Notes under the pieces: generated by a model
The model's input: the letters and a program-made list of their open reading frames with translations, nothing else
The model's database searches: none
What the model was told of the DNA's origin: nothing
DNA from: Candidatus Limnocylindrales bacterium
GTDB lineage: Bacteria > Chloroflexota > Limnocylindria > Limnocylindrales > CSP1-4
Assembly (NCBI GenBank): GCA_035760905.1
Contig: DASTSC010000132.1
Location: 7,707-71,706 of the forward strand
Direction of reading: 5' to 3'
DNA: 64,000 bases
Made by a program: the position numbers and the translations under genes
Shown here: one piece after another, positions 1 to 64,000 of the stretch
Position numbering within the stretch: position 1 is the first letter of the stretch
How the letters are laid out: each line of letters begins with the position of its first letter

Positions 1-527
1 GCGGTCTCGTGAGCTCGATCCACGCCGAACGCCGTCTTCTCGAGCCGGTCCGCGACCAGGCTGACGTGGTCGTCGACACCTCCGACCTGTCGCTGCGCGA
101 GCTGCGCGAGCGCCTGTTCAGCCAGATCGGGCCGGCCGTCAAGCCCGACCGGCTCGCCGTCCAGCTCATCAGCTTCGGCTTCAAGCACGGCGTTCCGATC
201 GAGGCCGACCTCGTCTTCGACGTCCGGTTCATGACGAACCCCTTCTACATCGCCGAGCTGCGACCGCTGTCCGGCCTGACCGACGAGGTCCGGACGTTCG
301 TCCTCGACCAGCCGCCGGCGACGCGCTTCCTCGCGTTCCTTCGGGACTTCCTTGACTTCGCGGTCCCGAACTACGTCGCCGAGGGCAAGACGCGGCTGAC
401 GATCGCGATCGGCTGCACGGGCGGCTACCACCGCTCGATCGTGATCTCGGAGGAGCTCGCCACCTGGCTCCGCGAGCGCGACTTCGGGCCGGTCTCGGTC
501 TTCCACCGGGAGCTCGAGCAGAAATGA
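1..527 (+). CDS. rapZ: RNase adapter protein RapZ (YvcJ-family P-loop protein), C-terminal part; 5' end lies outside the window
   Basis: Frame open to window edge; C-terminal RapZ/YvcJ domain (IAIGCTGGYHRSIV); immediately precedes yvcK and whiA as in the conserved rapZ-yvcK-whiA operon. Confidence 0.8.
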   Translation, partial: GLVSSIHAERRLLEPVRDQADVVVDTSDLSLRELRERLFSQIGPAVKPDRLAVQLISFGFKHGVPIEADLVFDVRFMTNPFYIAELRPLSGLTDEVRTFVLDQPPATRFLAFLRDFLDFAVPNYVAEGKTRLTIAIGCTGGYHRSIVISEELATWLRERDFGPVSVFHRELEQK

Positions 528-582
528 GCCGGCGAACGCGCGGGACGCCCCACGCCGGTCCGGCGCCTCGTCCGATGGATCG

Positions 583-1923
583 ATGAACCTGCGCCGCTGG
601 CTCCGACCGGGCATGGGGGTGAAGCGCTGGCTCCTGCTCGTCTTCGTCGGTGAGCTCGGCCTCGCCCTCGCCGGCGCGCTCGCGCTCCGCCAGCTCTACC
701 GGGACGTGGAGGTCAGCGGTCCGGCCCAGTCGGTCGTCTCGATCGTGACCCTCCAGTTCCTCGGCTACGACGTCCGAGCGGCGTTGCTCGCGATCGCCGG
801 CCTCGCCCTCTTCGTCGTCGGCTCGATCCGGCTCGTCCGCAACCTCATGGAGCCGTTCCGGCCGGGAGGCGATGCGCCGACCCCGCTCGTCGAGGTCATC
901 TACCAGAAGCGCTTCCTCGCCCGCGGCCCGCGGATCGTCGCCATCGGCGGTGGTACGGGACTCTCGGCGCTGCTCCGGGGCCTGAAGGAGGTCACGAGCA
1001 ACCTGACGGCCGTCGTGACGGTCGCCGACGACGGCGGCTCGTCCGGGCTCCTCCGGACGTCCCTCGGGATCCCGCCGGTCGGCGACATCCGCAACTGCAT
1101 CGTCGCCCTCGCCGACGCGGAGCCGCTCATGGCCGACCTCCTCCAGTACCGCTTCCCGGCCGGATCGCTCGCCCCGGCGACCGAGGACGCGACCTCGCCC
1201 GACCCTCGCGGCCATGCGGTCGGCAACCTCCTGCTCGCCGCGCTCACCGCGGTCGAGGACGGCGACTTCGAGGAGGGTGTCCGCCGGATGAACCGGGTCC
1301 TCGCCGTGCGCGGCCAGGTCGTGCCCGTGACCGCCGTGCCACTGACGCTTCATGCGCTCGTCGGCGGCAGCGAGGTGATCGGCCAGTCGCGGATCGCCCG
1401 AACGGCCGGGATCGAGCGGGTCTGGGTCACGCCCGACGACGCCGCCGCCTGCGAGGACGCGCTCCGGGCGATCGCCGACGCGGACGCGATCGTCATCGGT
1501 CCCGGCAGCCTCTACACGAGCATCCTCCCGGGCCTGCTCGTGCCGGCCATCCGCGACGCGGTGCTCGCGTCGGCGGCGCTGCGGATCTACGTCTGCAACG
1601 TCGCGACCCAGGTGGGCGAGACGAGCGGCCGGGATCTCGCCGATCACGTCGAGGCCCTCGCGGCACACACCGCGCCCGGGCTCGCGGACGTCGTTCTCGG
1701 CAACAACCAGTTCGGGGCCCGGATCCCGCTCGAATGGCGCGCCGAGTCCGTCCGGTTGCGTTGGCCGCCGCGAGTGACGCCGATCCCGAAGCTCGTCCTC
1801 GACGACGTCGTCGACCCCGACAACGCGTACCACCACGACCCGGGCCGGCTCGCGGCGTCGATCGCCCGGATCGTCGAGCGCGAGGGATCCCGGCGACGGC
1901 CGAGGGTCGCGAGGTCGGCCTGA
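583..1923 (+). CDS. yvcK: YvcK/CofD-like gluconeogenesis factor (UPF0052) with N-terminal two-helix membrane anchor
   Basis: IVAIGGGTGLSALLRGL and NLTAVVTVADDGGSSG motifs typical of YvcK; the first ~110 aa contain two hydrophobic helices; operon context rapZ-yvcK-whiA. Confidence 0.85.
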   Translation: MNLRRWLRPGMGVKRWLLLVFVGELGLALAGALALRQLYRDVEVSGPAQSVVSIVTLQFLGYDVRAALLAIAGLALFVVGSIRLVRNLMEPFRPGGDAPTPLVEVIYQKRFLARGPRIVAIGGGTGLSALLRGLKEVTSNLTAVVTVADDGGSSGLLRTSLGIPPVGDIRNCIVALADAEPLMADLLQYRFPAGSLAPATEDATSPDPRGHAVGNLLLAALTAVEDGDFEEGVRRMNRVLAVRGQVVPVTAVPLTLHALVGGSEVIGQSRIARTAGIERVWVTPDDAAACEDALRAIADADAIVIGPGSLYTSILPGLLVPAIRDAVLASAALRIYVCNVATQVGETSGRDLADHVEALAAHTAPGLADVVLGNNQFGARIPLEWRAESVRLRWPPRVTPIPKLVLDDVVDPDNAYHHDPGRLAASIARIVEREGSRRRPRVARSA

Positions 1924-1948
1924 TTCGAGCCGCGGTTCCGGGGACGCG

Positions 1949-2749
1949 GTGAGCCGATCCGAACGTGATCTCGTGGCGGCGATCCGCCTCGAGCTCGCGG
2001 CGGTCGAGCCGGCCCGCGCCTGCGATCGGGCGGCCGAGGCCGTCGCCCTCGGATCGGCACCCCCGCAACGGCGGATCGAGCTCGCCCGGACCGCGCTCCG
2101 TGTCGGCCGCGATGGGTCCTCGGCACGGGCATTCGACTGGGAGGCCTCCGCGGAGCACTGCCGTCTCGCCTGGCTCCGGGGCACGTTCCTGGCCAGCGGC
2201 TCGCTCAGCCTCGCCGCCGGCCGGCCCCACCTCGAGTTCGTCGTGCCGCCGTCCGAGGCGGCGGTCCTGGCGGCCCGGCTGGCCGAGATCGGCCTGCCGG
2301 CGTCGCACCGAGTTCGGCGCGGGTCGGGCGTCGTGACATGGAAGAGCGGCGAGCGGATCGCGACGTTCCTGCGCCGGATCGGCGGCGGCGCCGCGCTCCT
2401 CGAGCTCGACGCCCGCCAGGTGTCACGGGCCGTTCGTGGCGATCTCAACCGCGTCGTGAACGCGGAGTCGGCGAACGTCCAGCGAGCGGTGGTCGCCGCA
2501 GGGCGGCAGCTCGCCGCGATCGGGGAGCTCGAGGCCGACGGGCGCCTCGCCTCGCAGCCGCACGGCGTCAGGCTCGTCGCCGAGGCGCGACGCGAGACGC
2601 CCGAGGCGACGCTGGCCGAGCTCGCCGAACGGCTCGAGCTTCACCGTTCGGCGGTCCAGCGCGCGCTCGATCGGATCGAGCGGCTGACACTCCACGGGGA
2701 CGAGCCGCGGGCGGTCCGGAGGCGGGCCGAACGTCAGCCCGAAGGGTGA
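1949..2749 (+). CDS. whiA: Sporulation/cell-division transcription regulator WhiA (GTG start)
   Basis: N-terminal LAGLIDADG-like region plus C-terminal HTH (LAELAERLELHRSAVQRALDRIERL); follows yvcK; short (266 aa) relative to typical WhiA. Confidence 0.8.
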   Translation: MSRSERDLVAAIRLELAAVEPARACDRAAEAVALGSAPPQRRIELARTALRVGRDGSSARAFDWEASAEHCRLAWLRGTFLASGSLSLAAGRPHLEFVVPPSEAAVLAARLAEIGLPASHRVRRGSGVVTWKSGERIATFLRRIGGGAALLELDARQVSRAVRGDLNRVVNAESANVQRAVVAAGRQLAAIGELEADGRLASQPHGVRLVAEARRETPEATLAELAERLELHRSAVQRALDRIERLTLHGDEPRAVRRRAERQPEG

Positions 2750-2794
2750 CCGCCGGCAGGGGATACGCCGTCCGCCTCTGGCATCATCGGCTCG

Positions 2795-3640
2795 ATGCCC
2801 TCGTTCGAGCCGCGGCCGGTCATCGTCGCCGCGAACTGGAAGATGCACACGACGCCGGCCGACGCGGGGGCGCTCGCCGCGACGATCGCCCGCCGAACGG
2901 ACGAGGCCGACGTCGTCCGGGTGATCTGTCCGCCGTTCGTGTGCCTGGCCGCGGTTCGCGACGCGCTCGCCGTCGAGGCGGCCGGCCGGGACGTCGCGGT
3001 CGGCGCCCAGAACGTTCACCAGGAGCTCGCCGGCGCCTACACGGGCGAGATCGCTGCGCCGATGCTGGCCGGGCTCGCGAGCTGGGTGATCGTCGGCCAC
3101 AGCGAGCGCCGGCGCGACGCCGGTGAGACCGACGCGATCGTCAACGAGAAGGTCAGACGTGTCCGGGACGCCGGTCTCCGGACGATCCTGTGCGTCGGCG
3201 AGCAGCTCGAGGACCGTGAGGCCGGACGGGCCGATGCCGTCGTGCGCGGGCAGGTCCGGGGCTGTCTCGAGGGCGTCGACCCTCCCGCTCGCGAGGATGC
3301 GCCGGCTGACGGACTGTGGCTCACGATCGCGTACGAGCCGGTCTGGGCGATCGGGACTGGCAGGACGGCCCTCGGCTCCGACGCGGCCGAGATGGCGGCG
3401 GCGATCCGATCGACCCTCGCCGAGCTCGGCTTCGCCGACGGCGGCGAGTCGGTACCGGTGCTCTACGGCGGCTCGGTCACGTCCGCGACGATCGGCGAGT
3501 TCCTTGCCGAGCCGTCGATCGACGGAGCCCTCGTCGGCGGGGCGTCGCTCAAACCCGACGAGATGGCCGGGATCGTCGCGCGGGCGGCCATCACGGCCCG
3601 AGGCCGGGCGGAGGCGGCGCGGCCGCGCCAGGAGGTCTGA
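2795..3640 (+). CDS. tpiA: Triosephosphate isomerase
   Basis: [25 protein letters not shown] and GGS motifs. Confidence 0.9.
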
Positions 3641-3647
3641 CCGTTCG

Positions 3648-4400
3648 ATGCCCGATCTCGTCCTGCTCCGCCACGGAGAGAGCGACTGGAACCGCGAGAA
3701 CCGGTTCACCGGCTGGACCGACGTCGACCTGTCCGAGGCCGGCGTCGCCGAGGCCCACGAGGCTGCCCGACTGCTTCGAGAGGCCGGTCTCGCCTTCGAC
3801 ATCGCCTACACCTCCGTCCTGCGGCGGGCCATCCGGACGCTCTGGATCGTCCTCGACGACCTCGACCTCATGTGGATCCCGGTCGAGAAGAGCTGGCGCC
3901 TCAACGAGCGCCACTACGGCGCGCTCCAGGGCCTGAACAAGGCGGAGACCGCGGCCGAGTTCGGCGAGCAGCAGGTGATGATCTGGCGGCGCAGCTATGC
4001 CACCCCGCCGCCGGCGCTCGATCCGGACGACGAGCGGTTCCCCGGCCGTGACCCGCGATACGCCTCGCTTGCCCCCGACGACCTCCCGCGGACCGAGGCG
4101 CTCAGGGACACTGTCACCCGGTTCCTGCCGTACTGGGACGGGACGATCGCCCCGACGGTCAGATCCGGTCGCCGCGTCCTCATCGCCGCCCACGGCAACA
4201 GCCTCCGGGCGCTCGTGAAGCACCTCGACGACGTCTCCGACGAGGAGATCGTCGGCCTGAACATTCCCACCGGCGTGCCGCTCGTGTACCGCCTCGACGA
4301 CGACCTCCGGCCGGTCGAGCATCACTACCTCGGCGACCCGGCGGCCGTCGCGGCCAAGGCAGCCGCGGTCGCCGCACAGGGCCGGAGCGGGCGGGGCTGA
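3648..4400 (+). CDS. gpmA: 2,3-bisphosphoglycerate-dependent phosphoglycerate mutase
   Basis: [10 protein letters not shown]...RFTGW histidine-phosphatase signature, [16 protein letters not shown]; ATG at 3648 in frame with long ORF 3123..4400. Confidence 0.9.
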
Positions 4401-4458
4401 GGCGGGCCGGCTCGGGGCGTGCTACGATCCCGCGGCTTCAGATGAGGGTGTCCGAGCA

Positions 4459-4692
4459 GTGAATCCATTCCTGGCCGTCGGCCAGATTCTCGTCAGCGCC
4501 GCGCTCATCGCGGCGATCCTCCTCCAGAACCGGGGCAGCGGGCTGTCGTCGACGTTCGGCGGTGATTCGGCCGTCTACCGCAGCCGCCGCGGGATCGAGC
4601 GACGGCTGTTCCAGTTCACGATCCTGCTCGCGGTCCTCTTCTGCCTGTTCGCGCTCGTCGCGTTCCTCGTCGCCCCGGCGACGACGGCGTAG
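4459..4692 (+). CDS. secG: Preprotein translocase subunit SecG
   Basis: 77-aa two-TM protein, ILLQ.RGSGLSSTFGG signature; classic tpiA-secG neighbourhood. Confidence 0.85.
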   Translation: MNPFLAVGQILVSAALIAAILLQNRGSGLSSTFGGDSAVYRSRRGIERRLFQFTILLAVLFCLFALVAFLVAPATTA

Positions 4693-4751
4693 CCCGCCGA
4701 TCGGCGGCTGGCGACCCCCCTCCACCGCTGGTAAAATCGCGCCCCGGTCCG

Positions 4752-4840
4752 GCCGAGGTGGCGGAATTGGTAGACGCGCTAGCCTCAGGAGCTAGTGCCC
4801 TGTAAGGGGCGTATGGGTTCAAATCCCGTCCTCGGTACCA
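4752..4840 (+). tRNA. tRNA-Leu (anticodon CAG), long variable arm
   Basis: Cloverleaf read manually: acceptor gccgagg/cctcggt (G1-U72), D-stem gcg/cgc, anticodon stem ctagc/gctag with loop cuCAGga, T-loop ttcaaat, encoded CCA. Confidence 0.85.
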
Positions 4841-4868
4841 GTCCCTCAGGGACCGACGGCAGCACCTG

Positions 4869-4953
4869 TGCCCAGGTGGCGGAATTGGTATACGCGTACG
4901 TTTGAGGGGCGTATGAGGCAACTCATCCGGGTTCAAGTCCCGGCCTGGGCACC
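4869..4953 (+). tRNA. tRNA-Leu (anticodon GAG), long variable arm
   Basis: Acceptor gcccagg/cctgggc, anticodon stem tacgt/gcgta with loop ttGAGgg, T-loop ttcaagt, encoded CCA. Confidence 0.8.
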
Positions 4954-5241
4954 ACTCTTCTGATCACGAGAAGCGGGCGACGAGGTCGTCCGCTTCTTCG
5001 TTCTCGGCACGGGAGCCGCCCACCGTTGCCGCGGGGGAATGGTTCGGGGCGCGCGAGATCGGTCCGTGCCCTGGCAGGGAACGAGGCGCACGGGAAATGG
5101 CCTCGCCGTGTCGTCGCTTACCTACCCGAGCAACGCAAGGACGGGAGACGATCGATTTCATGCCCGGGGAGGCACAGGACCGCGGACGGGCGGGGACGGG
5201 TGGGGAGGGGAGCCTCGGTCGCGTCATAGACTTGCCGCCCG

Positions 5242-5319
5242 GGGGCGGTTAGCTCAGCTGGTCAGAGCGCCTCGCTTACACCGAGGAAGTCGGAGGTTCG
5301 AGTCCTCCACCGCCCACCA
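5242..5319 (+). tRNA. tRNA-Val (anticodon TAC)
   Basis: gggcggt acceptor pairs accgccc; tagctcagctggtcagagcg D-arm; anticodon stem cctcg/cgagg with loop cuUACac; ggttcgagtcc T-arm; encoded CCA. Confidence 0.9.
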
Positions 5320-5356
5320 CGGCACAGGAACGAAACGGCTTGCCGGATGTCTCGGT

Positions 5357-6325
5357 TCAGGCGGCAGCGACGGAACGCCCGAGTTCGACCGCTAGCCGTG
5401 ACGGCGTCGTCACGAGAAAGGCACTGTCGGCAGTCACCCACTCGAGCAACCGATCAACGACGCCGCGGAGTTCGCGGTCGTGGGCGATCCAGATCGGATG
5501 CACATTGAGGTTTGCGACGCCGCCCACGCGGGCGATATAGCTCAGCTTCTGCAGCCAGAGCTCCTCGATAGCGTCGGGCGACCAACGGTAGACCTGTCGA
5601 AGGAAGACGTCCTGGGGCATCGTCACCGGGACCTCGAGGACGGGGCCGAGCCGGAACGGGAAGACGGTCCCACAGCCTGCAGCCGCGCCGAACGGTCCAT
5701 CGCGCTCCGTGTCCGGGATCGACATGTCGACCGCGAAGATCTCGCCGACGACCGAGATCAGGTCGCGCGACGCGAGCAGCTGACCAGCGCGAAACGTTCG
5801 CATGAGCTCGACAGTCCACGGCGAGCGAAGGCGAACCGCATCGAACGCGGCACGAATCCGCGCGCGCCCGACGTACGGAAGCCGCCCGTCGTGGCGAATG
5901 TCGTGCCAGTAGACCTCGCGGCCGTCCGCGACCAGGTCGCGGACTAGTCGCTCCATCGGCCAGCTCTGCTCGGGCACGAAGCCGTATGAGCTCGCGATGC
6001 CGTGTCTCCGATCGAGCTCGAGAGCGAGGTCGACGAGTCCGAGTTCCTCGGCGGAATCGATGTCGTGCGTCAGGATGAAGGCGGCCCGGTGGCCGGCATA
6101 CATCGGTGCCTCGAGCCCGTGATCGATCGACTGGACGATCGGCCAGCTCGGCCAAGTCCCCTCGTGGCGACGAGCGCGCGCCGCGACCGCGAGGAGGCGT
6201 GTCCGCAGCCCGAGCGGGACGGCCCGATACGACACCGGCAGACGCGAGAACAGGGGCGGGTTGTGGGCGAGGTAGCGGTCGGCCGCGGCCGCCGCTCGCG
6301 GCCGGTCGAGGCTGAACGGGGTCAT
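5357..6325 (-). CDS. Hypothetical protein, putative polysaccharide deacetylase-like (divergent NodB-type)
   Basis: 322-aa ORF with high third-position GC and an ILTHDIDS aspartate-rich motif; overlaps (ATGA-type) with the upstream acetyltransferase gene. Confidence 0.5.
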   Translation of the reverse strand: MTPFSLDRPRAAAAADRYLAHNPPLFSRLPVSYRAVPLGLRTRLLAVAARARRHEGTWPSWPIVQSIDHGLEAPMYAGHRAAFILTHDIDSAEELGLVDLALELDRRHGIASSYGFVPEQSWPMERLVRDLVADGREVYWHDIRHDGRLPYVGRARIRAAFDAVRLRSPWTVELMRTFRAGQLLASRDLISVVGEIFAVDMSIPDTERDGPFGAAAGCGTVFPFRLGPVLEVPVTMPQDVFLRQVYRWSPDAIEELWLQKLSYIARVGGVANLNVHPIWIAHDRELRGVVDRLLEWVTADSAFLVTTPSRLAVELGRSVAAA

Positions 6326-6813
6326 GACGTCCGGGCCCGGTCGCGAACGATCTCAAACGAGGCTGGGTCCAGCTGCTTCGCGACACGGAAGCCTCCCCCG
6401 ACGACGAGGGAGTACGGCGGGACATCCTTGTGGATGACGGCGCCGGTTGCGAGCACGGAGTGGTGGCCGACCGTGACCCCGGGGACGATGATCACCCCGG
6501 GCATGATCCATACGTCGTGCTCGACGACGGTCTCCATGTGCTTCGTCGGATAGAGCGTCCGGAGATCGGTCCCGGTCGGGATCACCTGGTGGGCGGTGAT
6601 GATCGTCCGCGCGCCGATCGCGGTGCGATCGCCGATGTGGATGCCCCGCGGATTGAGCTTGTCGAACAGGACGTCTTCACCGACGAAGACGTCGTCGCCG
6701 AGATCGACGCCGGTGAGGCGGTACAGGCTCGCGCGGAGGCTGTCGATCGGTACCAAGTTCGCGATCTTGAAGACCACGGCGATGGCGACAATTCGCAGGG
6801 CGCGAGCACTCAT
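6322..6813 (-). CDS. Hexapeptide-repeat (left-handed beta-helix) acetyltransferase, maltose/galactoside O-acetyltransferase-like
   Basis: 163-aa product from MSARAL...; repeated [LIV]GxxxxI hexapeptides (IGDRTAIGARTII, IMPGVIIVPGVTVG); ORF extends upstream to 7188 but the N-terminal extension is Arg-rich and not homologous. Confidence 0.65.
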   Translation of the reverse strand: MSARALRIVAIAVVFKIANLVPIDSLRASLYRLTGVDLGDDVFVGEDVLFDKLNPRGIHIGDRTAIGARTIITAHQVIPTGTDLRTLYPTKHMETVVEHDVWIMPGVIIVPGVTVGHHSVLATGAVIHKDVPPYSLVVGGGFRVAKQLDPASFEIVRDRARTS

Positions 6814-7078
6814 TGGCCGTCCCTCCTCCCGTACCGCCGTCCGCCGTGGCCATTGTCCTAGCGCAGTCAACCCCTGCGTGACCCGTTCCGTAGACTCGAA
6901 CGAGGGGCAATGTCGCGCCGGGACGAGAAGAGGAAGACCGAGCGCCGTCACGTCAGGGGACGTGACCAAACGGGGCGAATCGACAGACCCAGTACGGTCG
7001 TGGCCTCGCGTACACCCGCCCACCGCGCCCGCGCGCCTTCGCCGGGCAGGCGGACGCGGCTTCGCGCACGATCTACGG

Positions 7079-8272
7079 GTGAGCGACGCCTCCGCCCGAC
7101 CGGGGCCCACCCGCTGGACACCCGCCCTTCGCTTCGTCGTCCTCGTCGGCGTCATGAGCCTGTTCGCCGACTTCACGTACGAGGGCATGCGGTCCGTGTC
7201 GGGCCCGTATCTCGCGCTCCTCGGCGCGTCGGCGACGGCGGTCGGCGTCGTGAGCGGCCTCGGCGAGCTGCTGGGCTACGGCCTGCGGATCGTCTCGGGT
7301 CGGCTGAGCGACCGAACCGGGCAGTTCTGGCCGATCACGATCGCCGGGTACGTCGTCCAGATGGTCGCCGTGCCGGCCCTCGCCCTCGCCGGGAGCTGGC
7401 CCGCGGCGGCCGGGCTCATCCTCCTCGAGCGGATCGGGAAGGCGACCCGCAATCCGCCTCGCGACGTGATGCTGTCGCACGCGGGCAAGGAGATCGGCGT
7501 CGGCTGGGCGTTCGGTCTCCACGAGGCGCTCGACCAGGCGGGCGCGCTCATCGGGCCCCTCGTGATCGCGCTCGTGCTCGCCCTTCGGAACGACTATCGG
7601 CTGGCGTTCGCGTGGCTGGTGGTGCCGGCCGCGATCACGCTCCTCGTCCTCGCCGTCGCCCGGCTTCAGTACCCTCGGCCGGAGGAGCTCGAGCGGCACC
7701 CGCCCGACGTCCGGACCGAGGGCCTGCCGCGGACGTTCTGGCTCTACCTCGCGGCGGCCTCGCTCGTCGCCGCAGGCTTCGCCGACTTTCCGATCATCGC
7801 CTTTCACTTCCAGCAGGCGGCGGTCGTGTCGACGCCGGCCGTCCCCTTCCTCTACGCGGTGGCGATGGGGCTGAGCGGGCTCGCGTCGCTCGTGTTCGGG
7901 CGGCTGTTCGATCGCACGGGCATCCGGATCCTCGTGCCGTTGACGATCGTCACCGCCGCCTACGCGCCGCTCGCGTTCCTGGGTGGGCCGCTCGTCGCCG
8001 GGCTCGGCGTCGCGCTCTGGGGCATCGGGATGGGCGTCCACGAATCGATCGTGCCGGCCGCGGTGGCGCTCATGGCGCCGGCCAATCGCCGGGCGTCGGC
8101 CTACGGGCTCTTCACCGCCGCCTACGGGATCGCCTGGTTCGTCGGCAGCGCAGCCATGGGTCTGCTCTACGACGTCGCGTTCCCGGTCCTCATCGGCTTC
8201 GCGATCGTGGCCGAGCTCGCCGCGATCCCGCTCCTGCTCCGGGTCCGGGCACTCATGGCGTCGGCCGCCTGA
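7079..8272 (+). CDS. MFS-type transporter (GTG start; alternative ATG at 7154)
   Basis: About 12 predicted TM helices; MFS loop motif G.LSDRTGQF between TM2 and TM3; TAGACT -10-like hexamer at 6888. Confidence 0.7.
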   Translation: MSDASARPGPTRWTPALRFVVLVGVMSLFADFTYEGMRSVSGPYLALLGASATAVGVVSGLGELLGYGLRIVSGRLSDRTGQFWPITIAGYVVQMVAVPALALAGSWPAAAGLILLERIGKATRNPPRDVMLSHAGKEIGVGWAFGLHEALDQAGALIGPLVIALVLALRNDYRLAFAWLVVPAAITLLVLAVARLQYPRPEELERHPPDVRTEGLPRTFWLYLAAASLVAAGFADFPIIAFHFQQAAVVSTPAVPFLYAVAMGLSGLASLVFGRLFDRTGIRILVPLTIVTAAYAPLAFLGGPLVAGLGVALWGIGMGVHESIVPAAVALMAPANRRASAYGLFTAAYGIAWFVGSAAMGLLYDVAFPVLIGFAIVAELAAIPLLLRVRALMASAA

Positions 8273-8330
8273 GGTGCGCGGGAGAGCCGATCGGCATGGT
8301 CTGGCTCGATCCGGCGCTGTTAGACTCGGC

Positions 8331-8351
8331 CCGACGCCCGTCGGGCGTCGG
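8331..8351 (+). terminator. Perfect 9-bp stem-loop (ccgacgccc-gtc-gggcgtcgg) between MFS gene and lemA; terminator or translational element
   Basis: Exact inverted repeat read in sequence; sits 5 nt upstream of the GGAGGAGGGG Shine-Dalgarno of lemA (ATG 8369); no U-tract. Confidence 0.3.
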
Positions 8352-8368
8352 CCACCCGGAGGAGGGGC

Positions 8369-9022
8369 ATGAACTGGCCGCTGATCATCGTCATCGTCGT
8401 CATCGTTCTCGCCGTCCTGTTCGTGATCGGGCTGTACAACGGCCTCGTCCAGCGGCGACTGCGGATCGACGAGGCGTTCGCCCAGATCCAGGTCCAGCTG
8501 AAGCGACGCCATGACCTGATTCCGAACCTCGTGAACGCCGTCCGCGGCTACATGGGCTTCGAGCAGCAGGTCCTCACCGACGTCACGAACGCGCGGTCGG
8601 CCGCGATCGCCGCCGGCTCACAGGGGCCGGCCGCACAGGCCCAGGCCGAGAACGCGCTGACGTCGACCCTCCGCTCGCTGTTCGCGGTCGTCGAGAACTA
8701 CCCGCAGCTGAAGGCGAACGAGAACGTCCTCAACCTCCAGGAGCAGCTGACGACGACGGAGAACCAGATCAGCTTCAGCCGCCAGCACTACAACGCGACG
8801 GTCCTCGACTACAACACCTCGATCCAGACGGTCCCGTCGGTCCTCATCGCCGGGATGTTCGGCTTCACGAGGCGCGAGTTCTTCGAGGCCGAGCCGGAGG
8901 CCGCCGCCACGCCGACCGTCGACCTCGGCTTCGGGAGCACCGGACCCGCGGCCGCCGTGCCGCCGCCGGAGACCCCCGCGCCGGGCGCGCCATCCGGCCC
9001 GACGCCGCCACCCGCCAGCTGA
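8369..9022 (+). CDS. lemA: LemA family membrane protein
   Basis: N-terminal TM helix then LemA core (GLYNGLVQRRLRIDEAFAQIQVQLKRRHDLIPNLV); strong RBS. Confidence 0.85.
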   Translation: MNWPLIIVIVVIVLAVLFVIGLYNGLVQRRLRIDEAFAQIQVQLKRRHDLIPNLVNAVRGYMGFEQQVLTDVTNARSAAIAAGSQGPAAQAQAENALTSTLRSLFAVVENYPQLKANENVLNLQEQLTTTENQISFSRQHYNATVLDYNTSIQTVPSVLIAGMFGFTRREFFEAEPEAAATPTVDLGFGSTGPAAAVPPPETPAPGAPSGPTPPPAS

Positions 9023-9061
9023 CACGGCACGCGCGGGCCGGACGACGGCCCGCGCCCGACC

Positions 9062-10045
9062 ATGGCCACGACCTTCTACAGCGAGATCGCCGAGAACAAG
9101 CGTGAGTCGGTGCTGCTCACGCTCGTCGTGGCCGCGCTGCTGGGCGTTCTCGGCTTCGCGATCGGCTACGCGCTCACAGGACGGCCGGCCGGGGCGGTCG
9201 GCGTCACCCTCGTCGCGGTCGTCCTGGCCGCGCTCCTCTCGATCGGCTCGTACTTCGGGGGCGACCAGCTCGTCCTGTCGGCGTCGCAGGCGCGGCCCGT
9301 GGATGCCGCGACCGCGCCGCAGCTCCTCAACGTCGTCCAGGAGCTCGCGATCGCGGCGAACGTGCCGTTGCCGAAGGTCTACGTCATCGAGGACTCGGCG
9401 CCGAACGCGTTCGCCACCGGCCGCGACCCCGAGCACGCCTCGGTGGCGGTCACGACGGGCCTCCTCGAGAAGCTCGATCGCGAGGAGCTGCAGGGCGTCA
9501 TCGGCCACGAGCTGAGCCACGTCCGCAACTTCGATGTCCGGTTCACGCTCCTCGTCGCGGTCCTCGTCGGCAGCATCGCCCTCCTGGCGGACATGTTCCT
9601 GCGCTACTCGTTCTGGTTCGGGGGCGGTCGCCGCGGCGGCGGTGACCGGCAGGGGAGGGGAGGCGGCGGGTTGCAGGCCGTCATGTTCGTCGTCGCGATC
9701 GTCCTCGCGATCCTCGCCCCGATCGCGGCCCGCTTCGTCCAGCTCGCGGTGAGCAGGCAGCGCGAATACCTCGCCGACGCGTCGTCGGTCGACCTCACCC
9801 GGAACCCGCACGGCCTCGAAAGGGCGCTGGCGAAGATCGCGGCCGACCGCGACGTCCTCGAGGTCGCCAATCGGGCCACCCAGCATCTCTACTTCACGAA
9901 CCCGATCAAGAAGTGGGAGGAGCGGTCCTCGGGGCTCTTCTCGACGCACCCGCCAATCGTCGACCGGATCAACCGCCTCCGGGAGCTGACCGGCGAGCAG
10001 CCGCTCACCCCGGACGCCGTGACCGCGCTCCAGGGCCTCGACTGA
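9062..10045 (+). CDS. htpX: HtpX-like M48 zinc metalloprotease
   Basis: HELSHVRNFD zinc-binding HEXXH motif, four TM segments; Gly/Arg-rich insert; LemA-HtpX pairing is common. Confidence 0.85.
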   Translation: MATTFYSEIAENKRESVLLTLVVAALLGVLGFAIGYALTGRPAGAVGVTLVAVVLAALLSIGSYFGGDQLVLSASQARPVDAATAPQLLNVVQELAIAANVPLPKVYVIEDSAPNAFATGRDPEHASVAVTTGLLEKLDREELQGVIGHELSHVRNFDVRFTLLVAVLVGSIALLADMFLRYSFWFGGGRRGGGDRQGRGGGGLQAVMFVVAIVLAILAPIAARFVQLAVSRQREYLADASSVDLTRNPHGLERALAKIAADRDVLEVANRATQHLYFTNPIKKWEERSSGLFSTHPPIVDRINRLRELTGEQPLTPDAVTALQGLD

Positions 10046-10057
10046 TACGGTCTCGGC

Positions 10058-10906
10058 GTGGCGCGACTGGCCGTCGTCTTCGGGGGCGGCGGGATCGTCG
10101 GACTCGGCTGGGAGATGGGCGTCGTCGAGGGCATCCGCGAGACCGGCTTCGACCTGGCCGGCGCGGACCGTTCGATCGGCACGTCGGCCGGCGCGATCGT
10201 CGGGGCGGTGCTGAGTGCCGGGATCCCGATCGCCGAGCTGCCCGAGCGGGCCGCCGAGCTGGGACCGGATCTCGAGACGCTCACCTCGCAGGTCGACCTC
10301 GCCCGGGTCGACGAGATCGCCGAGCGCTGGCGCGCGGCGGGGATGCGGCCGCGCCAGGCCGAGCGGGCGGCCATCGGTGCGCTCGCGCTTGCCGCGCCGG
10401 CTGCCGCGCCCGACGTCTTCGTCGACGTGCTGCGTCGTCTCCTGCCCGAGCACGGGTGGCCGGACGGACTCGTCGTGACCGCCGTGCGCGCCTCCGACGG
10501 CGAGTTCATGGCCTGGGACGCCGGTTCCGGGCTGTCGCTGCCGACGGCCGTGGCCGCGAGCTGTGCGCTGCCCGGCGTCTTCGCTCCGGTCCGCGTGGGT
10601 GACGAGCGCTACGTCGACGGCGGCGTTCGGTCGCCGACGAACCTCGATCTCGCCGCCGGCGCCGAGCTCGTCGTCCTGCTCGCGCCGAGCGGACGGGAGG
10701 AGCTGGCGGAGGTCCTCGCCGTCGAGAGCGAGCCGATCGTCGCCCGCGGCGGACGGGTGGTGGAGATCCTGCCCGATGCCGCGGGTCTCGAGGCGATCGG
10801 TCCCGACCTCATGGACATGGAGCGGCTGCTGCCGGCGGCGATGGCCGGCTACGAGCAGGGCCTCCGGGTCGGGGAGGAGCTCGCGGCGGCCGTGCCGGCG
10901 GCGTAG
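10058..10906 (+). CDS. Patatin-like phospholipase
   Basis: Oxyanion hole GGGGIVG, catalytic GTSAG serine motif and DGG aspartate motif (YVDGGV); GTG start 13 nt after htpX stop. Confidence 0.8.
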   Translation: MARLAVVFGGGGIVGLGWEMGVVEGIRETGFDLAGADRSIGTSAGAIVGAVLSAGIPIAELPERAAELGPDLETLTSQVDLARVDEIAERWRAAGMRPRQAERAAIGALALAAPAAAPDVFVDVLRRLLPEHGWPDGLVVTAVRASDGEFMAWDAGSGLSLPTAVAASCALPGVFAPVRVGDERYVDGGVRSPTNLDLAAGAELVVLLAPSGREELAEVLAVESEPIVARGGRVVEILPDAAGLEAIGPDLMDMERLLPAAMAGYEQGLRVGEELAAAVPAA

Positions 10907-11036
10907 GCCTCGGCCGGCGGCGGCACGGGCCGACGGGCCCGCGTCGCGGAGGTCGTCCGGCCGTTGAGGGGGCCGGGAGTCGCGTGGTATCGTTCCCGCG
11001 CGCCGACCGGTGGCCATACGCCTGGTCGACGATCGG

Positions 11037-11112
11037 GCCGAGATAGCTCAGTTGGTAGAGCACGCGACTGAAAATCGCGGTGTCGCCAGTTCGATTCTGG
11101 CTCTCGGCACCA
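11037..11112 (+). tRNA. tRNA-Phe (anticodon GAA)
   Basis: gccgaga/tctcggc acceptor, tagctcagttggtagagc D-arm, loop cuGAAaa, ttcgattc T-loop, CCA encoded. Confidence 0.9.
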
Positions 11113-11134
11113 CCAATCGGTGGTCGCGGTCCGG

Positions 11135-11210
11135 GCGGAAGTGGCTCAGTTGGTAGAGCATCACCTTGCCAAGGTGAGGGTCGCGGGTTCGAGTCCCGTC
11201 TTCCGCTCCA
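11135..11210 (+). tRNA. tRNA-Gly (anticodon GCC)
   Basis: gcggaag/cttccgc acceptor, anticodon stem cacct/aggtg loop tuGCCaa, ggttcgagtcc T-arm. Confidence 0.9.
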
Positions 11211-11254
11211 TTTCTTTGCCCCTCGATCCCCGATATCGTCCGAATCGCCGCCAC

Positions 11255-11338
11255 TGCCCCTTCGTCTAGTGGTAGGACAGCGGACTTTGGATCCGAGAAC
11301 CGAGGTTCGAATCCTCGAGGGGCAGCCAGGACCCGGCC
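11255..11338 (+). tRNA. tRNA-Gln (anticodon TTG)
   Basis: U1-A72 acceptor (tgcccct/aggggca) and G73 discriminator typical of tRNA-Gln; loop cuUUGga; ggttcgaatcc T-arm. Confidence 0.8.
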
Positions 11339-11352
11339 GCGCGGCGCGCTCG

Positions 11353-11429
11353 GGGCGACGTGGTGAAGTGGTTTAACACGGAGGTCTGCAAAACCTCTAT
11401 TCAGCGGTTCGAATCCGCTCGTCGCCTCC
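11353..11429 (+). tRNA. tRNA-Cys (anticodon GCA)
   Basis: ggcgacg/cgtcgcc acceptor, anticodon stem gaggt/acctc loop cuGCAaa, U73 discriminator, ggttcgaatcc T-arm. Confidence 0.85.
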
Positions 11430-11520
11430 ACCTCTGATACTCCGACGGCGCCCGCACGGGCGCCGTCTTCGTTTGCCGAGAGACGGGTGCCGCTCCGTCG
11501 ACGGTAGATTCGGCAGCGGC

Positions 11521-11607
11521 GCCGAGGTGGCGGAACCGGCAGACGCGGCCGACTTAAAATCGGCTGCCCGCAAGGGCGTGCGAGTTCAAATCTCGCCCTC
11601 GGCACCA
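11521..11607 (+). tRNA. tRNA-Leu (anticodon TAA), long variable arm
   Basis: gccgagg/cctcggc acceptor, anticodon stem gccga/tcggc loop cuUAAaa, ttcaaat T-loop. Confidence 0.85.
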
Positions 11608-11699
11608 TTGACGCAGCGGGGCCGGCAAGGGCCGAGGGAGCAACTCCCCCGGCCTTCAGATCCTGCGGCGCGCCGCCGCGGCCTCGCGCGCGTCGGTTG

Positions 11700-12293
11700 T
11701 CAGCCGGCGCGATCCGAGGCGCTGTAGAGGATCCAGCCGCTGAACTCTCCGTTGTCGGCGCCGGTCCCGAACTCGTCGAGCGCGGTGCCGTGCAGCGAGC
11801 CCGACGCGTGGACGAACCGTCCGGTCCCGCCGACGATCGTCATCTGGTCCATGACGATCTCGGAGGTGCCGGCATCAGGGCGATCGCCCGGCCAGAACAG
11901 GAACGACCCCGAGTACTCGACCCAGAGCTCGTCGCCGTTGGCCGCAGTGACCGTCATCCTGCCGTCCTCGAAGGTTCCCGGCATCGGCGGCGCCGAGCGG
12001 AAGTCGAATTGCGTGCAGTGCGAGTTCAGGACGCTGACGGCGCCCAGGTGCCGCGCGACCCCGGTGCTGTCGATCGTCGTGACCCAGTCGGACGGCTGTG
12101 AGCAGCGGCCGCCAAAGGTGCTGCGATCGAGGTCCGGGGGGACGCCGGGTGCCATCTCGAGCGGGCGGTCGAGGCCCGCGGTCTGCATCTGGAACGGCAC
12201 CGCATGAGCCGCCTGGCCGCGCGTCGCCGCGGCGGGCGCCGCGAGCGCGAGCGCGAGGGTCGCTGCCGCGAACAGGGCGAGCATCCGTCGCAT
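11700..12293 (-). CDS. Hypothetical secreted protein (cleavable signal peptide)
   Basis: MRRMLALFAAATLALALAAPAAA signal peptide; 197 aa; high GC3 codon pattern; downstream of the TadZ-like gene on the same strand. Confidence 0.55.
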   Translation of the reverse strand: MRRMLALFAAATLALALAAPAAATRGQAAHAVPFQMQTAGLDRPLEMAPGVPPDLDRSTFGGRCSQPSDWVTTIDSTGVARHLGAVSVLNSHCTQFDFRSAPPMPGTFEDGRMTVTAANGDELWVEYSGSFLFWPGDRPDAGTSEIVMDQMTIVGGTGRFVHASGSLHGTALDEFGTGADNGEFSGWILYSASDRAG

Positions 12294-12514
12294 GGGCCGT
12301 CTCCTTCCCTCCCGACACGGTCCGGCGGGCGTCAGAACTGACCCGACGTCCCCTCCGCGTCGGCGCGCGGGTCGGTCTCGCCAGTGGCTCGGCGCGGTCT
12401 CGGCGGCCGGGGCTTGGGCCGCGCGTCATCGCCCCCCGCGTGAGCCTCGAGCGTCGCGGGACGGCGGGCCAGCGACAAGTGCCGAACGGCTCGTCGCCGT
12501 CGGCATCGGCGGTT

Positions 12515-12799
12515 CTACCCGCCCTGACCCTGGCCGCCCTGCTGGCGCGGTCCGCCCATGACCCCGCCGACGCGACCCTCCCGGATGTTGTCGTTGCCGA
12601 CCGGCTCGGTGGGTTCGCCCGGATCGAGCTCGTCCTCGGGGCTCGGTTCGCGCGGTGGCGCGGAGCCGGGATTCGCCTCCGTGCGAGGCACGCTCTCCTC
12701 GATCTGCGGGACGGGGTCGTCGGAGTCGGCCGTGAAGGCGGCGTTCTGGGGAGTCGTCACGGGCCCAGGATGGGCGGCGCCGTCTTGCGCGCCGGTCAC
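12515..12799 (-). CDS. Hypothetical small acidic Pro-rich protein (GTG start), Gly/Gln-rich C-terminus
   Basis: 94-aa ORF with about 85 % GC at codon third positions; no recognisable domain. Confidence 0.35.
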   Translation of the reverse strand: MTGAQDGAAHPGPVTTPQNAAFTADSDDPVPQIEESVPRTEANPGSAPPREPSPEDELDPGEPTEPVGNDNIREGRVGGVMGGPRQQGGQGQGG

Positions 12800-12858
12800 C
12801 CGTCCCGCCGTCCCGGGTTGCGACGCGCTCGCAACCCATCGGGCGTCGACGTGACCGC

Positions 12859-14142
12859 TCAGCGGCGGCGGAGGGCGAAGCGCGGTCCCCGCCGCGACTG
12901 GCTGGCGACCGCCTCCCCGGGCGCCGCCGGGGCTCCGACGAGGCCCGCCGTGTCGAATACCTGGTGGGCGAGCTGCCGGAATCGCTCGGCGGCGAGCGAC
13001 CGCGGCGCGCCGACCGTGACCGGACGACCCTCGTTCACCGCCTTGAGGTAGATGAACGGGTCGTACGGGAGCTCGAACGAGATCCGCGTTCCGAGCGAGC
13101 TCTCGACGTCGCGCGGCTTGAGCAGCTCGCGGGCGAAGACGTTGTTGAGGACGAACGTCGTCTTGCCGGCGACCGAGCCGTTCTCGTTGAGGTAGTCGAG
13201 CAGCGAGTGGAGCGCCTTGAGCGCGGCGATCTCGGGGTAGACCGGCAGGATGACCGCATCCGCCCGCTCGAACGCCGCCATCACCCGCTCGTCGAGCGTC
13301 GATCCGGCGTCGACGATGACGTAGTCGTAGGTGCCGAGGATCGTCTTGAGGAGCTGCTCGACGTGACTCGCCTCGACGAGCCGCGCGGATTCGGGCGAGC
13401 CCGGTGAGGCGAGGACGTGGAGCCCCGAGTCGTGGCGGGTCGCGAACGTCCGGAGCAGCTCGGCCTCGCGGAGGGCCTGCTCGTCCCGGACGACGTCGGC
13501 GAGCGTCTGGCGCGGCGTGACGTCGAGGAAGGTCGCGACCTGGCCGAACTGGAGGTCCAGGTCGACGACCACGACCTTGTCGGGCGCGTCCTTCGCCTTC
13601 GCCATCGCGAGGTTGACCGCGATCGTCGTCGTCCCGACGCCGCCCTTCGGGGCGAACACGACCGCGATCCGGTGCGGCTCGCCGGCGATGATCGACGGGG
13701 CGAGCGTGGGTGCGAGCTCCTTCGACCGCCGGAAGCGGAAGACGAGCGCCTCGAGGCGAACCTCGAGCTCACGGTCGTCGAAGGGTCGGGCGATGACGTC
13801 GTCGGCGCCGGCCTCGAGGAACGCGATCCGCGACTCGACGTCGTCGGCCGCGGTCAGGCCGAGGATCGGCACGGCCGCGAGGTCGGGGGCGGCCCGGATC
13901 GCGCGACACAGCTCGAGGGCCGCGCGATCCTCGGCCAGCCGGTCGATGATGACGATCTCGTGGTCGCCGACCTGGCGCAGGACGTCGGCGGGTTCGGTGG
14001 CCACGGCGACGTCGTGACCCGCGGCGGTCAGCTGAGGGGCGATCGATTCGGGTCCGGCGGCAGGGCGCTCGGCGAGCAGGATTCGGCTGGCGGCCACGGT
14101 CGCTCCGTGCGGATCGATGGGTCGAGGCGGACGAGGATACAT
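12859..14142 (-). CDS. TadZ/CpaE-like pilus-assembly protein: N-terminal receiver-like domain fused to ParA/MinD-type ATPase
   Basis: REC-like fold (RILLAERP...EIVIIDRL...ADDVIARPF) followed by deviant Walker A KGGVGTTTIAVNLA and Walker B VVVVDLDLQ; ATG at 14142 (MYPRPP) chosen over upstream Arg-rich extension to 14280. Confidence 0.75.
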   Translation of the reverse strand: MYPRPPRPIDPHGATVAASRILLAERPAAGPESIAPQLTAAGHDVAVATEPADVLRQVGDHEIVIIDRLAEDRAALELCRAIRAAPDLAAVPILGLTAADDVESRIAFLEAGADDVIARPFDDRELEVRLEALVFRFRRSKELAPTLAPSIIAGEPHRIAVVFAPKGGVGTTTIAVNLAMAKAKDAPDKVVVVDLDLQFGQVATFLDVTPRQTLADVVRDEQALREAELLRTFATRHDSGLHVLASPGSPESARLVEASHVEQLLKTILGTYDYVIVDAGSTLDERVMAAFERADAVILPVYPEIAALKALHSLLDYLNENGSVAGKTTFVLNNVFARELLKPRDVESSLGTRISFELPYDPFIYLKAVNEGRPVTVGAPRSLAAERFRQLAHQVFDTAGLVGAPAAPGEAVASQSRRGPRFALRRR

Positions 14143-14285
14143 CCCGGGACCGGGCGAGCCTGACGGCCGACCGGGGCTGGGAACGGAGGGTCGCGTGGTA
14201 CACTCCGCCGGTTTCCTTTCGGCTCCGCGTCGATCGAGCCCTCGATGACAGCGGGGCGTTTCCCACAGGAAGGAGTCCACGGCCC

Positions 14286-14741
14286 ATGCGCCGCTACGAG
14301 CTCATGCTGGTCCTCCGGCCCGACGCGCCGGACGACCGAACCCAGGCGGTCGTCGACCGCACGACCCGTCAGATCGTCGCGGCCGGCGGCCAGATCGTGA
14401 AGGTCGCGCCGTGGGGTCGCCGCCGCCTCGCCTATCCGATCGCCCACCAGCGCGAGGGGTCGTACCAGATCATCGTCTTCGAGTCCCCGGCCGAGGCGAT
14501 CGCGGAGCTCGAACGGAGCCTCCTCATCACCGAGGAGGTCCTGCGCCATCTCGTGACGCGCGTCGAGCGGCCCGTCCGGGCGCCTCGACGTGACGAATCG
14601 GCCGGTGCCGGGGAGGAGCCCGAGGAGCGGGAGGACGATGAGGAGCGCGAGGACGATGAGGAGCGCGAGGACGAGCCGGTAGCCGAGGACGAGACGATCG
14701 ACGAATCCGAGAGCGAAGCCGCTCCGGCCGCGATCGACTGA
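14286..14741 (+). CDS. rpsF: 30S ribosomal protein S6 with acidic C-terminal repeat extension
   Basis: MRRYELMLVLRPD...; C-terminal EEREDDEEREDDEEREDE repeats. Confidence 0.9.
   Translation: MRRYELMLVLRPDAPDDRTQAVVDRTTRQIVAAGGQIVKVAPWGRRRLAYPIAHQREGSYQIIVFESPAEAIAELERSLLITEEVLRHLVTRVERPVRAPRRDESAGAGEEPEEREDDEEREDDEEREDEPVAEDETIDESESEAAPAAID
14624..14677 (+). repeat. Three tandem 18-nt coding repeats (gaggagcg[c/g]gaggacga[t/g]) in rpsF tail
   Basis: Direct repeats read in sequence encoding EEREDD x3. Confidence 0.6.
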
Positions 14742-14754
14742 GGAGGGTGGTCGG

Positions 14755-15216
14755 ATGTCGCTCAACAAGGCGATGATCATCGGCAACCTGGGGCGGGACC
14801 CGGAGATGCGCTACACCCCGAGCGGTCAGGCGGTTACCCAGTTCACGGTGGCCGTCAACCGGAACTACCGCGACACGAACGGCGAGTGGCAGGAAGAGAC
14901 CGAGTGGTTCCGGGTGGTCGCCTGGGCCCAGCTCGCCGAGCGGACCGCCGAGTACCTCCGCAAGGGCCGCAAGGTCTACGTCGAGGGCCGCCTCCAGACG
15001 CGATCGTGGGAGGACCAGAACGGCCAGAAGCGGTACACGACCGAGCTGATCGCGAACACCGTGACCCCGCTCGACCCGCGCCCGCGCGACGAGGGCGATC
15101 CCGGGCCGGGCTTCACGCGCGACGCCGAACGGTCGGCCGCACCCGCGGCCACGGGCCAGGCGGCATCGGCTCCGACCTCCGACGACGGCGTCGACCTCGA
15201 CGACCTGCCCTTCTGA
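14755..15216 (+). CDS. ssb: Single-stranded DNA-binding protein
   Basis: OB-fold N-terminus (MIIGNLGRDPEMRYTPSG), Gly/Pro-rich linker, C-terminal acidic tip DDLPF. Confidence 0.9.
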   Translation: MSLNKAMIIGNLGRDPEMRYTPSGQAVTQFTVAVNRNYRDTNGEWQEETEWFRVVAWAQLAERTAEYLRKGRKVYVEGRLQTRSWEDQNGQKRYTTELIANTVTPLDPRPRDEGDPGPGFTRDAERSAAPAATGQAASAPTSDDGVDLDDLPF

Positions 15217-15263
15217 TGATGTTCCGGCCACCCGAACGAGACAACGGAGACACCTGACCCGCC

Positions 15264-15530
15264 ATGCCATCGCCCAAATCCCGAAAGCGAGACGACTACT
15301 ACCGCGACCGCCGGCGGCGGAAGGTCTGCGCGTTCTGCGCCGACAAGACCGTGGCGATCGACTACAAGGAGGTCAACCGCCTCCGCCGCTACCTGTCGGA
15401 GCGGGCGAAGATCGAGCCGCGCCGCAAGACGGGCACGTGCGCCGGGCACCAGCGCGAGCTGGCGATCGCCCTCAAGCGCGCGCGCCACGTCGCGCTGCTG
15501 CCGTACGCCCCGCAACACCTCCGGCCCTAA
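15264..15530 (+). CDS. rpsR: 30S ribosomal protein S18
   Basis: [53 protein letters not shown]. Confidence 0.9.
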
Positions 15531-15673
15531 GGCCCGCGGGTGATCGACGCTCATCGCGGCGTCGGTGTCTCCGCGCGCTCGCTCACGCACGTCGAGTGCG
15601 CTCGCTCGCGTGCTCGCCCCCTCCTTGCATTGACCGCCGCTGACCCCCGGGCCGGTGGCTCCTCCGACGCGTC

Positions 15674-16576
15674 GTGACCACCGACCTGCTCCTGCTCGGC
15701 GGTGGCGTTGCCGCCGGGCTGTTCGGGTCGCTGCTCGGCCTCGGCGGCGGCATCCTCATCGTGCCCCTCCTGACCCTCGGCCTGCTCGGGTTCAGCTTGC
15801 CGATCCACCAGGCGGTGGGCGTCAGCCTCGTGAGCGTGATCGTCACGAGCGGCGCGTCGGGCGGTGTCTACCTGCGGCGCGGGGTCGCCAATCTCCGGCT
15901 CGGGATGCTGCTCGAGCTGTTCACCGCGAGCGGCGCGCTCGTCGGCGGACTCATCGCCTTCCTCGTCCCGGACCGGCTGCTCGCGGCGCTGTTCGCGGGC
16001 CTCCTCGTCTACACCGGGCTCACGATGCTCCGCGGCGGCCGCGTCGAGTACACGGCCGGCGCCGCCGGGGCCGAAGACGCGGACGAGGACGCGGCCGCGG
16101 CTCCGACGGGGCTCGGCGACACGCCCCCCGATCGGAGCGTCGAGGCGAGCCGGGGCCTGCCTCGCGGCACCAGGCTCCTGGACGAGATCTCCGAACCGGG
16201 CTATTCCGTCCGGAACCTGCCGGGTGGCATCGTGGCTGCGAGCCTGGCCGGCGTCGTCTCGGCGCTGCTCGGGATCGGCGGCGGGATCGTCAAGGTCCCG
16301 GTGATGCACGTCGTGATGGGCGTGCCGCTCCGCGTCTCGGCCGCGACGAGCAACGTGATGATCGGGATCACCGCCGCCTCGAGCGCGATCATCTACCTGC
16401 TCCGCGGCGGGATCGACCCCTATGTCGCGGGGCCGACGGCGCTCGGCGTCTTCGCGGGCGCCTCGGTCGGGTCGCGCCTGGTCGAGCGGGTGGACGTCCG
16501 GATCCTCCGCCTGCTGTTCGTGGCCGTGCTCGCCTACACCGCGGCGCAGATGGCCGGCCGGGCGCTCGGGCTGTGA
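15674..16576 (+). CDS. TauE/SafE (DUF81) family sulfite/anion exporter
   Basis: Two 4-TM halves each with the G(G)GxLxVPLL-type motif, separated by an Ala/Asp-rich cytoplasmic linker. Confidence 0.8.
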   Translation: MTTDLLLLGGGVAAGLFGSLLGLGGGILIVPLLTLGLLGFSLPIHQAVGVSLVSVIVTSGASGGVYLRRGVANLRLGMLLELFTASGALVGGLIAFLVPDRLLAALFAGLLVYTGLTMLRGGRVEYTAGAAGAEDADEDAAAAPTGLGDTPPDRSVEASRGLPRGTRLLDEISEPGYSVRNLPGGIVAASLAGVVSALLGIGGGIVKVPVMHVVMGVPLRVSAATSNVMIGITAASSAIIYLLRGGIDPYVAGPTALGVFAGASVGSRLVERVDVRILRLLFVAVLAYTAAQMAGRALGL

Positions 16577-16968
16577 CCGCCGCGACGCGCGGCCGGGACC
16601 GCGACCCGGAGGAGGCGGGCTTCGAGGCTGCCGTCGGCCGGATCGTCACCATCGGGACGACGATCAGCGTCGTCCTCATCGGGATCGGCGTCGCGCTCAT
16701 GGTCGTCAACAGCCGCTCGCCGCTCGATCCGTCGCCCCCGTTCTCGTTCCGCGCGATCGCCGGCGACATCGTGGCGGGACGCGCGCGCGGGTTCCTCTGG
16801 CTCGGCCTCCTCGCCGCGGTCGCGACGCCACCGGCCCGCGTGGTCGGGTCGCTCGTCGGCTACCTCCGGCAGGGTGAGCGGACGATGGCGATCGTGGCGG
16901 TCGGGATCCTCGCCGTCATCGCCGGGGGAGTCGCCCTCGCGCTCCTCACCGGGACCGGGCTTCGATGA
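16573..16968 (+). CDS. DUF1634-like small membrane protein (GTG overlapping tauE stop)
   Basis: About 130 aa, three hydrophobic helices; DUF1634 genes are typically found immediately downstream of TauE/SafE genes; start GTG 16573 overlaps TGA of tauE. Confidence 0.55.
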   Translation: MTAATRGRDRDPEEAGFEAAVGRIVTIGTTISVVLIGIGVALMVVNSRSPLDPSPPFSFRAIAGDIVAGRARGFLWLGLLAAVATPPARVVGSLVGYLRQGERTMAIVAVGILAVIAGGVALALLTGTGLR

Positions 16969-18032
16969 ACGTCCTCGAGCTCCTCCTCCTGGCGATCGCG
17001 TTCCTCGTGATCCTGGCCGGGGCCGAGCTGTTCACGAACGGGATCGAGTGGTTCGGCCGGAAGCTCGAGCTCGCCGAGGGCGCGGTCGGATCGGTCCTCG
17101 CCGCGGTCGGCACCGCCCTCCCGGAGACGATGATCCCGATCGTCGCGATCCTGTCGAACCCGCACGGCAGCAACGTCGCGGTCGGCGCGATCCTCGGCGC
17201 GCCGTTCATGCTCTCGACGCTGGCGATGTTCGTGACGGGCGCGGCGGTGCTCGCGGTCGCCCGGCGGCGTCCGGCCGGCGACGTGATGCCGATCGATACG
17301 GTCGTCCTCGGCAAGGACGCCCGGACGTTCAGCGCCGCCTACGCGGTCGCGGTGGTCGCCGCGTTCCTGCCGGCCGAGCTCGGCTGGCTCAAGCCGCTCA
17401 TCGGGGTCGGGCTCCTCGTCGTGTACGGGCTCTACGTGAAGGGCCACCTCGACGCCGACGCCGCGATCGGCGAGGACGGCGAGCTCGCACCGCTCCGATT
17501 GCGGCGGCTCGACCCCGCCGCGCGGCGCCGAGAGCCGGCCGTCCCGCGCTTGCGGGTCGTCACGGTCCAGGTCGTCGTCGCGGTCGGCCTCATCGTCGGC
17601 GGCGCGGCCCTCTTCGTCGACGCCGTCGAGGGGCTCGGCCGGGATCTCGGCGTGAACGAGACGCTCCTCGCCCTCGTGATCGCGCCGATCGCGACCGAGC
17701 TGCCCGAGAAGCTCAACAGCGTCATCTGGGTGCGGCAGGGAAAGGACACGCTCGCGCTCGGCAACATCACCGGGGCGATGGTCTTCCAGAGCACGATCCC
17801 GACCGTCGTCGCGCTCGTCCTCGCCGGCGCGACGTGGACGGTCGGCCCGGGCACGATGCTCGCCTTCGCGTCCGCGGCGATCGCCTTCCTCTCCACGGCG
17901 GCGATCTTCGTGCCGATGTCGCGGTCGGGCGTCCTGCGCGGGCGGCGCCTCCTCGTGGGCGGCGCCTTCTACCTCGTCTATCTCGTCCTCGTCGTCGCCG
18001 AGCTTGCCGGAATCCTCGCCCTCGACGCCTGA
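16965..18032 (+). CDS. CaCA-family sodium/calcium (cation/proton) exchanger, YrbG-like
   Basis: Two alpha-repeat regions (GSVLAAVGTALPE / GNITGAMVFQSTIP), about 10 TM helices; ATG overlaps upstream stop (ATGA). Confidence 0.8.
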   Translation: MNVLELLLLAIAFLVILAGAELFTNGIEWFGRKLELAEGAVGSVLAAVGTALPETMIPIVAILSNPHGSNVAVGAILGAPFMLSTLAMFVTGAAVLAVARRRPAGDVMPIDTVVLGKDARTFSAAYAVAVVAAFLPAELGWLKPLIGVGLLVVYGLYVKGHLDADAAIGEDGELAPLRLRRLDPAARRREPAVPRLRVVTVQVVVAVGLIVGGAALFVDAVEGLGRDLGVNETLLALVIAPIATELPEKLNSVIWVRQGKDTLALGNITGAMVFQSTIPTVVALVLAGATWTVGPGTMLAFASAAIAFLSTAAIFVPMSRSGVLRGRRLLVGGAFYLVYLVLVVAELAGILALDA

Positions 18033-18052
18033 CCGGTCGGGCGAGACCGGTC
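18031..18052 (+). terminator. Hairpin formed by two copies of the palindromic octamer GACCGGTC separated by 6 nt, at the CaCA gene stop
   Basis: gaccggtc-gggcga-gaccggtc read directly; potential GC-rich terminator or protein-binding palindrome. Confidence 0.35.
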
Positions 18053-18082
18053 GCCCGGTCCGGAGCGCGTGAGGGCCCGGCG

Positions 18083-18088
18083 TATACT
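18083..18088 (+). promoter_or_regulatory. TATACT -10-like hexamer upstream of ilvE
   Basis: gcgTATACTcg about 80 nt upstream of ilvE ATG; ilvE has AAGGAG RBS at 18149. Confidence 0.25.
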
Positions 18089-18166
18089 CGCCCGGCGGTC
18101 GACGCGGGCCGGCGCGACCCGCCGTCGCCAGCCCTGACACCCGTGACCAAGGAGTCGACCCTCGAC

Positions 18167-19153
18167 ATGCTGACCCAGAAGCCCGACAGCGCGACGCAGC
18201 CGACACCGCAGGCGGCCCAGGCCCCCCGCGACCTCGACAGCCTCATCTGCTACTTCGAGGGCGGCTTCGTGCCGATGCGTGACGCGAAGGTCAGCATCAT
18301 GACCCATGCATTCATGTACGGGACGGCGGTCTTCGAGGGGATCCGCGGGTACTGGAACGCGGAGCAGGGGCAGCTCTACGGGCTGTTCCTCCGCGAGCAC
18401 ATGGAGCGGATCACCCGGTCGTCGCGGATCCTGCTGATGGAGCCGCTTCCGCCCGTCGACGAGCTCGTCGGGCTGGCGGTGGAGGTCGCCCGCCGGAACG
18501 CGTTCCGCGAGGACGTCTACATCCGGCCGCAGGTCTACAAGAAGGACCGGGCGATCGGCGTCAGGCTCCATCATCTCGAGCACGACGTGAGCATCATCGC
18601 GGTGCCGTTCGGCAACTACATCGACGTCGATTCGGGCGTCCGGATCATGACCTCGTCGTGGCGGCGGAACGCCGACGAGGCGCTGCCGGCCCGGGGCAAG
18701 ATCGTCGGCGGCTACGTGAACATGGCGTTCCAGAAGTCCGAGGCCGAGATGAACGGCTTCGACGAGGCACTCGTCCTGACGCCGTCGGGGCACGCCTCGG
18801 AGGCCTCCGCCGCCAACCTGTTCGTCGTTCGCGCCGGGACGATCATCACGCCGCCCGTCTACGACGACATCCTCGAGGGGATCACGAGGACGGCGATCCT
18901 CCGCCTCGCGGACGACCTCGGGATCCCGACCGAGATCCGGTCGATCGACCGGAGCGAGCTGTACGTCGCCGACGAGGTCTTCCTGTGCGGGACCGGGGTC
19001 CAGGTGAGCCCGGTCATCGACGTCGACCATCGACTCGTGGGCGGCGGCCAGGTCGGGCCGATCGCGCGCTCGGTCGCGAAGCGCTACTTCGACGCCGTCA
19101 GGGGGCGGCTGCCCGAGTACCGCGACTGGCTGACGCCCATCCCGAGTGCCTGA
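18167..19153 (+). CDS. ilvE: Branched-chain amino acid aminotransferase
   Basis: Fold-type IV PLP enzyme motifs (FEGIRGY, KIVGGYVNMA with the PLP lysine, ANLFVVRAG, EVFLCGTG); ATG 18167 preceded by AAGGAG. Confidence 0.9.
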   Translation: MLTQKPDSATQPTPQAAQAPRDLDSLICYFEGGFVPMRDAKVSIMTHAFMYGTAVFEGIRGYWNAEQGQLYGLFLREHMERITRSSRILLMEPLPPVDELVGLAVEVARRNAFREDVYIRPQVYKKDRAIGVRLHHLEHDVSIIAVPFGNYIDVDSGVRIMTSSWRRNADEALPARGKIVGGYVNMAFQKSEAEMNGFDEALVLTPSGHASEASAANLFVVRAGTIITPPVYDDILEGITRTAILRLADDLGIPTEIRSIDRSELYVADEVFLCGTGVQVSPVIDVDHRLVGGGQVGPIARSVAKRYFDAVRGRLPEYRDWLTPIPSA

Positions 19154-20954
19154 GGCAGAGTCCCACTCGGCCAGTCTCCCTGCCGCCGGATCTCCCGAAC
19201 AGGTCGACACCACCCGGCAGGCCGTCGACCGCGCGACCGGCACGACGCCCGCTCTCGTCGCGGCCCCGAAGGGTCGCGCGCGGGCGACGACGGCTCGCGT
19301 GCCGCGCTCCCAGCGGCTGCTCGAGGTCGTCCCGGGCGTGGTCACCTGGGCCCTGATCCTCGCCCCGATCGTCCTGTCGTGGCGGTATCCCGAGGTCGTG
19401 GCCTGGTTCGTCCTCACCTTCGACTTCTACTGGTTCTACAAGGCGGTCATGCTGACCGGCAGCGTGATCGTCTCGTTCACGCGGATCCGGCGCGTCGTCG
19501 GGATCGACTGGCGCGAGCGGACGTTCGCCCTGGCCGACCTCGCGGGCCGCGAGGCCGAGCTCGGACAGCGGATCCGGTCGGTCGAGGCCGCCCTGGCGAA
19601 CCTCGACGGACGCGGCGGTCGCCTGGCGGCCGCCGGCGGTCGAGCGCGACTCGCTCGTCTCCGCGACGAGCAGCGCCAGGTCCAGCGGCTTCGGGCTCGA
19701 CGCGGCACGCCGATCCCGGATCCACGGCGGCTCTGGCACGTGGCCCTCATCCCGACCTACACCGAGCCGTTCGAGAAGCTCTACGAGACGGTCGCCGCGC
19801 TCGCTCGGGCCGACTGGCCGACCGAACGAAAGATGGTCGCGATCATCACCCGCGAGACCGACTCGGGCGGCCGGGAGAACGTCGCCCGCCTGCGCGAGCT
19901 CTTCGGCGACCGGTTCCTCCACTTCTTCCACGTCCTCGACCCGCTCGAGGAGGGGATCGTCGTCGGCAAGAGCTCGGCCATGGCCTACGGCGGCCGCTGG
20001 CTCTATCGCGAGCTCGTCCGACTCGGCTTCGACCCGGCGGAGGTCGTCGTCACCGACCTCGACTCCGACTACCGCGTCCACCCCCAGTACTTCGGCTACC
20101 TGTCGTGGACGTTTCTCACCGACCCCGACCGCTTCCGGCGGCTCTATCAGCCGGTCCCGATGTTCCACAACAACCTCTGGGATACGCCGATGCCCGTCCG
20201 CCTCGTGGCCGTCGGGGCGACGCAGGTCCAGATGTGGCGGTCGCTCACGCCGGAGCGCCTCATCTCGTTCTCGTCCTATGGCGTCTCGCTGCAGACCGTC
20301 CACGAGGTCGACTACTGGGCGACCGACGCGATCCCCGAGGACAGCCGCTTCTACTGGAAGTCGTTCTTCCGCTACAGCGGCGAGTTCCGGGCCGTGCCGC
20401 TCTTCATCCCGATGTACGGCGACGCGGTTCGGGCACGCTCGTACCCCCGGACGCTCGTCGAGCAGTACATGCAGATCCGACGCTGGGCCTGGGGTGTCAC
20501 CGACATCCCGTTCTACATCCGGAACGCGATCGAGCATCACGAGATCCCGCGCGGCCAGCGGATCAGGCGGCTCCTCGACCTCTGGCTCGACCACATCAAC
20601 TGGGCGATCGCGCCGTTCGTGATCCTGTTCGGGTCGAACCTGCCGCTCCTCATCAGCACCTGGATCGGCAACCGCGACTTCGCCTACTCGCCGCTGGGCC
20701 AGAACCTGCCGCTCTACGCGACGTGGCTGCTGACCGGGGCGTTCTGCTGCCTCGTCGTGCTCGTCTACGTCGAGGATCGGATCGCACCGCCGCGGCCCGC
20801 GTCCTGGGGGCCGCTCCAACACCTCACGGCCTGGCTCCAATGGCTCTTCCTGCCGGTCGTCGGGCTGTTCTTCAGCAATCTGCCCGCCCTCGACGCCCAG
20901 ACGCGGCTCATGACCGGGCGCTACCTCGAGTACCGGGTCACGCCAAAGGCGTAG
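19146..20954 (+). CDS. Integral-membrane family-2 glycosyltransferase, processive (cellulose/chitin-synthase-like) type
   Basis: Catalytic motifs in order: D (ITRETD), DxD (TDLDSD), ED (IPEDSRFYWK) and QxxRW (QIRRWAWG); N- and C-terminal TM helices; GTG start overlaps ilvE stop. Confidence 0.65.
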   Translation: MPEAESHSASLPAAGSPEQVDTTRQAVDRATGTTPALVAAPKGRARATTARVPRSQRLLEVVPGVVTWALILAPIVLSWRYPEVVAWFVLTFDFYWFYKAVMLTGSVIVSFTRIRRVVGIDWRERTFALADLAGREAELGQRIRSVEAALANLDGRGGRLAAAGGRARLARLRDEQRQVQRLRARRGTPIPDPRRLWHVALIPTYTEPFEKLYETVAALARADWPTERKMVAIITRETDSGGRENVARLRELFGDRFLHFFHVLDPLEEGIVVGKSSAMAYGGRWLYRELVRLGFDPAEVVVTDLDSDYRVHPQYFGYLSWTFLTDPDRFRRLYQPVPMFHNNLWDTPMPVRLVAVGATQVQMWRSLTPERLISFSSYGVSLQTVHEVDYWATDAIPEDSRFYWKSFFRYSGEFRAVPLFIPMYGDAVRARSYPRTLVEQYMQIRRWAWGVTDIPFYIRNAIEHHEIPRGQRIRRLLDLWLDHINWAIAPFVILFGSNLPLLISTWIGNRDFAYSPLGQNLPLYATWLLTGAFCCLVVLVYVEDRIAPPRPASWGPLQHLTAWLQWLFLPVVGLFFSNLPALDAQTRLMTGRYLEYRVTPKA

Positions 20955-20999
20955 ACCGCCAGCGAAGCCCGCCACCGTGGCGGCCGCTCCGCGCGCGAC

Positions 21000-22811
21000 C
21001 TACCCGCCGGGCGGCGGCGTGAAGGTCGGCGTGGAGCGGGCCGTGGTGACGATGATGTCGACGAGAACGGTCGGGTCGGTCGCGGTCGTCGGTGTCACGC
21101 CGAAGAGCTTGGCGAGGTAGGCGACGGTCGCCGGGTCCTTCGTCTCGGCGCCGTTGTAGACGACGATCTTCGTCCGCTTCGGACGCCGGCTCGCGCTGCC
21201 CGTGGGGGAGGAGGCATCCACGCCCTGGGTCTGGAGGTAGGCCGCGATGCTGCCGGCCTGGCCCGAGATCCCCGAGCCGTTGAGGATCCAGACGCGGGCG
21301 TGCTCCTCGGCCAGGGCCTCGCGCTGGGCCTCGGCGGCCGGGTCGCTCGTGAACGCTCCGGCGACCGCCTTCCGGATCCGCTGGATGTTCGGCTCGATCC
21401 GGTAGCCGCGCGGATCGCTCTGCCAGCCCGCGTCGGAGCCGTAGAGCGGCGGCGCGAAGACGAACGATCGGACCTCCTTCGTGTCGACACCGGAGGCGAC
21501 GTTCAGGAGCTGGGGCAGGAGGCCCGCCGGGATGTCGGTCTGGACGGCGTTCTCGAGCGCGCCGATCAGCTCGTCGAGCTTCGGCAGCATCGTCGCCGGG
21601 TCGACCTGCGCCCGGAGCGAGATGAGCACCTTCTGCTGGCGGGCCGCCCGGTCGAAGTCGTTCGAGCCGTGCCTCGAACGGGCGTAGATCAGTGCTTCGG
21701 ACCCGTCCATGTGCTGATAGCCGGCCGGGATGTAGACGCGCCCCTTGTTCCCGCCGCCGATCGGATAGTCGTCGTCGACGACCGGGACCTGGACGTTGAT
21801 CGAGACGCCGCCGAGGGCGTCGACGACCTGCTTGAAGCCGGTGAAGTTGACCTCGACGTAGTAGCGGATGTCGATCCCGTAGAGGTTGCCGAGGATCGCC
21901 TTGAGGGCCGTGTAGCCGGTCCGCTTCTTCGCCCCCGGCCAGAGGTCGCTCCGGCCGAGGTTGTCACGCAGGAAGCCGTTGATCTTGCCGCGGTAGGCGG
22001 AGCCGAAGACGGCCTGGGCAGGTCCCGGCGGCAGGGGGATGTCGACCATGTCGCGGGGCAGGCTGAACATCGCGACCTGGTGGGACTGCGGGTCGACCGA
22101 GACGACGATCATCGTGTCGGTGTTGTAGGTGTTGTCGCGCGGTCGCTGGTCGGACCCGATCAGCAGGATGTTGAAGCGCTTCGTCAGGTCGGGCGGTGGC
22201 GTGGCGGTCGCGCTCGGCAGGTCCGTGCCGACGCTGCCGATGACGGTCGGCGCGATCGTGGGCTCGCTCGTGGAGCCGGCCGTGGGGCTCGCCCCGGGGT
22301 CGGCCCCGGCGCCGTCGTCGCCGCAGTTGGCGGTCCCGGTGTCGTCGAAGACGCAGCCGACGAGCGAGCTCAATTTGAGGTCGTACTGGGCGACCGCGAC
22401 GTGGGCGGCCGACATCACGAGAAGGACGCCGAGGAGGCCGGCGACGGGGATGGGCCGGACCGGCACCCGCGGCCGCCCGAGCCGTCCTCCGCCCGACGCC
22501 TCGAACGCGTTCACGTACGACACGACCCGCCAGGCGTCGAGGATGGCGGCGGCGCGGTAGACGAGCAGGATGACGTTGACGACGAAGATGAAGCCGAGGT
22601 TCGCGGCGGCATAGCCGAGCAGCTCGTACTGGTTCATCCGCGTCAGGAGACCCGCGACGAGGGCGATCGCGAGGATCGCCGGCGCCGCCCAGGCGAGCGC
22701 GCGAGCGTAGGCGCCGCCGTAGGCGTGCCCGAGACCCGGGAAGAGGAGCGACAGGAACGCCGCGGCGAAGGCGCTGCGGCCGCGTGGCAGCGGCCGCTCC
22801 GGTGACGGCAT
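21000..22811 (-). CDS. LytR-CpsA-Psr (LCP) family cell-wall polymer phosphotransferase with multi-pass N-terminal membrane domain and C-terminal LytR_C domain
   Basis: LCP core (ILLIGSDQRPRDNTYNTDTMIVVSV...SLPRD...GFKQVVDALGGV); about 4 N-terminal TM helices. Confidence 0.8.
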   Translation of the reverse strand: MPSPERPLPRGRSAFAAAFLSLLFPGLGHAYGGAYARALAWAAPAILAIALVAGLLTRMNQYELLGYAAANLGFIFVVNVILLVYRAAAILDAWRVVSYVNAFEASGGGRLGRPRVPVRPIPVAGLLGVLLVMSAAHVAVAQYDLKLSSLVGCVFDDTGTANCGDDGAGADPGASPTAGSTSEPTIAPTVIGSVGTDLPSATATPPPDLTKRFNILLIGSDQRPRDNTYNTDTMIVVSVDPQSHQVAMFSLPRDMVDIPLPPGPAQAVFGSAYRGKINGFLRDNLGRSDLWPGAKKRTGYTALKAILGNLYGIDIRYYVEVNFTGFKQVVDALGGVSINVQVPVVDDDYPIGGGNKGRVYIPAGYQHMDGSEALIYARSRHGSNDFDRAARQQKVLISLRAQVDPATMLPKLDELIGALENAVQTDIPAGLLPQLLNVASGVDTKEVRSFVFAPPLYGSDAGWQSDPRGYRIEPNIQRIRKAVAGAFTSDPAAEAQREALAEEHARVWILNGSGISGQAGSIAAYLQTQGVDASSPTGSASRRPKRTKIVVYNGAETKDPATVAYLAKLFGVTPTTATDPTVLVDIIVTTARSTPTFTPPPGG

Positions 22812-22855
22812 CGCGGGTACGATACGCGAACCCCCGGTCCGCCGTTGCGAGGCAG

Positions 22856-25800
22856 ATGTTCGCACCCGTCACCCCGAAACCCGACCTCGTCGCCCAGGAG
22901 CACGAGATCCTCGCCCTCTGGCGCGAGCGCCGGACGTTTGCCCGTCTCCGCGCCCAGAACGCCGACGGTCCGCGCTGGAGCTTTCTCGACGGCCCGATCA
23001 CCGCCAACAACCCGATGGGCGTCCACCACGCCTGGGGCCGGACGTACAAGGACCTCTACCAGCGCTTCCACGCGATGCTCGGCGAGGACCAGCGCTGGCA
23101 GAACGGCTTCGACTGCCAGGGCCTGTGGGTCGAGGTCAACGTCGAGCGGGATCTCGGCTTCACCTCGAAGCGCGACATCGAGGACTACGGGATCGCGGCC
23201 TTCGTCTCGCTCTGCAAGCAGCGCGTCCTGACGTTCGCGGCCCGCCAGACGGAGCAGTCGATCCGGCTGGGCTACTGGATGGCCTGGGACGACCCCGACG
23301 AGCTGCGCCGGCTGCGCGACCGGCTGGCCGCCGACCCGTCGCAGGAGGTCACGCTCGAGGGCCCGCGGGGACCCGTCAGCGACACCGTCGAGATGATCGT
23401 CGGCCGGCTCGGGACGGCGGATCTCGGCGGCAGCTACTACACGTTCAGCAACGAGAACAACTACCTCATCTGGAGCTTCCTCGCCGAGTGCCACCGGCGG
23501 GGCTGGCTCTACAAGGGCCACGACACGATGCCGTGGTGCGCCCGCTGCGGGACCGGGATCTCGCAGATGGAGATGAACGAGGGATACCAGGACCGGGAGG
23601 ACCCGGGCCTCACCGTTCTCCTGCCGCTCGTCGATCGGCCGGGCGAGTCGCTCCTCGTCTGGACAACGACGCCGTGGACGCTCGCGGCGAACGTGGCCGC
23701 GGCCGTCGGGCCGGACCTCCGCTACGTCAGGATCCGCCAGGCCGATCGCGAGCTCTGGCTGGGGCGAGGGACGCTGAAGCAGGCGATCGACCCGGCCCTC
23801 GGCCCGTTCGAGGTCCTCGAGGAGCGACCGGGGTCCGAGCTCGTGGGCTGGAGGTACGCCGGCCCGTTCGACGACCTGGCGGCGGTCCGCGAGGCGTTCG
23901 GGACGGCGGGGTACGAACACCGGGTCGTCGCCTGGGACGAGGTCGGCGAGGAGGAGGGGACGGGGATCGTCCACATCGCGCCGGGCTGCGGCGCCGAGGA
24001 CTACGCGCTCGGCAAGGAGCTCGGGCTGCCGATGATCGCGCCGCTCGACGAGTTCGGCGTCTACGTGCCCGGATTCGGGCCGCTGTCAGGCCGCGACGTT
24101 CGTGACGTGACGGATCAGATCGTCGAGCACCTCAAGCGCGAGGGCGCGTTCTACCGGCTGGAGGCGTACCGCCACCGCTACCCGCACTGCTGGCGGTGCG
24201 GGACACCGCTCGTCTTCCGCCTCGTCGACGAGTGGTACATCAGCATGGGTCCGGTCTACGACCGGCCGCGTTCGGAGCTGACCCCCGAGGAGGTCGACGC
24301 CAGCCTCCGCTACCAGATCATGGAGGTCGTCGACCGGATCCGGTGGATCCCGTCGTTCGGCTACGAGCGGGAGCTCGACTGGCTCCTGAACATGCACGAC
24401 TGGATGATCAGCAAGAAGCGCTACTGGGGATTGGCGCTGCCGATCTACGACTGCCCGTCGTGCGGCACGTTCGACGTCGTCGGCGGCGAGGAGGAGCTGC
24501 GCGAGCGGGCGGTTGCCGGCTGGGAGGCGTTCGCCGGTCACACCCCGCACCGACCGTGGGTCGACGCGGTGCAGATCGCCTGCCGCGGTTGCGGCCGGCC
24601 GGTATCCCGGATCAGCGACGTCGGCAACCCGTGGCTCGACGCCGGGATCGTGCCGTTCTCGACGCTCCACTACCGGACCGACCCCGAGTACTGGCGCCGC
24701 TGGTTCCCGGCCGACTTCGTCACCGAGAGCTTCCCCGGCCAGTTCCGCAACTGGTTCTACGCGATGCTCGCGATGAGCACCGTTCTTCGGCGCGAGGCGC
24801 CGTTCAAGGAGCTCTTCGGCTACGCGACGCTGTTCGGCGAGGACGGCCGGCCGATGCACAAGAGCTCGGGCAACGCGATCGACTTCGACGAGGCCGCCGA
24901 GCGGATGGGCGTCGACGTGATGCGCTGGCTCTTCGTGACCGCCCGGCCCGAGGACAACATCCTCTTCGGTTGGCACGCCGCCGACGCCGCGCGACGCGAG
25001 CTGCTCGTTCTCTGGAACGCCTACGCGTTCTTCGTGACCTATGCCCGCCTCGCGGGGTGGGCGCCGGAGGAGGGGATCGACGAGGCGATCGGGCGGGCAC
25101 GGGCGAACGGTCGCGACTGGCGCGCGCTCGACCGCTGGGTCCTGTCGCGCGCGGCGGGCCTCGCGGGCAGGGTCGACGAGCGCCTGCGCGACGTCGACGC
25201 GCGGGCGGCGGCAGAGGCCGTGAGCGGGTTCATCGACGACCTGTCGACCTGGTACGTCCGGCTGTCGCGCGAGCGGATGCGCCGCAACGAGGACCCGGTC
25301 GACCGCGACGCCGCCCTTGCCACGCTCCACGCGGCGCTCGTCGTGTTCGTTCGGATCGCGGCGCCGATGCTGCCGTTCCTGTCCGAGGCGATCTACGGCA
25401 ACCTCATGGGCTCGGTGCCGGGGGTTCCCGACAGCGTCCACCTGACGCGCTTCCCGGCAGGCGAGACCGCCGCCTGGCGCGACGAGCCGCTCGAGGGTTC
25501 GATGCGTCTCGCTCGGCGAGCGGTCGAGCTCGCCCGGACGCTTCGGTCCCAGGCCGGCATCCGGACCCGCCAGCCGCTCGCCCGGATGTGGCTGGCGATC
25601 CCGACGGCGCTCGTCGCCGAGGCCGAGCTCCTCGCGCTCATCGCCGACGAGGTGAACGTCAGGGCGGTCGAACGGATCGGCGACGAATCCGAGCTCGTCG
25701 AGCAGCGGATCAAGCCGCTCCTGCCGAAGATCGGGCAGCGACTCGGACCGAAGATCCCGGAGGTCATGGCGGCCGCTCGCGAGGGTCGGTTCGAGCTCCG

Positions 25801-26203
25801 CTCCGACGGTTCGGTCGAGCTCGCCGGCGTGGTCCTCGCGCCCGACGAGGTGGAGGTCCTCGCCACGCCCCGGCCGGGAACTGCCGTGGCCCACGACGAG
25901 GGTCTCGTCGTCGTCATCGACACGGAGCTGACGCCCGGGCTCGTCGCGGAGGGCGACGCACGCGAGCTCACGCGCTCGATCCAGGACCTCCGCCGTTCGG
26001 TCGGGCTCGAGCTCGACGACCGGATCGAGGTCTGGGTCGACGGCCTGGACGGGCGCCTCGACAGCCTGCTCGACGCGGTCGCGGCCGACACCCTCGCGGT
26101 CGCGATCAGCCGGGCCGCCCCGCCACCGGACGCGGCCTCGACGGCCGTCGACCTCGGTGGGGCGAGTCTCCGGGTCGGCCTCCGCCCGGTGAAGGCGGGC
26201 TGA
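22856..26203 (+). CDS. ileS: Isoleucyl-tRNA synthetase (type 2-like)
   Basis: HMGH-type class I signature (NNPMGVHHAWGRT), editing-domain and zinc-knuckle motifs, KMSKS-variant (MHKSSGN); ATG 22856 chosen by N-terminal conservation. Confidence 0.9.
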   Translation: MFAPVTPKPDLVAQEHEILALWRERRTFARLRAQNADGPRWSFLDGPITANNPMGVHHAWGRTYKDLYQRFHAMLGEDQRWQNGFDCQGLWVEVNVERDLGFTSKRDIEDYGIAAFVSLCKQRVLTFAARQTEQSIRLGYWMAWDDPDELRRLRDRLAADPSQEVTLEGPRGPVSDTVEMIVGRLGTADLGGSYYTFSNENNYLIWSFLAECHRRGWLYKGHDTMPWCARCGTGISQMEMNEGYQDREDPGLTVLLPLVDRPGESLLVWTTTPWTLAANVAAAVGPDLRYVRIRQADRELWLGRGTLKQAIDPALGPFEVLEERPGSELVGWRYAGPFDDLAAVREAFGTAGYEHRVVAWDEVGEEEGTGIVHIAPGCGAEDYALGKELGLPMIAPLDEFGVYVPGFGPLSGRDVRDVTDQIVEHLKREGAFYRLEAYRHRYPHCWRCGTPLVFRLVDEWYISMGPVYDRPRSELTPEEVDASLRYQIMEVVDRIRWIPSFGYERELDWLLNMHDWMISKKRYWGLALPIYDCPSCGTFDVVGGEEELRERAVAGWEAFAGHTPHRPWVDAVQIACRGCGRPVSRISDVGNPWLDAGIVPFSTLHYRTDPEYWRRWFPADFVTESFPGQFRNWFYAMLAMSTVLRREAPFKELFGYATLFGEDGRPMHKSSGNAIDFDEAAERMGVDVMRWLFVTARPEDNILFGWHAADAARRELLVLWNAYAFFVTYARLAGWAPEEGIDEAIGRARANGRDWRALDRWVLSRAAGLAGRVDERLRDVDARAAAEAVSGFIDDLSTWYVRLSRERMRRNEDPVDRDAALATLHAALVVFVRIAAPMLPFLSEAIYGNLMGSVPGVPDSVHLTRFPAGETAAWRDEPLEGSMRLARRAVELARTLRSQAGIRTRQPLARMWLAIPTALVAEAELLALIADEVNVRAVERIGDESELVEQRIKPLLPKIGQRLGPKIPEVMAAAREGRFELRSDGSVELAGVVLAPDEVEVLATPRPGTAVAHDEGLVVVIDTELTPGLVAEGDARELTRSIQDLRRSVGLELDDRIEVWVDGLDGRLDSLLDAVAADTLAVAISRAAPPPDAASTAVDLGGASLRVGLRPVKAG

Positions 26204-26207
26204 CGGC

Positions 26208-26747
26208 ATGACGCGGACGACCGCGCCGCGCTGGATCCTCTTCGTCGGGCTCGCGGCCGCGGTCGTCGTGCTCGACCAGGCAACGAAGGCGATCGTGGCG
26301 GCGAACCTCTCGCCCGGTCAGTCCGTCGACGTCGTCGGCGATCTGGTCCGGATCGTGTTCGGGCAGAACAACGGCGGTCTCTTCGGCATGTTTCGCGGCC
26401 AGGCGCCGGTCTTCGCCGTCGTCTCGCTCGGCGTCGTCGTCCTCATCGTCGTCTACGAGGCGCATGCCGGCGCCTCGGTCGCCGCGACGGTCGCCCTCGG
26501 GCTGCTCCTTGGCGGCGCCCTCGGCAACCTGGTCGATCGGGTCCGGGTCGGCTACGTCCTCGACTTCGTGGACGCGGGGATCGGCAACCTCCGCTGGTAC
26601 ACGTTCAACGTCGCCGACGCGGCGATCAGCACCTCGATCGTCCTGCTCGTCGCGCTCGCGGTCCTCGGCGAGTGGGACGACCGCCAGCGCCGGGTCCGCG
26701 GCAGCGCCGACGGGCCGCTCGCGTCGCGCGGCGAGGGACCACAGTGA
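26208..26747 (+). CDS. lspA: Lipoprotein signal peptidase II
   Basis: Four TM helices, conserved NxGxxFG and FNVAD aspartate motifs; classic ileS-lspA linkage. Confidence 0.85.
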   Translation: MTRTTAPRWILFVGLAAAVVVLDQATKAIVAANLSPGQSVDVVGDLVRIVFGQNNGGLFGMFRGQAPVFAVVSLGVVVLIVVYEAHAGASVAATVALGLLLGGALGNLVDRVRVGYVLDFVDAGIGNLRWYTFNVADAAISTSIVLLVALAVLGEWDDRQRRVRGSADGPLASRGEGPQ

Positions 26748-27700
26748 GCGTGGCGGTCGGCCGCCGGACGTTCACGGTCCCCGAGGGCCGGGATCGCCGC
26801 CGCGTCGACCGCTACGTCGCCGACGTGACCGGGTTGTCGCGGAGCTTCGTCCAGCGACTCATCGGCGACGGTCGTCTGACGGCCGACGGGGTGGCGGTCC
26901 GGCCGAACGCGATCGTCACGCCCGGGACGGTGCTCGAGCTCGACGTGCCGCCGCCCGAGGAGGCGCCCCATCTCGTGCCCGACCCGACGATCCCGGTCCG
27001 CGTCGTCTACGAGGATCCGGCGGTCCTCGTCGTCGACAAGCCGGCCGGGCTCGTCGTCCATCCGGCGCCGGGCCACTGGGACGGGACCCTCGTCAACGCT
27101 CTCCTCGCCCACGCCCCGGAGGGCGAGGCCGCGTTCGGCGGGATCGCCGGCGTCCGCCGGCCCGGGATCGTCCATCGCCTCGATCGCGACACGTCGGGGC
27201 TGCTCATGGTCGCTCGCAACGACGCGGCGCAGTCGAGCCTGATGGCCCAGCTCAAGGCCCGGCGGGTGAAGAAGACGTACCTCGCGCTCGTCGCCGGCTC
27301 ACCCGCCGCGAGCGTGGGCCGGATCGAGGCGCCGCTCGGCCGGGATCCGCGGAACCGGCAGCGGATCGCGGTCGTGCCGGACGGACGGGCCGCGGTCACC
27401 GGCTACCGCGTTCGGGAGCGCTTCGACCGCTGGTCGCTCCTCGAGCTCGACCTCATCACGGGACGGACCCACCAGATCCGGGTCCACCTCGCGGCGATCG
27501 GCCACCCGGTCGCAGGCGACCCGATCTACGGGACGGGCACGTCGCGGCGCGGCCCCGACGGGCTCGAGCGGCTCTTTCTCCATGCCTGGCGGCTCGAGTT
27601 CACGAGCCCTGCCGACGGCCGGCTCGTCCGGGTCGAGTCGCCGCTCCCCGAGGAGCTCGAGGCCGTGCTCGCGACCCTCCGGTCGGCCGAGGCGCGGTGA
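26744..27700 (+). CDS. rluD: RluA-family 23S rRNA pseudouridine synthase (RluD-like) with N-terminal S4 domain
   Basis: HRLDRDTSGLLMVA catalytic Asp motif, GRTHQIRVH; GTG overlaps lspA TGA. Confidence 0.85.
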   Translation: MSVAVGRRTFTVPEGRDRRRVDRYVADVTGLSRSFVQRLIGDGRLTADGVAVRPNAIVTPGTVLELDVPPPEEAPHLVPDPTIPVRVVYEDPAVLVVDKPAGLVVHPAPGHWDGTLVNALLAHAPEGEAAFGGIAGVRRPGIVHRLDRDTSGLLMVARNDAAQSSLMAQLKARRVKKTYLALVAGSPAASVGRIEAPLGRDPRNRQRIAVVPDGRAAVTGYRVRERFDRWSLLELDLITGRTHQIRVHLAAIGHPVAGDPIYGTGTSRRGPDGLERLFLHAWRLEFTSPADGRLVRVESPLPEELEAVLATLRSAEAR

Positions 27701-28371
27701 GCGGGGTGGCCGAGCGGCCGGTCGACGACGGCCTCGCCTCGGGGGCGGGCGGGGCCGGGGACGTCTCGGTCGGCGCGCCGGGAGCCCTCCTGGCGATCAT
27801 CTCGGGCCCGTCGGGCGTCGGCAAGGACACGATCATCGCGGCGATGCGGCGGCGCGACGGCGATCGCTACCACTACGTCACGACCTGCACCACGAGGCCG
27901 CGGCGCCCGGGCGAGGTCGACGGCGTCGACTACCGTTTCCTCAGCCGCGACGCGTTCGAGTCGCTTCGGGGGGCGGGCGGACTGCTCGAGGCGAACCTCG
28001 TCCACGGCCACTGGTACGGGACGCCCCGGTCGGAGGTGGCGGACGCGCTCGCGGCCGGCCGCGACGTCATCCTCAAGATCGACGTCCAGGGCGCCCAGGT
28101 CGTCAAGGAGCGGGTCGCGCACGCGCTCCTCGTGTTCGTCGTGCCGCCGTCGCTCGAGGCGCTCTTCCAGCGGCTCAAGGCCCGCGCGACCGAGACCGCG
28201 GACGAGCTGGAGCTCCGTCAGCGCAACGCGGCCGTCGAGCTCGCTCGCCAGGATGACTACGACTACGTGGTCGTGAACGAGACCGACCAGGTGGAGCGGA
28301 CCGCCGAGCGAATCGAGGCGATCATCCGGGTGGAGAAGCGCAAGCACCCCACTCGCCGAACCGCCGTCTAG
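27697..28371 (+). CDS. gmk: Guanylate kinase
   Basis: P-loop GPSGVGKDT, Y..TTRPRRPGE..G.DY.F guanylate-kinase signature; GTG overlaps rluD TGA. Confidence 0.8.
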   Translation: MSGVAERPVDDGLASGAGGAGDVSVGAPGALLAIISGPSGVGKDTIIAAMRRRDGDRYHYVTTCTTRPRRPGEVDGVDYRFLSRDAFESLRGAGGLLEANLVHGHWYGTPRSEVADALAAGRDVILKIDVQGAQVVKERVAHALLVFVVPPSLEALFQRLKARATETADELELRQRNAAVELARQDDYDYVVVNETDQVERTAERIEAIIRVEKRKHPTRRTAV

Positions 28372-28380
28372 GCCTGGGGC

Positions 28381-30885
28381 GTGGCGGACGCGACCGCAGC
28401 CCCGCTCGAGCTGGGCCTCGGCGAGGCGGTGCCGGTCGAGCGAGTCGGAGGCCTCGTCGAGATCGCCGTGGACGCTCCCGGAGCAGCCGGCGCGACCCCG
28501 TACACCTACCGGCTTCCCGCCCGGCTCCGGGATGTCCGCCCGGGCGAGGCCGTCATCGTCCCGTACGGGCGCCGCCAGGCGCTCGGCATCGTGCTCGGCC
28601 CGGCGGCGCCGCCACCCGACGGTCGGCCGATCCGCGAGGTGGCCGATCTCGTCCGGGCCGACGGGCCGCTGCTCCCGCCGCTCGCGCTCGCGCTCGCGCG
28701 GTGGGTGAGCGAGCACTACCTCGCGCCCCCGGTCGCAACGATCCGCTCGTTCCTGCCGCCGGGGCTCCTCGAGCGCCTCGAGCTCGTGGCCGAACGTCGT
28801 CCGCTCGGGGCCGACGGCGAAACGATCGGCGGGGGCGGGCAACCGGACGCTGGCGACGGCGCCATCCTCGACCAGCTCGGCCGCGGGCCACGGCGCGTCC
28901 GCGATCTCGAGTCGGCCGAGGGCAGGCCGGCGGTCCTCCGCCGCCTCCGGGCGCTCGCCGCGGCTGGGATCGTCGATCTCGACTGGACGCTCGTCGGAGC
29001 CTCGGCCGGGCCGCGCTACGAACGCTGGGTGAGCGGCGCTCCGTCGCCGGCAGCCGCACCCGCCCGCCTGGGGCCTCGGCAAAGGGCCGCCCTCGAGGAG
29101 CTCGCGGCCGCCGGCGGCCCGGTTCGGGCGGCCGAGCTCGCCGGCCGGCACGGCCAGGCGACCGTCGCCAGCCTCGCGAGGCGGGGGCTCGTCGACGTCG
29201 CGGTCCGCGAACGGCCACGCCGGCCCCTCGCGACGAGAGCGCCGGGACCCCGCGGTGCCCGACCGCCCGGCGCCGCCCTCACGCCCGAGCAGGCCGATGC
29301 CGTCCGGGTCGCGCGCGAGGCGATCGCCCGCCGCGACCCGACGCCGCTCCTGCTCGACGGAATCGCCGGCGCGGGCAAGACCGCGGTCTACGTCGAGGCG
29401 ATCGCGGCCTCGCTCGCCGACGGACGGCCGGCGCTCGTCCTGGTCCCGGAGATCGCCCTCGCGACGCCGCTCGTGGACCGCCTCCGGGCCGATCTGAGCG
29501 TCGAGCTGGCGGTCGTCCACTCGGGCCTGGGGGCAGGGGAGCGGGCCGACGAGTGGCGCCGGATCCGGGCAGGCGCGGTGGACGTGGTCGTCGGCACGCG
29601 CGCGGCGCTCGGCGTGCCGCTCGACGACGTCGGGCTGGTCGTCGTCGATGAGGAGCACGAGGCGGCCTACAAGAGCGACCGGACGCCCCGGGTCCAGGCC
29701 CGTGACGCGGCGATCCGGCTGGCCGAGCTGGCCGGGGCAGCGGTCGTGCTCGGCAGCGCCACGCCGGCCGTCGACAGCGTCGGGCACGCCCGTGACGGCG
29801 CCTACCGGCGGGTCGTCCTGCCGTCGCGTCCGGCTGGCGCGCTGCCGCCCGCCGTCGAGCTCGTCGACCTCCGGGCCGAGCTCGCGGCCGGCAACCGGGG
29901 CCTGATCTCGGCCCGGCTCGCGACGGCGCTCGCGGCCCTCGACCTCGACGGCGGCGAGCGGGCGATCCTCGTCATCAACCGGCGGGGCAGCGCCTCGGTC
30001 GTCCTGTGCCGCGATTGCGGCCACGTCCAGGCGTGCCCCGAGTGCGGCCGTCCCCTCGTGTTCCACCAGGCCGGCTACACCCTGCGCTGCCATCACTGCG
30101 GGAGCGCCGCGCCGCTCGCGGCCCGCTGCCCGGCCTGCCGCTCGCCGCGGATCCGGTATCTCGGCGGCGGCACGGAGCGTCTCGAGCGCGAAATCCGCGA
30201 TCGGTTTCCGGGGCTCCGGGTCGGTCGCCTCGATCGCGACGTCGCGGAGCGTCGCGGGGCCGCGGACCGCGTCCTCGACGCGTTCGCCGCGGGCCGGCTC
30301 GACGTGCTCGTCGGGACGAGCCTCGTCGCGAAGGGTCTCGACGTGCCCGAGGTGGCGCTCGTCGGGGTCGTCTCGGCCGACGTGGCGCTCAACCTGCCGG
30401 ACGAGCGGGCCGCCGAGCGAACGTACCAGCTCCTCGTCCAGGCGATCGGCCGTGCGGGCCGGCGGACCTCGGCCCGTCCGGGCCTCGGCATCGTCCAGAC
30501 CTACCAGCCCGATCACCCCGCGATCCGGGCGGTCGTCGACGGCGACCGCGATGCGTTCTACGACGCCGAGCTCGATCTGCGCCGGGCCTTCGGCTCGCCG
30601 CCCTTCGGACGGCTCGTCAAGTTGACCGTCGCGCTCCCGGAGCGCGAGGCCGCCGAGCGGGCGGCCCGCGAGATGGCCGACGAGCTCCGCCGCCGGGCCG
30701 AGGCGTCGGCGTCCGCCGGCGAGCCGCCGGTCCGGGTGATTGGTCCCGCGCCTGCGTTCGTCGCCCGGCGGGCCGGCCGGTGGCGGTTTCATCTCGTCCT
30801 CCGCGGCACCGATCCGGTGGCGCTGCTCGATCCGATCCCGGTTCCGCCGTGGAGCGTCGACGTGGATCCTGAATCGCTCCTGTAG
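28381..30885 (+). CDS. priA: Primosomal protein N' (replication-restart helicase PriA)
   Basis: Walker A GIAGAGKT, DEEH box (VVVDEEHEAAYK), Cys4-Cys4 zinc-finger insert (CRDCGHVQACPECG...CHHCG...CPACRS). Confidence 0.9.
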   Translation: MADATAAPLELGLGEAVPVERVGGLVEIAVDAPGAAGATPYTYRLPARLRDVRPGEAVIVPYGRRQALGIVLGPAAPPPDGRPIREVADLVRADGPLLPPLALALARWVSEHYLAPPVATIRSFLPPGLLERLELVAERRPLGADGETIGGGGQPDAGDGAILDQLGRGPRRVRDLESAEGRPAVLRRLRALAAAGIVDLDWTLVGASAGPRYERWVSGAPSPAAAPARLGPRQRAALEELAAAGGPVRAAELAGRHGQATVASLARRGLVDVAVRERPRRPLATRAPGPRGARPPGAALTPEQADAVRVAREAIARRDPTPLLLDGIAGAGKTAVYVEAIAASLADGRPALVLVPEIALATPLVDRLRADLSVELAVVHSGLGAGERADEWRRIRAGAVDVVVGTRAALGVPLDDVGLVVVDEEHEAAYKSDRTPRVQARDAAIRLAELAGAAVVLGSATPAVDSVGHARDGAYRRVVLPSRPAGALPPAVELVDLRAELAAGNRGLISARLATALAALDLDGGERAILVINRRGSASVVLCRDCGHVQACPECGRPLVFHQAGYTLRCHHCGSAAPLAARCPACRSPRIRYLGGGTERLEREIRDRFPGLRVGRLDRDVAERRGAADRVLDAFAAGRLDVLVGTSLVAKGLDVPEVALVGVVSADVALNLPDERAAERTYQLLVQAIGRAGRRTSARPGLGIVQTYQPDHPAIRAVVDGDRDAFYDAELDLRRAFGSPPFGRLVKLTVALPEREAAERAAREMADELRRRAEASASAGEPPVRVIGPAPAFVARRAGRWRFHLVLRGTDPVALLDPIPVPPWSVDVDPESLL

Positions 30886-30976
30886 GGCAGCGGGCCGATC
30901 TGCACTGGCCGGAACGGCGCTGGTGGCGGATGATCTGACGCGAGCGAGCGAGGACGAGACAGACAGGAGGGACGAG

Positions 30977-31486
30977 ATGACCGACGAGATGAACGAGCAG
31001 CGCGGGCCGGACGAGCCGTTCGGGACGACCACCCCGGGCGGTGACACCCCGGGCGCCGAGACGTCGGGCGGCTGGACAGCCTCGAGCGACGATTGGACGA
31101 GCGGGTCCAGCGGCGGCCGCGAGTGGCTCGGACAGCTCCAGTCGATGATCGACAACCTCGCGACGCAGGCGGCGCCGGTGGCTCGCCAGGTCGCGGCGAA
31201 GGCTGCCGAGCTGACCGCGCTCGCTGCCGAGAAGGCCGGACCGATCGCCCACAAGGCAGCCGACGCGACCGAGGTCGGCGGGCGGCGACTCGCCGAGCGG
31301 TCGCGGCAGCTCGCGGACGAGCTCCGCACGGCCGTCCAGCAGGAATCGCAGCCAGGCGGCACGACGGGGACGGCCGGGACCACCGGCGGGATGCCATCGG
31401 GCCCGGTCGAGAGCGAGGCCGATTCCTCGGCGACCACCGGCGGTGGCACGACCGGCAGCGAGCCGGCCGAGGGTGGCACGCTCTAG
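30977..31486 (+). CDS. Hypothetical protein, Gly/Thr-rich with central Ala-rich helical region
   Basis: 169-aa ORF, AGGAGG RBS at 30965, high GC3; no recognisable domain. Confidence 0.5.
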   Translation: MTDEMNEQRGPDEPFGTTTPGGDTPGAETSGGWTASSDDWTSGSSGGREWLGQLQSMIDNLATQAAPVARQVAAKAAELTALAAEKAGPIAHKAADATEVGGRRLAERSRQLADELRTAVQQESQPGGTTGTAGTTGGMPSGPVESEADSSATTGGGTTGSEPAEGGTL

Positions 31487-31518
31487 CCCGAGTCGGCCGA
31501 CGGGGCGGCGCCGCACGC

Positions 31519-31524
31519 TATCCT
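31519..31524 (+). promoter_or_regulatory. TATCCT -10-like hexamer 7 nt upstream of def ATG (possible leaderless transcript)
   Basis: cgcTATCCTcgggcgcATG; spacing implies transcription start at or next to the start codon. Confidence 0.25.
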
Positions 31525-31531
31525 CGGGCGC

Positions 31532-32047
31532 ATGAGCGTGCGCCCCATCGTCCTTCTCGGTGACCCTCGGCTTCGGCTGAAGGGTGAGCCCGTCGACAGC
31601 TTCGGCCGGTTCCTTCACGGCCTGCTCGATGACCTCGCCGACACGATGCGGCACGCGCCGGGTGTCGGCCTCGCCGCTCCGCAGCTCGGCGAGCCGCTCC
31701 GGGCCTGTGTGGTGGAGGTCGAGGGCCGGCTCCACGAGCTGGTGAACCCGGCGATCGTCCGGGGCGAGGGCGACGACAACGACCTCGAGGGCTGCCTCTC
31801 GATCCCGGGCTATGTCGCCTACGTGACCCGCCGCGAGCGGGTCTGGGTCGTCGCCCAGAACCGCTTCGGTCGCAGGATCAAGGTGGCGGGCTCGGGACTT
31901 CTCGGCCGCGCCCTCCAGCACGAGCTCGACCATCTCGACGGCAAGCTCTACATCGACTACCTGGGCTCGCTCGACGAGCTGATCCCGGTCGGCGCGAGCA
32001 ACGAGGACGAGGAAGGGGTCCGCGAGGCGACGTCCGCGCTCGCATGA
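31532..32047 (+). CDS. def: Peptide deformylase
   Basis: GVGLAAPQ, EGCLS and HELDH metal-binding motifs. Confidence 0.9.
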   Translation: MSVRPIVLLGDPRLRLKGEPVDSFGRFLHGLLDDLADTMRHAPGVGLAAPQLGEPLRACVVEVEGRLHELVNPAIVRGEGDDNDLEGCLSIPGYVAYVTRRERVWVVAQNRFGRRIKVAGSGLLGRALQHELDHLDGKLYIDYLGSLDELIPVGASNEDEEGVREATSALA

Positions 32048-33045
32048 CCGCCGACCGCGTCGTCGGGGGTCGGGTGCGGACGGTCTTCGCGGGCAGCGGC
32101 GGGTTCGGGAGGGCCACGCTCCGCGCGCTCGCGTCGCTGAAAGTGGAGGCGCCGGCGCAGCTCGTCGGAGTCGTCACCGCGCCGCCGCGCCCGGCCGGTC
32201 GTTCGGCCCGGCCGACACCGACGCCGATCGGGGCCCTCGCGGCGGAGCTCGGCCTCGAGCCCGTGCTGACGCCCGAACGGCTCCGCGACCCGGCGGCCGT
32301 CGCCGACCTCCTCGAGCTCCGGCCCGACCTGCTCGTCGTCGCCGACTTCGGTCAGATCGTGCCGCCGGCGCTCCTCGAACTTCCGCACGGCGCGCTCGAT
32401 CTCCATCCCTCGCGTCTGCCGCGGCATCGCGGCGCCAGCCCGATCCCGGCCACGATCCTGGCCGGCGACCCGGACACGGCCGTCAGCCTCATCCGCATGG
32501 ATGCCGCCGTCGACACCGGACCGATCGTCTCGGTGTCCGAGCCCGTCGAGGTCCCGGTTGAGACCAGCGCGCCGGAGCTCGAGGCGATCCTCGAGCCGAT
32601 CGCCGCCGAGCTGCTCGTCGCGTCGCTCGGTCCGTGGCTCGCGGGCGAGATCGAGCCCCTGCCGCAGTCGGACGAGGGCGCGACGATGACCCGCCGCCTG
32701 CGCCGCGAGGACGGCCGCCTCGACCCCGAACGACCGGCCTTCCTCCTCGAGCGGGCCGTCCGGGCCTACCGGCCCTGGCCCGGCACCTTCCTCGAGACCG
32801 ACCGCGGCGAGCGGATCGCGGTCCTCCGCGCCGGACTCGACGCGAGCCGTCCGGGCGACCTCGCCGGGCGCTTCGTCGCCGACGCCGGCGGCCTCGCCCT
32901 CGCCACGTCGGACGGGCGGCTCCGGCTGCTCGAGGTCCAGCCACCGGGCCGCCGCCCGATGTCCGGCGACGCGTTCCTGCGAGGCCGACCAGGCTTCCTC
33001 GAGGCGGGTGCGATCGTGCCCGGCGCTACGATGGCCGATCGATGA
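32044..33045 (+). CDS. fmt: Methionyl-tRNA formyltransferase
   Basis: Formyltransferase N-terminal and C-terminal domains (HPSRLPRHRGASPI); start overlaps def stop. Confidence 0.9.
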   Translation: MTADRVVGGRVRTVFAGSGGFGRATLRALASLKVEAPAQLVGVVTAPPRPAGRSARPTPTPIGALAAELGLEPVLTPERLRDPAAVADLLELRPDLLVVADFGQIVPPALLELPHGALDLHPSRLPRHRGASPIPATILAGDPDTAVSLIRMDAAVDTGPIVSVSEPVEVPVETSAPELEAILEPIAAELLVASLGPWLAGEIEPLPQSDEGATMTRRLRREDGRLDPERPAFLLERAVRAYRPWPGTFLETDRGERIAVLRAGLDASRPGDLAGRFVADAGGLALATSDGRLRLLEVQPPGRRPMSGDAFLRGRPGFLEAGAIVPGATMADR

Positions 33046-34292
33046 GCCCCGTGACGACCATCCCGCCACTCGCGATCGACGCCGTGAGGCCCACAGGCCC
33101 GGGCGCCGACCGCTTGGGCGACGACCGGCCGGGGCTGACGGGTCTCCGCCCGGAAGCGATCGCCGCCTGGCTCGCGGAGCGAAACGAGCCGCCGTTCCGG
33201 GCTCGTCAGATCGCCGCCGGCGCGTGGCGACCGCCGTTCGCCGCCGCCGCGGCCGAGGTCCGGACGCTGCCGAGCGGGCTGCGCGACGCTCTCGACGAGA
33301 CCTTTCGATTCGACACGATCGAGGCGACCGAGGTCAGCATCGCCGACGGCGGCCTCACGGAGAAGGCGCTCCACCGGCTGGCCGACGGCCAGCTCGTCGA
33401 GTCCGTGCTCATGCACTACCCCGCGGGACGCGGCGCGAGCGGCCGGCGCGAGCGGCACACCGTCTGCATCTCGAGCCAGGCCGGCTGCGCGGTCGGCTGT
33501 CCGTTCTGCGCGACCGGCGAGCTCGGCTTCGGGCGTGACCTGGGCGTCGCGGAGATCGTCGACCAGGCGCGCTGGGCGGCGCGATCGCTCGCGCGGCGGG
33601 CGGAGCCGGCGCGACTGACGAACGTCGTCTTCATGGGCATGGGCGAGCCGCTGCTCAACCTCGACGCGGTCCTCGAGGCCGTCGAGGCGCTCAACGACCC
33701 GGACCGCTTCGGCCTCGGCGCGCGCCACATCACGGTCTCGACGTCGGGCGTCGTGCCGGGGATCCGCCGCCTGACCGCGCTCGGGCCCCAGTTCACGCTC
33801 GCGATCAGCCTCCACGCCGCCCGCGATCCGCTGCGCGACGTTCTCGTCCCGCTCAACCGCCGCTGGCCCGTCGCCGAGGTCGTCGACGCGGCCCGGGCCC
33901 ATGCTCGAGCGACGGGCCGCCGGATCAGCTACGAGGTCACGCTCATCGACGGGATCAACGACACGCCCGCCGACGCGGACGCGCTCGCGGCCCTCCTCGC
34001 CGACGACCACGCGCACGTCAACCTGATCCCGATGAACCCCGTCGCCCATACGCCGTGGCAGGCGTCTCCGATCGATCGGATCGAGGCGTTCGCCGGCCGC
34101 CTCCGGGCCGCGCGGATCGCCGTTACGGTGCGCCGGAACCGTGGGCAGGAGATCGGCGCGGCGTGCGGCCAACTGGCCGCCGACCGGGCCGGTCAGCCCT
34201 CGGCGCCGGCCGTCGAGCGCCGGCGACTCCGGCTCGTGGCCGAGAGCGCGGCCGCGCTTCGGGGGGAGCGCGCCGAGCCCCCGCGGGGCTGA
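33042..34292 (+). CDS. rlmN: 23S rRNA/tRNA adenine-C2 methyltransferase RlmN (radical SAM)
   Basis: CISSQAGCAVGCPFCATG radical-SAM CxxxCxxC cluster, MGMGEPLLN, GINDT motifs; ATG overlaps fmt TGA. Confidence 0.85.
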   Translation: MSPVTTIPPLAIDAVRPTGPGADRLGDDRPGLTGLRPEAIAAWLAERNEPPFRARQIAAGAWRPPFAAAAAEVRTLPSGLRDALDETFRFDTIEATEVSIADGGLTEKALHRLADGQLVESVLMHYPAGRGASGRRERHTVCISSQAGCAVGCPFCATGELGFGRDLGVAEIVDQARWAARSLARRAEPARLTNVVFMGMGEPLLNLDAVLEAVEALNDPDRFGLGARHITVSTSGVVPGIRRLTALGPQFTLAISLHAARDPLRDVLVPLNRRWPVAEVVDAARAHARATGRRISYEVTLIDGINDTPADADALAALLADDHAHVNLIPMNPVAHTPWQASPIDRIEAFAGRLRAARIAVTVRRNRGQEIGAACGQLAADRAGQPSAPAVERRRLRLVAESAAALRGERAEPPRG

Positions 34293-34297
34293 GCGGG

Positions 34298-35284
34298 ATG
34301 GCGCCCGGCCGGGCCCGCGTCGCCGCGAGCATCCTCGACGCCGACCAGTCGAACCTCGGCCTCGCCGTCCGCCGCGCGGCGAAGGAGGGCGCCGACCGGA
34401 TCCACCTCGACGTCATGGACGGCCACTTCGTCCCGAACCTGACGTGGGGGGCGAAGATGATCGCGGCGCTCCGCCGGCACGCCGAGATCCCGTTCGACGC
34501 GCACCTGATGATCTCGAACCCGGCGCAGTACGTCGACGAGTTCATCGAGGCCGGCTGCGACTCGATCACGTTCCACGTCGAGGTGTCCGACGATCAGGTC
34601 GAGCCGACGCTCCGCCGGATCCGGGAGGCGGGCCGGGCCGCGGGTCTCGCGCTCCGACCGAAGACGCCCCTGAGCGCGCTCGAGCCGTACCGGTCGCTCA
34701 TCGACATCGTCCTCGTGATGACCGTCGAGCCGGGGTTCGGCGGCCAGTCGTTCATGAAGGACGTCGCGCTCGAGAAGTGCCTCGCCGCCCGGGAGTACCT
34801 CCACGATCACCCGGTCTCGGCCGAGGTCCACGTCGACGGCGGGGTCAACCGCCAGAGCGCGGAGCTCCTGGGCGAGCAGGCGGTGGACATCCTCGTCGTC
34901 GGCTCGGCGCTCTTCCGAAAGGGCGCCGACATGGGTCGGGAGATCCGCCTCATCCGGGCGCTCGCCGACGAGGGCTACCAGTACGGCCGCAACGGCGGCG
35001 TGCCGCCCACGTCGCGCGATGCATGGGCTCATCTCGTGGCCCTGCCGGCCCATCTCGGCCGGCGCCTCATGGCCGAGGTCGAGGCGGCCGGCATTCCCGT
35101 CCTCATGCTCCGGGGCAACGGCCGGATCAACCCCGACGGTGTCCGCGACTACGACCTCCTCGTCCCGGCGCCGGTGGCCGCGCTCGCCGAGGAGCGGCAC
35201 GCCGTCGCCCGCGAGCGCTATCTCGCCGAGGCCGAGGAATGGCGTGCGTCGTTCGATCGGGACCGCGCGGTCGAACCGGCGTGA
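34298..35284 (+). CDS. rpe: Ribulose-phosphate 3-epimerase with about 100-aa C-terminal extension of unknown function
   Basis: Rpe core (SILDADQSNL, HLDVMDGHFVPNLT, VMTVEPGFGGQSF, VDGG) ends near residue 230; ORF continues 100 aa (YQYGRNGGVPP...FDRDRAVEPA). Confidence 0.85.
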   Translation: MAPGRARVAASILDADQSNLGLAVRRAAKEGADRIHLDVMDGHFVPNLTWGAKMIAALRRHAEIPFDAHLMISNPAQYVDEFIEAGCDSITFHVEVSDDQVEPTLRRIREAGRAAGLALRPKTPLSALEPYRSLIDIVLVMTVEPGFGGQSFMKDVALEKCLAAREYLHDHPVSAEVHVDGGVNRQSAELLGEQAVDILVVGSALFRKGADMGREIRLIRALADEGYQYGRNGGVPPTSRDAWAHLVALPAHLGRRLMAEVEAAGIPVLMLRGNGRINPDGVRDYDLLVPAPVAALAEERHAVARERYLAEAEEWRASFDRDRAVEPA

Positions 35285-36474
35285 GCGACGAGGTCGGCGC
35301 CGCTCCGATCACGACCGCCCGCCTCGGTCGCCGCAACGACCGGATCCTGCTGGTCGCGGTCGTCGCCTACATCGTCCTGCTGTCGGGGCTGATGATCGCC
35401 CGCGGCGTGTCGGTGACGCCCGACGTGCTGCTCGTCGCGCTCGGCCTCGCCGCGGTCCTGCTCGGTCGGGGCCGGCTCTTCTTCCGCGACTGGATCCCGT
35501 TCATCGGGCTGTTCTTCGCCTACGAGCTGATGCGCGGCTACGCCGACAACGCCGGCCTGCCGATCCACGACGCCGACGTCATCGCGGCCGAGCGGCTGCT
35601 CTTCCTCGGCCACGTCCCGACCGAGGTCCTCCAGTCGTGGCTCCATCCGGCGTCCGGCTTCGACCCCTGGGCGATGGCCTCGGTCGTCTTCTACTTCCTC
35701 CACTTCCCGCTGCCGATCGCGGTCGGCTTCGTCCTCTGGCTCCGGCGCCGACCCGTCTACTACGACTACGTCGCGGCGCTCATCGTCCTGGCGATGGCCG
35801 GCTTCGTCACGTACCTGCTGCTGCCGGTCGCGCCGCCGTGGTGGGCCCACGAGCACGGTCTCCTCGACGGGATCGCGAAGCTGCGCGACCAGGGGTTCAG
35901 CGAGCTCGCCTCGGCCGCTGGCTTCGACCAGGCGAAGTACGTCTACAGCTACACGTTCTACGAGGTGAACCCGAACGAGGTGGCGGCGTTCCCGTCGCTC
36001 CACGCCGCCTTCCCGTTTCTGGGGTTCCTCTTCGCCCGCCGGACGTTCGGCCGCGTCGGCTGGCTGATGCTCGCCTACACCGCCTGCATCGTCTTCGCGA
36101 TCGTCTACCTCGGCGAGCACTACGTCATCGACGCGATCGCCGGCATCGCCTACGCCTACGTGGCGTACCGGCTCGTGCTCAGCGGTCCGGGCTGGATCCG
36201 GCGGCTCGTGGACCGTTTCGAGGACACGCGACTCGACGCCGAGGCCGAGGAGGCCGGAGCGGGCCGGCCGGGGGCGTTCGGGCGACTCGGGACGACCGTT
36301 CGGTGGGAGGTCGTCGGCCAGGGTGTCGCGCTCGTCGTCGTCGGCGCGATCGGGATCGTCGCGTTCGCCGGCGCCGGCCTGCTCGGCGGGACGGCCTCGC
36401 CGCTCTATCTCGTGCCGTGGGCGATCGTCCTCGTCGGGTTCTGGCGGGGCGCGCTCGGCCTGCTCGCCCGCTGA
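35281..36474 (+). CDS. PAP2-superfamily membrane (phospho)lipid phosphatase-like protein
   Basis: Multi-TM protein with PAP2 acid-phosphatase motifs (SLHAAFPF ... YLGEHYVIDAIAG); GTG overlaps rpe TGA. Confidence 0.7.
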   Translation: MSDEVGAAPITTARLGRRNDRILLVAVVAYIVLLSGLMIARGVSVTPDVLLVALGLAAVLLGRGRLFFRDWIPFIGLFFAYELMRGYADNAGLPIHDADVIAAERLLFLGHVPTEVLQSWLHPASGFDPWAMASVVFYFLHFPLPIAVGFVLWLRRRPVYYDYVAALIVLAMAGFVTYLLLPVAPPWWAHEHGLLDGIAKLRDQGFSELASAAGFDQAKYVYSYTFYEVNPNEVAAFPSLHAAFPFLGFLFARRTFGRVGWLMLAYTACIVFAIVYLGEHYVIDAIAGIAYAYVAYRLVLSGPGWIRRLVDRFEDTRLDAEAEEAGAGRPGAFGRLGTTVRWEVVGQGVALVVVGAIGIVAFAGAGLLGGTASPLYLVPWAIVLVGFWRGALGLLAR

Positions 36475-36477
36475 GCG

Positions 36478-36921
36478 GTGCGGGCGCTGCTCCAGCGCGT
36501 CGCCCGGGCCGAGGTCCGGGTGGACGACGAGGTCGTCGGCCGGATCGGGCCGGGTCTCGTCGTGCTGCTCGGCGTCGGCCGTGCGGACGACCGCACGGTC
36601 GCGGCCGAGCAGGCGCGAAGGATCGCCGAGCTCCGGATCTTCCGCGACGATGCAGGTCGGACGAACCGGTCGCTGCTCGACGTCGGCGGCTCGGCGCTCG
36701 TCGTGAGCCAGTTCACCCTCTACGCCGACACGAGCCGCGGCCGCCGGCCGGGCTTCACCGACGCTGCGCCGCCCGAGGTGGCGGTTGCGGTCTACGAGGC
36801 GTTCTGCGCCGCGCTCGAAGCGCTCGGCGTCGTCGTGGAACGAGGCCGGTTCGGGGCCGAGATGGCGGTGGAGCTCGTCAACGACGGCCCGTTCACGATC
36901 TGGCTCGAATCCTCGCGCTGA
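36478..36921 (+). CDS. dtd: D-aminoacyl-tRNA deacylase
   Basis: SQFTLYAD and NDGPFT motifs; 147 aa. Confidence 0.85.
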   Translation: MRALLQRVARAEVRVDDEVVGRIGPGLVVLLGVGRADDRTVAAEQARRIAELRIFRDDAGRTNRSLLDVGGSALVVSQFTLYADTSRGRRPGFTDAAPPEVAVAVYEAFCAALEALGVVVERGRFGAEMAVELVNDGPFTIWLESSR

Positions 36922-36963
36922 CGGCGTGCCGCACGTTGGCCGCCGCGCCCCGAGCGTCGGTGC

Positions 36964-37161
36964 CTAACGGGCCTTCTTCGTGAGCGTCCGGCTGCAGCGG
37001 GTGCAGACGAGGGCGCGCGTCGGCTTGCCGTCGACGTCGACGATCCGGGTCTGTAGGTTCGGGTGATAGCGCCGGTGGGCGCGGACGCGGTTCATCCCCG
37101 ACGACTGGGGGTTGAAGCCGCCGATCGAGGTCTTGCCGCAGATCGCGCAGGAGCGGGCCAT
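36964..37161 (-). CDS. rpmB: 50S ribosomal protein L28 (zinc-ribbon C+ form)
   Basis: MARSCAICGKTSIGGFNPQSS...CTRC; 65 aa; the longer ORF to 37311 is an unsupported upstream extension. Confidence 0.9.
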   Translation of the reverse strand: MARSCAICGKTSIGGFNPQSSGMNRVRAHRRYHPNLQTRIVDVDGKPTRALVCTRCSRTLTKKAR

Positions 37162-37457
37162 GATCGCCTTTCGATGAGTGAGCACGAGGAAGCCCCGGAA
37201 CGGGCCGAGGGGGCCGATAGAATAACACGCCATCGCCCCGTCCCCTGACCGGGGCGAAGCCCATTCGGAGCGGGAGGGAGAACCTGGCGACAGGATCGTC
37301 CGACCCAGCACGCCGCGCCGCCACCGCGGGCCGTCCGGGCGCGCGGCGGCAGTGGTCGAGCGCGCCGGGCTCGGTCGCCCATCGTCGCCGCTCCGACGGC
37401 GACGGCCTCGCCAGGCAGCGCACGTCGCGATCGGCGGGTGCCGCGCCGCGGGCCCGG

Positions 37458-39155
37458 ATCTCGGTCGCGCGGACGCTGCTCGGCGCCTTCGCCGCGGCCG
37501 CCCGGAATCTCGAGCAGCACGCGGCCGAGATCAACGCGCTCAACGTCTACCCGGTCCCCGACGGCGACACCGGCTCGAACATGGTCGCGACCGTCCGGGC
37601 GGCGCTCGCCGAGGCTCGCCGGATCCCGCCGTCCCGGGTGGGCGACATGGCGGCCGCGCTCAGCTTCGGGGCGCTCATGGGCGCCCGCGGCAACTCCGGG
37701 GTCATCCTGAGCCAGCTCCTGCGGGGCATCGGCGAAGCGTCCGCGGGCAAGGAGAGCCTGAGCGGTCTCGATCTCGCCTACGCGTTCGCCGAGGGCACGC
37801 GAGCCGCGTACAGCGCGGTCGCCGTGCCGGTCGAGGGGACGATGCTCACGGTTGCCCGCGACGCGAGCGAAGCTGCCGTCGCTGCCGCCGAGCGCGGTGG
37901 CGACGTCGGCGCGGTGCTCGAGGCCGCGGTGAACGCCGCCGCCGCGTCGGTCCGCCGGACGCCGACCCTCCTCGAGATCCTCGCCCAGGCCGGTGTCGTC
38001 GACGCCGGCGGGCAGGGGCTCTACCGGCTGCTCGAGGGCGCGGCCGGTCACGACCCCGCCGCCGAGGAGACGCCGGAGCATCCGATCCCGACGATCGCCG
38101 CCGGCCCCGGCGGCGTCGGCGAGATCGTCGGCCCGGCGGCCGGAGCCGACGGCGGTCGGCAGTTCGGCTACGAGACGCTCTTCATCGTCGAGGCCCGCGA
38201 CGGGGACCGCCTCGACGCACGCGAGATCCGGTCGCGCCTCGCTGCGCTCGGCGAGTCGGTGCTCGTCGCCGGCGACGAGCACCGGGTCAAGGTGCACGTC
38301 CATGGCGAGCGGCCCGATGCGGTCATCGGCTACGGCCTGTCGCTCGGGACGCTGCGGAACATCTCGGTCGAGAACCTCGACGCCCAGGCGGCGGAGGTTC
38401 GCGACGCGCGCGAGATGCAGCTCGCCGACGACCTCGCCCGCGACCTGCCGCGGCCGGTCGAGTCGGACGGCGAGGATGCGGTCGTGTCCGACGTCCGGCA
38501 GCCCGCGATCCTCGCCGTCGTCTCCGGCGACGGCCTCGCCCGCGTCTTCCGCGCCCTCGGCGCCGACCTCCTCCTCAACGGCGGGCAGGCCGCGAACCCG
38601 AGCACCGGCGAGCTGCTGCGGGTCGCCCGGCTCGCCCGATCCCGTGAGGTCATCGTCCTGCCGAACAACCCGAACGTCCGGATGGCCGCGGAGCAGGCCG
38701 CCGCGCACTGCCCCGAGCGCCGCATCGTCGTGATCCCGACCCGCAACCCCGTCGAGGGGATCGCCGCGCTCCTCGCCCTCGATCCGTCGAAGGACGCCGA
38801 CGCGAATGCCGGACCGATGGCCGACGCCGCGCGTTCGGTCCCGTCGCTCCTCGTGACCGAGGCCGTCCGCGACGCCAGGGTCGACGGCCGTGACGTCCGG
38901 CAGGGCCAGACGATCGTCCTCGACCCGGACGAGGGGATCGTGGCCGGCGGCCCCGACGGTCCGACCGCGATCGTCGAGGCGGTCGCCCACCTGCCACTCG
39001 ACGCCGAGCTCGTGACGGTCTACACCGGTGCCGACGCGAAGCCGACCGAAACGTCCGCACTCGTCGAGCGCCTTCGAGCCGCCCGGCCCGACTCGGAGAT
39101 CGAGGTCGTCGAGGGCGGCCAGGCCCATTACCGCTACCTGATCTCGGCTGAGTAG
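37458..39155 (+). CDS. DAK2-domain fusion protein YloV/FakA-like; start codon uncertain (no ATG/GTG/TTG in frame before the conserved DGDTG motif)
   Basis: Conserved N-terminal DAK2 signature INALNVYPVPDGDTGSNM lies upstream of the first ATG (37581) in the same frame; frame is open from 37221 without canonical starts; ATC 37458 or CTG 37476 are the only candidates; C-terminal DegV/YloV-like domain present. Confidence 0.7.
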   Translation: MSVARTLLGAFAAAARNLEQHAAEINALNVYPVPDGDTGSNMVATVRAALAEARRIPPSRVGDMAAALSFGALMGARGNSGVILSQLLRGIGEASAGKESLSGLDLAYAFAEGTRAAYSAVAVPVEGTMLTVARDASEAAVAAAERGGDVGAVLEAAVNAAAASVRRTPTLLEILAQAGVVDAGGQGLYRLLEGAAGHDPAAEETPEHPIPTIAAGPGGVGEIVGPAAGADGGRQFGYETLFIVEARDGDRLDAREIRSRLAALGESVLVAGDEHRVKVHVHGERPDAVIGYGLSLGTLRNISVENLDAQAAEVRDAREMQLADDLARDLPRPVESDGEDAVVSDVRQPAILAVVSGDGLARVFRALGADLLLNGGQAANPSTGELLRVARLARSREVIVLPNNPNVRMAAEQAAAHCPERRIVVIPTRNPVEGIAALLALDPSKDADANAGPMADAARSVPSLLVTEAVRDARVDGRDVRQGQTIVLDPDEGIVAGGPDGPTAIVEAVAHLPLDAELVTVYTGADAKPTETSALVERLRAARPDSEIEVVEGGQAHYRYLISAE

Positions 39156-39261
39156 GGGAGTCGCGGCTCGCGGGTCGAGCTCCGGGGCCGCCCCGGCTGC
39201 CGCGGACCCGGGGACGCTCCTCGCGCGGCCGATCGGGCAGTCCGGGATCCAGGCCGCCGCC

Positions 39262-41382
39262 GTGCTCCGGCGGCTCGGACCGCGGCTCGGGATCCTGACC
39301 CTGCGCGACCTCCTCTTCCATCTGCCGCGCCGCTACGACGACCTGCGCGAGATGCGCCTCCTCGGCGACCTCGTCTGGGTCGCGGACGGCACGCCGGTCA
39401 GCGCCCGGGCGCGGGTGACGGACGTTCGGGTCGAGCCGGGGTTCAGGCGCCGCGTCCAGCGGACCGTCGCCCGCCTCGAGGACGAGAGCGGCTCGATCGA
39501 CGCGACCTGGTTCGGCCGCCGCTACATCGAGCGCCGGCTCCATCCGGGCGACCGCGTCGTCGTCAGCGGCCGGCTCAAGCACTTCGGGCGCCGGCTCACC
39601 CTCGACAACCCCGACTTCCAGCCCGACGCCGACGACGCCAGCCTCCTCCACGTCGGCCGGATCGTGCCGGTCTACCGCCTCACCGCGGGCCTCACCGCGG
39701 CCCGGCTGCGGACCGCGATCCGGGCCGCCCTCGACCGGGCCGGCGACGAGTACCCGGAGTACCTGCCCGATCGGATCCGGGTCGCCGAGGACCTGGCCCC
39801 GATCGGCGCGACCCTCGAGCACGCGCATTTCCCGCCCGACTTTCCCGAACGCGACGCGGCTCTCCGGCGCCTCGCCTTCGACGAGCTGCTCGCGCTCCAG
39901 GTCGGGATGGTCGCGCGCCGCCGCGAGCGTGACCGGCGCACCGCGAGCCCGATCGAGGTCACGCCCGAGCTCGACACGCGGCTGCGCGGGTCGGTCGAGG
40001 CCTCGATCTCGCGGTCGCTGCGTCGCCCGGTCGTCCTGACCGCCGACCAGGCAGCCGCGATCGTCGCCGTCGGGGCCGATCTCGCTCGCCGCCAGCCGAT
40101 GGTCCGCCTGCTCCAGGGCGACGTCGGCTCGGGCAAAACGGCGGTCGCGGCCTGGGCACTCGGCGGGGCCGCGGCGTCCGGGCTCCAGGGGGCGCTGCTC
40201 GCGCCGACCGACCTCCTCGCCCGCCAGCACGCGGCGACCGTCGGCGCGCTGCTCGAGGACGCCGGGATCGGGGTGACGCTCCTCACGGGCTCGCTCAGCG
40301 GCGCCGGGACGCGCAAGGCCCTCGACCAGATCGCGTCCGGGCAGGCAGGGGTCGTCGTCGGAACGCACGCCCTCATGTCGGAACGCGTCGAGTTCGCCCG
40401 CCTGGGGCTCGTCGTGATCGACGAGCAGCACCGGTTCGGGGTCGAGCAGCGGGCGCAGCTCGAGGCAAAGGCCGCTGACTCGCCGCACGTCCTGCTCATG
40501 ACGGCGACGCCGATCCCCCGGACGCTCGGGCAGGTCCTCTATGCCGACCTCGACGTGTCGAACCTGCGGACGCCGCCGGAGGGGCGGCTCCGGGTCGGGA
40601 CCGGCATTCGCAACCCGGAGCAGGCGTCGAAGGTCTGGGAGCTCGTCGAGAGCGAGGCCCGGGCGGGACGCGCATCGTTCGTCGTCGTCCCGGCAATCGA
40701 CGAGTCCGAGGACGACGGGTCGGTCGCCGCGACGACCGAGGCCGAGCGGCTGCGCCATCTCCTCCCGGACCTGCGCGTCGGTCTCGTCCACGGCCGGATG
40801 AAGGCCGCGGAGCGTGACGCCGAGGTCGGCCGCCTGCGCGACGGCGAACTCGACGTCCTCGTCGGAACCACGGTTCTCGAGGTCGGCGTCGACGTCCCGC
40901 GCGCGACGGTCATGGTCGTCGAGGCGGCCGAGCGCTTCGGGCTCGCCCAGCTCCACCAGCTCCGCGGCCGGGTGGGCCGGGGCACGGAACAGTCGTACGC
41001 GGCGCTGCTGTCGACGGCGGCGCCGAGCAACGAGGCCTGGCGGCGCCTGACCGACGGCGACGTTCCGCCCGAGACCCCCGAGCAGGCGCGGCTCGTGGCG
41101 CTGGCCCGGACGACCGACGGTTTCGAGCTCGCCGAGCAGGACTGGGAGATCCGGCGGGAAGGCGACGTCCTCGGCTTCGACCAGAGCGGCCTGCCGTCGC
41201 TCCGCGTCGCTTCGCTCGCTCGCGAAGGCGACCGCGAGCTCGCGGTCCGGGCGCGCCGGCACGCCGAGGCCCTCCTCGACGAGGCCGGGCGACTCGGCCC
41301 GGACGAGGCCGCGCTCGACCGGGAGCTGCGGACCGGCTGGCTCCGCGGCCTGTGGGCGGGCGAGGTCGCGGCGGGTGTATGA
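39262..41382 (+). CDS. recG: ATP-dependent DNA helicase RecG
   Basis: N-terminal wedge domain, helicase motifs I (GDVGSGKT), II (DEQH), VI (QLRGRVGRG); GTG start (first start codon after upstream in-frame stop). Confidence 0.9.
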   Translation: MLRRLGPRLGILTLRDLLFHLPRRYDDLREMRLLGDLVWVADGTPVSARARVTDVRVEPGFRRRVQRTVARLEDESGSIDATWFGRRYIERRLHPGDRVVVSGRLKHFGRRLTLDNPDFQPDADDASLLHVGRIVPVYRLTAGLTAARLRTAIRAALDRAGDEYPEYLPDRIRVAEDLAPIGATLEHAHFPPDFPERDAALRRLAFDELLALQVGMVARRRERDRRTASPIEVTPELDTRLRGSVEASISRSLRRPVVLTADQAAAIVAVGADLARRQPMVRLLQGDVGSGKTAVAAWALGGAAASGLQGALLAPTDLLARQHAATVGALLEDAGIGVTLLTGSLSGAGTRKALDQIASGQAGVVVGTHALMSERVEFARLGLVVIDEQHRFGVEQRAQLEAKAADSPHVLLMTATPIPRTLGQVLYADLDVSNLRTPPEGRLRVGTGIRNPEQASKVWELVESEARAGRASFVVVPAIDESEDDGSVAATTEAERLRHLLPDLRVGLVHGRMKAAERDAEVGRLRDGELDVLVGTTVLEVGVDVPRATVMVVEAAERFGLAQLHQLRGRVGRGTEQSYAALLSTAAPSNEAWRRLTDGDVPPETPEQARLVALARTTDGFELAEQDWEIRREGDVLGFDQSGLPSLRVASLAREGDRELAVRARRHAEALLDEAGRLGPDEAALDRELRTGWLRGLWAGEVAAGV

Positions 41383-41406
41383 GCGGCCTGGCCCGAGGCG
41401 GAGCGG

Positions 41407-42018
41407 ATGGCTGACGCCGGTCGGGTGATCGCCGGCTCCGCGCGCGGGACACGGCTCGCCGCACCGGGCAGCGGAACGCGGCCCCTCGGCGACCGGGTCA
41501 AGCAGACGCTCTTCGCGATCCTCGAGCCCGACCTGCCCGGCGCTCGCGTGCTCGACCTGTTCGCCGGCAGCGGCGCGGCCGGGATCGAGGCCCTGTCGCG
41601 CGGGGCGGCGGCCGCCGTGTTCGTCGAGCGGGACCCGCGCGCCGTCGCCGCGATCCGGGAGAACCTCGCCCGCGCCGGCTTCGGCCGGCCGGCGGCGCTC
41701 ATCGTCCCGGCTGACGTGCTCGCGTTCATCGGGCGACCGCTCGAGGAGCACCCTCCCTTCGATATCGTCATCGCCGACCCGCCCTACGCCGAGCCCGAGG
41801 CGCTCGACCCGATCCTCCGCCGTCTCGGCGCCCCCATCGGCCCGCTCGTCGACGGGGCCCGTGTCGTCGTGAAGCACTTCTGGCGGACGCAGCTGCCCGA
41901 CCGGGTCGGGCTGCTAGCATCCGAGCGCGTTCGGCGCTTCGGCGAGACCGCGCTGACGTTCTACCGGCGCCGGCCGGCCGAGCCCGGCCCGACCGAGGAT
42001 CGAGCGGAGGCGAGATGA
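41407..42018 (+). CDS. rsmD: 16S rRNA (guanine966-N2)-methyltransferase RsmD
   Basis: LDLFAGSGAAGIEALSRGA SAM motif and DPPY catalytic motif. Confidence 0.85.
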   Translation: MADAGRVIAGSARGTRLAAPGSGTRPLGDRVKQTLFAILEPDLPGARVLDLFAGSGAAGIEALSRGAAAAVFVERDPRAVAAIRENLARAGFGRPAALIVPADVLAFIGRPLEEHPPFDIVIADPPYAEPEALDPILRRLGAPIGPLVDGARVVVKHFWRTQLPDRVGLLASERVRRFGETALTFYRRRPAEPGPTEDRAEAR

Positions 42019-42518
42019 CCATCGCCGTCTACCCGGGCTCGTTCGACCCGATCACGCTCGGCCACCTCGACGTCATCGACCGGGCGACGCGCGTGTTCGA
42101 CCGGCTCGTCGTCGGCGTCCTCGTCAACCCCCGCAAGGAGCCGCTGCTCGACACGGATCGCCGGGTCGCGATCGTCCGCGAGGCGATCGCCGGCCGCGAA
42201 TCGGCCGGCCGCGTCGGTGTCGAGGCGTTCGAGGGGCTGACGGTCGAGTTCGCCCGGTCGGTCGGCGCCCGCTGGGTCGTCCGGGGCCTCCGAGCGGTGT
42301 CGGACTTCGAGCTCGAGCTCCAGCTGGCCCAGACGAACCGCGTCCTCGCGCCCGAGATCGATGCCGTCTTCTTCATGACCGCCCTCGAGCTCGCCTACGT
42401 CAGCTCGAGCCTCGCCCGGGAGATCGCGGCGTTCGGCGGCGACGTGTCGGCGCTCGTCCCGGACGCGGCGGCCGCGGCCCTCCGGGAGCGCTTCGGGCGG
42501 TCCGGCCCCGTGCGATAA
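42015..42518 (+). CDS. coaD: Phosphopantetheine adenylyltransferase
   Basis: YPGSFDPITLGHLDVI HxGH nucleotidyltransferase motif, ISSSLAREIA; overlaps rsmD stop. Confidence 0.9.
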   Translation: MTIAVYPGSFDPITLGHLDVIDRATRVFDRLVVGVLVNPRKEPLLDTDRRVAIVREAIAGRESAGRVGVEAFEGLTVEFARSVGARWVVRGLRAVSDFELELQLAQTNRVLAPEIDAVFFMTALELAYVSSSLAREIAAFGGDVSALVPDAAAAALRERFGRSGPVR

Positions 42519-42557
42519 TCCGCGCGACCCGGCGCCGCGTCATCGGAGGGCGGACCG

Positions 42558-43118
42558 ATCGACATCATCTTCCTCGTCGAGCGCCTCGAGTCGCTCCTCG
42601 CGAACGGCAAGAAGCTGCCGCTGACGAACAACGTCGTCGTCGACCAGAACGCGGCCCTCGGGCTCGTCGACGAGCTTCGGGCGGCGGTCCCCGAGGAGGT
42701 TCGGGCCGCGAAGCGGATCAATTCCGAGGGCGAGCGGATCCTCGACAAGGCCCAGGAGGAGGCCGAGCGGATCATCGCCCGGGCCCAGGAGCAGGCGACC
42801 TTCCTCATCGACGAGCGTGGCCTCACCCAGGCCGCCGAGGAGGAGAGTCGCCGGATCATCGAGCGCGCGGAGCGCGACGCCGAGGAGATCCGGCGTGGCG
42901 CCGACGAGTACGCGGTCAATGTCCTGGTCGGGCTCGAGGGCGACCTGGTGAAAACGCTCGGCAGCGTCAAGAAGGGGATCGCGATGCTCGACGAGCGCCG
43001 CGCGGAGCTGTCCGCGGAGCCCGGCGATGCCGGGTCGTTCATCGCCGAGGCGGACCGCAACGGTCATGCCCGCGACGTCGACGAGGCGGAGGGGACCTCG
43101 CAGCCGGCGAGGCTGTGA
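42558..43118 (+). CDS. Conserved coiled-coil protein (DivIVA/ATP-synthase-b-like helical protein found between coaD and yceD); non-canonical start, not in supplied ORF track
   Basis: Frame 0 open from coaD TAA (42516) to TGA 43118; translation IDIIFLVERLESLLANGKKLPLTNNVVVDQNAALGLVDELRAAVPEEVRAAKRINSEGERILDKAQEEAERII... is heptad-rich with coding GC3 bias; no ATG/GTG/TTG in frame until codon about 130; ATC 42558 lies 7 nt after GGAGGG. Confidence 0.5.
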   Translation: MDIIFLVERLESLLANGKKLPLTNNVVVDQNAALGLVDELRAAVPEEVRAAKRINSEGERILDKAQEEAERIIARAQEQATFLIDERGLTQAAEEESRRIIERAERDAEEIRRGADEYAVNVLVGLEGDLVKTLGSVKKGIAMLDERRAELSAEPGDAGSFIAEADRNGHARDVDEAEGTSQPARL

Positions 43119-43125
43119 TCGTCCG

Positions 43126-43749
43126 ATGAGCCCGCGTCCCTCGCGCTCCCCGCGGCCGGCGCGCTCCCCGCGGCCCGCGGCGACGACCTCGCGCGACGCC
43201 GCCGACGCGCTCACGTTCCCGGTCGCCGGCCTGCTCGCCGAGCCACCCGGAACGGTGCGCGAGGACGCGATCGCCCCGGTCTGGGTCGACGCCGGCGAGG
43301 AGACCGCGCTCGCGGAGCCGGTCGCCGGCACCCTCCGTCTGGCGCGAACGAACCGCGGCCTGCTCGTGGACGCCGAGCTCCACACCGCGCTCGCGACCGA
43401 GTGCAGCCGCTGCCTCCGCGACATCGTCGTCCCGCTCGACCTGCGGATCGAGGAGGAGGCCCTGCCCTCGGTCGAGCTCGCGTCCGGGCTGCCGGTCGAC
43501 ACCGCGATCGAACCCGACGTCGTCCGCCTGAGCGACGCCCACGAGCTTGAGCTGCTGCCGCTCGTCCGCGAGGCGATCTGGCTGGCCCAACCGATCGCGC
43601 CCGTCTGCCGTGACGACTGTCCCGGGCTGTGCGCCGAGTGCGGGCGACCGCTCGACGAGGGCGAGCACGACCACGGGCCGCCCGAGATCGACCCACGCTT
43701 CGAGGCGCTCCGCGGCTTCACGGTCGACGGAGACGCCGATCCCGAATAG
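43126..43749 (+). CDS. yceD: YceD/DUF177 family protein (23S rRNA accumulation protein)
   Basis: C-terminal CxxC...CxxC (ECSRCLRD ... CPGLCAECGRPL) acidic DUF177 architecture; immediately precedes rpmF as in the conserved yceD-rpmF-plsX operon. Confidence 0.75.
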   Translation: MSPRPSRSPRPARSPRPAATTSRDAADALTFPVAGLLAEPPGTVREDAIAPVWVDAGEETALAEPVAGTLRLARTNRGLLVDAELHTALATECSRCLRDIVVPLDLRIEEEALPSVELASGLPVDTAIEPDVVRLSDAHELELLPLVREAIWLAQPIAPVCRDDCPGLCAECGRPLDEGEHDHGPPEIDPRFEALRGFTVDGDADPE

Positions 43750-43857
43750 ACTCCCCACTCGGTGCCAGCCGCACTCCCGCGCGGCGCCACTCCCGAGAAC
43801 GACTGACGGCCCGTTCGGGCCGGATCGACGACCCGGCTCGAAAGGAGGCCAAACCCG

Positions 43858-44061
43858 ATGGGTGTCCCGAAGCGAAAGGTGTCGCACGCTCGGCAGGGCG
43901 AGCGGCGAAGCCACCTGGCCGTCGCGCTGCCCCGCCTCGAGGAATGCCCGCACTGTCACGAGCCGAAGCTGCCGCACCACGCTTGCCCGAACTGCGGCTA
44001 CTACAAGGGCCGCCCGGCCGTCGAGCTCAAGACGAAGTCGGACGAGTCGGCCGCCTCGTAG
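43858..44061 (+). CDS. rpmF: 50S ribosomal protein L32
   Basis: MGVPKRKVSHARQGERRSH...CPHCHEPKLPHHACPNCGYY zinc ribbon. Confidence 0.9.
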   Translation: MGVPKRKVSHARQGERRSHLAVALPRLEECPHCHEPKLPHHACPNCGYYKGRPAVELKTKSDESAAS

Positions 44062-44137
44062 ACGGCGGCCCGATGGCCTCGACTGAGCAGCTCGGGCCTC
44101 GGAGAGCGATCGGCGGATTCGAACTGAGGTTGCGGCG

Positions 44138-45202
44138 ATGACGGACGCGCCCGACCGGCCCGTCGCCGTCGCGGTCGACGTCATGGGCAGCGATCACGGG
44201 CCCGAGGAGGTCGTCCCGGGCGCCGTCGCTCACGCCGTGGCGCATCCCGCCGATCGCCTCCTGCTCGTCGGCCGACCGGACGCCATTCGGGCGAACGTCG
44301 GTGGCCCGCTCCCCGCGAACGTCTCGATCGTCGAGGCGACCGAGGTCATCGAGATGGACGAGCATCCCGCGCTCGCGATCCGCGAGAAGAAGGACGCCTC
44401 GATCCTCGTCGCCTGCGACCTCGTGAAGAAGGGCGAGGCCGAGACCGTCGTGACCGCGGGTCACACCGGCGCTGGCATGGCCGCCGCCGTCCTCCGGCTC
44501 GGTCGGCTGCCCGGCGTCGACCGACCGGCCCTCGCGGTCCAGATGGTCACCGACACCGGTCCGTTCGTGTTCCTCGACATCGGCGCGAACCCCGACTCGA
44601 CGGCCGAGAACCTCGTCCAGTACGCCCACATGGGCTCGATCTTCGCCGAGCACGTGCTCGACGTGGCGCGGCCGCGGGTCGCGCTGCTGTCGATCGGCGA
44701 GGAGAAGGGCAAGGGCGACGCACGAATCCAGCGGGCGACCGAGCTCCTCGACGCCACCGCGCTCAACTTCGTCGGCAACGTCGAGGGCAAGGACCTCGTC
44801 AAGCACATGGCCGACGTCGTCGTCTGCGACGCGGTCGTCGGCAACGTCACGATCAAGTTCTTCGAGGGCCTGTCCGGCTTCATCTTCGACCTGCTCCGCG
44901 CCGAGCTCCGTCGGCCGCCGCGCGGACCCCTCGCCTACGCCCTCCTGCGGCCGGGGCTCGAGCGGATCCGGACGGTGTTCGACTACGAGCGCGTCGGTGG
45001 TTCGCCGCTCCTCGGGGTGAAGGGCAACGTGGTGATCACCCACGGCCGCGCCAGGCGGCGGATGATCACCTTCGCCGTCGGCGTCGGCGCCGATGCGGCG
45101 CGGGCACGCGTGCCGCTGCTCATCGCCGAGCGGCTGGCGGGCGGCCCGGCGCCGGCCGGCGCCGGCGAGCCATCCCGGGCCGCCGACGTCGTCGACTCGT
45201 GA
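44138..45202 (+). CDS. plsX: Phosphate acyltransferase PlsX
   Basis: VAVDVMGSDHGP, FVGNVEG, GNVTIKF, LLGVKG motifs. Confidence 0.9.
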   Translation: MTDAPDRPVAVAVDVMGSDHGPEEVVPGAVAHAVAHPADRLLLVGRPDAIRANVGGPLPANVSIVEATEVIEMDEHPALAIREKKDASILVACDLVKKGEAETVVTAGHTGAGMAAAVLRLGRLPGVDRPALAVQMVTDTGPFVFLDIGANPDSTAENLVQYAHMGSIFAEHVLDVARPRVALLSIGEEKGKGDARIQRATELLDATALNFVGNVEGKDLVKHMADVVVCDAVVGNVTIKFFEGLSGFIFDLLRAELRRPPRGPLAYALLRPGLERIRTVFDYERVGGSPLLGVKGNVVITHGRARRRMITFAVGVGADAARARVPLLIAERLAGGPAPAGAGEPSRAADVVDS

Positions 45203-45717
45203 GCGAACCGGCCCGCCGCCGACGTGTCGCGCCGAGCGCCAGCGACGAGGTTCGCGCCAGGCGGGCCGGCCGGCGCCTCGCGCTGGCCGCGCTGTTCGAG
45301 GCAGAGTTCGGCCAGCGCACCCCGGCCGGTGTCCTCGAGCGCCAGCTCGCCGAGACCGAATCGGACCCGACGGCCGCCGCGCTCGCCCGCGAGATCGTCG
45401 AGGCCGTCGTCGCCCAGCGCGACCGAATCGACGCCACGATCGAGCGCGTGGCGCCCCAATATCCGGTCGTCCAGCTCGCCCGGATGGACCGGGCGATCCT
45501 CCGTGGCGCGATCGGCGAGGTGTTACACTCCGCGACGCCGACCCGGGTGGCGATCGCCGAATGGGTCGAGCTGGCCCGGATCTACAGTGGAGACCCGATG
45601 CGCCGTCTCGTGAACGGTGTCCTCGGGCGGATCGCAGCCGAGGCGGGTGGTGCGTCGCGGCCCGGAGGGGCCCGCGACGGCGTCACCGATACGCCCGACC
45701 ATCCCGGCGCAGCCTAA
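45199..45717 (+). CDS. nusB: Transcription antitermination factor NusB (with Arg-rich N-terminal extension)
   Basis: ARRRAGRRLALAALFEAEF...LARMDRAILRGAIGEVLH NusB helical signature; start overlaps plsX stop. Confidence 0.8.
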   Translation: MSEPARRRRVAPSASDEVRARRAGRRLALAALFEAEFGQRTPAGVLERQLAETESDPTAAALAREIVEAVVAQRDRIDATIERVAPQYPVVQLARMDRAILRGAIGEVLHSATPTRVAIAEWVELARIYSGDPMRRLVNGVLGRIAAEAGGASRPGGARDGVTDTPDHPGAA

Positions 45718-45744
45718 CCGTTCGGCATCCTCGAGGAGGGAGCA

Positions 45745-45981
45745 GTGTCCACCACCTACGATCGGCTCAAGAAGATCGTCGTCGAGCAGCTCGGTGTCGA
45801 CGAGTCCGAGGTGACGCCGGAGGCGTCCTTCGTCGATGACCTGAACGCCGACTCGCTCGACCTCGTCGAGCTGATCATGAGCCTCGAGGAAGAGTTCGGG
45901 ACCGAGATCTCCGACGAGGACGCCGAGAAGATCCGCACCGTCCAGGACGCCGTCGACTACATCGACGAGCACGCCTCCTAG
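45745..45981 (+). CDS. acpP: Acyl carrier protein
   Basis: [36 protein letters not shown] with phosphopantetheine serine in DSLD. Confidence 0.9.
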
Positions 45982-46024
45982 CGGCCCGCGCGACGACGCC
46001 GGGGGCACGCCCGGCCCTGGGCTC

Positions 46025-46765
46025 GTGTCGGCGGCCGCCGACCTCGCCGCCCGGCTCGGTCTCGAGGTCCGCGACCCGGAGCTGCTGGCCCGCGCGCTCG
46101 TCCACAGCAGCTACCTTCACGAGCACCCCGACGCGGTCACCGGCCACAACGAGCGGCTCGAGTTCCTCGGCGACGCCGTCGTCAACCTCGCGATCTCCGA
46201 GGCCGTCTACGCCCGCCACCCGGACGACGACGAGGGGATCCTCTCGGCGCGCCGAGCGGCGATCGTGAGCACGGTGGGACTCGCCCGACTCGCGAACCGG
46301 ATCGCGCTCGGCCCGCACCTGCTCCTCGGCGAGGGCGAGGCCCAGCGCGGCGGACGCCGACGCCCGTCGCTCCTCGCGTCCGCCTTCGAGGCCGTCAGCG
46401 GCGCCGTCTACCTCGACCTCGGCTACGGCCCGACCCGCGAGTGGCTGCTCCGTCTCGCCGCGCTCGAGCTCGACGCCGACGCTCCCGCGACGACGCTCAA
46501 GAGCCCGAAGAGCCGGCTCCAGGAGTACACCCAGCGCCGGACCGGGTCGCGGCCCTCGTACCGTGTTCTCGACGCCTCCGGGCCCGATCACGAGAAGACG
46601 TTCCGGGTCGAGGTCATGGTCGACGGCGAGATCCTCGGCGCTGGACAGGGGCCATCGCGTCGGGTCGCCGAGACGGCCGCCGCGGCCGAGGCGCTCGAAC
46701 GGCTGGGCCGGGCGCGACGCGCACCGGACGAGGCGCGACGCGCACCGGACGAGGCGCGAGGGTGA
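46025..46765 (+). CDS. rnc: Ribonuclease III
   Basis: ERLEFLGDAV catalytic signature, dsRBD (KSRLQEY...YRV...GPDHEKTFRVEV); C-terminal tandem repeat RAPDEA x2. Confidence 0.9.
   Translation: MSAAADLAARLGLEVRDPELLARALVHSSYLHEHPDAVTGHNERLEFLGDAVVNLAISEAVYARHPDDDEGILSARRAAIVSTVGLARLANRIALGPHLLLGEGEAQRGGRRRPSLLASAFEAVSGAVYLDLGYGPTREWLLRLAALELDADAPATTLKSPKSRLQEYTQRRTGSRPSYRVLDASGPDHEKTFRVEVMVDGEILGAGQGPSRRVAETAAAAEALERLGRARRAPDEARRAPDEARG
46712..46753 (+). repeat. Perfect 21-nt tandem duplication (gcgcgacgcgcaccggacgag x2) at the 3' end of rnc
   Basis: Read directly; encodes RRAPDEA RRAPDEA. Confidence 0.7.
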
Positions 46766-49700
46766 CCGGCGAGCGGGCCGTCGGCGAGGTGCCTGTCGGC
46801 CCGGCCGCGGACGCCCGCCTTCGCGGTCTTCGACTCCATGGCTTCAAGTCGTTCGCCGAGCGGACCGTCCTCGAGTTCGGCCCGGGGATCAGCGTCGTCG
46901 TCGGCCCGAACGGCTCGGGCAAGAGCAACCTCGCGGACGGCCTCCGTTGGGCGCTCGGCGAGCAGGGACGGTCGCTCCGGATCCGTCGCTCCGAGGACGT
47001 CATCTGGGCCGGTTCCGAACGGCGGGCCGCGCAGGGGATGGCCGACGTCACCCTCGTCATCGACAACGCCGACCGCCTGCTGCCGGTCGACTACGGCGAG
47101 ATCGAGCTCGGCCGCCGGCTCTATCGCTCGGGCGAGAACGAGTACCTCCTCAACCGGCAGCGGGTCCGGCTGCGGGACCTCGTCGACCTCCTCGACGCTG
47201 CCCATCTCGCCGACAACGCCTTCCTGTTCATCGGCCAGGGGATGGTCGACCAGGCGCTCGCCCTGCGGCCCGAGGAGCGGCGGCCCCTGTTCGAGGAGGT
47301 TGCCGGCGTCCGCCGACACGAGCGGCGCCGGCGGCGGGCCGAGGAGCAGCTCGCCGAATCCGAGGTGAACCTCGCCCGGGTCGACGACATCATCGCCGAG
47401 CTTCGGCCGCAGGCCCGTCGGCTGGCGACGCAGGCCGAGCAGCAGGCGACCCGTGAGACGGCCGGCGAGGAGCTGGCCCGCGCAGTGGTGCTCCACGCCC
47501 ACGCGCGGTGGCACGAGGCCGCGGCCCGCGCCCGGACGACGGCGGATCGACGCGCCGCCGCCGAGCGCTCGGCGGCGGACGCCGTGCGGCGGCTCGAGGC
47601 GGCCGAGGAGGCGGCCGCGGCGATCGCCGTCGAGCTCGATGCCGGGGCGAGCGGGTCGTCCGAGCGGGAGGCGGCCCACGATGCCGCTCGCGCCGCGCTC
47701 GAGGCGGCGCGGCTCCAGGATGCGCGTCTCTCCGCCGAGGGGGCGGCGCTCGAGCGGGATCGCGAACGGCTGGCGGCCGAACGTGATGCCGCCCTGGCTG
47801 CCGCCCTGGCGGAGCGACGGGCGCTCGCCCTGCCCGTCCCGGAGCGCGATCTCGAGGCCGAGGCCTCGCTCGCCGAGGCGGACCGAGGGCTCGCCGAGGC
47901 GCTCGCCGAGCTCGGGGCCCTCCGGGCAGCGGCCCGCGCAGGCGACGAGCAGCGGGCCGCGGTTCGTCGCGCCGCAGCGGCCCGGGCCGTCGAGATCGAG
48001 ACTGCGCGGCGGCGCGTGGCCGATGCCGAGCGGCGAGCCGCCGAGGAGGCCGGCGCCGCGGCGGCCGCCGAAGCGCGTCGCTCCGAGCTCGAGTCGGAGG
48101 CGGCCCGGGCACGAGCGGCGGCGGATGCCGCGCTCGCGGCCGAGGCGGCGGCGATCGCCGACCGGGAAGCCCGGCGAGCCGCGGCCGCGCTGGCGGACGC
48201 GGTGGTCGCCGAGGCGACGAGTGCCGCGGCCGGTGATCGCGAGCGCGCGGCCTCGGTCGCCGCGCGGCTCGAGGCCCTGACCGCGCGGATCGCGGAGGAG
48301 GAGGCCCGCGGCATCGCTCGCGCCGCCCGCCGGGTCGGCGGTCGGCGAGTCGACGAGGAGCTCGTCGTCGAGAGCGGGCTCCGGGCAGCGGTCGAGCGTG
48401 TTCTCGGCGAGCGGGCGCGCGGCTACGTCGTGTCGCGCGACGCGGTCGCCCAGGTCGCCACCGAGCGAGGCCAGCTGGTCGTCGCCGACGCGCTGGCGCC
48501 GGCACGGACTGCCGCGGGCGACGAGGCGGACCGGCGCGGCGCGGCCGTCCGGGACCGTGCGCGGGAGCTCGGGGGCGGCGACCTGTCGGCGGCCATTCGA
48601 CGTGATCCGCTCGGGGCGGGGCTCGCGCTCGTGGCGCGCGCGGTCTGGGTGCCGGACCTCGACGCCGCCCTGCGGCTCCAGCCGAGCCTGCCGCCCGGCT
48701 GGCTCGCCGTGACGCGCGACGGGACGGCGCTCGTCGACGGCGTGTCGGTCGCGGTCGGCGCGGCCGACGATCTCCTCGAACGACGGGCCGAGGCGGGCCG
48801 GCTCGAGGCCGCGCTCGGCGAGCTCCGGGCGCACGTCGCGGATCGGGAGCGTGCCCTCGCCGACGCCGCGGCCCGGGCGACCGACGCCCAACGCGCCCTC
48901 GCGGAGGCGTCAGCTCGGGCGGCCCACGCGAGCGAGGCCCGTCGCGCTGCCGAGGACGCGGTCCGTCTCGCCGAGCGAAACCTCGAGGCGTCGGTCCGGG
49001 AGGCGTCCTGGCATGCCGCCCAGGCCGAGCGGCTCACCGCGGAGGCGGAGCGCGCCCGCGCCGGCCTCGTCGACCTCGATTCCGGTCGTGCCTCCGACGC
49101 GGACGTGCCCGGCTCCCCCGACGCGCCGACCGGCGCCGCCGACACGGATGGGCTCCGGGCGTGGGAGGAACGCGCCGCGGCGCTGCGCGAACGCCGCGAC
49201 CGGATCGCCGCGCGCGTCGCCGAGCACGAGGCGACTCGACGCGCGGCGGAGGCGGCGAAGGCACGGGCCGAGACGACCGCCGGGATCGCGACGGCTCGCG
49301 CCCAGTCCGCCGACAGCCAGCTCGTCGAGCTCGATGCGCGCGGCCGCACGCTCACCGACGAGGCGGGCCGCATGACCCGCGAGCTGGCCGTGGCCGAGGC
49401 CGCGGTCGCGGCGGCGCGCGCTGCCGTGGATGAGCAGCGGGCCGCGGACGCGGATGCCCGCGACCGACTCCGCTCGGCCGAGGCGGCGGTCCACCGTCAG
49501 CGAGAGGCTGTTCGGGCGGCCGACGAGGCCCTGCGCGGCGCCGACGTCGCCGACCTCGAGGCGCGGCTCGGGCTCGAGTCGCTCCGGGAGGCCGTCCTCG
49601 TCGACCTCGCGGCGCTCGGCGAGATCGGGCTCCGCGCCCTCGGGCTCGAACCGGGCGACGACCGCGGGGAGGGTCGAGCGGGCATCGACGGCGGAGGCGA

Positions 49701-50505
49701 CGGCGTCGAGGGCGAAGGCGACCTCGGGGACGGCGAGCGCAAGGCGCTCGAAGCGGCCGTCGCGGCCGCCGCGGCGGGCTGGGCCGAGACGTCGCCTGCG
49801 ACCGATCCACCATCCGATGCGCGCCTGACGACGCTCCGTCGGCGCTACCACGAGCTCGGCGCCGGGAACCCGTTCGCGGCCGAGGAATACGCCGAGGTGC
49901 GCGAGCGCCTCGTCGCCCTCGAGGGCCAGGCACGGGATCTCCGTGAGGCGATCGGCCGCACGCGCCGGCTCATCGAGGAGCTCGAGACGATGATCGCCGG
50001 CCAGTTCGCGGCCACGTTCCGCGCCCTCGAGACGACATTCGACGCGCGCTTCCGTCACCTGTTCGGGGGCGGCTTCGCGAAGCTGAGCCTCACCGACCCG
50101 GACGACCTCGGCTCGACGGGGGTCGAGATCGTTGCCCGCCCGCCCGGCAAGAAGCCGCAGGCGCTGGCGATGCTGTCGGGCGGCGAGCGCGCGCTCACGG
50201 CCGTCGCACTCCTGTTCGCGATGCTCGAAGTCCGGCCCGTCCCGTTCTGTGTCCTCGACGAGGTCGACGCGGCGCTCGACGAGGCGAACGTCGGTCGGTT
50301 CACCGAGGCGCTTCGGGGCCTCGCCGGACGGATCCAGTTCGTGGTGATCACCCACAACCGGGGTACGATCGAGGCCGCCGACGCGCTCTACGGCGTGACC
50401 GTCGGCGACGATTCGGTGAGCCGCGTCATCAGCCTCAGGTTGGAGGAGGCCCGCGAGATCGCCGCCCGGAGGCGGGCGCAGCAGCCGGTGGCAGTCGGCG
50501 CCTGA
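46762..50505 (+). CDS. smc: Chromosome condensation/segregation protein SMC
   Basis: N-terminal Walker A ([16 protein letters not shown]), long Ala/Glu/Arg coiled coils, hinge (GYVVSRDAV...), C-terminal signature [16 protein letters not shown] and Walker [13 protein letters not shown]; GTG overlaps rnc TGA. Confidence 0.9.
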
Positions 50506-51539
50506 TGCGCTTCCTCCGACGCCACGAGCCCGAGCCGGACGTCGAGCCCGAGCCGTTCGCCGAGCCCGAGCCGTTCGCCGAGCCCGAGCGGGACGCCGAG
50601 CCCGAGCCGGACGCCGAGGCGCCCGCGGAGGCCGATGCGGCGACGGACGCCGACGATCGCCTCGAAGCCGGGCTCGAGCGCTCGCGCGTTGGGTTCATGG
50701 CCCGCCTCCGCGGCTTCTTCGCCGGCCCGGACGGTCCCGACTGGGACGACGTCGAGGAGACGCTCATCGCCGGCGACGTCGGCCCCGCCCTGGCGCTGGA
50801 CGTCGTCGAGGCCGCGCGACAGGCGCGCGACCCGGCGGGAGCCGAGCATGCCGTCCGCGCCGAGCTCGCGCGCCGTCTCGTTCCGCGCGACCCTGGATGG
50901 CGCCTCGGCGGTGCCCGAAGCGACGATCGACCCGCGGTCGTCCTCGTCGTCGGGGTCAACGGAACGGGCAAGACGACGACGATCGGCAAGCTCGCCGCCC
51001 GCGAGCGTGCGGAGGGGAACCGCGTCCTGCTCGCGGCCGCGGACACGTTCCGGGCGGCCGCGATCGAGCAGCTCCAGGCGTGGGCCGAGCGAGTCGGCGT
51101 CGACGTCGTCGCCCACCATCCCGACGCCGACCCGGGCGCGGTCGTCTACGACGCGCTCGACGCCGCAGTCGCCCGACGGGCCGGCATCGTCATCGTCGAC
51201 ACCGCCGGACGCCTCCACACGAAGACGAACCTCATGGACGAGCTCGCGAAGATCCGCCGAATCGTCGACAAGCGCCTGCCCGGGGCGGAGCCCGAGACGC
51301 TGTTCGTCCTCGACGGGACGACCGGCCAGAACGGGCTCGGCCAGGCGAAGGCGTTCCACGACTCGGTCGGCCTGACCGGGATCGTCCTCACGAAGCTCGA
51401 TTCGACCGCCAAGGGCGGGATCGTCTTCGCGATCGAGGACCAGCTGGGGGTGCCGGTCCGGTTCGTCGGTGTCGGCGAGGGGATCGACGACCTCCTGGCC
51501 TTCGATCCCGAGGCCTTCGTCGCCGCCCTGTTCGAGTAG
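50505..51539 (+). CDS. ftsY: Signal recognition particle receptor FtsY with acidic EPEP-repeat N-terminus
   Basis: NG domain [28 protein letters not shown] motifs; ATG overlaps smc TGA. Confidence 0.9.
50521..50610 (+). repeat. Degenerate tandem gagcccgagccg(ttc/gac)gcc repeats encoding EPEP(F/D)A at ftsY 5' end
   Basis: Direct repeats read in sequence. Confidence 0.55.
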
Positions 51540-51604
51540 CTGGGCCGGCCGTGGTCCGGCGCGCCGCGAGGTCCGAGGCGAGCCGCTCCCGCCCGATCGT
51601 GGGG

Positions 51605-51610
51605 TAGACT
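51605..51610 (+). promoter_or_regulatory. TAGACT -10-like hexamer upstream of ffh
   Basis: gtggggTAGACTgcg about 90 nt upstream of ffh ATG; same hexamer recurs upstream of tRNA-Val (5227), the MFS gene (6888), lemA (8321) and rnhB (57213). Confidence 0.25.
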
Positions 51611-51700
51611 GCGCCAGCCCCGTGCGTCAGAACCCGCGCACGCGGCCGAATGGTCGTCCGACCGCTCGCTCGTTCGATCCTCCGGAGCCGCCGACCCCTC

Positions 51701-53035
51701 ATGTTCGACACCCTGAGCGAGCGCCTGCGGCGCACGCTCGACAGCCTCACCGGCCGGGGCCGCGTCTCGGAGGCCGACGTCGACGTCGCGATGCGCGAGG
51801 TCCGGCTCGCGCTGCTCGAGGCCGACGTGAACTTCCGGGTCGTCAAGGACTTCGTCGCCCGCGTCCGGGAGCGAGCCGTGGGCGCCGAGGTGATCGGCAG
51901 CCTGACCGCCGGACAGCAGGTCGTGAAGATCGTCCACGACGAGCTCGTGGCGCTGCTCTCGCAGGGCGACCGGACCTTCCACCTCTCGGGCAACCCCGCG
52001 ATCCTGCTGCTCGCCGGGCTCAACGGCGCGGGCAAGACGACGACCGCGGCGAAGCTGGCCCGCCAGGTGATCCGACAGGGCCGGCGGCCCCTGCTCGTCG
52101 CCGCCGACCCGTACCGGCCGGCGGCCGCCGACCAGCTCGAGGCCCTCGGCCGGCAGCTGAGCGTCCCGGTCCACCGGCCCACGGCGGGGACGCCGGTCGT
52201 CGAGATCGTCCGCGACGGCGTCGCGGAGGCGAAGCGCCAGGTCCGGGACACGGTAATCGTCGACACGGCGGGCCGCCAGACCCTCGACGAGGCGCTCATG
52301 GCCGAGATCGCCGACGTCGCCCGGGCGGTCGAGCCGACGGAGGCGCTCCTCGTCGTCGACGCGATGACCGGCCAGGAGGCGGTCGCGGTCGCCGAGGCCT
52401 TCGCGGCGGTCGTGCCGCTCACCGGCCTCGTCCTCACGAAGATCGACGGCGACGCCCGCGGCGGTGCGGCCCTCTCGATCGGCGCCGTGACCGGGCTGCC
52501 CGTCAAGTTCCTCGGCACGGCGGAGAAGCTCGACGGCCTCGAGCCGTTCCACCCGGATCGGCTCGCCGGCCGGATCCTCGGCATGGGTGACGTCCTGACG
52601 CTCGTCGAGCGGGCCCAGGAGGTCGTCGACGCGCAGCAGGCGGCGAAGCTCGAGGAGAAGCTCCGCAAGGCGAGCTTCACCCTCGAGGACATGCTCGAGC
52701 AGCTCCAGCAGGTCCAGCGGATGGGCCCGATCGGACAGGTCGTGTCGATGATCCCGGGCATGGGCGGGCTCGCCCGGCAGGCCCAGGACGCGGCCGACAA
52801 GGGCGAGCTCGGCCGGGTCGAAGCGATCATCCGCTCGATGACGCCGCGCGAACGGCGCGAGCCAGGGGTGATCAACGGCTCGCGGCGACGCCGGATCGCG
52901 GCCGGCTCCGGTACGTCGTTGCCCGACGTCAACCGGCTCATCAAGCAGTTCGGCGAGATGCAGAAGCTGATGAAACAGCTGAGCGGCGGTGGCCGTCGCA
53001 CGGCCGCCATGCGAACGATGATCGGGCGCGGCTAG
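51701..53035 (+). CDS. ffh: Signal recognition particle protein Ffh
   Basis: N domain, G domain (LAGLNGAGKTTTAAKLA, DTAGR, LTKIDGDARGG), Met-rich M domain; ATG 51701 (MFDTLSERL) preferred over upstream in-frame ATG 51650. Confidence 0.9.
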   Translation: MFDTLSERLRRTLDSLTGRGRVSEADVDVAMREVRLALLEADVNFRVVKDFVARVRERAVGAEVIGSLTAGQQVVKIVHDELVALLSQGDRTFHLSGNPAILLLAGLNGAGKTTTAAKLARQVIRQGRRPLLVAADPYRPAAADQLEALGRQLSVPVHRPTAGTPVVEIVRDGVAEAKRQVRDTVIVDTAGRQTLDEALMAEIADVARAVEPTEALLVVDAMTGQEAVAVAEAFAAVVPLTGLVLTKIDGDARGGAALSIGAVTGLPVKFLGTAEKLDGLEPFHPDRLAGRILGMGDVLTLVERAQEVVDAQQAAKLEEKLRKASFTLEDMLEQLQQVQRMGPIGQVVSMIPGMGGLARQAQDAADKGELGRVEAIIRSMTPRERREPGVINGSRRRRIAAGSGTSLPDVNRLIKQFGEMQKLMKQLSGGGRRTAAMRTMIGRG

Positions 53036-53049
53036 GAAGGGGTGGACCG

Positions 53050-54753
53050 ATGACCGAACCCACGATCGAGGAGCTCGAGCCGACGTCGACCCCGCCGGGC
53101 TCCTCGCCGGCGACCGTCTCACGGCCGGCCGGACGTTTCGGCATCCGCTGGGCGATCGCGCTCGTCGTCGTGGCGCTCGTCGCCTCCGCGTCGGTCGCCG
53201 GCGCCTGGTTCCTGGCCGGCCAGTCGGGTGCCGCGACGCTCGCCGGCTGGATGCCGGCCGACACGGTGGCCTACGCCGAGGTCCGGCTCGATCTGCCTGG
53301 CGACCAGCGCCAGCAGCTCGGCAACTTCCTCGCCCACTTCCCGGGCTTCGCCGACCAGTCGATCCTCGACGACAAGCTCGCCGAGACGTGGGACCGACTC
53401 CTCCGCGAGGCGACGGACGGCAAGCACGACTTCAGCTCCGAGATCCGACCGTGGTTCGGTGGCGAGATCGCCGGCGGCGTGGCGAGCCTCCCCGAGCCGT
53501 CGGCGGGCGGCCAGGTGCCGCACGACGCGAGCGGCCTCGTGGCCGTCGCCTCGAAGGACGATGCCGCGGCGCTCGCGTGGCTGAAGAAGGTCTCGACCGA
53601 GAAGTCCGGTTCGGTCCGGACGGAGTCGTATGCCGGCGGCGACCTGCTCGTCGACGACCACGGGGCCGCGGCGGTCCGCGACGGCGCGCTCCTCCTCGGC
53701 GACGTGACCTCGGTGAAGTCCGCGATCGATCGCGGCCCGTCGGGCGGCCTGCCGGCCGTGGACCGCTTCAGGGCCGCGGTCGCGAACGTCGACGACAGCC
53801 GGCTCGGGCTCGTCTACGTCGACCTGCGCCGCTACGTCGACTGGGCGCTCGCGCTCGTGAAGTCGGCCGCCCCGACGGTCCCGCCCGCGCTCGTCGAGGA
53901 CGTCCCCGACTGGTTCGCCGGGTCGCTCCGGGCGGACGGCGACGCGCTGACGATCCGCGCGGCAATGCCGCACACGGCCGCTGCCGCGGCCTCGTCGAAC
54001 GCCGCGTCGACGCTCAGCTCGCGCATTCCCGCCTCGGCACTGGCGGTCATCGACCAGAACGATCTCGGCGCCTCGCTCCGGAAGGCAATCGACACGGCCC
54101 GGACGAGCGCCGGAAGCGCCGGCGCCGACACCTTCGCCCAGCTCGACCAGGCCGTGGGCCTGCTCGGCGGCTGGGATGGCGCGCTGGGATGGGTCGGCGA
54201 GACCGCGTTCGTCGTCGATCACGACGGGTCGACGCCGACCGGCGGCGTCCTCATCGCCCCGAAGGACCAGGCCGCGGCCAGCCGCCTCGCCTCGCAGGTC
54301 CGTGGCTTCATCGGCCTGGCCGGCGCGTCGGCCGGGATCACGAGCCGCGACGAGCAGCACGCGGGCACGACGGTCACGATCATCGGCCTGCCGCAGGCGG
54401 CCGGGTCGCCCCTGCCCGAGGTCGCGTTCGCGCTGACCGACGGGCTCGCCGCCATCGGGCCGACCGCCTGGGTCGAGCGCGTCCTCGACACCGACCAGGC
54501 GTCCTCGCTCGCCGCCGACGCCCGCTTCTCGGCCGCCCTGGGTCGCGTCGACGCAAACCACGTCGGCCTCGCCTATGCCAACCTTGCCGGGATCCGCGAG
54601 CTCGTCGAGTCGGCTGCCCCGGCCTCCGCCGACGAGCGAGCCCTCTACGACCGCGAGGTCAAGCCCTACCTCCTGCCGTTCGACACCGTCATCAGCACGT
54701 CCACCGTGGCCGGTGACGTCGATCGCGTTCACTCCGTCGTTATCGTCAAGTAG
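53050..54753 (+). CDS. DUF3352-like membrane-anchored hypothetical protein
   Basis: N-terminal TM helix (IALVVVALVASASVAGAWFLA) then about 500-aa Ala-rich extracytoplasmic region; sits between ffh and rpsP. Confidence 0.6.
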   Translation: MTEPTIEELEPTSTPPGSSPATVSRPAGRFGIRWAIALVVVALVASASVAGAWFLAGQSGAATLAGWMPADTVAYAEVRLDLPGDQRQQLGNFLAHFPGFADQSILDDKLAETWDRLLREATDGKHDFSSEIRPWFGGEIAGGVASLPEPSAGGQVPHDASGLVAVASKDDAAALAWLKKVSTEKSGSVRTESYAGGDLLVDDHGAAAVRDGALLLGDVTSVKSAIDRGPSGGLPAVDRFRAAVANVDDSRLGLVYVDLRRYVDWALALVKSAAPTVPPALVEDVPDWFAGSLRADGDALTIRAAMPHTAAAAASSNAASTLSSRIPASALAVIDQNDLGASLRKAIDTARTSAGSAGADTFAQLDQAVGLLGGWDGALGWVGETAFVVDHDGSTPTGGVLIAPKDQAAASRLASQVRGFIGLAGASAGITSRDEQHAGTTVTIIGLPQAAGSPLPEVAFALTDGLAAIGPTAWVERVLDTDQASSLAADARFSAALGRVDANHVGLAYANLAGIRELVESAAPASADERALYDREVKPYLLPFDTVISTSTVAGDVDRVHSVVIVK

Positions 54754-54777
54754 CCCAAGTCAAGGAGCAACCAGCCC

Positions 54778-55080
54778 ATGGCCGTTCGGATCCGTCTCAC
54801 CCGCGTCGGCGCGACGAAGCAGCCGTCGTACCGCGTCGTCGTCGCCGACTCGCGGTCGGCCCGCGACAGCCGCGCCATCGACACCCTCGGTCACTACAAC
54901 CCGCGCACCGAGCCCGCCGAGGTGTCGATCGATGCCGACAAGGCCAGGGCCTGGCTGGCGAAGGGCGCCACGCCCTCGGAGAGGGTCGTTCGCCTCTTCA
55001 AGATCGCCGGCGTGCTCGAGGCAGCGCCCGCGACCGCCGACCGGCCGGCCCGCAAGGGCGCCGCCGCATCCGAGCAGTAG
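54778..55080 (+). CDS. rpsP: 30S ribosomal protein S16
   Basis: [42 protein letters not shown]. Confidence 0.9.
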
Positions 55081-55094
55081 GAGGGTCACGACCG

Positions 55095-55328
55095 ATGGCA
55101 GCACGCGAACTCGTCGAGTACGTCGCCAAGGCGCTCGTCGACGACCCGTCGGCCGTTCGCGTCGACGTCGTCGACGACGAGGGCGAGACGGTCATCGAGC
55201 TTCACGTCGCCGACGACGACATGGGCAAGGTGATCGGGCGCAACGGCAGCGTGGCCAAGGCCCTCCGGACACTGCTGAAGGTGGCCGCGGCTCGTGACGG
55301 AGAACCGGTCTCGCTCGACATCGTCTGA
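55095..55328 (+). CDS. KH-domain RNA-binding protein (YlqC family)
   Basis: 77 aa with GKVIGRNGSVAKALRTLL KH GXXG loop; conserved rpsP-KH-rimM-trmD arrangement. Confidence 0.8.
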   Translation: MAARELVEYVAKALVDDPSAVRVDVVDDEGETVIELHVADDDMGKVIGRNGSVAKALRTLLKVAAARDGEPVSLDIV

Positions 55329-55348
55329 GGTCGGGCAGCCTCTGCCGA

Positions 55349-56038
55349 ATGGCCACCGCCGAGCGATCCTCGCGCCGAGGGCTGGCACTGCCTGGACCTC
55401 GGGGATCGGGGGGCGAGTACCGTAATCACGTGGAGGGTCCGAGGCGCCGCGTCGTCGGCCTCGTCCGCGGGGTCCACGGGCTCCGCGGCGCCGTCCGCGT
55501 CGAGGTCCTGACCGATGCCCCCGAGCGGCGGTTCGCGACGGGCGCCAGCCTCTATGCCGAGGGGAGCGCGGAGCCGCTGACGGTCGAGTCGTCCGAGCCC
55601 GTGCCCGATGGGCCGGGCTGGCGCCTGCGCTTCCACCAGCTGCCGAGCCGGACCGACGCGGAACAGCTCCGCGGCGTCTACCTCGAGGCCGACGTCGACG
55701 AGCCCATCCCCGCCGACCGCGCGGATTCGGGCGGGCCGCGGGTGTTCTGGGACGAGGTGATCGGCGTTGCCGTCCGCTCGCCGACCGGCGAGGAGCTCGG
55801 CACGGTCAGGGACGTCTATCGCGCCGGCGAGGCCGAGGTCTACGTCGTCGAGGGCGGGGACCGGGGTTCGTTCGATCTGCCCGTCGTGCGCGACTTCGTC
55901 CTCGAGTTCGCCCCGCGCGAGGGCCGGCTCGTCGTCGATCCCGCCGCGCTCGAGCTGCCGGAGCCGGGCCGGCGACGACGGCCGCGGGGCCGGCGGACGG
56001 TTCGCGCCGCCCGCGCCGCCGAGGGTGGAGCCGACTGA
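55349..56038 (+). CDS. rimM: Ribosome maturation factor RimM (alternative GTG start at 55430)
   Basis: [19 protein letters not shown]-terminal barrel, C-terminal PRC barrel; position between KH gene and trmD. Confidence 0.75.
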
Positions 56039-56724
56039 TGGCGATCGAGATCGACATCGTCACGCTCTTTCCGGAGATGGTCGAGTCGCCGCTCCGGGCG
56101 AGCATTCCGGGCCGGATCGTCGAGCAGGGCCTGGCCGCCGTCCGGGTCCACGACCTGCGTCGCTGGGGCCTCGGCCGGCACCGGACGGTCGATGACGCCC
56201 CGTACGGCGGGGGCGCGGGCATGGTCCTGAGGCCGGAGCCCGTGGCGGCCGCGCTCGACGAGCTCCGCCGGCCCGATTCGACCGTCATCCTGACCGATCC
56301 GTCGGGCGAGGTCTTCCGCCAGTCACGGGCGCACGACCTCGCGCGACGGTCGCACCTCGTCATCGTCTGCCCCCGGTACGAGGGTGTCGACGAGCGGGTT
56401 CGCTCGCTCGTCGACCTCGAGATCTCGATCGGGGACTACGTCCTGTCCGGGGGCGAGCTTCCCGCGCTCGTCGTCGTCGACGCCGTCCTGCGGCTGCTGC
56501 CGGGCGCGATCGACGCCGCTTCGACGGTGGAGGAGTCGTTCGCGGACGGCCTGCTCGAGTACCCGCAGTACACCCGGCCGGCGACGTTTCGCGGCCTGAT
56601 CGTGCCCGAGATCCTCCTGAGCGGCAATCACGGCGAGGTCGCCCGCTGGCGGAGCGAGGAGGCGCTCCGACGGACCCGCGAGCGGCGCCCGGACCTGCTC
56701 AAGAGCGACGCCTCCGGGGACTGA
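56038..56724 (+). CDS. trmD: tRNA (guanine37-N1)-methyltransferase
   Basis: SPOUT knot motifs ([39 protein letters not shown]). Confidence 0.9.
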
Positions 56725-56734
56725 ACCCGGCGTT

Positions 56735-56743
56735 TGCTATACT
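56735..56743 (+). promoter_or_regulatory. Extended -10-like TGCTATACT upstream of rplS
   Basis: Read directly; about 90 nt upstream of rplS GTG; rpsB has the near-identical TGCTATCCT. Confidence 0.3.
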
Positions 56744-56832
56744 CCGCCGCCGGCCGGGATCCCGGCCTCCCCGATGCACCCGGCCGACCTCGCGCGCCCG
56801 CGATCCGCCTGTTTCAGAAGGAAGTCCCGACC

Positions 56833-57183
56833 GTGAACGTCCTCGACGAGATCGTCTCCGACCAGCTGCGCACGGACCTGCCCGAGATCGCATCCGGCGA
56901 CACCGTGCGGGTCGCGGCCAAGGTCGTCGAGGGCAACCGGGAGCGGATCCAGGTCTTCGAGGGCATCGTGATGCGCCTCCGCGGCGGCGGGATCAACCGT
57001 TCGATCACCGTCCGCCGGATCGCGTCGGGGGTCGGCGTCGAGCGCACGTTCAAGATCCACAGCCCGCGCATCGACAGGATCGAGGTCGTCCGCCACGGCC
57101 AGGTCCGCCGAGCCCAGCTCTACTTCCTCCGCAAGCGCGTCGGCAAGGCCGCGACCCTCAGGGAGCGGCGCCAGACCTCGTAG
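56833..57183 (+). CDS. rplS: 50S ribosomal protein L19 (GTG start)
   Basis: VNVLDEI...GDTVRV...[21 protein letters not shown]; RBS AGAAGGAAG upstream. Confidence 0.9.
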
Positions 57184-57269
57184 GCTGGCCGCCCGCCGGG
57201 CGCCGGTCGGGCCTAGACTCTGGCCGTGACCGCGCGACCCTTCGGCCCCGACTCCCGCCGACGGACCTG

Positions 57270-57998
57270 ATGCCGGTCACCCCGTCGACCCGTCCCGAAC
57301 GGCGTCTCTGGCGCGACGGCCTGGCCCGCGTCGCCGGGGTCGACGAGGTCGGGGTCGCGCCAACCTGCGGGGCAGTGGTCGCGGCAGCCGTGATCATGAA
57401 GCCGTACTGCAGGCCGATCCCCGGCGTGCGCGACTCGAAGACGCTGTCCGCCCTCCAGCGCGAGCGGCTCGCCCCGCTCATCCGGCGCCGCGCGCTCGCG
57501 GTCGGCGTCGGCGCCGCCTCGGTCGTCGAGATCGATCGGATGAACATCTACCACGCGACGCATCTCGCGATGCGGCGGGCGATCGCCCGGGTGGGGGAGC
57601 ACGATCACGTCCTCGTCGACGGCCTCCGGATCGCCGAGTTCGAGGCGCACGTCGGGCCGTACACCGCGATCGTCGACGGCGACGCGCGCTGCTACTCGAT
57701 CGCCTGCGCGTCGGTCGTGGCGAAGGTCGTACGCGATCGGATGATGGCCAAGCTGGCCGCGCGATATCCGGCCTATGGCTGGGAGCGCAACGCCGGCTAC
57801 GCGACGCTCGAGCATCGGTCGGCCATCCGCGAGCACGGGCTCACGCCCTTCCATCGCCGGAGCTTCCCGGCCCTCCAGGCGTTGATCGCGGGCGACCAGG
57901 CCACGCTCGACGACCTGCTCGAGCCCCTCGACACCGTCCCCGACGTCGCCGAGCCGGCGGAGGCGCTCGCGACCCTCGCGCCGGCACTCGCCGGGTAG
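57270..57998 (+). CDS. rnhB: Ribonuclease HII
   Basis: AGVDEVG...DSK catalytic motifs, VDG...AKV; 242 aa. Confidence 0.9.
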   Translation: MPVTPSTRPERRLWRDGLARVAGVDEVGVAPTCGAVVAAAVIMKPYCRPIPGVRDSKTLSALQRERLAPLIRRRALAVGVGAASVVEIDRMNIYHATHLAMRRAIARVGEHDHVLVDGLRIAEFEAHVGPYTAIVDGDARCYSIACASVVAKVVRDRMMAKLAARYPAYGWERNAGYATLEHRSAIREHGLTPFHRRSFPALQALIAGDQATLDDLLEPLDTVPDVAEPAEALATLAPALAG

Positions 57999-58055
57999 AA
58001 GGGAAAGTACGGCCGGGATACGTCCCGGGTTGGCCGCTCCCCGTACTGTCCACGG

Positions 58056-58442
58056 GTGGCGGCGTCGACACGGGAGCGCGGTCTCGCGGCCGAGGCGCTC
58101 GTCGCCGCGCGGCTCGAGGCGGCGGGCTGGACGATCCTCGACCGAAACATCCGCGTCGGACGGCTCGAGATCGACCTCCTCGCGGTCGATCCGGGGCCGC
58201 CTGCCCGTCTCGTCGCGGTCGAGGTCCGAAGCCGGGGTCGCCGGGACTTCGGTCTGCCCGAGGAGACCGTGGATGGCCGAAAGCTCGGCCGCCTGCGCGC
58301 TGCGCTCGGAAGGCTCGCGGCGGAGGGCGCCCTGTCCGACGGACGTCGGCTGCCGCGGCTGCCACCGGCGATCGACGTCGTGGCCGTCGAGGCTCGACCG
58401 ACGGGCCCCACCGTTCGACACCTGAAGAGCGTGGGCGGATAG
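58056..58442 (+). CDS. yraN: YraN/UPF0102 family endonuclease-like protein
   Basis: GERGLAAEALVAARLEAAGWTILDRNIRVGRLEIDLLA...VAVEVRSR PD-(D/E)xK-like core. Confidence 0.75.
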   Translation: MAASTRERGLAAEALVAARLEAAGWTILDRNIRVGRLEIDLLAVDPGPPARLVAVEVRSRGRRDFGLPEETVDGRKLGRLRAALGRLAAEGALSDGRRLPRLPPAIDVVAVEARPTGPTVRHLKSVGG

Positions 58443-58768
58443 CGGCAGGCCGCGCCGATGGGCGCCGGCTTGCCGGATCGGGTGCCGGGTCCATGGGCAT
58501 TTCGGGGCACGGGAGGCCACAAGCTGGTCGGACGACCTCGGTCGCGCGCAGGGGACGGCCCGGACGTTCGCGATCGTGGCCACCGCCCGCAGCTACGACG
58601 CCTCCGCGACGGGCTTCCGCGTCCGGTTGAGCGTGCGATGACCATGCAGCCGGCACGGATGCCGACAAGGTCGCGACGCGGCCGCATACCCGCTCGCCTG
58701 CGCGATCGCGCCGGTCGCGACCCGGTCGCACGTGCGCTCGCGCCGGCCGGGCCGGTCACCGACGAGCC

Positions 58769-58779
58769 CTGTGCTATCC
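58769..58779 (+). promoter_or_regulatory. Extended -10-like element TGTGCTATCCT in the long rpsB leader
   Basis: Read directly; about 160 nt upstream of rpsB ATG. Confidence 0.3.
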
Positions 58780-58936
58780 TCCCGCGCGCCGCCGGACCCG
58801 GCGGTCCCGAGCGCAGACCGCGCCCGGAGCCCACACGCGGATCGTCCCGTCGGGACGGTGTCGGGCCCGCCCTGATCGGGCGCCTCGGCCCCCGGCGATC
58901 AGGATCCGCGGCGGAACCAACCGACCAGGAGGATCC

Positions 58937-59923
58937 ATGCCCCCCGTCTCGATGCGCCAGCTGCTTGAGGCCGGCGTCCACTTCGGCCACCAGACCCGCC
59001 GCTGGAACCCGAAGATGCGGCCGTTCATCTTCGCCGAGCGCAACGGGATCCACATCATCGATCTGGCCCAGACCGTCGAGCGGCTCGACGTCGCCCTCGA
59101 CTTCGTCCGGGAGACCGTGGCGCGCGGCGAGAGCGTCCTCTTCGTCGGAACAAAGAAGCAGGCCCAGGAGCCGGTCAGCCAGGAAGCGATCCGGGCGAAC
59201 CAGCCCTACGTCACGAAGCGCTGGCTCGGCGGGATGCTCACGAACTTCGTGACGATCCGCAAGCGGATCGGCCTCCTCGAGCAGCTCGAGGCGCGCCAGC
59301 AGTCCGGCGAGTTCGAGCGGATCCCCAAGAAGGAGGCGGCCGGACTGACCGAGGAGCTCAACCGGCTCGAGGCGATGCTCGGCGGCATCCGTCGGATGCG
59401 GCGCCTGCCGGGCGCGATCTTCATCGTCGACCCGCATCGCGAACGGATCGCTGTCACCGAGGCGAACAAGCTCGAGATCCCGGTCGTCGGCACGGGCGAC
59501 ACGAACGTCGATCCCGACGAGCTCGACTACATCATCCCCGCGAACGACGACGCGATCCGCTCGATCCGGCTCCTCTGTCAGCTCGTCGCCGACGCGGCGA
59601 TCCAGGGCGCGCAGGAGCGGGCGGCTCGCGCGGCCGCGGAGCCCGAGCCCGAGATCGAGGTCGAGGCGGCCGAGGCTGCCGAGGCCGCGTTCAGCGAGAG
59701 CGCCTCGGATGAGCTCGTCGCGGCGCTCGCGGGCGGCGGTGTCGTGAGCTTCGAGCCCGACCTCGACGAGGACGAGCTGCTGCCGGAGTCACGCCCGGCC
59801 GAGGCGGCGGGTGGCGACGGGACCCCGGCCGCCGCTGCGGCCGATCCTGCGGCGGCCGAATCTCCTGCCGCCGGCGCCCAGGCCGGCTCCGCGGCGTCCG
59901 GCCCCGCCGCCGGCGAATCCTGA
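58937..59923 (+). CDS. rpsB: 30S ribosomal protein S2 with about 90-aa Ala/Glu/Pro-rich acidic C-terminal tail
   Basis: [22 protein letters not shown]..., [15 protein letters not shown] motifs; low-complexity tail. Confidence 0.9.
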
Positions 59924-59987
59924 CTTCCACTCATCTTCCGGGCGCGGCAACGCGCTCGCGCCTTCGACGACAGGAGCACCAACCCGC

Positions 59988-60580
<593 letters not shown>

Positions 60581-60584
<4 letters not shown>

Positions 60585-61357
60585 CCGACGCGATCGCGGC
60601 CGGGGCGGCCGAGGCGCCGACCGGCGGCCTCCGCTACGGCCGGATCCTCCTCAAGCTGTCGGGCGAGGCGCTGCTCGGCGACCGGCCCTACGGCGTCGAT
60701 CCCGCATTCACGATGTTCATCGCCCGCCAGGTCGCCGGGTTGCACGCGCTCGGGACCGAGGTCGGTCTCGTCGTCGGCGGCGGCAACATCTTCCGCGGCC
60801 TCGCCGCGGCGTCGACGGGCATGGACCGGGCGATCGGCGACTACATCGGGATGCTCGCGACGGTCATGAACGGGCTCGCGCTCCAGGATGCGCTCGAGCA
60901 GCTCGAGGTCCCGACCCGGGTGATGAGCGCGATCGCGATGAACGAGATCGCGGAGCCGTACATCCGCCGACGGGCGATCCGGCACCTCGAGAAGGGCCGT
61001 GTCGCGATCTTCGTCGCCGGCACCGGCAATCCCTACTTCACGACGGACACCGCCGCGGCCCTTCGGGCGGTCGAGATCGACGCCGAGGTCCTGCTCAAGG
61101 CGACGAAGGTCGATGGTGTCTACGACTCGGATCCGGCGACGAACCCCGCGGCCCGGCGCTACAGTCGGCTCGACTACGCGGACCTCCTCCGGGACCAGCT
61201 CAAGGTCATGGACGCGGCCGCGATCTCGCTGTGCATGGAGAACGACCTTCCGATCGTCGTGTTCGACCTGAACACGCCGGACAACATCAGCCGTGTCGTC
61301 CGCGGCGAGCCCGTCGGCACCTGGATCGGCGGTGACGGAGAAGGGAGGCGGACGTGA
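60581..61357 (+). CDS. pyrH: UMP kinase
   Basis: [29 protein letters not shown] motifs; GTG overlaps tsf TGA. Confidence 0.9.
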
Positions 61358-61914
61358 GCAGCGAGGTCCTCGCCACCGCCGAGCGGAAGATGGCCCGCGC
61401 CGTCGAGGTCATGGAACGCGATCTCGCCGGGCTCCGGACCGGCCGCGCATCCACCTCGCTCGTGGAGCGCCTGCAGGTCGAGTACTACGGCACGCAGACG
61501 TCGCTGAACCAGCTCGCCGGGATCAGCGTCCCCGAATCGCACCAGATCGTCATCCAGCCCTGGGACCGGAGCGTCCTCGGCGCGATCGAGAAGGCGATCA
61601 TCAGGAGCGACATCGGTCTCGTCCCGAACGTCGACGGCGCCGTGGTCCGGCTCAACATCCCGCCGCTCACCGAGGAGCGTCGCAGGGACCTCGTCCGGCT
61701 CGTCCACAAGCGCATGGAAGAGGCGCGGGTCGAGATCCGGAACATCCGCCGCGAGGCGGCCGAGGCGACGAAGCGAGAGGAACGCGACGGCGACCTCGGC
61801 GCGGACGAGGCGCATCGCGAGCATGACGCCGTCCAGAAGCTGACCGACGGTTTCATCGCCGAGGTCGACCGCCTCGGCGCGGCCAAGGAACAGGAGGTCC
61901 TCGAGGTCGCGTGA
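61354..61914 (+). CDS. frr: Ribosome recycling factor
   Basis: [10 protein letters not shown]..., [16 protein letters not shown]; GTG overlaps pyrH TGA. Confidence 0.9.
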
Positions 61915-62729
61915 TCCACCAGCGCGAGGGGGGTCGGGCCGTGTCGACGACCCCCGGCGTTCGGCCCGCGACGTCGCGGCGGATCGAGCAGCCCCCCGGC
62001 GACGCGCTCGTCGACACCCGTCCGGACGAGCCGCTCGCCGAACCGACCGACCTGCCGCGCCACGTCGCGATCATCATGGATGGCAATCGCCGCTGGGCCC
62101 GGGAACACGGCGTGCCGGAGGCCGAGGGTCACGCCGCGGGTGTCGAGGCCATCCGGCCGATCGTCCGCCAGTCCGTCCGGCGCGGGATCCAGGTCCTCTC
62201 GCTCTACGCCTTCAGCCGCGAGAACTGGTCCCGATCGAGTGACGAGGTCGCGACGCTGTTCGCGCTCCTCGAGCAGGCGATCCGCGACGAGACCGACGAG
62301 CTCCGCGAGGAAGGCGCCCAGGTCCGGGTGCTCGGACGGCTCGAGGAGCTGCCGCCGAGCACGCGGGCCTCGATCGGGGAGGCGGTCGCCGCGACCGCCG
62401 GCGGCGATCGGCTCGTCCTCAACGTCGCCTTCAACTACTCGAGCCGCCAGGAGCTCGTCGACGCCGCTCGGCGCTGTGTCGAGGACGGGCTGGCGCCCGA
62501 GGCGATCGACGAGGAGGCCCTCGACGCGCGGCTCTACACCGCCGGCCTGCCCGAGGTCGACCTCCTCATCCGGACGGGGGGCGAGCAGCGGATCAGCAAC
62601 TTCCTGCTCTGGCAGGCCCAGTACGCAGAGCTCTACTTCTGCAACGCGTTCTGGCCGGACTTCGGACCCGGCGCGTTCGACGAGGCGCTCCTCGAGTACG
62701 CCCGGCGTCATCGTCGGTTCGGCCGGTAG
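61911..62729 (+). CDS. uppS: Isoprenyl transferase (undecaprenyl-diphosphate synthase) with N-terminal extension
   Basis: HVAIIMDGNRRWA, LYAFSRENWSR, GGEQRISNFLLWQ motifs. Confidence 0.9.
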   Translation: MIHQREGGRAVSTTPGVRPATSRRIEQPPGDALVDTRPDEPLAEPTDLPRHVAIIMDGNRRWAREHGVPEAEGHAAGVEAIRPIVRQSVRRGIQVLSLYAFSRENWSRSSDEVATLFALLEQAIRDETDELREEGAQVRVLGRLEELPPSTRASIGEAVAATAGGDRLVLNVAFNYSSRQELVDAARRCVEDGLAPEAIDEEALDARLYTAGLPEVDLLIRTGGEQRISNFLLWQAQYAELYFCNAFWPDFGPGAFDEALLEYARRHRRFGR

Positions 62730-62739
62730 TCGGAACCCC

Positions 62740-63582
62740 GTGCTCCGCCAGCGTGCGCTGAGCGCGGCCGTCCTCGTCCCGCCACTCGTCGTCGTCCTGC
62801 TCCTCGGCGAGCCGTGGATCGCGCTCCTCGTCGCGCTCCTCGTGGCGGGCGCGGCGTTCGAGACGTTCCGGCTCCTGCGGGCGACCGGGTCGTCCGTCCT
62901 GACCGGCCTCGGCGTCGTGCTCGCGATCGGGCTGGCGGCCGCGTTCGCGGTCGACGCGCTCCCGGCGGCCGTCCCCGAGGCGGTCGCGCCGGTCCTGCTC
63001 GCGCTCGCCGTGGTCCTGGCGGCGGTCGGGGCGATGAACCGGCCGGACCCTCGGGACGGCTTCGGGACGTGGATCGCGACGACGTTCGGCGCGCTCTACG
63101 CCGCCCTCCTGGGGTTCGTCGCAGCCCTCGGCGCGGCCGGGCCGGCTCCCGCCGCGGGCGCCCCGCTCGCGCCGCTCGGCGCGGGACGCGGCTGGATCCT
63201 GGCCCTCGTCCTCGTCGTCTGGACGTTCGACACGGCCGCCTACGTCGTCGGGAGCCGGATCGGCGGGCCACGGTTCCTCCAGCACATCTCGCCGTCGAAG
63301 ACATGGGCCGGGTTCGTCGGAGGTCTCGTCGGATCGACGATCGTCGGGGCCGTCCTCGTCGCGGCGCTGGGGCACGGCTGGCCCGCGGGCGCGGGTCTCG
63401 GCGCGTTCGTCGGCCTCGCCGCCCAGGCCGGCGACCTCGCCGAGTCGATGCTCAAGCGGGCCGCCGGAGTCAAGGATTCGGGCACCCTCATCCCCGGCCA
63501 CGGCGGTCTCCTCGACCGCGTCGATTCGTTCCTCTTCGCGGCCCCGGTCGCGACCCTCTATGTCCTCGCGGTCTTCCGGTAG
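62740..63582 (+). CDS. cdsA: Phosphatidate cytidylyltransferase (GTG start)
   Basis: Multi-TM with C-terminal signature SPSKTWAGFVGG...SMLKRAAGVKDSG.LIPGHGGLLDRVDS. Confidence 0.8.
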   Translation: MLRQRALSAAVLVPPLVVVLLLGEPWIALLVALLVAGAAFETFRLLRATGSSVLTGLGVVLAIGLAAAFAVDALPAAVPEAVAPVLLALAVVLAAVGAMNRPDPRDGFGTWIATTFGALYAALLGFVAALGAAGPAPAAGAPLAPLGAGRGWILALVLVVWTFDTAAYVVGSRIGGPRFLQHISPSKTWAGFVGGLVGSTIVGAVLVAALGHGWPAGAGLGAFVGLAAQAGDLAESMLKRAAGVKDSGTLIPGHGGLLDRVDSFLFAAPVATLYVLAVFR

Positions 63583-64000
63583 GCCCCGGCTCGGGGTCGC
63601 GGTCCTCGGCTCGACTGGGTCGATCGGTCGCCAGGCGCTCGACGTTCTCGGCCGCCTCGAGGATCGGTTCCGCGTCGTGGCCCTCGCGGCCGGCCGCAAC
63701 GCCGACCTCCTCGCGAGCCAGGCCCGGCGGTTCCGGCCGGCCGCCGCCGCCCTCGCCGGCGGCGTCCTCGACCTCGACGCGCTCCCAGGTGGGACCGAGC
63801 GACTGGACGCGCCGGACGCGCTCGAGGTGCTCGCCGTCCGGCCGGACGTCGACATCGTCGTCGTGGGCACCGGCGGGATCGTCTCGCTCGGCCCGGTCCT
63901 CGCCGCCCTCGAGGCCGGCAAGGTCGTGGCGACCGCGAACAAGGAGACGCTCGTCGCCGGCGGTCACCTCGTGATGCCGCTCGCCCGGGCGCTCGCCGCG
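63560..64000 (+). CDS. dxr: 1-deoxy-D-xylulose-5-phosphate reductoisomerase, N-terminal part; 3' end lies outside window
   Basis: VAVLGSTGSIGRQALDV NADPH-binding Rossmann motif; ATG 63560 overlaps the cdsA 3' end by 23 nt; frame open to window edge. Confidence 0.8.
   Translation, partial: MSSRSSGRPRLGVAVLGSTGSIGRQALDVLGRLEDRFRVVALAAGRNADLLASQARRFRPAAAALAGGVLDLDALPGGTERLDAPDALEVLAVRPDVDIVVVGTGGIVSLGPVLAALEAGKVVATANKETLVAGGHLVMPLARALAA

Follow-up and report, generated by a model that had tools for sequence, protein, structure and literature searches.

The yloV gene of a sub-clade of Candidatus Limnocylindrales has lost the canonical start codon that its relatives use and has no usable ATG, GTG or TTG in its place, which is best explained by non-canonical initiation. 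A Shine-Dalgarno sequence followed by a CTG codon at position 37284 is conserved throughout the sub-clade, and the sequence downstream of this CTG, although located upstream of the ancestral N-terminus, is constrained at the protein level. Based on these sequence comparisons, initiation probably takes place at CTG 37284 and would yield a 623-residue protein with a basic N-terminal extension of 58 residues. We infer from the same comparisons that this CTG is the codon actually used. Coordinates refer to the window, i.e. the whole stretch of 64,000 nucleotides that was analyzed, and to its forward strand unless indicated otherwise. The proposed full YloV/FakA-like coding sequence, delimited by its domains and by the start-site argument presented below, extends from 37284 to 39155 and comprises 623 codons and a TAG stop codon.

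Gene identity and reading frame

The gene encodes a DAK2 fusion protein of the YloV type. In profile searches, the product scored 510.3 bits against TIGR03599 (cut-off 396.1), with a match covering profile positions 4–530 of 530, and it contained PF02734 Dak2 (132 bits), PF21645 FakA-like_M (76.5 bits), and PF13684 FakA-like_C (195.7 bits) in this order. The FakA/VfrB equivalog NF038248 was matched with 374 bits, far under its cut-off of 975, and therefore “YloV-type DAK2 fusion protein” is the safest name. The Pfam match to Dak2 begins at residue 111 of the translation counted from 37221, where the frame opens behind a TAG (37218–37220), and the frame remains open to the stop codon at 39153–39155. 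According to the preliminary description of this DNA, no ATG, GTG or TTG occurs in the open frame between 37221 and ATG 37581, and the conserved DGDTG motif is encoded upstream of that ATG. A codon-by-codon listing bears out both statements. The peptide INALNVYPVPDGDTGSNM is encoded at 37530–37583, and hence DGDTG (37560–37574), the nucleotide- and Mg-binding signature of Dak2, is located 5' of the first in-frame canonical start codon. Near-cognate codons (CTG, ATT, ATC or ATA) in this frame upstream of 37581 are limited to CTG 37245, ATT 37263, CTG 37284, ATC 37458, CTG 37476, and ATC 37530. Canonical start triplets occur in frame at a rate of 0.035 per codon among the genes of the window, and a run of 120 codons without any (p ~0.014) is by itself uncommon but not extraordinary.

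The divergent neighbor of yloV is rpmB, encoding ribosomal protein L28 (36964–37161, reverse strand, with its ATG at 37161). This open reading frame was assigned through its equivalents in three sub-clade genomes (L001, L003, and L004), which have 65 residues and for which PF00830 is recorded, and its start (CAT at 37159–37161) is conserved in the aligned relatives.

Loss of the ancestral start codon

The sub-clade consists of five sequences that form two sub-lineages and stem from assemblies of different studies: the window, L022, L001 (for which an independent Logan assembly, L002, was also used), L003, and L004. The reads behind L001 and L002 are those of SRR24677605. The four other assemblies of Candidatus Limnocylindrales share 72–85% protein identity and show the same loss of the start. 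In all 22 outgroup YloV genes examined, a canonical ATG, GTG or TTG is found exactly 10 codons before the equivalent of Leu86, so that 22/22 outgroup N-termini align with position 37446. The N-terminus expected in the preliminary description, about 25–30 codons before the DGDTG motif, is thereby confirmed for the ancestral gene, but the start itself is gone here. In the outgroup alignment the window has CCG (37446–37448) at the ancestral start position, and each of the five sub-clade genomes, without exception, lacks a start codon there. L022 resembles the window in having no canonical start upstream of demonstrably coding sequence, and in L001, L003, and L004 canonical codons occur only at non-conserved positions.

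The gene arrangement differs as well. In the outgroups, the stop codon of yloU, which encodes an Asp23 family protein, overlaps the yloV start codon (TGATG), and the two genes form a translationally coupled operon. The window lacks this arrangement. In the sub-clade, the space between rpmB and the Dak2 domain measures just ~300 nt, and a Pfam search found no Asp23 domain in the 644-residue translation from 37221. In the scenario that we propose, the loss of the ancestral start codon of yloV was joined by the loss of yloU, the Asp23-family gene that lies upstream of yloV in the relatives and is coupled to it there.

The window is derived from a metagenome-assembled genome, and its recG gene has likewise lost the start used by relatives. 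Both observations would be compatible with an artefact or with decay: the start could have been removed by an error of assembly or consensus, yloV could be a pseudogene, or translation from ATG 37581 could yield a truncated protein. Such an origin is highly improbable, as the start-less state was found in five independent assemblies and the full-length yloV frame is intact and under strong purifying selection. In the pairwise comparisons that involve the window, L001 or L022, substitutions within the 450 nt that follow codon 80 numbered 9–16, 10–16, and 39–54 at the three codon positions. Moreover, the segment 37458–37580, which includes DGDTG, is highly conserved, whereas a product from 37581 would lack this motif. 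The preliminary description had left the choice between non-canonical initiation and a recurrent G-to-C consensus error. Because the start-less state recurs in L022, L001/L002, L003, and L004, the error is refuted; the former alternative is retained. An out-of-frame GTG at 37438 in combination with a frameshift or indel error was also considered and rejected, since this GTG is missing at that position in L001 and L022.

Searches for further members of the sub-clade added only L022, which was found by a genome scan. When metagenome contigs were scanned for the exact pattern of the −10 block described below, no match was obtained. A second metagenome scan, guided by the protein, yielded no relatives above 67% identity, and all that it returned have canonical starts. 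A protein search with the extension retrieved nothing but short pieces of other YloV genes and two calls of fused Asp23-YloV proteins (P0312 and P0241), which are probably frameshifted assemblies.

A conserved Shine-Dalgarno sequence and CTG codon

Upstream of ATC 37458, CTG 37284 (37284–37286) is the only conserved near-cognate codon with a Shine-Dalgarno sequence, and the window contains no other in-frame CTG, ATH or canonical codon between these two positions. The codon is CTG in 5/5 genomes and is followed in every one of them by LATGPA(D/N)PxRR, in the same frame as yloV. The Shine-Dalgarno sequence GGGAGGGAG (37272–37280), with the core GGAGG at 37273–37277, lies 6 nt before the CTG in the window and is present in all five genomes as GGGAGG, GGGAGC or GAGGAG at a distance of 5–6 nt. 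GGAGG has a background frequency of 1.7% at such a position. The organism makes use of Shine-Dalgarno sequences, with GGAG or GAGG preceding ~40% of the first starts in the window compared to a background of 10%. As only five sequences in two sub-lineages are available, the conservation of the CTG represents few independent events.

Between L003 and L004, coding constraint starts at the CTG and not before it. Downstream of this codon omega is 0.23, and an indel that breaks the frame (59 vs 60 nt) is located just 5' of the Shine-Dalgarno sequence. The 14 codons that separate the CTG from the earliest ATG in these two genomes carry five synonymous and no non-synonymous changes. Within the trio of the window, L001, and L022, a constraint starting at the CTG is only suggestive. 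Conservation is poor in the leader 5' of the Shine-Dalgarno sequence.

The block 37272–37320 is better conserved than the remaining leader, as would also be expected of a non-coding regulatory RNA or DNA element. We regard this reading as very unlikely. Variation in the block follows the codon positions, with variable sites in the first 13 codons of the extension distributed 6/1/10. RNAalifold returned a covariation term of +4.8 (positive values being unfavorable) and many broken pairs, and a search of 36900–37700 yielded no Rfam match at gathering score; the two matches obtained, to the THF-II riboswitch and gntR-DTE RNA, had 16 bits at E ~3 and fell far short of the threshold. We retain CTG 37284 as the proposed initiation codon. 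The single long frame would be translated from this conserved codon, 6 nt 3' of a strong Shine-Dalgarno sequence. CUG would be read by the initiator tRNA with a mismatch at the first position, and fMet would be inserted.

Candidate start codons downstream of CTG 37284

The preliminary description had proposed ATC 37458 (37458–37460) as the start, with a protein beginning (M)SVARTLLGAF and the open frame upstream being an untranslated leader. This ATC is kept in the window, L001, and L022, and lies no more than 4 codons from the ancestral N-terminus. The GC2/GC3 coding signature is gene-like only from ~37460, the same three genomes share another gene with a seemingly Shine-Dalgarno-preceded ATC start, and an ATC start has been documented for dnaA of Deinococcus (PMC2830850). 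Against these points, none of the three genomes has a Shine-Dalgarno sequence upstream of the ATC, and the codon 5' of its position encodes Arg in 5/5 genomes (CGG, CGG, AGG, CGC, and CGT), as part of Arg-[Ala/Pro]-Arg in four of them and of Ile-Ala-Arg in L022. The equivalent codon is GTC in L003 and L004, where the extension is clearly coding. An ATC start would also leave the conserved Shine-Dalgarno/CTG/LATGPADP block and the exclusively in-frame indels without explanation. Initiation at ATC 37458 is thus unlikely. The conserved Arg, the DGxARQR motif of the extension, the missing Shine-Dalgarno sequence, and the GTC in L003 and L004 together indicate that translation appears to enter upstream, and by comparison we read the ATC as internal Ile59.

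Another candidate is CTG 37476 (37476–37478), the annotated start of P0001, a 100% identical protein in the NCBI records that has 559 residues and begins MLGAF. An ATG occupies the corresponding codon 86 in L003 and L004, and JGI called P0003 from there. L022 and L001, the two nearest relatives, have CTC instead, a codon that does not count as near-cognate. SVART, directly 5' of CTG 37476, is identical as protein in 5/5 genomes and shows synonymous changes in the DNA, and a start at this CTG would cut off residues that align with the conserved (L/C/W)DG segment of the family. We consider such a start extremely improbable.

Alternatively, two products could be formed, a long form from CTG 37284 and a short form from an internal start near the old N-terminus, which would be ATC 37458 or CTG 37476 in the window and the ATG at codon 86 in L003 and L004. 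This ATG was gained at a codon where the outgroups have Leu, and the window lineage has the ATC at codon 80 instead, so that each sub-lineage possesses a start-like codon near the ancestral N-terminus. The codon changes (Leu to Met, and Val/Ile) carry no statistical weight, as each is a single event in one lineage. In addition, L001 and L022 have CTC as codon 86, and none of the internal candidates has a Shine-Dalgarno sequence. Hence, a second product is quite unlikely. With initiation at CTG 37284 only, ATC 37458 and CTG 37476 would be ordinary internal Ile and Leu codons.

The public calls for this gene comprise an NCBI protein of 559 residues starting at a non-conserved CTG, a call of 647 residues starting at a non-conserved TTG, and JGI proteins of 558 and 572 residues; every public gene call for yloV of the sub-clade is wrong or inconsistent. 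As this case shows, a codon-level comparison can locate a start where gene finders fail.

The proposed N-terminal extension

The 58-codon extension (37284–37457) is supported by in-frame distances and pN/pS. The distances from the CTG to codon 80 are 174, 174, 201, 189, and 180 nt, all multiples of 3, corresponding to extensions of 58–67 residues in the sub-clade. The window and L022 are equal in length, whereas the window and L001 differ by indels of 3 nt and 30 nt and by substitutions distributed 19/8/18 over the codon positions. Between L003 and L004, the yloV frame gives a pN/pS of 0.30 for the extension (Fisher p = 4e-5), compared to 0.52–3.7 for the other five frames. The dS of 0.52 is close to that of the gene body (0.55), with a dN of 0.12 and an omega of 0.23. 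The signal in the trio of the window, L001, and L022 is weak, with a pN/pS of 0.63–0.82 in frame 0 compared to 0.7–1.25 in control frames and a periodicity of variable sites that is not significant (p = 0.36).

A motif shared between the sub-lineages, DGxARQR, reads DGLARQR in the window and is encoded there at 37401–37421. Its codons are GAC GGC CTC GCC AGG CAG CGC in the window, GAT GGG CCG GCC CGA CAG CGC in L003, and GAC GGG CCG GCA CGA CAG CGG in L004. Apart from the Leu/Pro exchange, the window differs from L003 and L004 by synonymous changes only, including AGG vs CGA.

The extension contains 13 Arg, 3 Asp, and no Glu, and 32 of its 58 residues are Ala, Gly, Pro or Ser; it matches no Pfam domain. 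Its GC content at codon positions 1/2/3 (0.78/0.85/0.85, as opposed to 0.80/0.51/0.93 in the gene body) is not gene-like, but a low-complexity tail of Arg, Ala, Gly, and Pro could give the same composition. The first 58 residues would form an arginine-rich, probably disordered tail ahead of a normal Dak2 domain, any function of which would be hypothetical. Because of the Arg content, short tryptic peptides are expected from the stretch LATGSSDPARRAATAGRPGAR...ISVAR.

A relic of yloU was also considered as the source of the extension. By eye, the N-terminal LATGPADP..RRA and the C-terminal DGLARQR regions of the extension resemble segments of yloU, but global alignments were inconsistent, and an nhmmer search for yloU homology with a five-sequence profile against 103 outgroup loci gave a best E-value of 0.23 on the wrong strand. 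A yloU origin is a hypothesis that derives from synteny only.

Putative promoter

The hexamer TAGAAT (37218–37223) resembles a −10 element and was identified in the alignments as part of a putative yloV promoter. The surrounding block (~37190–37232) hardly varies among the five sub-clade genomes and can still be recognised in the outgroups (GGTATGATAGCAC), and the exact pattern of the block matches all sub-clade loci and only those. Since a generic −35/−10 scan of the leader gave no full sigma-70 match and no promoter or terminator consensus, we refer to the block as a putative promoter only. The yloV transcript probably begins just 3' of this hexamer.

Comparison with known systems

In Bacillus subtilis, the yloU (Asp23/DUF322)-yloV operon adjoins rpmB and recG. 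The sub-clade shares with the outgroup Limnocylindrales a neighborhood of divergent rpmB, yloV, recG, rsmD, and coaD, and with the yloU-yloV relatives the Dak2, FakA_M, and FakA_C architecture and a −10-like box. It differs from the yloU-yloV operon in lacking the Asp23 gene and the TGATG junction and in having an in-frame upstream extension instead. The three-domain architecture and DGDTG are also features of FakA/VfrB from Staphylococcus aureus. Neither FakA nor YloV of B. subtilis is known to have a basic N-terminal extension, and such an extension was absent from the outgroup YloV genes read here. In yloV of the sub-clade, the proposed replacement of the start codon goes together with the loss of the neighboring Asp23 gene and with a basic tail that the FakA-like kinase would have acquired at its N-terminus.

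For Deinococcus, conserved CTG (rpsL) and ATC (dnaA) starts have been proven by N-terminal proteomics (PMC2830850), and Deide_03051 is a further Deinococcus-Thermus gene with a CTG start (Baudet et al. 2010, PMC2830850). Like these cases, yloV is a conserved housekeeping-type gene with a conserved N-terminal region 5' of any ATG, GTG or TTG, its near-cognate codon is conserved among related genomes, and automatic annotation has given it heterogeneous and wrong N-termini. However, the Deinococcus-Thermus starts were proven by labelled N-terminal peptides, whereas the yloV CTG is proposed from sequence comparison. The former are also simple codon swaps at the old N-terminus, in contrast to the new extension of 58–67 residues and the loss of a neighboring gene seen here. 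As near-cognate starts are already known in bacteria, our results do not overturn the current understanding.

Initiation at CUG, AUC, AUU, and AUA in E. coli reaches ~0.02–3% of the AUG level (Hecht et al., bioRxiv 10.1101/063800), and by analogy the low output of CUG would count against a start at CTG 37284. A weak CTG start may simply set a low expression of yloV. The proposed arrangement resembles E. coli infC and pcnB, which have AUU starts, in that the initiator tRNA reads a near-cognate codon with the help of a Shine-Dalgarno sequence, and in its low expected output. The weak codon of infC serves the autoregulatory loop of IF3; a comparable rationale is not apparent for a gene resembling fatty acid kinases.

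A second gene with a probable non-canonical start

A stop-to-stop survey of the 51 coding-looking ORFs in the window revealed two start-less stretches that are not explained by overlap with an upstream gene, namely yloV and the gene following coaD. In the frame of the latter (42519–43118), canonical starts are absent up to codon 143, and ATC 42558 is followed by the conserved sequence IDIIFLVERLE. The order GGAGGG, 8–9 nt, and ATC was found in four genomes, in one of which a frame-breaking 1-nt indel lies between the Shine-Dalgarno sequence and the ATC. Judging from this pattern, the coaD-adjacent, DivIVA-like gene does look ATC-initiated, in line with the preliminary description.

Together with the proposed yloV CTG, conserved non-canonical starts amount to two of ~50 genes in the 64-kb window and occur in the same three genomes, namely the assembly of the window, GCA_037024455.1, and GCA_036503395.1. 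This is far above annotated model genomes, where non-canonical starts make up well under 1%, and hints that non-canonical initiation may be commoner in this uncultured Chloroflexota lineage. A genome-wide relaxation of start-codon discrimination in the Limnocylindrales lineage, through which conserved genes would drift to CTG or ATC, seems rather unlikely; its cause might be changes in IF3, in the anticodon stem of the initiator tRNA, or at 16S rRNA positions 1338/1339. No initiator tRNA gene was found within the window. Another start-less suspect, rpsB (58631–59923), was dismissed as it possesses a normal Shine-Dalgarno sequence and ATG 58937.

Reading frame and annotation of yloV

The plus-strand frame open from 37221 (after TAG 37218–37220) to TAG 39153–39155 encodes a YloV-type DAK2 fusion according to its translation and profile matches. 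The product scored 510 bits against TIGR03599 (cut-off 396) and contains the Pfam domains Dak2, FakA-like_M and FakA-like_C in this order. With the FakA equivalog model it reached 374 bits, below the cut-off of 975, and YloV/FakA-like is therefore the safe name. The preliminary description had stated that no canonical start precedes the DGDTG motif. This is correct, because the Dak2 signature (37560–37574, plus strand) is encoded upstream of ATG 37581, the first ATG, GTG or TTG in the frame. Based on the frequency of in-frame canonical start triplets in the genes of the window (0.035 per codon), 120 codons without such a triplet are expected with p ~0.014. When 51 ORFs of the window with a coding appearance were surveyed mechanically, overlap with the preceding gene failed to explain a start-less stretch in only two cases, yloV and the gene after coaD. 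The NCBI record of the yloV product (P0001; 100% identical; 559 residues; source, a metagenome-assembled genome of Candidatus Limnocylindrales) has the N-terminus MLGAF, and the start chosen at NCBI is therefore CTG 37476.

Loss of the ancestral start in a sub-clade

Close orthologues were found in four further assemblies: L022 (85% YloV identity, a separate genome assembly), L001 (78%, with identical sequence in the independent Logan assembly L002), and the JGI metagenomes L003 and L004 (72–74%). A start codon at the family position is absent from all four, and the previously considered G-to-C consensus error is thus dismissed. The N-termini assigned to the sub-clade orthologues by gene callers are inconsistent (647, 558 and 572 residues). 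By comparison, a canonical ATG, GTG or TTG stands exactly 10 codons upstream of the Leu matching window position 37476 in all 22 YloV genes compared from outgroups, which comprise Limnocylindrales and related Chloroflexota. This ancestral-start position (37446, plus strand) is occupied by CCG in the window.

Most outgroups carry the Asp23/DUF322 gene yloU between rpmB and yloV, and in most of these its stop overlaps the yloV start (TGATG or GTGA). yloU is absent from this place in the five-member sub-clade, where the rpmB start (37161, minus strand) and the Dak2 domain lie only ~300 nt apart. The Limnocylindrales outgroups L009 and L010 also have no yloU between rpmB and yloV, yet retain a GTG or TTG start at the usual position; hence, loss of yloU alone does not force a non-canonical start. 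In two proteins from ENA assemblies (P0312, 197 residues; P0241, 150 residues), an Asp23 domain is joined to the YloV N-terminus via an Arg-rich out-of-frame stretch. Whether real variants or assembly frameshifts, they show how easily yloU and yloV can become one frame. In the outgroup loci L005, L006, L007, and L020 (region ~30–40 nt upstream of yloU), the distance from a TATTATAAC-type −10 box to the yloU ATG downstream of it is only a few nt (translated GYYNKM...), which suggests a leaderless yloU-yloV transcript in this branch.

Conserved Shine-Dalgarno sequence and candidate start codons

All five sub-clade genomes share a Shine-Dalgarno sequence (GGGAGG, GGGAGC or GAGGAG; GGAGG core at 37273–37277, plus strand, in the window), followed after 5–6 nt by CTG GCN ACN GGA... 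in the yloV frame. The block that begins with this CTG (37284, plus strand) encodes LATGPA(D/N)PxRR in all five. The distances from the CTG to the codon at ATC 37458 are 174, 174, 201, 189 and 180 nt, every indel being a multiple of three, and variable sites in the 13 codons that follow the CTG number 6, 1 and 10 at codon positions 1, 2 and 3. In contrast, the leader from the conserved TAGAAT box (37218–37223) to the Shine-Dalgarno sequence is poorly conserved, and L003 and L004 differ there by a frame-breaking 1 nt. From these patterns, we consider it probable that yloV is initiated at CTG 37284 and carries a 58-residue N-terminal tail (37284–37457).

The start proposed previously, ATC 37458, is shared by the window with L001 and L022, but L003 and L004 have GTC there, and it lacks a preceding Shine-Dalgarno sequence. 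The codon directly 5′ of it encodes Arg in all five genomes, via CGG, CGG, AGG, CGC and CGT, within R-[A/P]-R in four of them (I-A-R in L022), and DGLARQR (37401–37421) differs from DGPARQR of L003 and L004 by synonymous changes, including AGG versus CGA, except for Leu/Pro. These codon patterns indicate that ribosomes would already be translating the yloV frame on reaching ATC 37458, which is thus unlikely to be the sole start. CTG 37476 fares worse than this ATC: L022 and L001 carry CTC in its place, and the SVART peptide encoded by the five codons ahead of it is invariant, with only synonymous differences in the DNA. Dual initiation appears very improbable, and all other options, even jointly, have a small chance of being correct. 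Entry into the frame by a frameshift from GTG 37438, which is out of frame, was rejected because this GTG is not conserved in the relatives. Strong purifying selection over the whole frame, including 37458–37580, rules out a pseudogene or truncated product.

For initiation at CTG 37284, the transcript would begin shortly after TAGAAT, the 30S subunit would bind GGAGG, and fMet-tRNA would pair with CUG. Elongation would then pass through a basic, probably disordered tail into a normal Dak2/FakA-like enzyme. The weak start would keep yloV expression low. A point against this reading is that CUG initiates poorly in E. coli (0.02–3% of AUG; bioRxiv 10.1101/063800).

The rpmB-yloV intergenic block GCCCCGGAACGNGCCNAGGGGGNCGNTAGAATANCACGCC (~37162–37232 and equivalents in L001, L003, L004 and L022) is nearly invariant, compared with 72–85% identity of the proteins. 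Its conservation could reflect the yloV promoter (TAGAAT), the promoter or leader of the divergent rpmB, or the two together. The block contains a possible GCCCC...GGGGC stem and matched no Rfam family. An RNA element in the yloV leader is unsupported, as no candidate reached the Rfam gathering score (two matches of 16 bits, E ~3) and the RNAalifold covariation term was unfavourable.

Coding constraint on the extension

Constraint was assessed with the closest pair, L003 and L004. Their extensions have a dS of 0.52 (gene body 0.55), a dN of 0.12 and an omega of 0.23, with a pN/pS of 0.30 (Fisher p = 4e-5) versus 0.52–3.7 in the other five reading frames. Over the stretch of 14 codons that leads from the CTG to the first ATG of these two genomes, five synonymous and no non-synonymous changes were counted, which argues that translation in L003 and L004 must start with the CTG or shortly ahead of it. 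Neither canonical nor other near-cognate codons occur between the Shine-Dalgarno sequence and that point. Purifying selection on the tail in this pair (omega 0.23 versus 0.09 in the body) suggests that it is not mere filler.

Pairs among the window, L001 and L022 are near saturation and their frame-specific signal is weak (extension pN/pS 0.63–0.82 versus 0.7–1.25 in control frames; 19/8/18 substitutions by codon position between the window and L001, p = 0.085). The case for the window itself therefore rests on the Arg-codon and DGxARQR patterns, frame-keeping indels of 3 and 30 nt relative to L001, the conserved CTG with its Shine-Dalgarno sequence, the absence of an alternative start codon from 37284 to 37458, and parsimony with the sister lineage. 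A further counter-indication is the composition of the extension, which does not resemble that of a gene (GC at codon positions 1/2/3 of 0.78/0.85/0.85 versus 0.80/0.51/0.93 in the body). A tail with 13 Arg and 32 Ala/Gly/Pro/Ser among 58 residues would also raise GC at the first two codon positions. An origin of the extension as a yloU relic fits the synteny and agrees with the shared −10 box and the Shine-Dalgarno architecture, but sequence comparison gave no demonstration of homology.

Probable non-canonical initiation and start turnover in other genes

The frame after coaD (42519–43118), which is the same as that of coaD with only TAA 42516–42518 between them, encodes a DivIVA-like coiled-coil protein and lacks a canonical start before codon 143. 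NCBI and other callers shorten it to MTNNVV... (P0134, P0205). More distant homologues start with M-E-G-S-P-I-D-I-I-F from a canonical codon five codons upstream. No start codon exists at this position in the window, in the L001 and L022 genomes (L109:1350–1540 and L111:568–760) or in a further contig (L110:150–340). All four share GGAGGG followed after 8–9 nt by ATC GAC ATC ATC (window GGAGG 42545–42549, ATC 42558). A 1-nt frame-breaking indel between the Shine-Dalgarno sequence and ATC in L110 argues that coding must start with the ATC or shortly ahead of it, and the ATC start proposed earlier for this gene gains support from both observations.

E. coli infC and pcnB have AUU starts. Conserved CTG and ATC starts were demonstrated on the core genes rpsL and dnaA of Deinococcus (PMC2830850), and yloV of the window would represent the same kind of conserved non-canonical start. 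Particular to yloV is that the new start would be located 58–67 codons 5′ of its predecessor and that its origin would have accompanied loss of the adjacent Asp23 gene. Conserved non-canonical starts thus appear in two of ~50 window genes, in the same genomes; since this concerns two genes, a lineage-wide relaxation of start-codon selection seems doubtful.

Start turnover was also seen in recG (window 39142–39300; L001:4899–5090; L004:4238–4430). The recG GTG overlaps the yloV stop in L001 and L004 (GTGA). The window has TAG instead (GTAG), and the start of the relatives therefore no longer exists there. GGGGAG lies at 39156–39161 without a start codon after it, and a canonical start first occurs 36 codons downstream, as GTG 39262. 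The intervening frame still encodes sequence homologous to the RecG N-terminus of L001 (LLARPIGQSGIQAAA versus LLDARLAASGLSGAN).

Follow-up and report, generated by a model that had tools for sequence, protein, structure and literature searches.

The window, a stretch of 64,000 nucleotides with a GC content of 73%, carries the gene order recG, rsmD, coaD, a gene that we call X, yceD, rpmF, and plsX, and the features placed by coordinates below all lie on its forward strand. coaD (42015-42518), which encodes pantetheine-phosphate adenylyltransferase (TIGR01510, 181.7 bits against a cutoff of 103; PF01467), ends in a TAA codon at 42516-42518, after which its reading frame stays open for 199 codons (42519-43115) up to a TGA stop at 43116-43118. 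The sequence-only reading had described this 600-nucleotide open frame (42519-43118) in the frame of coaD, with no in-frame ATG, GTG, or TTG until about codon 130, and the description held: the peptide it quoted is the translation of the frame, all three frames are free of ATG, GTG, and TTG from 42519 to about 42580, and the first in-frame canonical start is a GTG at 42948-42950, which is codon 144 of the open frame and codon 131 counted from an ATC at 42558-42560. It had also correctly attributed the absence of the gene from the ORF track to the missing canonical start, as the mechanical ORF list contains only the 56-amino-acid fragment that begins at this GTG. Between coaD and the ATC lie a leader (42519-42544), a GGAGGG Shine-Dalgarno sequence (42545-42550), and a spacer of 7 nucleotides (42551-42557; 8 nucleotides when counted from the GGAGG core), the same arrangement that the earlier reading had picked out, and the frame from ATC to stop (42558-43118, including the TGA) encodes 186 amino acids. 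The 143 codons that precede the first canonical start have a coding signature like that of real genes in the window (GC1/GC2/GC3 of 0.77/0.41/0.93). Downstream, yceD (DUF177; 43127-43749; PF02620, 75.8 bits) begins with an ATG 8 nucleotides past the X stop, rpmF (ribosomal protein L32; 43858-44061; PF01783 on its orthologues) has a GGAGG 9 nucleotides before its ATG, and no promoter or terminator consensus was found across rsmD-rpmF in the window. In relatives the X stop and the yceD start overlap by 4 nucleotides (gene tables of loci L081-L087), and the order coaD-X-yceD-rpmF is kept in L081-L087, L090, and L091, together with plsX even at 38-40% identity.

A homology search with the 186-amino-acid translation, which had been proposed as a check, recovered a conserved family with a homologous N-terminus at the ATC column, comprising 2994 homologues at E ≤ 1e-3 in a 90%-clustered database and 4199 among 50%-identity cluster representatives. 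The close homologues (68-88% identity) belong to MAGs of Chloroflexota, for the most part with the label Candidatus Limnocylindrales or Limnocylindria, and no actinobacterial or "Gram-positive" name appears among the close relatives retrieved. The original description of a conserved coiled-coil protein beside yceD-rpmF therefore stands with respect to context, but its actinobacterial or Gram-positive attribution was imprecise, the close named relatives being Chloroflexota. Two close relatives carry a Verrucomicrobiia label, probably through a binning error. Distant homologues (34-48% identity) begin M-D-I-L-x-L-V-D-R-L-E, and the (M/I)DILxLVDRLE family combines full-length homology, including this N-terminal motif, with a position between coaD and yceD. 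To compare start codons, we aligned the DNA of 80 species representatives with the window (81 sequences), anchored on the conserved motif. From about codon 5 onward, many codons in these 81 sequences are 100% conserved as amino acid and are written with three to five synonymous codons (five for R8, five for L19, four for P20); the N-terminus of X is therefore translated and under purifying selection. On these comparative grounds, X is a real protein-coding gene in an rsmD-coaD-X-yceD-rpmF-plsX operon.

The same conservation bears on whether translation could begin at a downstream canonical codon, the GTG at 42948 in the window, and leave the conserved upstream part untranslated, a reading that follows what ORF finders report and that some truncated database entries share. 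The family is conserved over residues 1-150, where codons vary synonymously in the manner of coding sequence, and homologues cover this stretch rather than starting downstream without similarity to residues 1-130. Moreover, the first downstream canonical codon falls anywhere from codon 6 to codon 130 across species, inside the conserved core, and the GTG at 42948 lies within a conserved long helix and is thus not a real start. We regard a downstream start as highly improbable.

Across the 81 sequences, the codon homologous to 42558-42560 is ATC in 77, ACG in three, and CTG in one (76, three, and one in the 80 other species, all Limnocylindria of the Chloroflexota), and ATG, GTG, or TTG occurs at this position in none of these Limnocylindria-type sequences. 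The sequence-only reading had offered three explanations for the missing start, namely rare ATC initiation, TAA readthrough into a CoaD fusion, and an assembly error in the start codon. The last of these, that a sequencing or assembly error conceals a true ATG, or its variant that X is a pseudogene, draws on the facts that ATC is one nucleotide from ATG and that MAG assemblies can contain errors. We reject it because a non-canonical codon is shared by all 81 assemblies, which are independent and come from different species and projects, and none has ATG, and the protein is under clear purifying selection, leaving the chance of an error or a pseudogene negligible.

Conservation of the DNA begins abruptly at the putative ribosome-binding site. 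Among the 81 species, no position upstream of -14 exceeds an information content of 0.6 bit, whereas positions -13 to -9 carry 1.4-2.0 bits; the onset of nucleotide conservation is thus at -13, that is, at the GGAGG, with none upstream. GGAGG precedes the start codon in 79 of the 81 sequences, at a spacing of 8 nucleotides in 67, 9 in nine, and 7 in three, as exemplified by the variants CTGGAGGGCACTCCG-ATC, AGGAGGGCACCAGCC-ATC, and CCCGGAGGGTCTCCC-ATC. Since these single-nucleotide indels in the spacer shift the frame of GGAGG relative to the ATC, the element is a ribosome-binding site rather than coding sequence and the spacer is untranslated; by this comparison, the apparent "E-G" residues before the ATC are Shine-Dalgarno sequence and not protein. 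The spacer itself is partly conserved, with the consensus CACTCCG. The leader at 42519-42544 is not conserved, and the coaD frame runs through it without a stop by mere chance, the frame relation to coaD being random.

That randomness also decides the fate of the proposed TAA readthrough. In the window, and likewise in L001, L022, and L024, X shares the frame of coaD and is separated from it by one stop only, as a CoaD-X fusion would require, but among the 67 loci in which a coaD on the same strand precedes X, the X start falls in frames 0, +1, and +2 relative to coaD in 27, 19, and 21 cases, and for this reason we reject readthrough. Furthermore, coaD usually ends in TGA, the linker of 13 codons lacks conservation, the gap between the genes varies and is sometimes occupied by other genes, and distant X homologues are free-standing proteins from Met1, so that a fusion has practically no likelihood.

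The remaining explanation, rare ATC initiation, finds strong support in the alignment: a conserved ATC in the Met1 column, a GGAGG 7-9 nucleotides away, in-frame stops upstream, and for the most part no canonical alternative. In 54 of the 81 sequences, no canonical start lies between the upstream in-frame stop and the codon in the ATC column; in two loci the in-frame stop is only six codons upstream of the start (TAG in L014, TAA in L072), and the sole canonical codon within 10 codons of the start, in L020, sits inside that locus's Shine-Dalgarno sequence. We conclude that translation of X very probably begins at the ATC at 42558-42560. The earlier statement that homologues start with Met-x-IDI at this position was imprecise: most have M-D-I-L, which puts the ATC in the Met column itself, and only some have Met-x-(x)-I-D-I. 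The identity of the codon as ATC is on its own weak evidence for a start, because ATC is the near-exclusive isoleucine codon in this 73% GC clade. Further ATC codons occur at codons 3 and 4 of X. The ACG and CTG variants were considered as proof of a near-cognate constraint and set aside, as they are too few, possibly reflect two events, and are ordinary threonine and leucine codons in the clade.

Initiation might instead occur at a neighboring non-canonical codon, such as the ATC at codon 3 or 4 (42564 or 42567), in which case residue 1 would not be the N-terminus. These two codons are invariant in 81 and 77 of the 81 sequences, respectively, and sequence alone cannot decide among adjacent near-cognate codons. 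They lie, however, 14-17 nucleotides from the GGAGG, compared with 4-9 nucleotides for the canonical genes of the window, the Met1 of homologues aligns with codon 1, and the family retains D2 and I3 at 90% or more, all of which makes a shifted start very unlikely in our judgment. A different question is how ribosomes reach the AUC. Termination-reinitiation coupling, in which ribosomes finishing coaD reinitiate at the AUC without de novo 30S binding, is common in such operons; coaD ends 33-100 nucleotides upstream of X in most loci, and no promoter or terminator consensus lies between coaD and X. Against this, the coaD-X gap is variable, often exceeds 70 nucleotides, and reaches several hundred nucleotides or more in some loci; coaD is absent within 1.5 kb of X in 13 of the 81 loci; ABC transporter genes (L081) or an opposite-strand gene (L084) intervene in others, yet GGAGG and ATC are unchanged; and conservation of the Shine-Dalgarno sequence points to 30S subunits being recruited at X independently. 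Coupled reinitiation after coaD could contribute to expression of X but cannot be required, and that it replaces direct binding of the 30S subunit at the AUC seems to us very unlikely.

The direct-initiation reading raises the question of whether the site is accessible. A hairpin hiding the Shine-Dalgarno sequence, formed either by GGAG with CTCC in the spacer or by GGAGGG with the UCUUCC of codons 3-5, is drawn by RNAfold in many sequences; we rejected this candidate, as dinucleotide-shuffled controls fold at least as stably as the real region, with any difference in favor of the controls (z = +0.3 to +1.3). Because it folds no better than shuffled sequence, the initiation region appears to be open. 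G is scarce in the first six codons, and their synonymous variation is reduced, a pattern that fits selection for accessibility. We also considered whether non-canonical starts might be a genome-wide habit and discarded this idea: a scan of the window for ORFs with a coding signature returned long start-less leaders only in X and yloV. In relatives, the yloV ATG is normal and overlaps the stop codon of an Asp23 gene that precedes it; this Asp23 gene is missing from the window, which makes the yloV anomaly a peculiarity of this genome; relatives of the window's YloV were not found in the first metagenome scan.

Beyond Limnocylindria, the same site is occupied by canonical and non-canonical codons in turn. 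In a first alignment (A1), the first residue of the homologue, M or V, falls in the I1 column of the window protein in 16 of 27 distant homologues. A second metagenomic scan, which used only distant members as the query (alignment A2), yielded 80 diverse loci, 79 of which could be anchored; in these 79 members the Met1 column contains ATG in 55, GTG in four, ATC in 17, and ATA in three, and a Shine-Dalgarno sequence lies about 5-10 nucleotides upstream in every one. Individual loci illustrate this range: the start codon is ATC in L085 (71% identity), ATA in L087 (64%), and GTG in L088 (49%), and in the distant loci L090, L091, and L092 a Shine-Dalgarno sequence is followed after 6-8 nucleotides by ATC, one of the three having a TAA six codons upstream. 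A GTG found at -3 in many ATC lineages is part of an extended Shine-Dalgarno motif (GGAGGTGA, AAGGAGGTGA). A neighbor-joining tree with Fitch parsimony places about nine switches between canonical and non-canonical starts among 166 sequences, a count that is approximate because a neighbor-joining tree of a short (145-amino-acid) helical protein is unreliable. As judged from these alignments, the ribosome-binding site is fixed and the codon behind it varies: most of the family has AUG, several lineages have AUC or AUA, and Limnocylindria have AUC throughout.

The strength of the ribosome-binding site differs with the codon among distant members. Predicted pairing of the Shine-Dalgarno sequence with 16S rRNA has a median of -16.6 kcal/mol for AUC/AUA members, compared with -9.5 kcal/mol for AUG members (Mann-Whitney p = 1.5e-8, a value that ignores phylogeny and was computed with a generic 16S tail that may not be each lineage's own). 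This difference suggests that a stronger Shine-Dalgarno sequence compensates for the weak start in the distant AUC/AUA lineages. In Limnocylindria, by comparison, the Shine-Dalgarno sequence is an ordinary 5-6-nucleotide GGAGG(G) with a median of -10.1 kcal/mol, barely stronger than in AUG-starting relatives, so the idea of compensation applies only to the distant AUC/AUA lineages, and the net effect in Limnocylindria should be genuinely weak initiation.

An AlphaFold2 model of X built from a 32-sequence alignment (mean pLDDT 87) divides the protein into three parts. The N-terminal module (residues 1-29; 42558-42644; pLDDT about 90 or higher) comprises a helix at residues 3-15 and a β-hairpin at about 18-27, and contains the most conserved motif of the family, (M/I)DIxxL[VI][DE]RLE...G..xP; in alignment A1, L6 and L10 are invariant and D2, I3, E11, and P21 nearly so. 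A long α-helix, presumably a coiled coil, follows at residues 30-153 (42645-43016; pLDDT 93-98), and the acidic C-terminal tail (43017-43115; pLDDT 46-61) is length-variable in A1 and disordered in the model. No Pfam or NCBIfam profile matches X above threshold, the best being the ATP synthase b, FliH, and DivIVA coiled coils, and no relative was found in the PDB either by sequence search or by fold (Foldseek). The likeness of X to DivIVA and ATP synthase b consists of a long α-helical, coiled-coil-like sequence and weak, sub-threshold profile matches. We examined both identities and rejected them: DivIVA profiles give 14 bits against a cutoff of 28 (PF05103) and 19.4 against 260 (NF050102), the F0F1 ATP synthase subunit b profile gives 21.7 bits against 65.5 (TIGR01144), and the neighbors of X are coaD, yceD, and rpmF and not atp genes, the yceD-rpmF operon being a context unlike the atp or division clusters. 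The names "DivIVA" and "ATP synthase b" that some sources give to X homologues are accordingly not supported by the sequence comparisons. A role for X linked to YceD or L32, and hence to large-subunit biogenesis, is at most a reasonable guess.

Work in model organisms indicates what initiation at such a codon might entail. In E. coli, the initiation rate at AUC, AUA, AUU, and CUG is about 1-2% of that at AUG (range 0.02-3%), mass spectrometry detects N-terminal methionine for AUC and ACG starts, and the only confirmed natural cases are infC and pcnB, both with AUU (10.1101/063800). The staphylococcal genes cvfC1, ccpN, and infC have conserved AUU or AUA starts with a strong, extended Shine-Dalgarno sequence and about 10-30% of AUG output (PMC13009471), and Streptomyces sigR has a conserved GUC start that is repressed by IF3 and sets the SigR:RsrA stoichiometry (PMC5472188). 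By extension from these systems, the GGAGGG 7 nucleotides upstream would position the 30S subunit with the AUC of X in the P site, the initiator tRNA would pair with the AUC through a third-position mismatch, and, if the E. coli data carry over, the protein would begin with fMet. Initiation at the AUC would be expected to reach no more than a few percent of the rate at AUG, with IF3 discriminating against it. A conserved start of this weakness should therefore hold the amount of X down and would restrict it in relation to coaD, which is co-transcribed, and to yceD and rpmF downstream; it may also make X sensitive to initiation fidelity or to IF3 activity. If the precedents are a guide, little X is probably made, in an amount that depends on IF3; the regulatory rationale of the weak start, whether IF3 sensing or stoichiometry, is something we infer with much lower confidence than the position of the start itself.

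These precedents resemble X to different degrees. X shares with E. coli infC (which encodes IF3) and pcnB a near-cognate AUH codon behind a Shine-Dalgarno sequence, which in X would likewise limit translation, but their codon is AUU and that of X is AUC, and X belongs to another gene family. The Staphylococcus and Bacillus genes ccpN (AUA), cvfC1 (AUU), and infC (AUA) combine a non-canonical start with a well-spaced, strong Shine-Dalgarno sequence that is conserved across species; the distant AUC/AUA lineages of the X family carry extended AAGGAGGTGA motifs as these genes do, whereas Limnocylindria have the ordinary GGAGG(G). Whereas the starts of ccpN, cvfC1, and infC were mapped by Ribo-RET and reporter assays, that of X, in this respect unlike the E. 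coli cases as well, is deduced from sequence comparison. Streptomyces sigR offers a clade-wide non-canonical start in a high-GC bacterium that sets the ratio of co-transcribed partners, but its codon is GUC and its partner logic with rsrA is established, while X has AUC and a partner, possibly YceD or L32, guessed from gene order. X most likely represents a further case of the type of translational attenuation seen in infC, pcnB, sigR, and ccpN. The type of mechanism is thus already known; what is new here is the gene family, the AUC codon, its class-wide conservation, and the repeated exchange between AUG and AUH. To our knowledge, a conserved AUC start has very rarely been described for a natural bacterial gene, and our search of publications on Limnocylindria start codons and on AUC/ATC starts found no report of this case.

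With an ATC start behind a Shine-Dalgarno sequence, X is missed or mis-started by gene finders. None of the 120 best homologues has a database entry that starts at the ATC identified here, and 116 of the 120 carry N-terminal extensions of 5-132 residues (median 32), which often read the coaD stop region in another frame and so contain strings such as "...RAII..." and "...CDN..."; other homologue entries are truncated (MFLVERLE, MERLESL, MTNNVV) or missed altogether. A homology-anchored rule of GGAGG, 7-9 nucleotides, and ATC would correct thousands of records and would be useful for the annotation of Chloroflexota MAGs.

Our findings indicate that a whole class, represented by at least 80 species, keeps an AUC start, and that the family has switched between canonical and non-canonical codons about nine times at the same ribosome-binding site. 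One could go further and propose that the AUC/AUA start, rather than being an accident that is tolerated, is a selected and repeatedly evolved IF3-sensitive device that ties the level of X to initiation fidelity or to the state of ribosome assembly, acting through the overlapping stop and start on YceD and perhaps L32; X would then take part in large-subunit biogenesis in Chloroflexota, or sense it, in a role not recognized before. We consider this proposal unlikely. The repeated switching between AUG and AUC/AUA makes the X family a good natural system in which to study selection on start-codon strength, and, as a widely conserved neighbor of the ribosome-related yceD-rpmF genes, X is a candidate for functional study.

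Like X, the gene for a 186-aa helical protein between coaD and yceD (42558-43118), a plus-strand yloV/fakA-like gene in the window (ORF 37221-39155, start region 37163-37580; TIGR03599, 510 bits) has no canonical start at the position that homology requires. Its earliest in-frame ATG, at 37578, falls within the conserved DGDTGSNM motif, and the candidate starts are a CTG at 37284, 5 nt past a GGGAGGG, and an ATC at 37458. Since yloV in the relatives L081, L083 and L084 starts at an ATG that overlaps the stop codon of the Asp23 gene before it, and this Asp23 gene is absent from the window, the comparison of loci makes the anomaly look like a genome-specific deletion or rearrangement, not a clade trait.

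Very long antisense open frames overlap recG, rsmD, X and yceD, including frames of 1075 aa (38650-41877) and 416 aa (42540-43790) on the minus strand; others also occur. We rejected these as genes, as the 73% GC content leaves few stop codons and yields such frames as by-products. Elsewhere, upstream of the ORF at 11700-12425 on the minus strand, the segment 12361-12445 of that strand matches RF03169, the c-di-GMP-II-GAG riboswitch aptamer, at 60.9 bits, above the gathering score of 40. Two plus-strand tRNA clusters encode Leu-CAG, Leu-GAG and Val-TAC (4752-5319) and Phe, Gly-GCC, Gln-TTG, Cys and Leu-TAA (11037-11607), and no initiator tRNA was found within the 64,000 nt.

The non-coding spacer between the Shine-Dalgarno and the start of X (42551-42557) is partly conserved, with consensus CACTCCG across the window and the homologous spacers of L001-L080, the Limnocylindria-type loci; folding statistics gave no support for a hairpin of this spacer with the Shine-Dalgarno. 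Typical Limnocylindria-type X loci also occur in two MAGs labelled Verrucomicrobiia (L028 and L065), where X shows 72-73% identity and GGAGG or GAGG precedes ATC; these labels probably reflect mis-binning or mislabelling.

Distant members of the X family that start with ATC or ATA (L093-L099, L103, L114, L122, L124, L163 and L166; start regions at approximately locus positions 580-603) carry the extended Shine-Dalgarno AAGGAGGTGA. Gene callers choose the GTG embedded in this motif as the start, resulting in annotated N-termini such as 'VVSIDIL...' and 'MKGGITIDIL...'. Among the distant family members, lineages with an AUC or AUA start have a stronger Shine-Dalgarno than those that start with AUG (p = 1.5e-8, uncorrected for phylogeny), a difference in predicted pairing which suggests that a stronger Shine-Dalgarno compensates for the non-canonical start.
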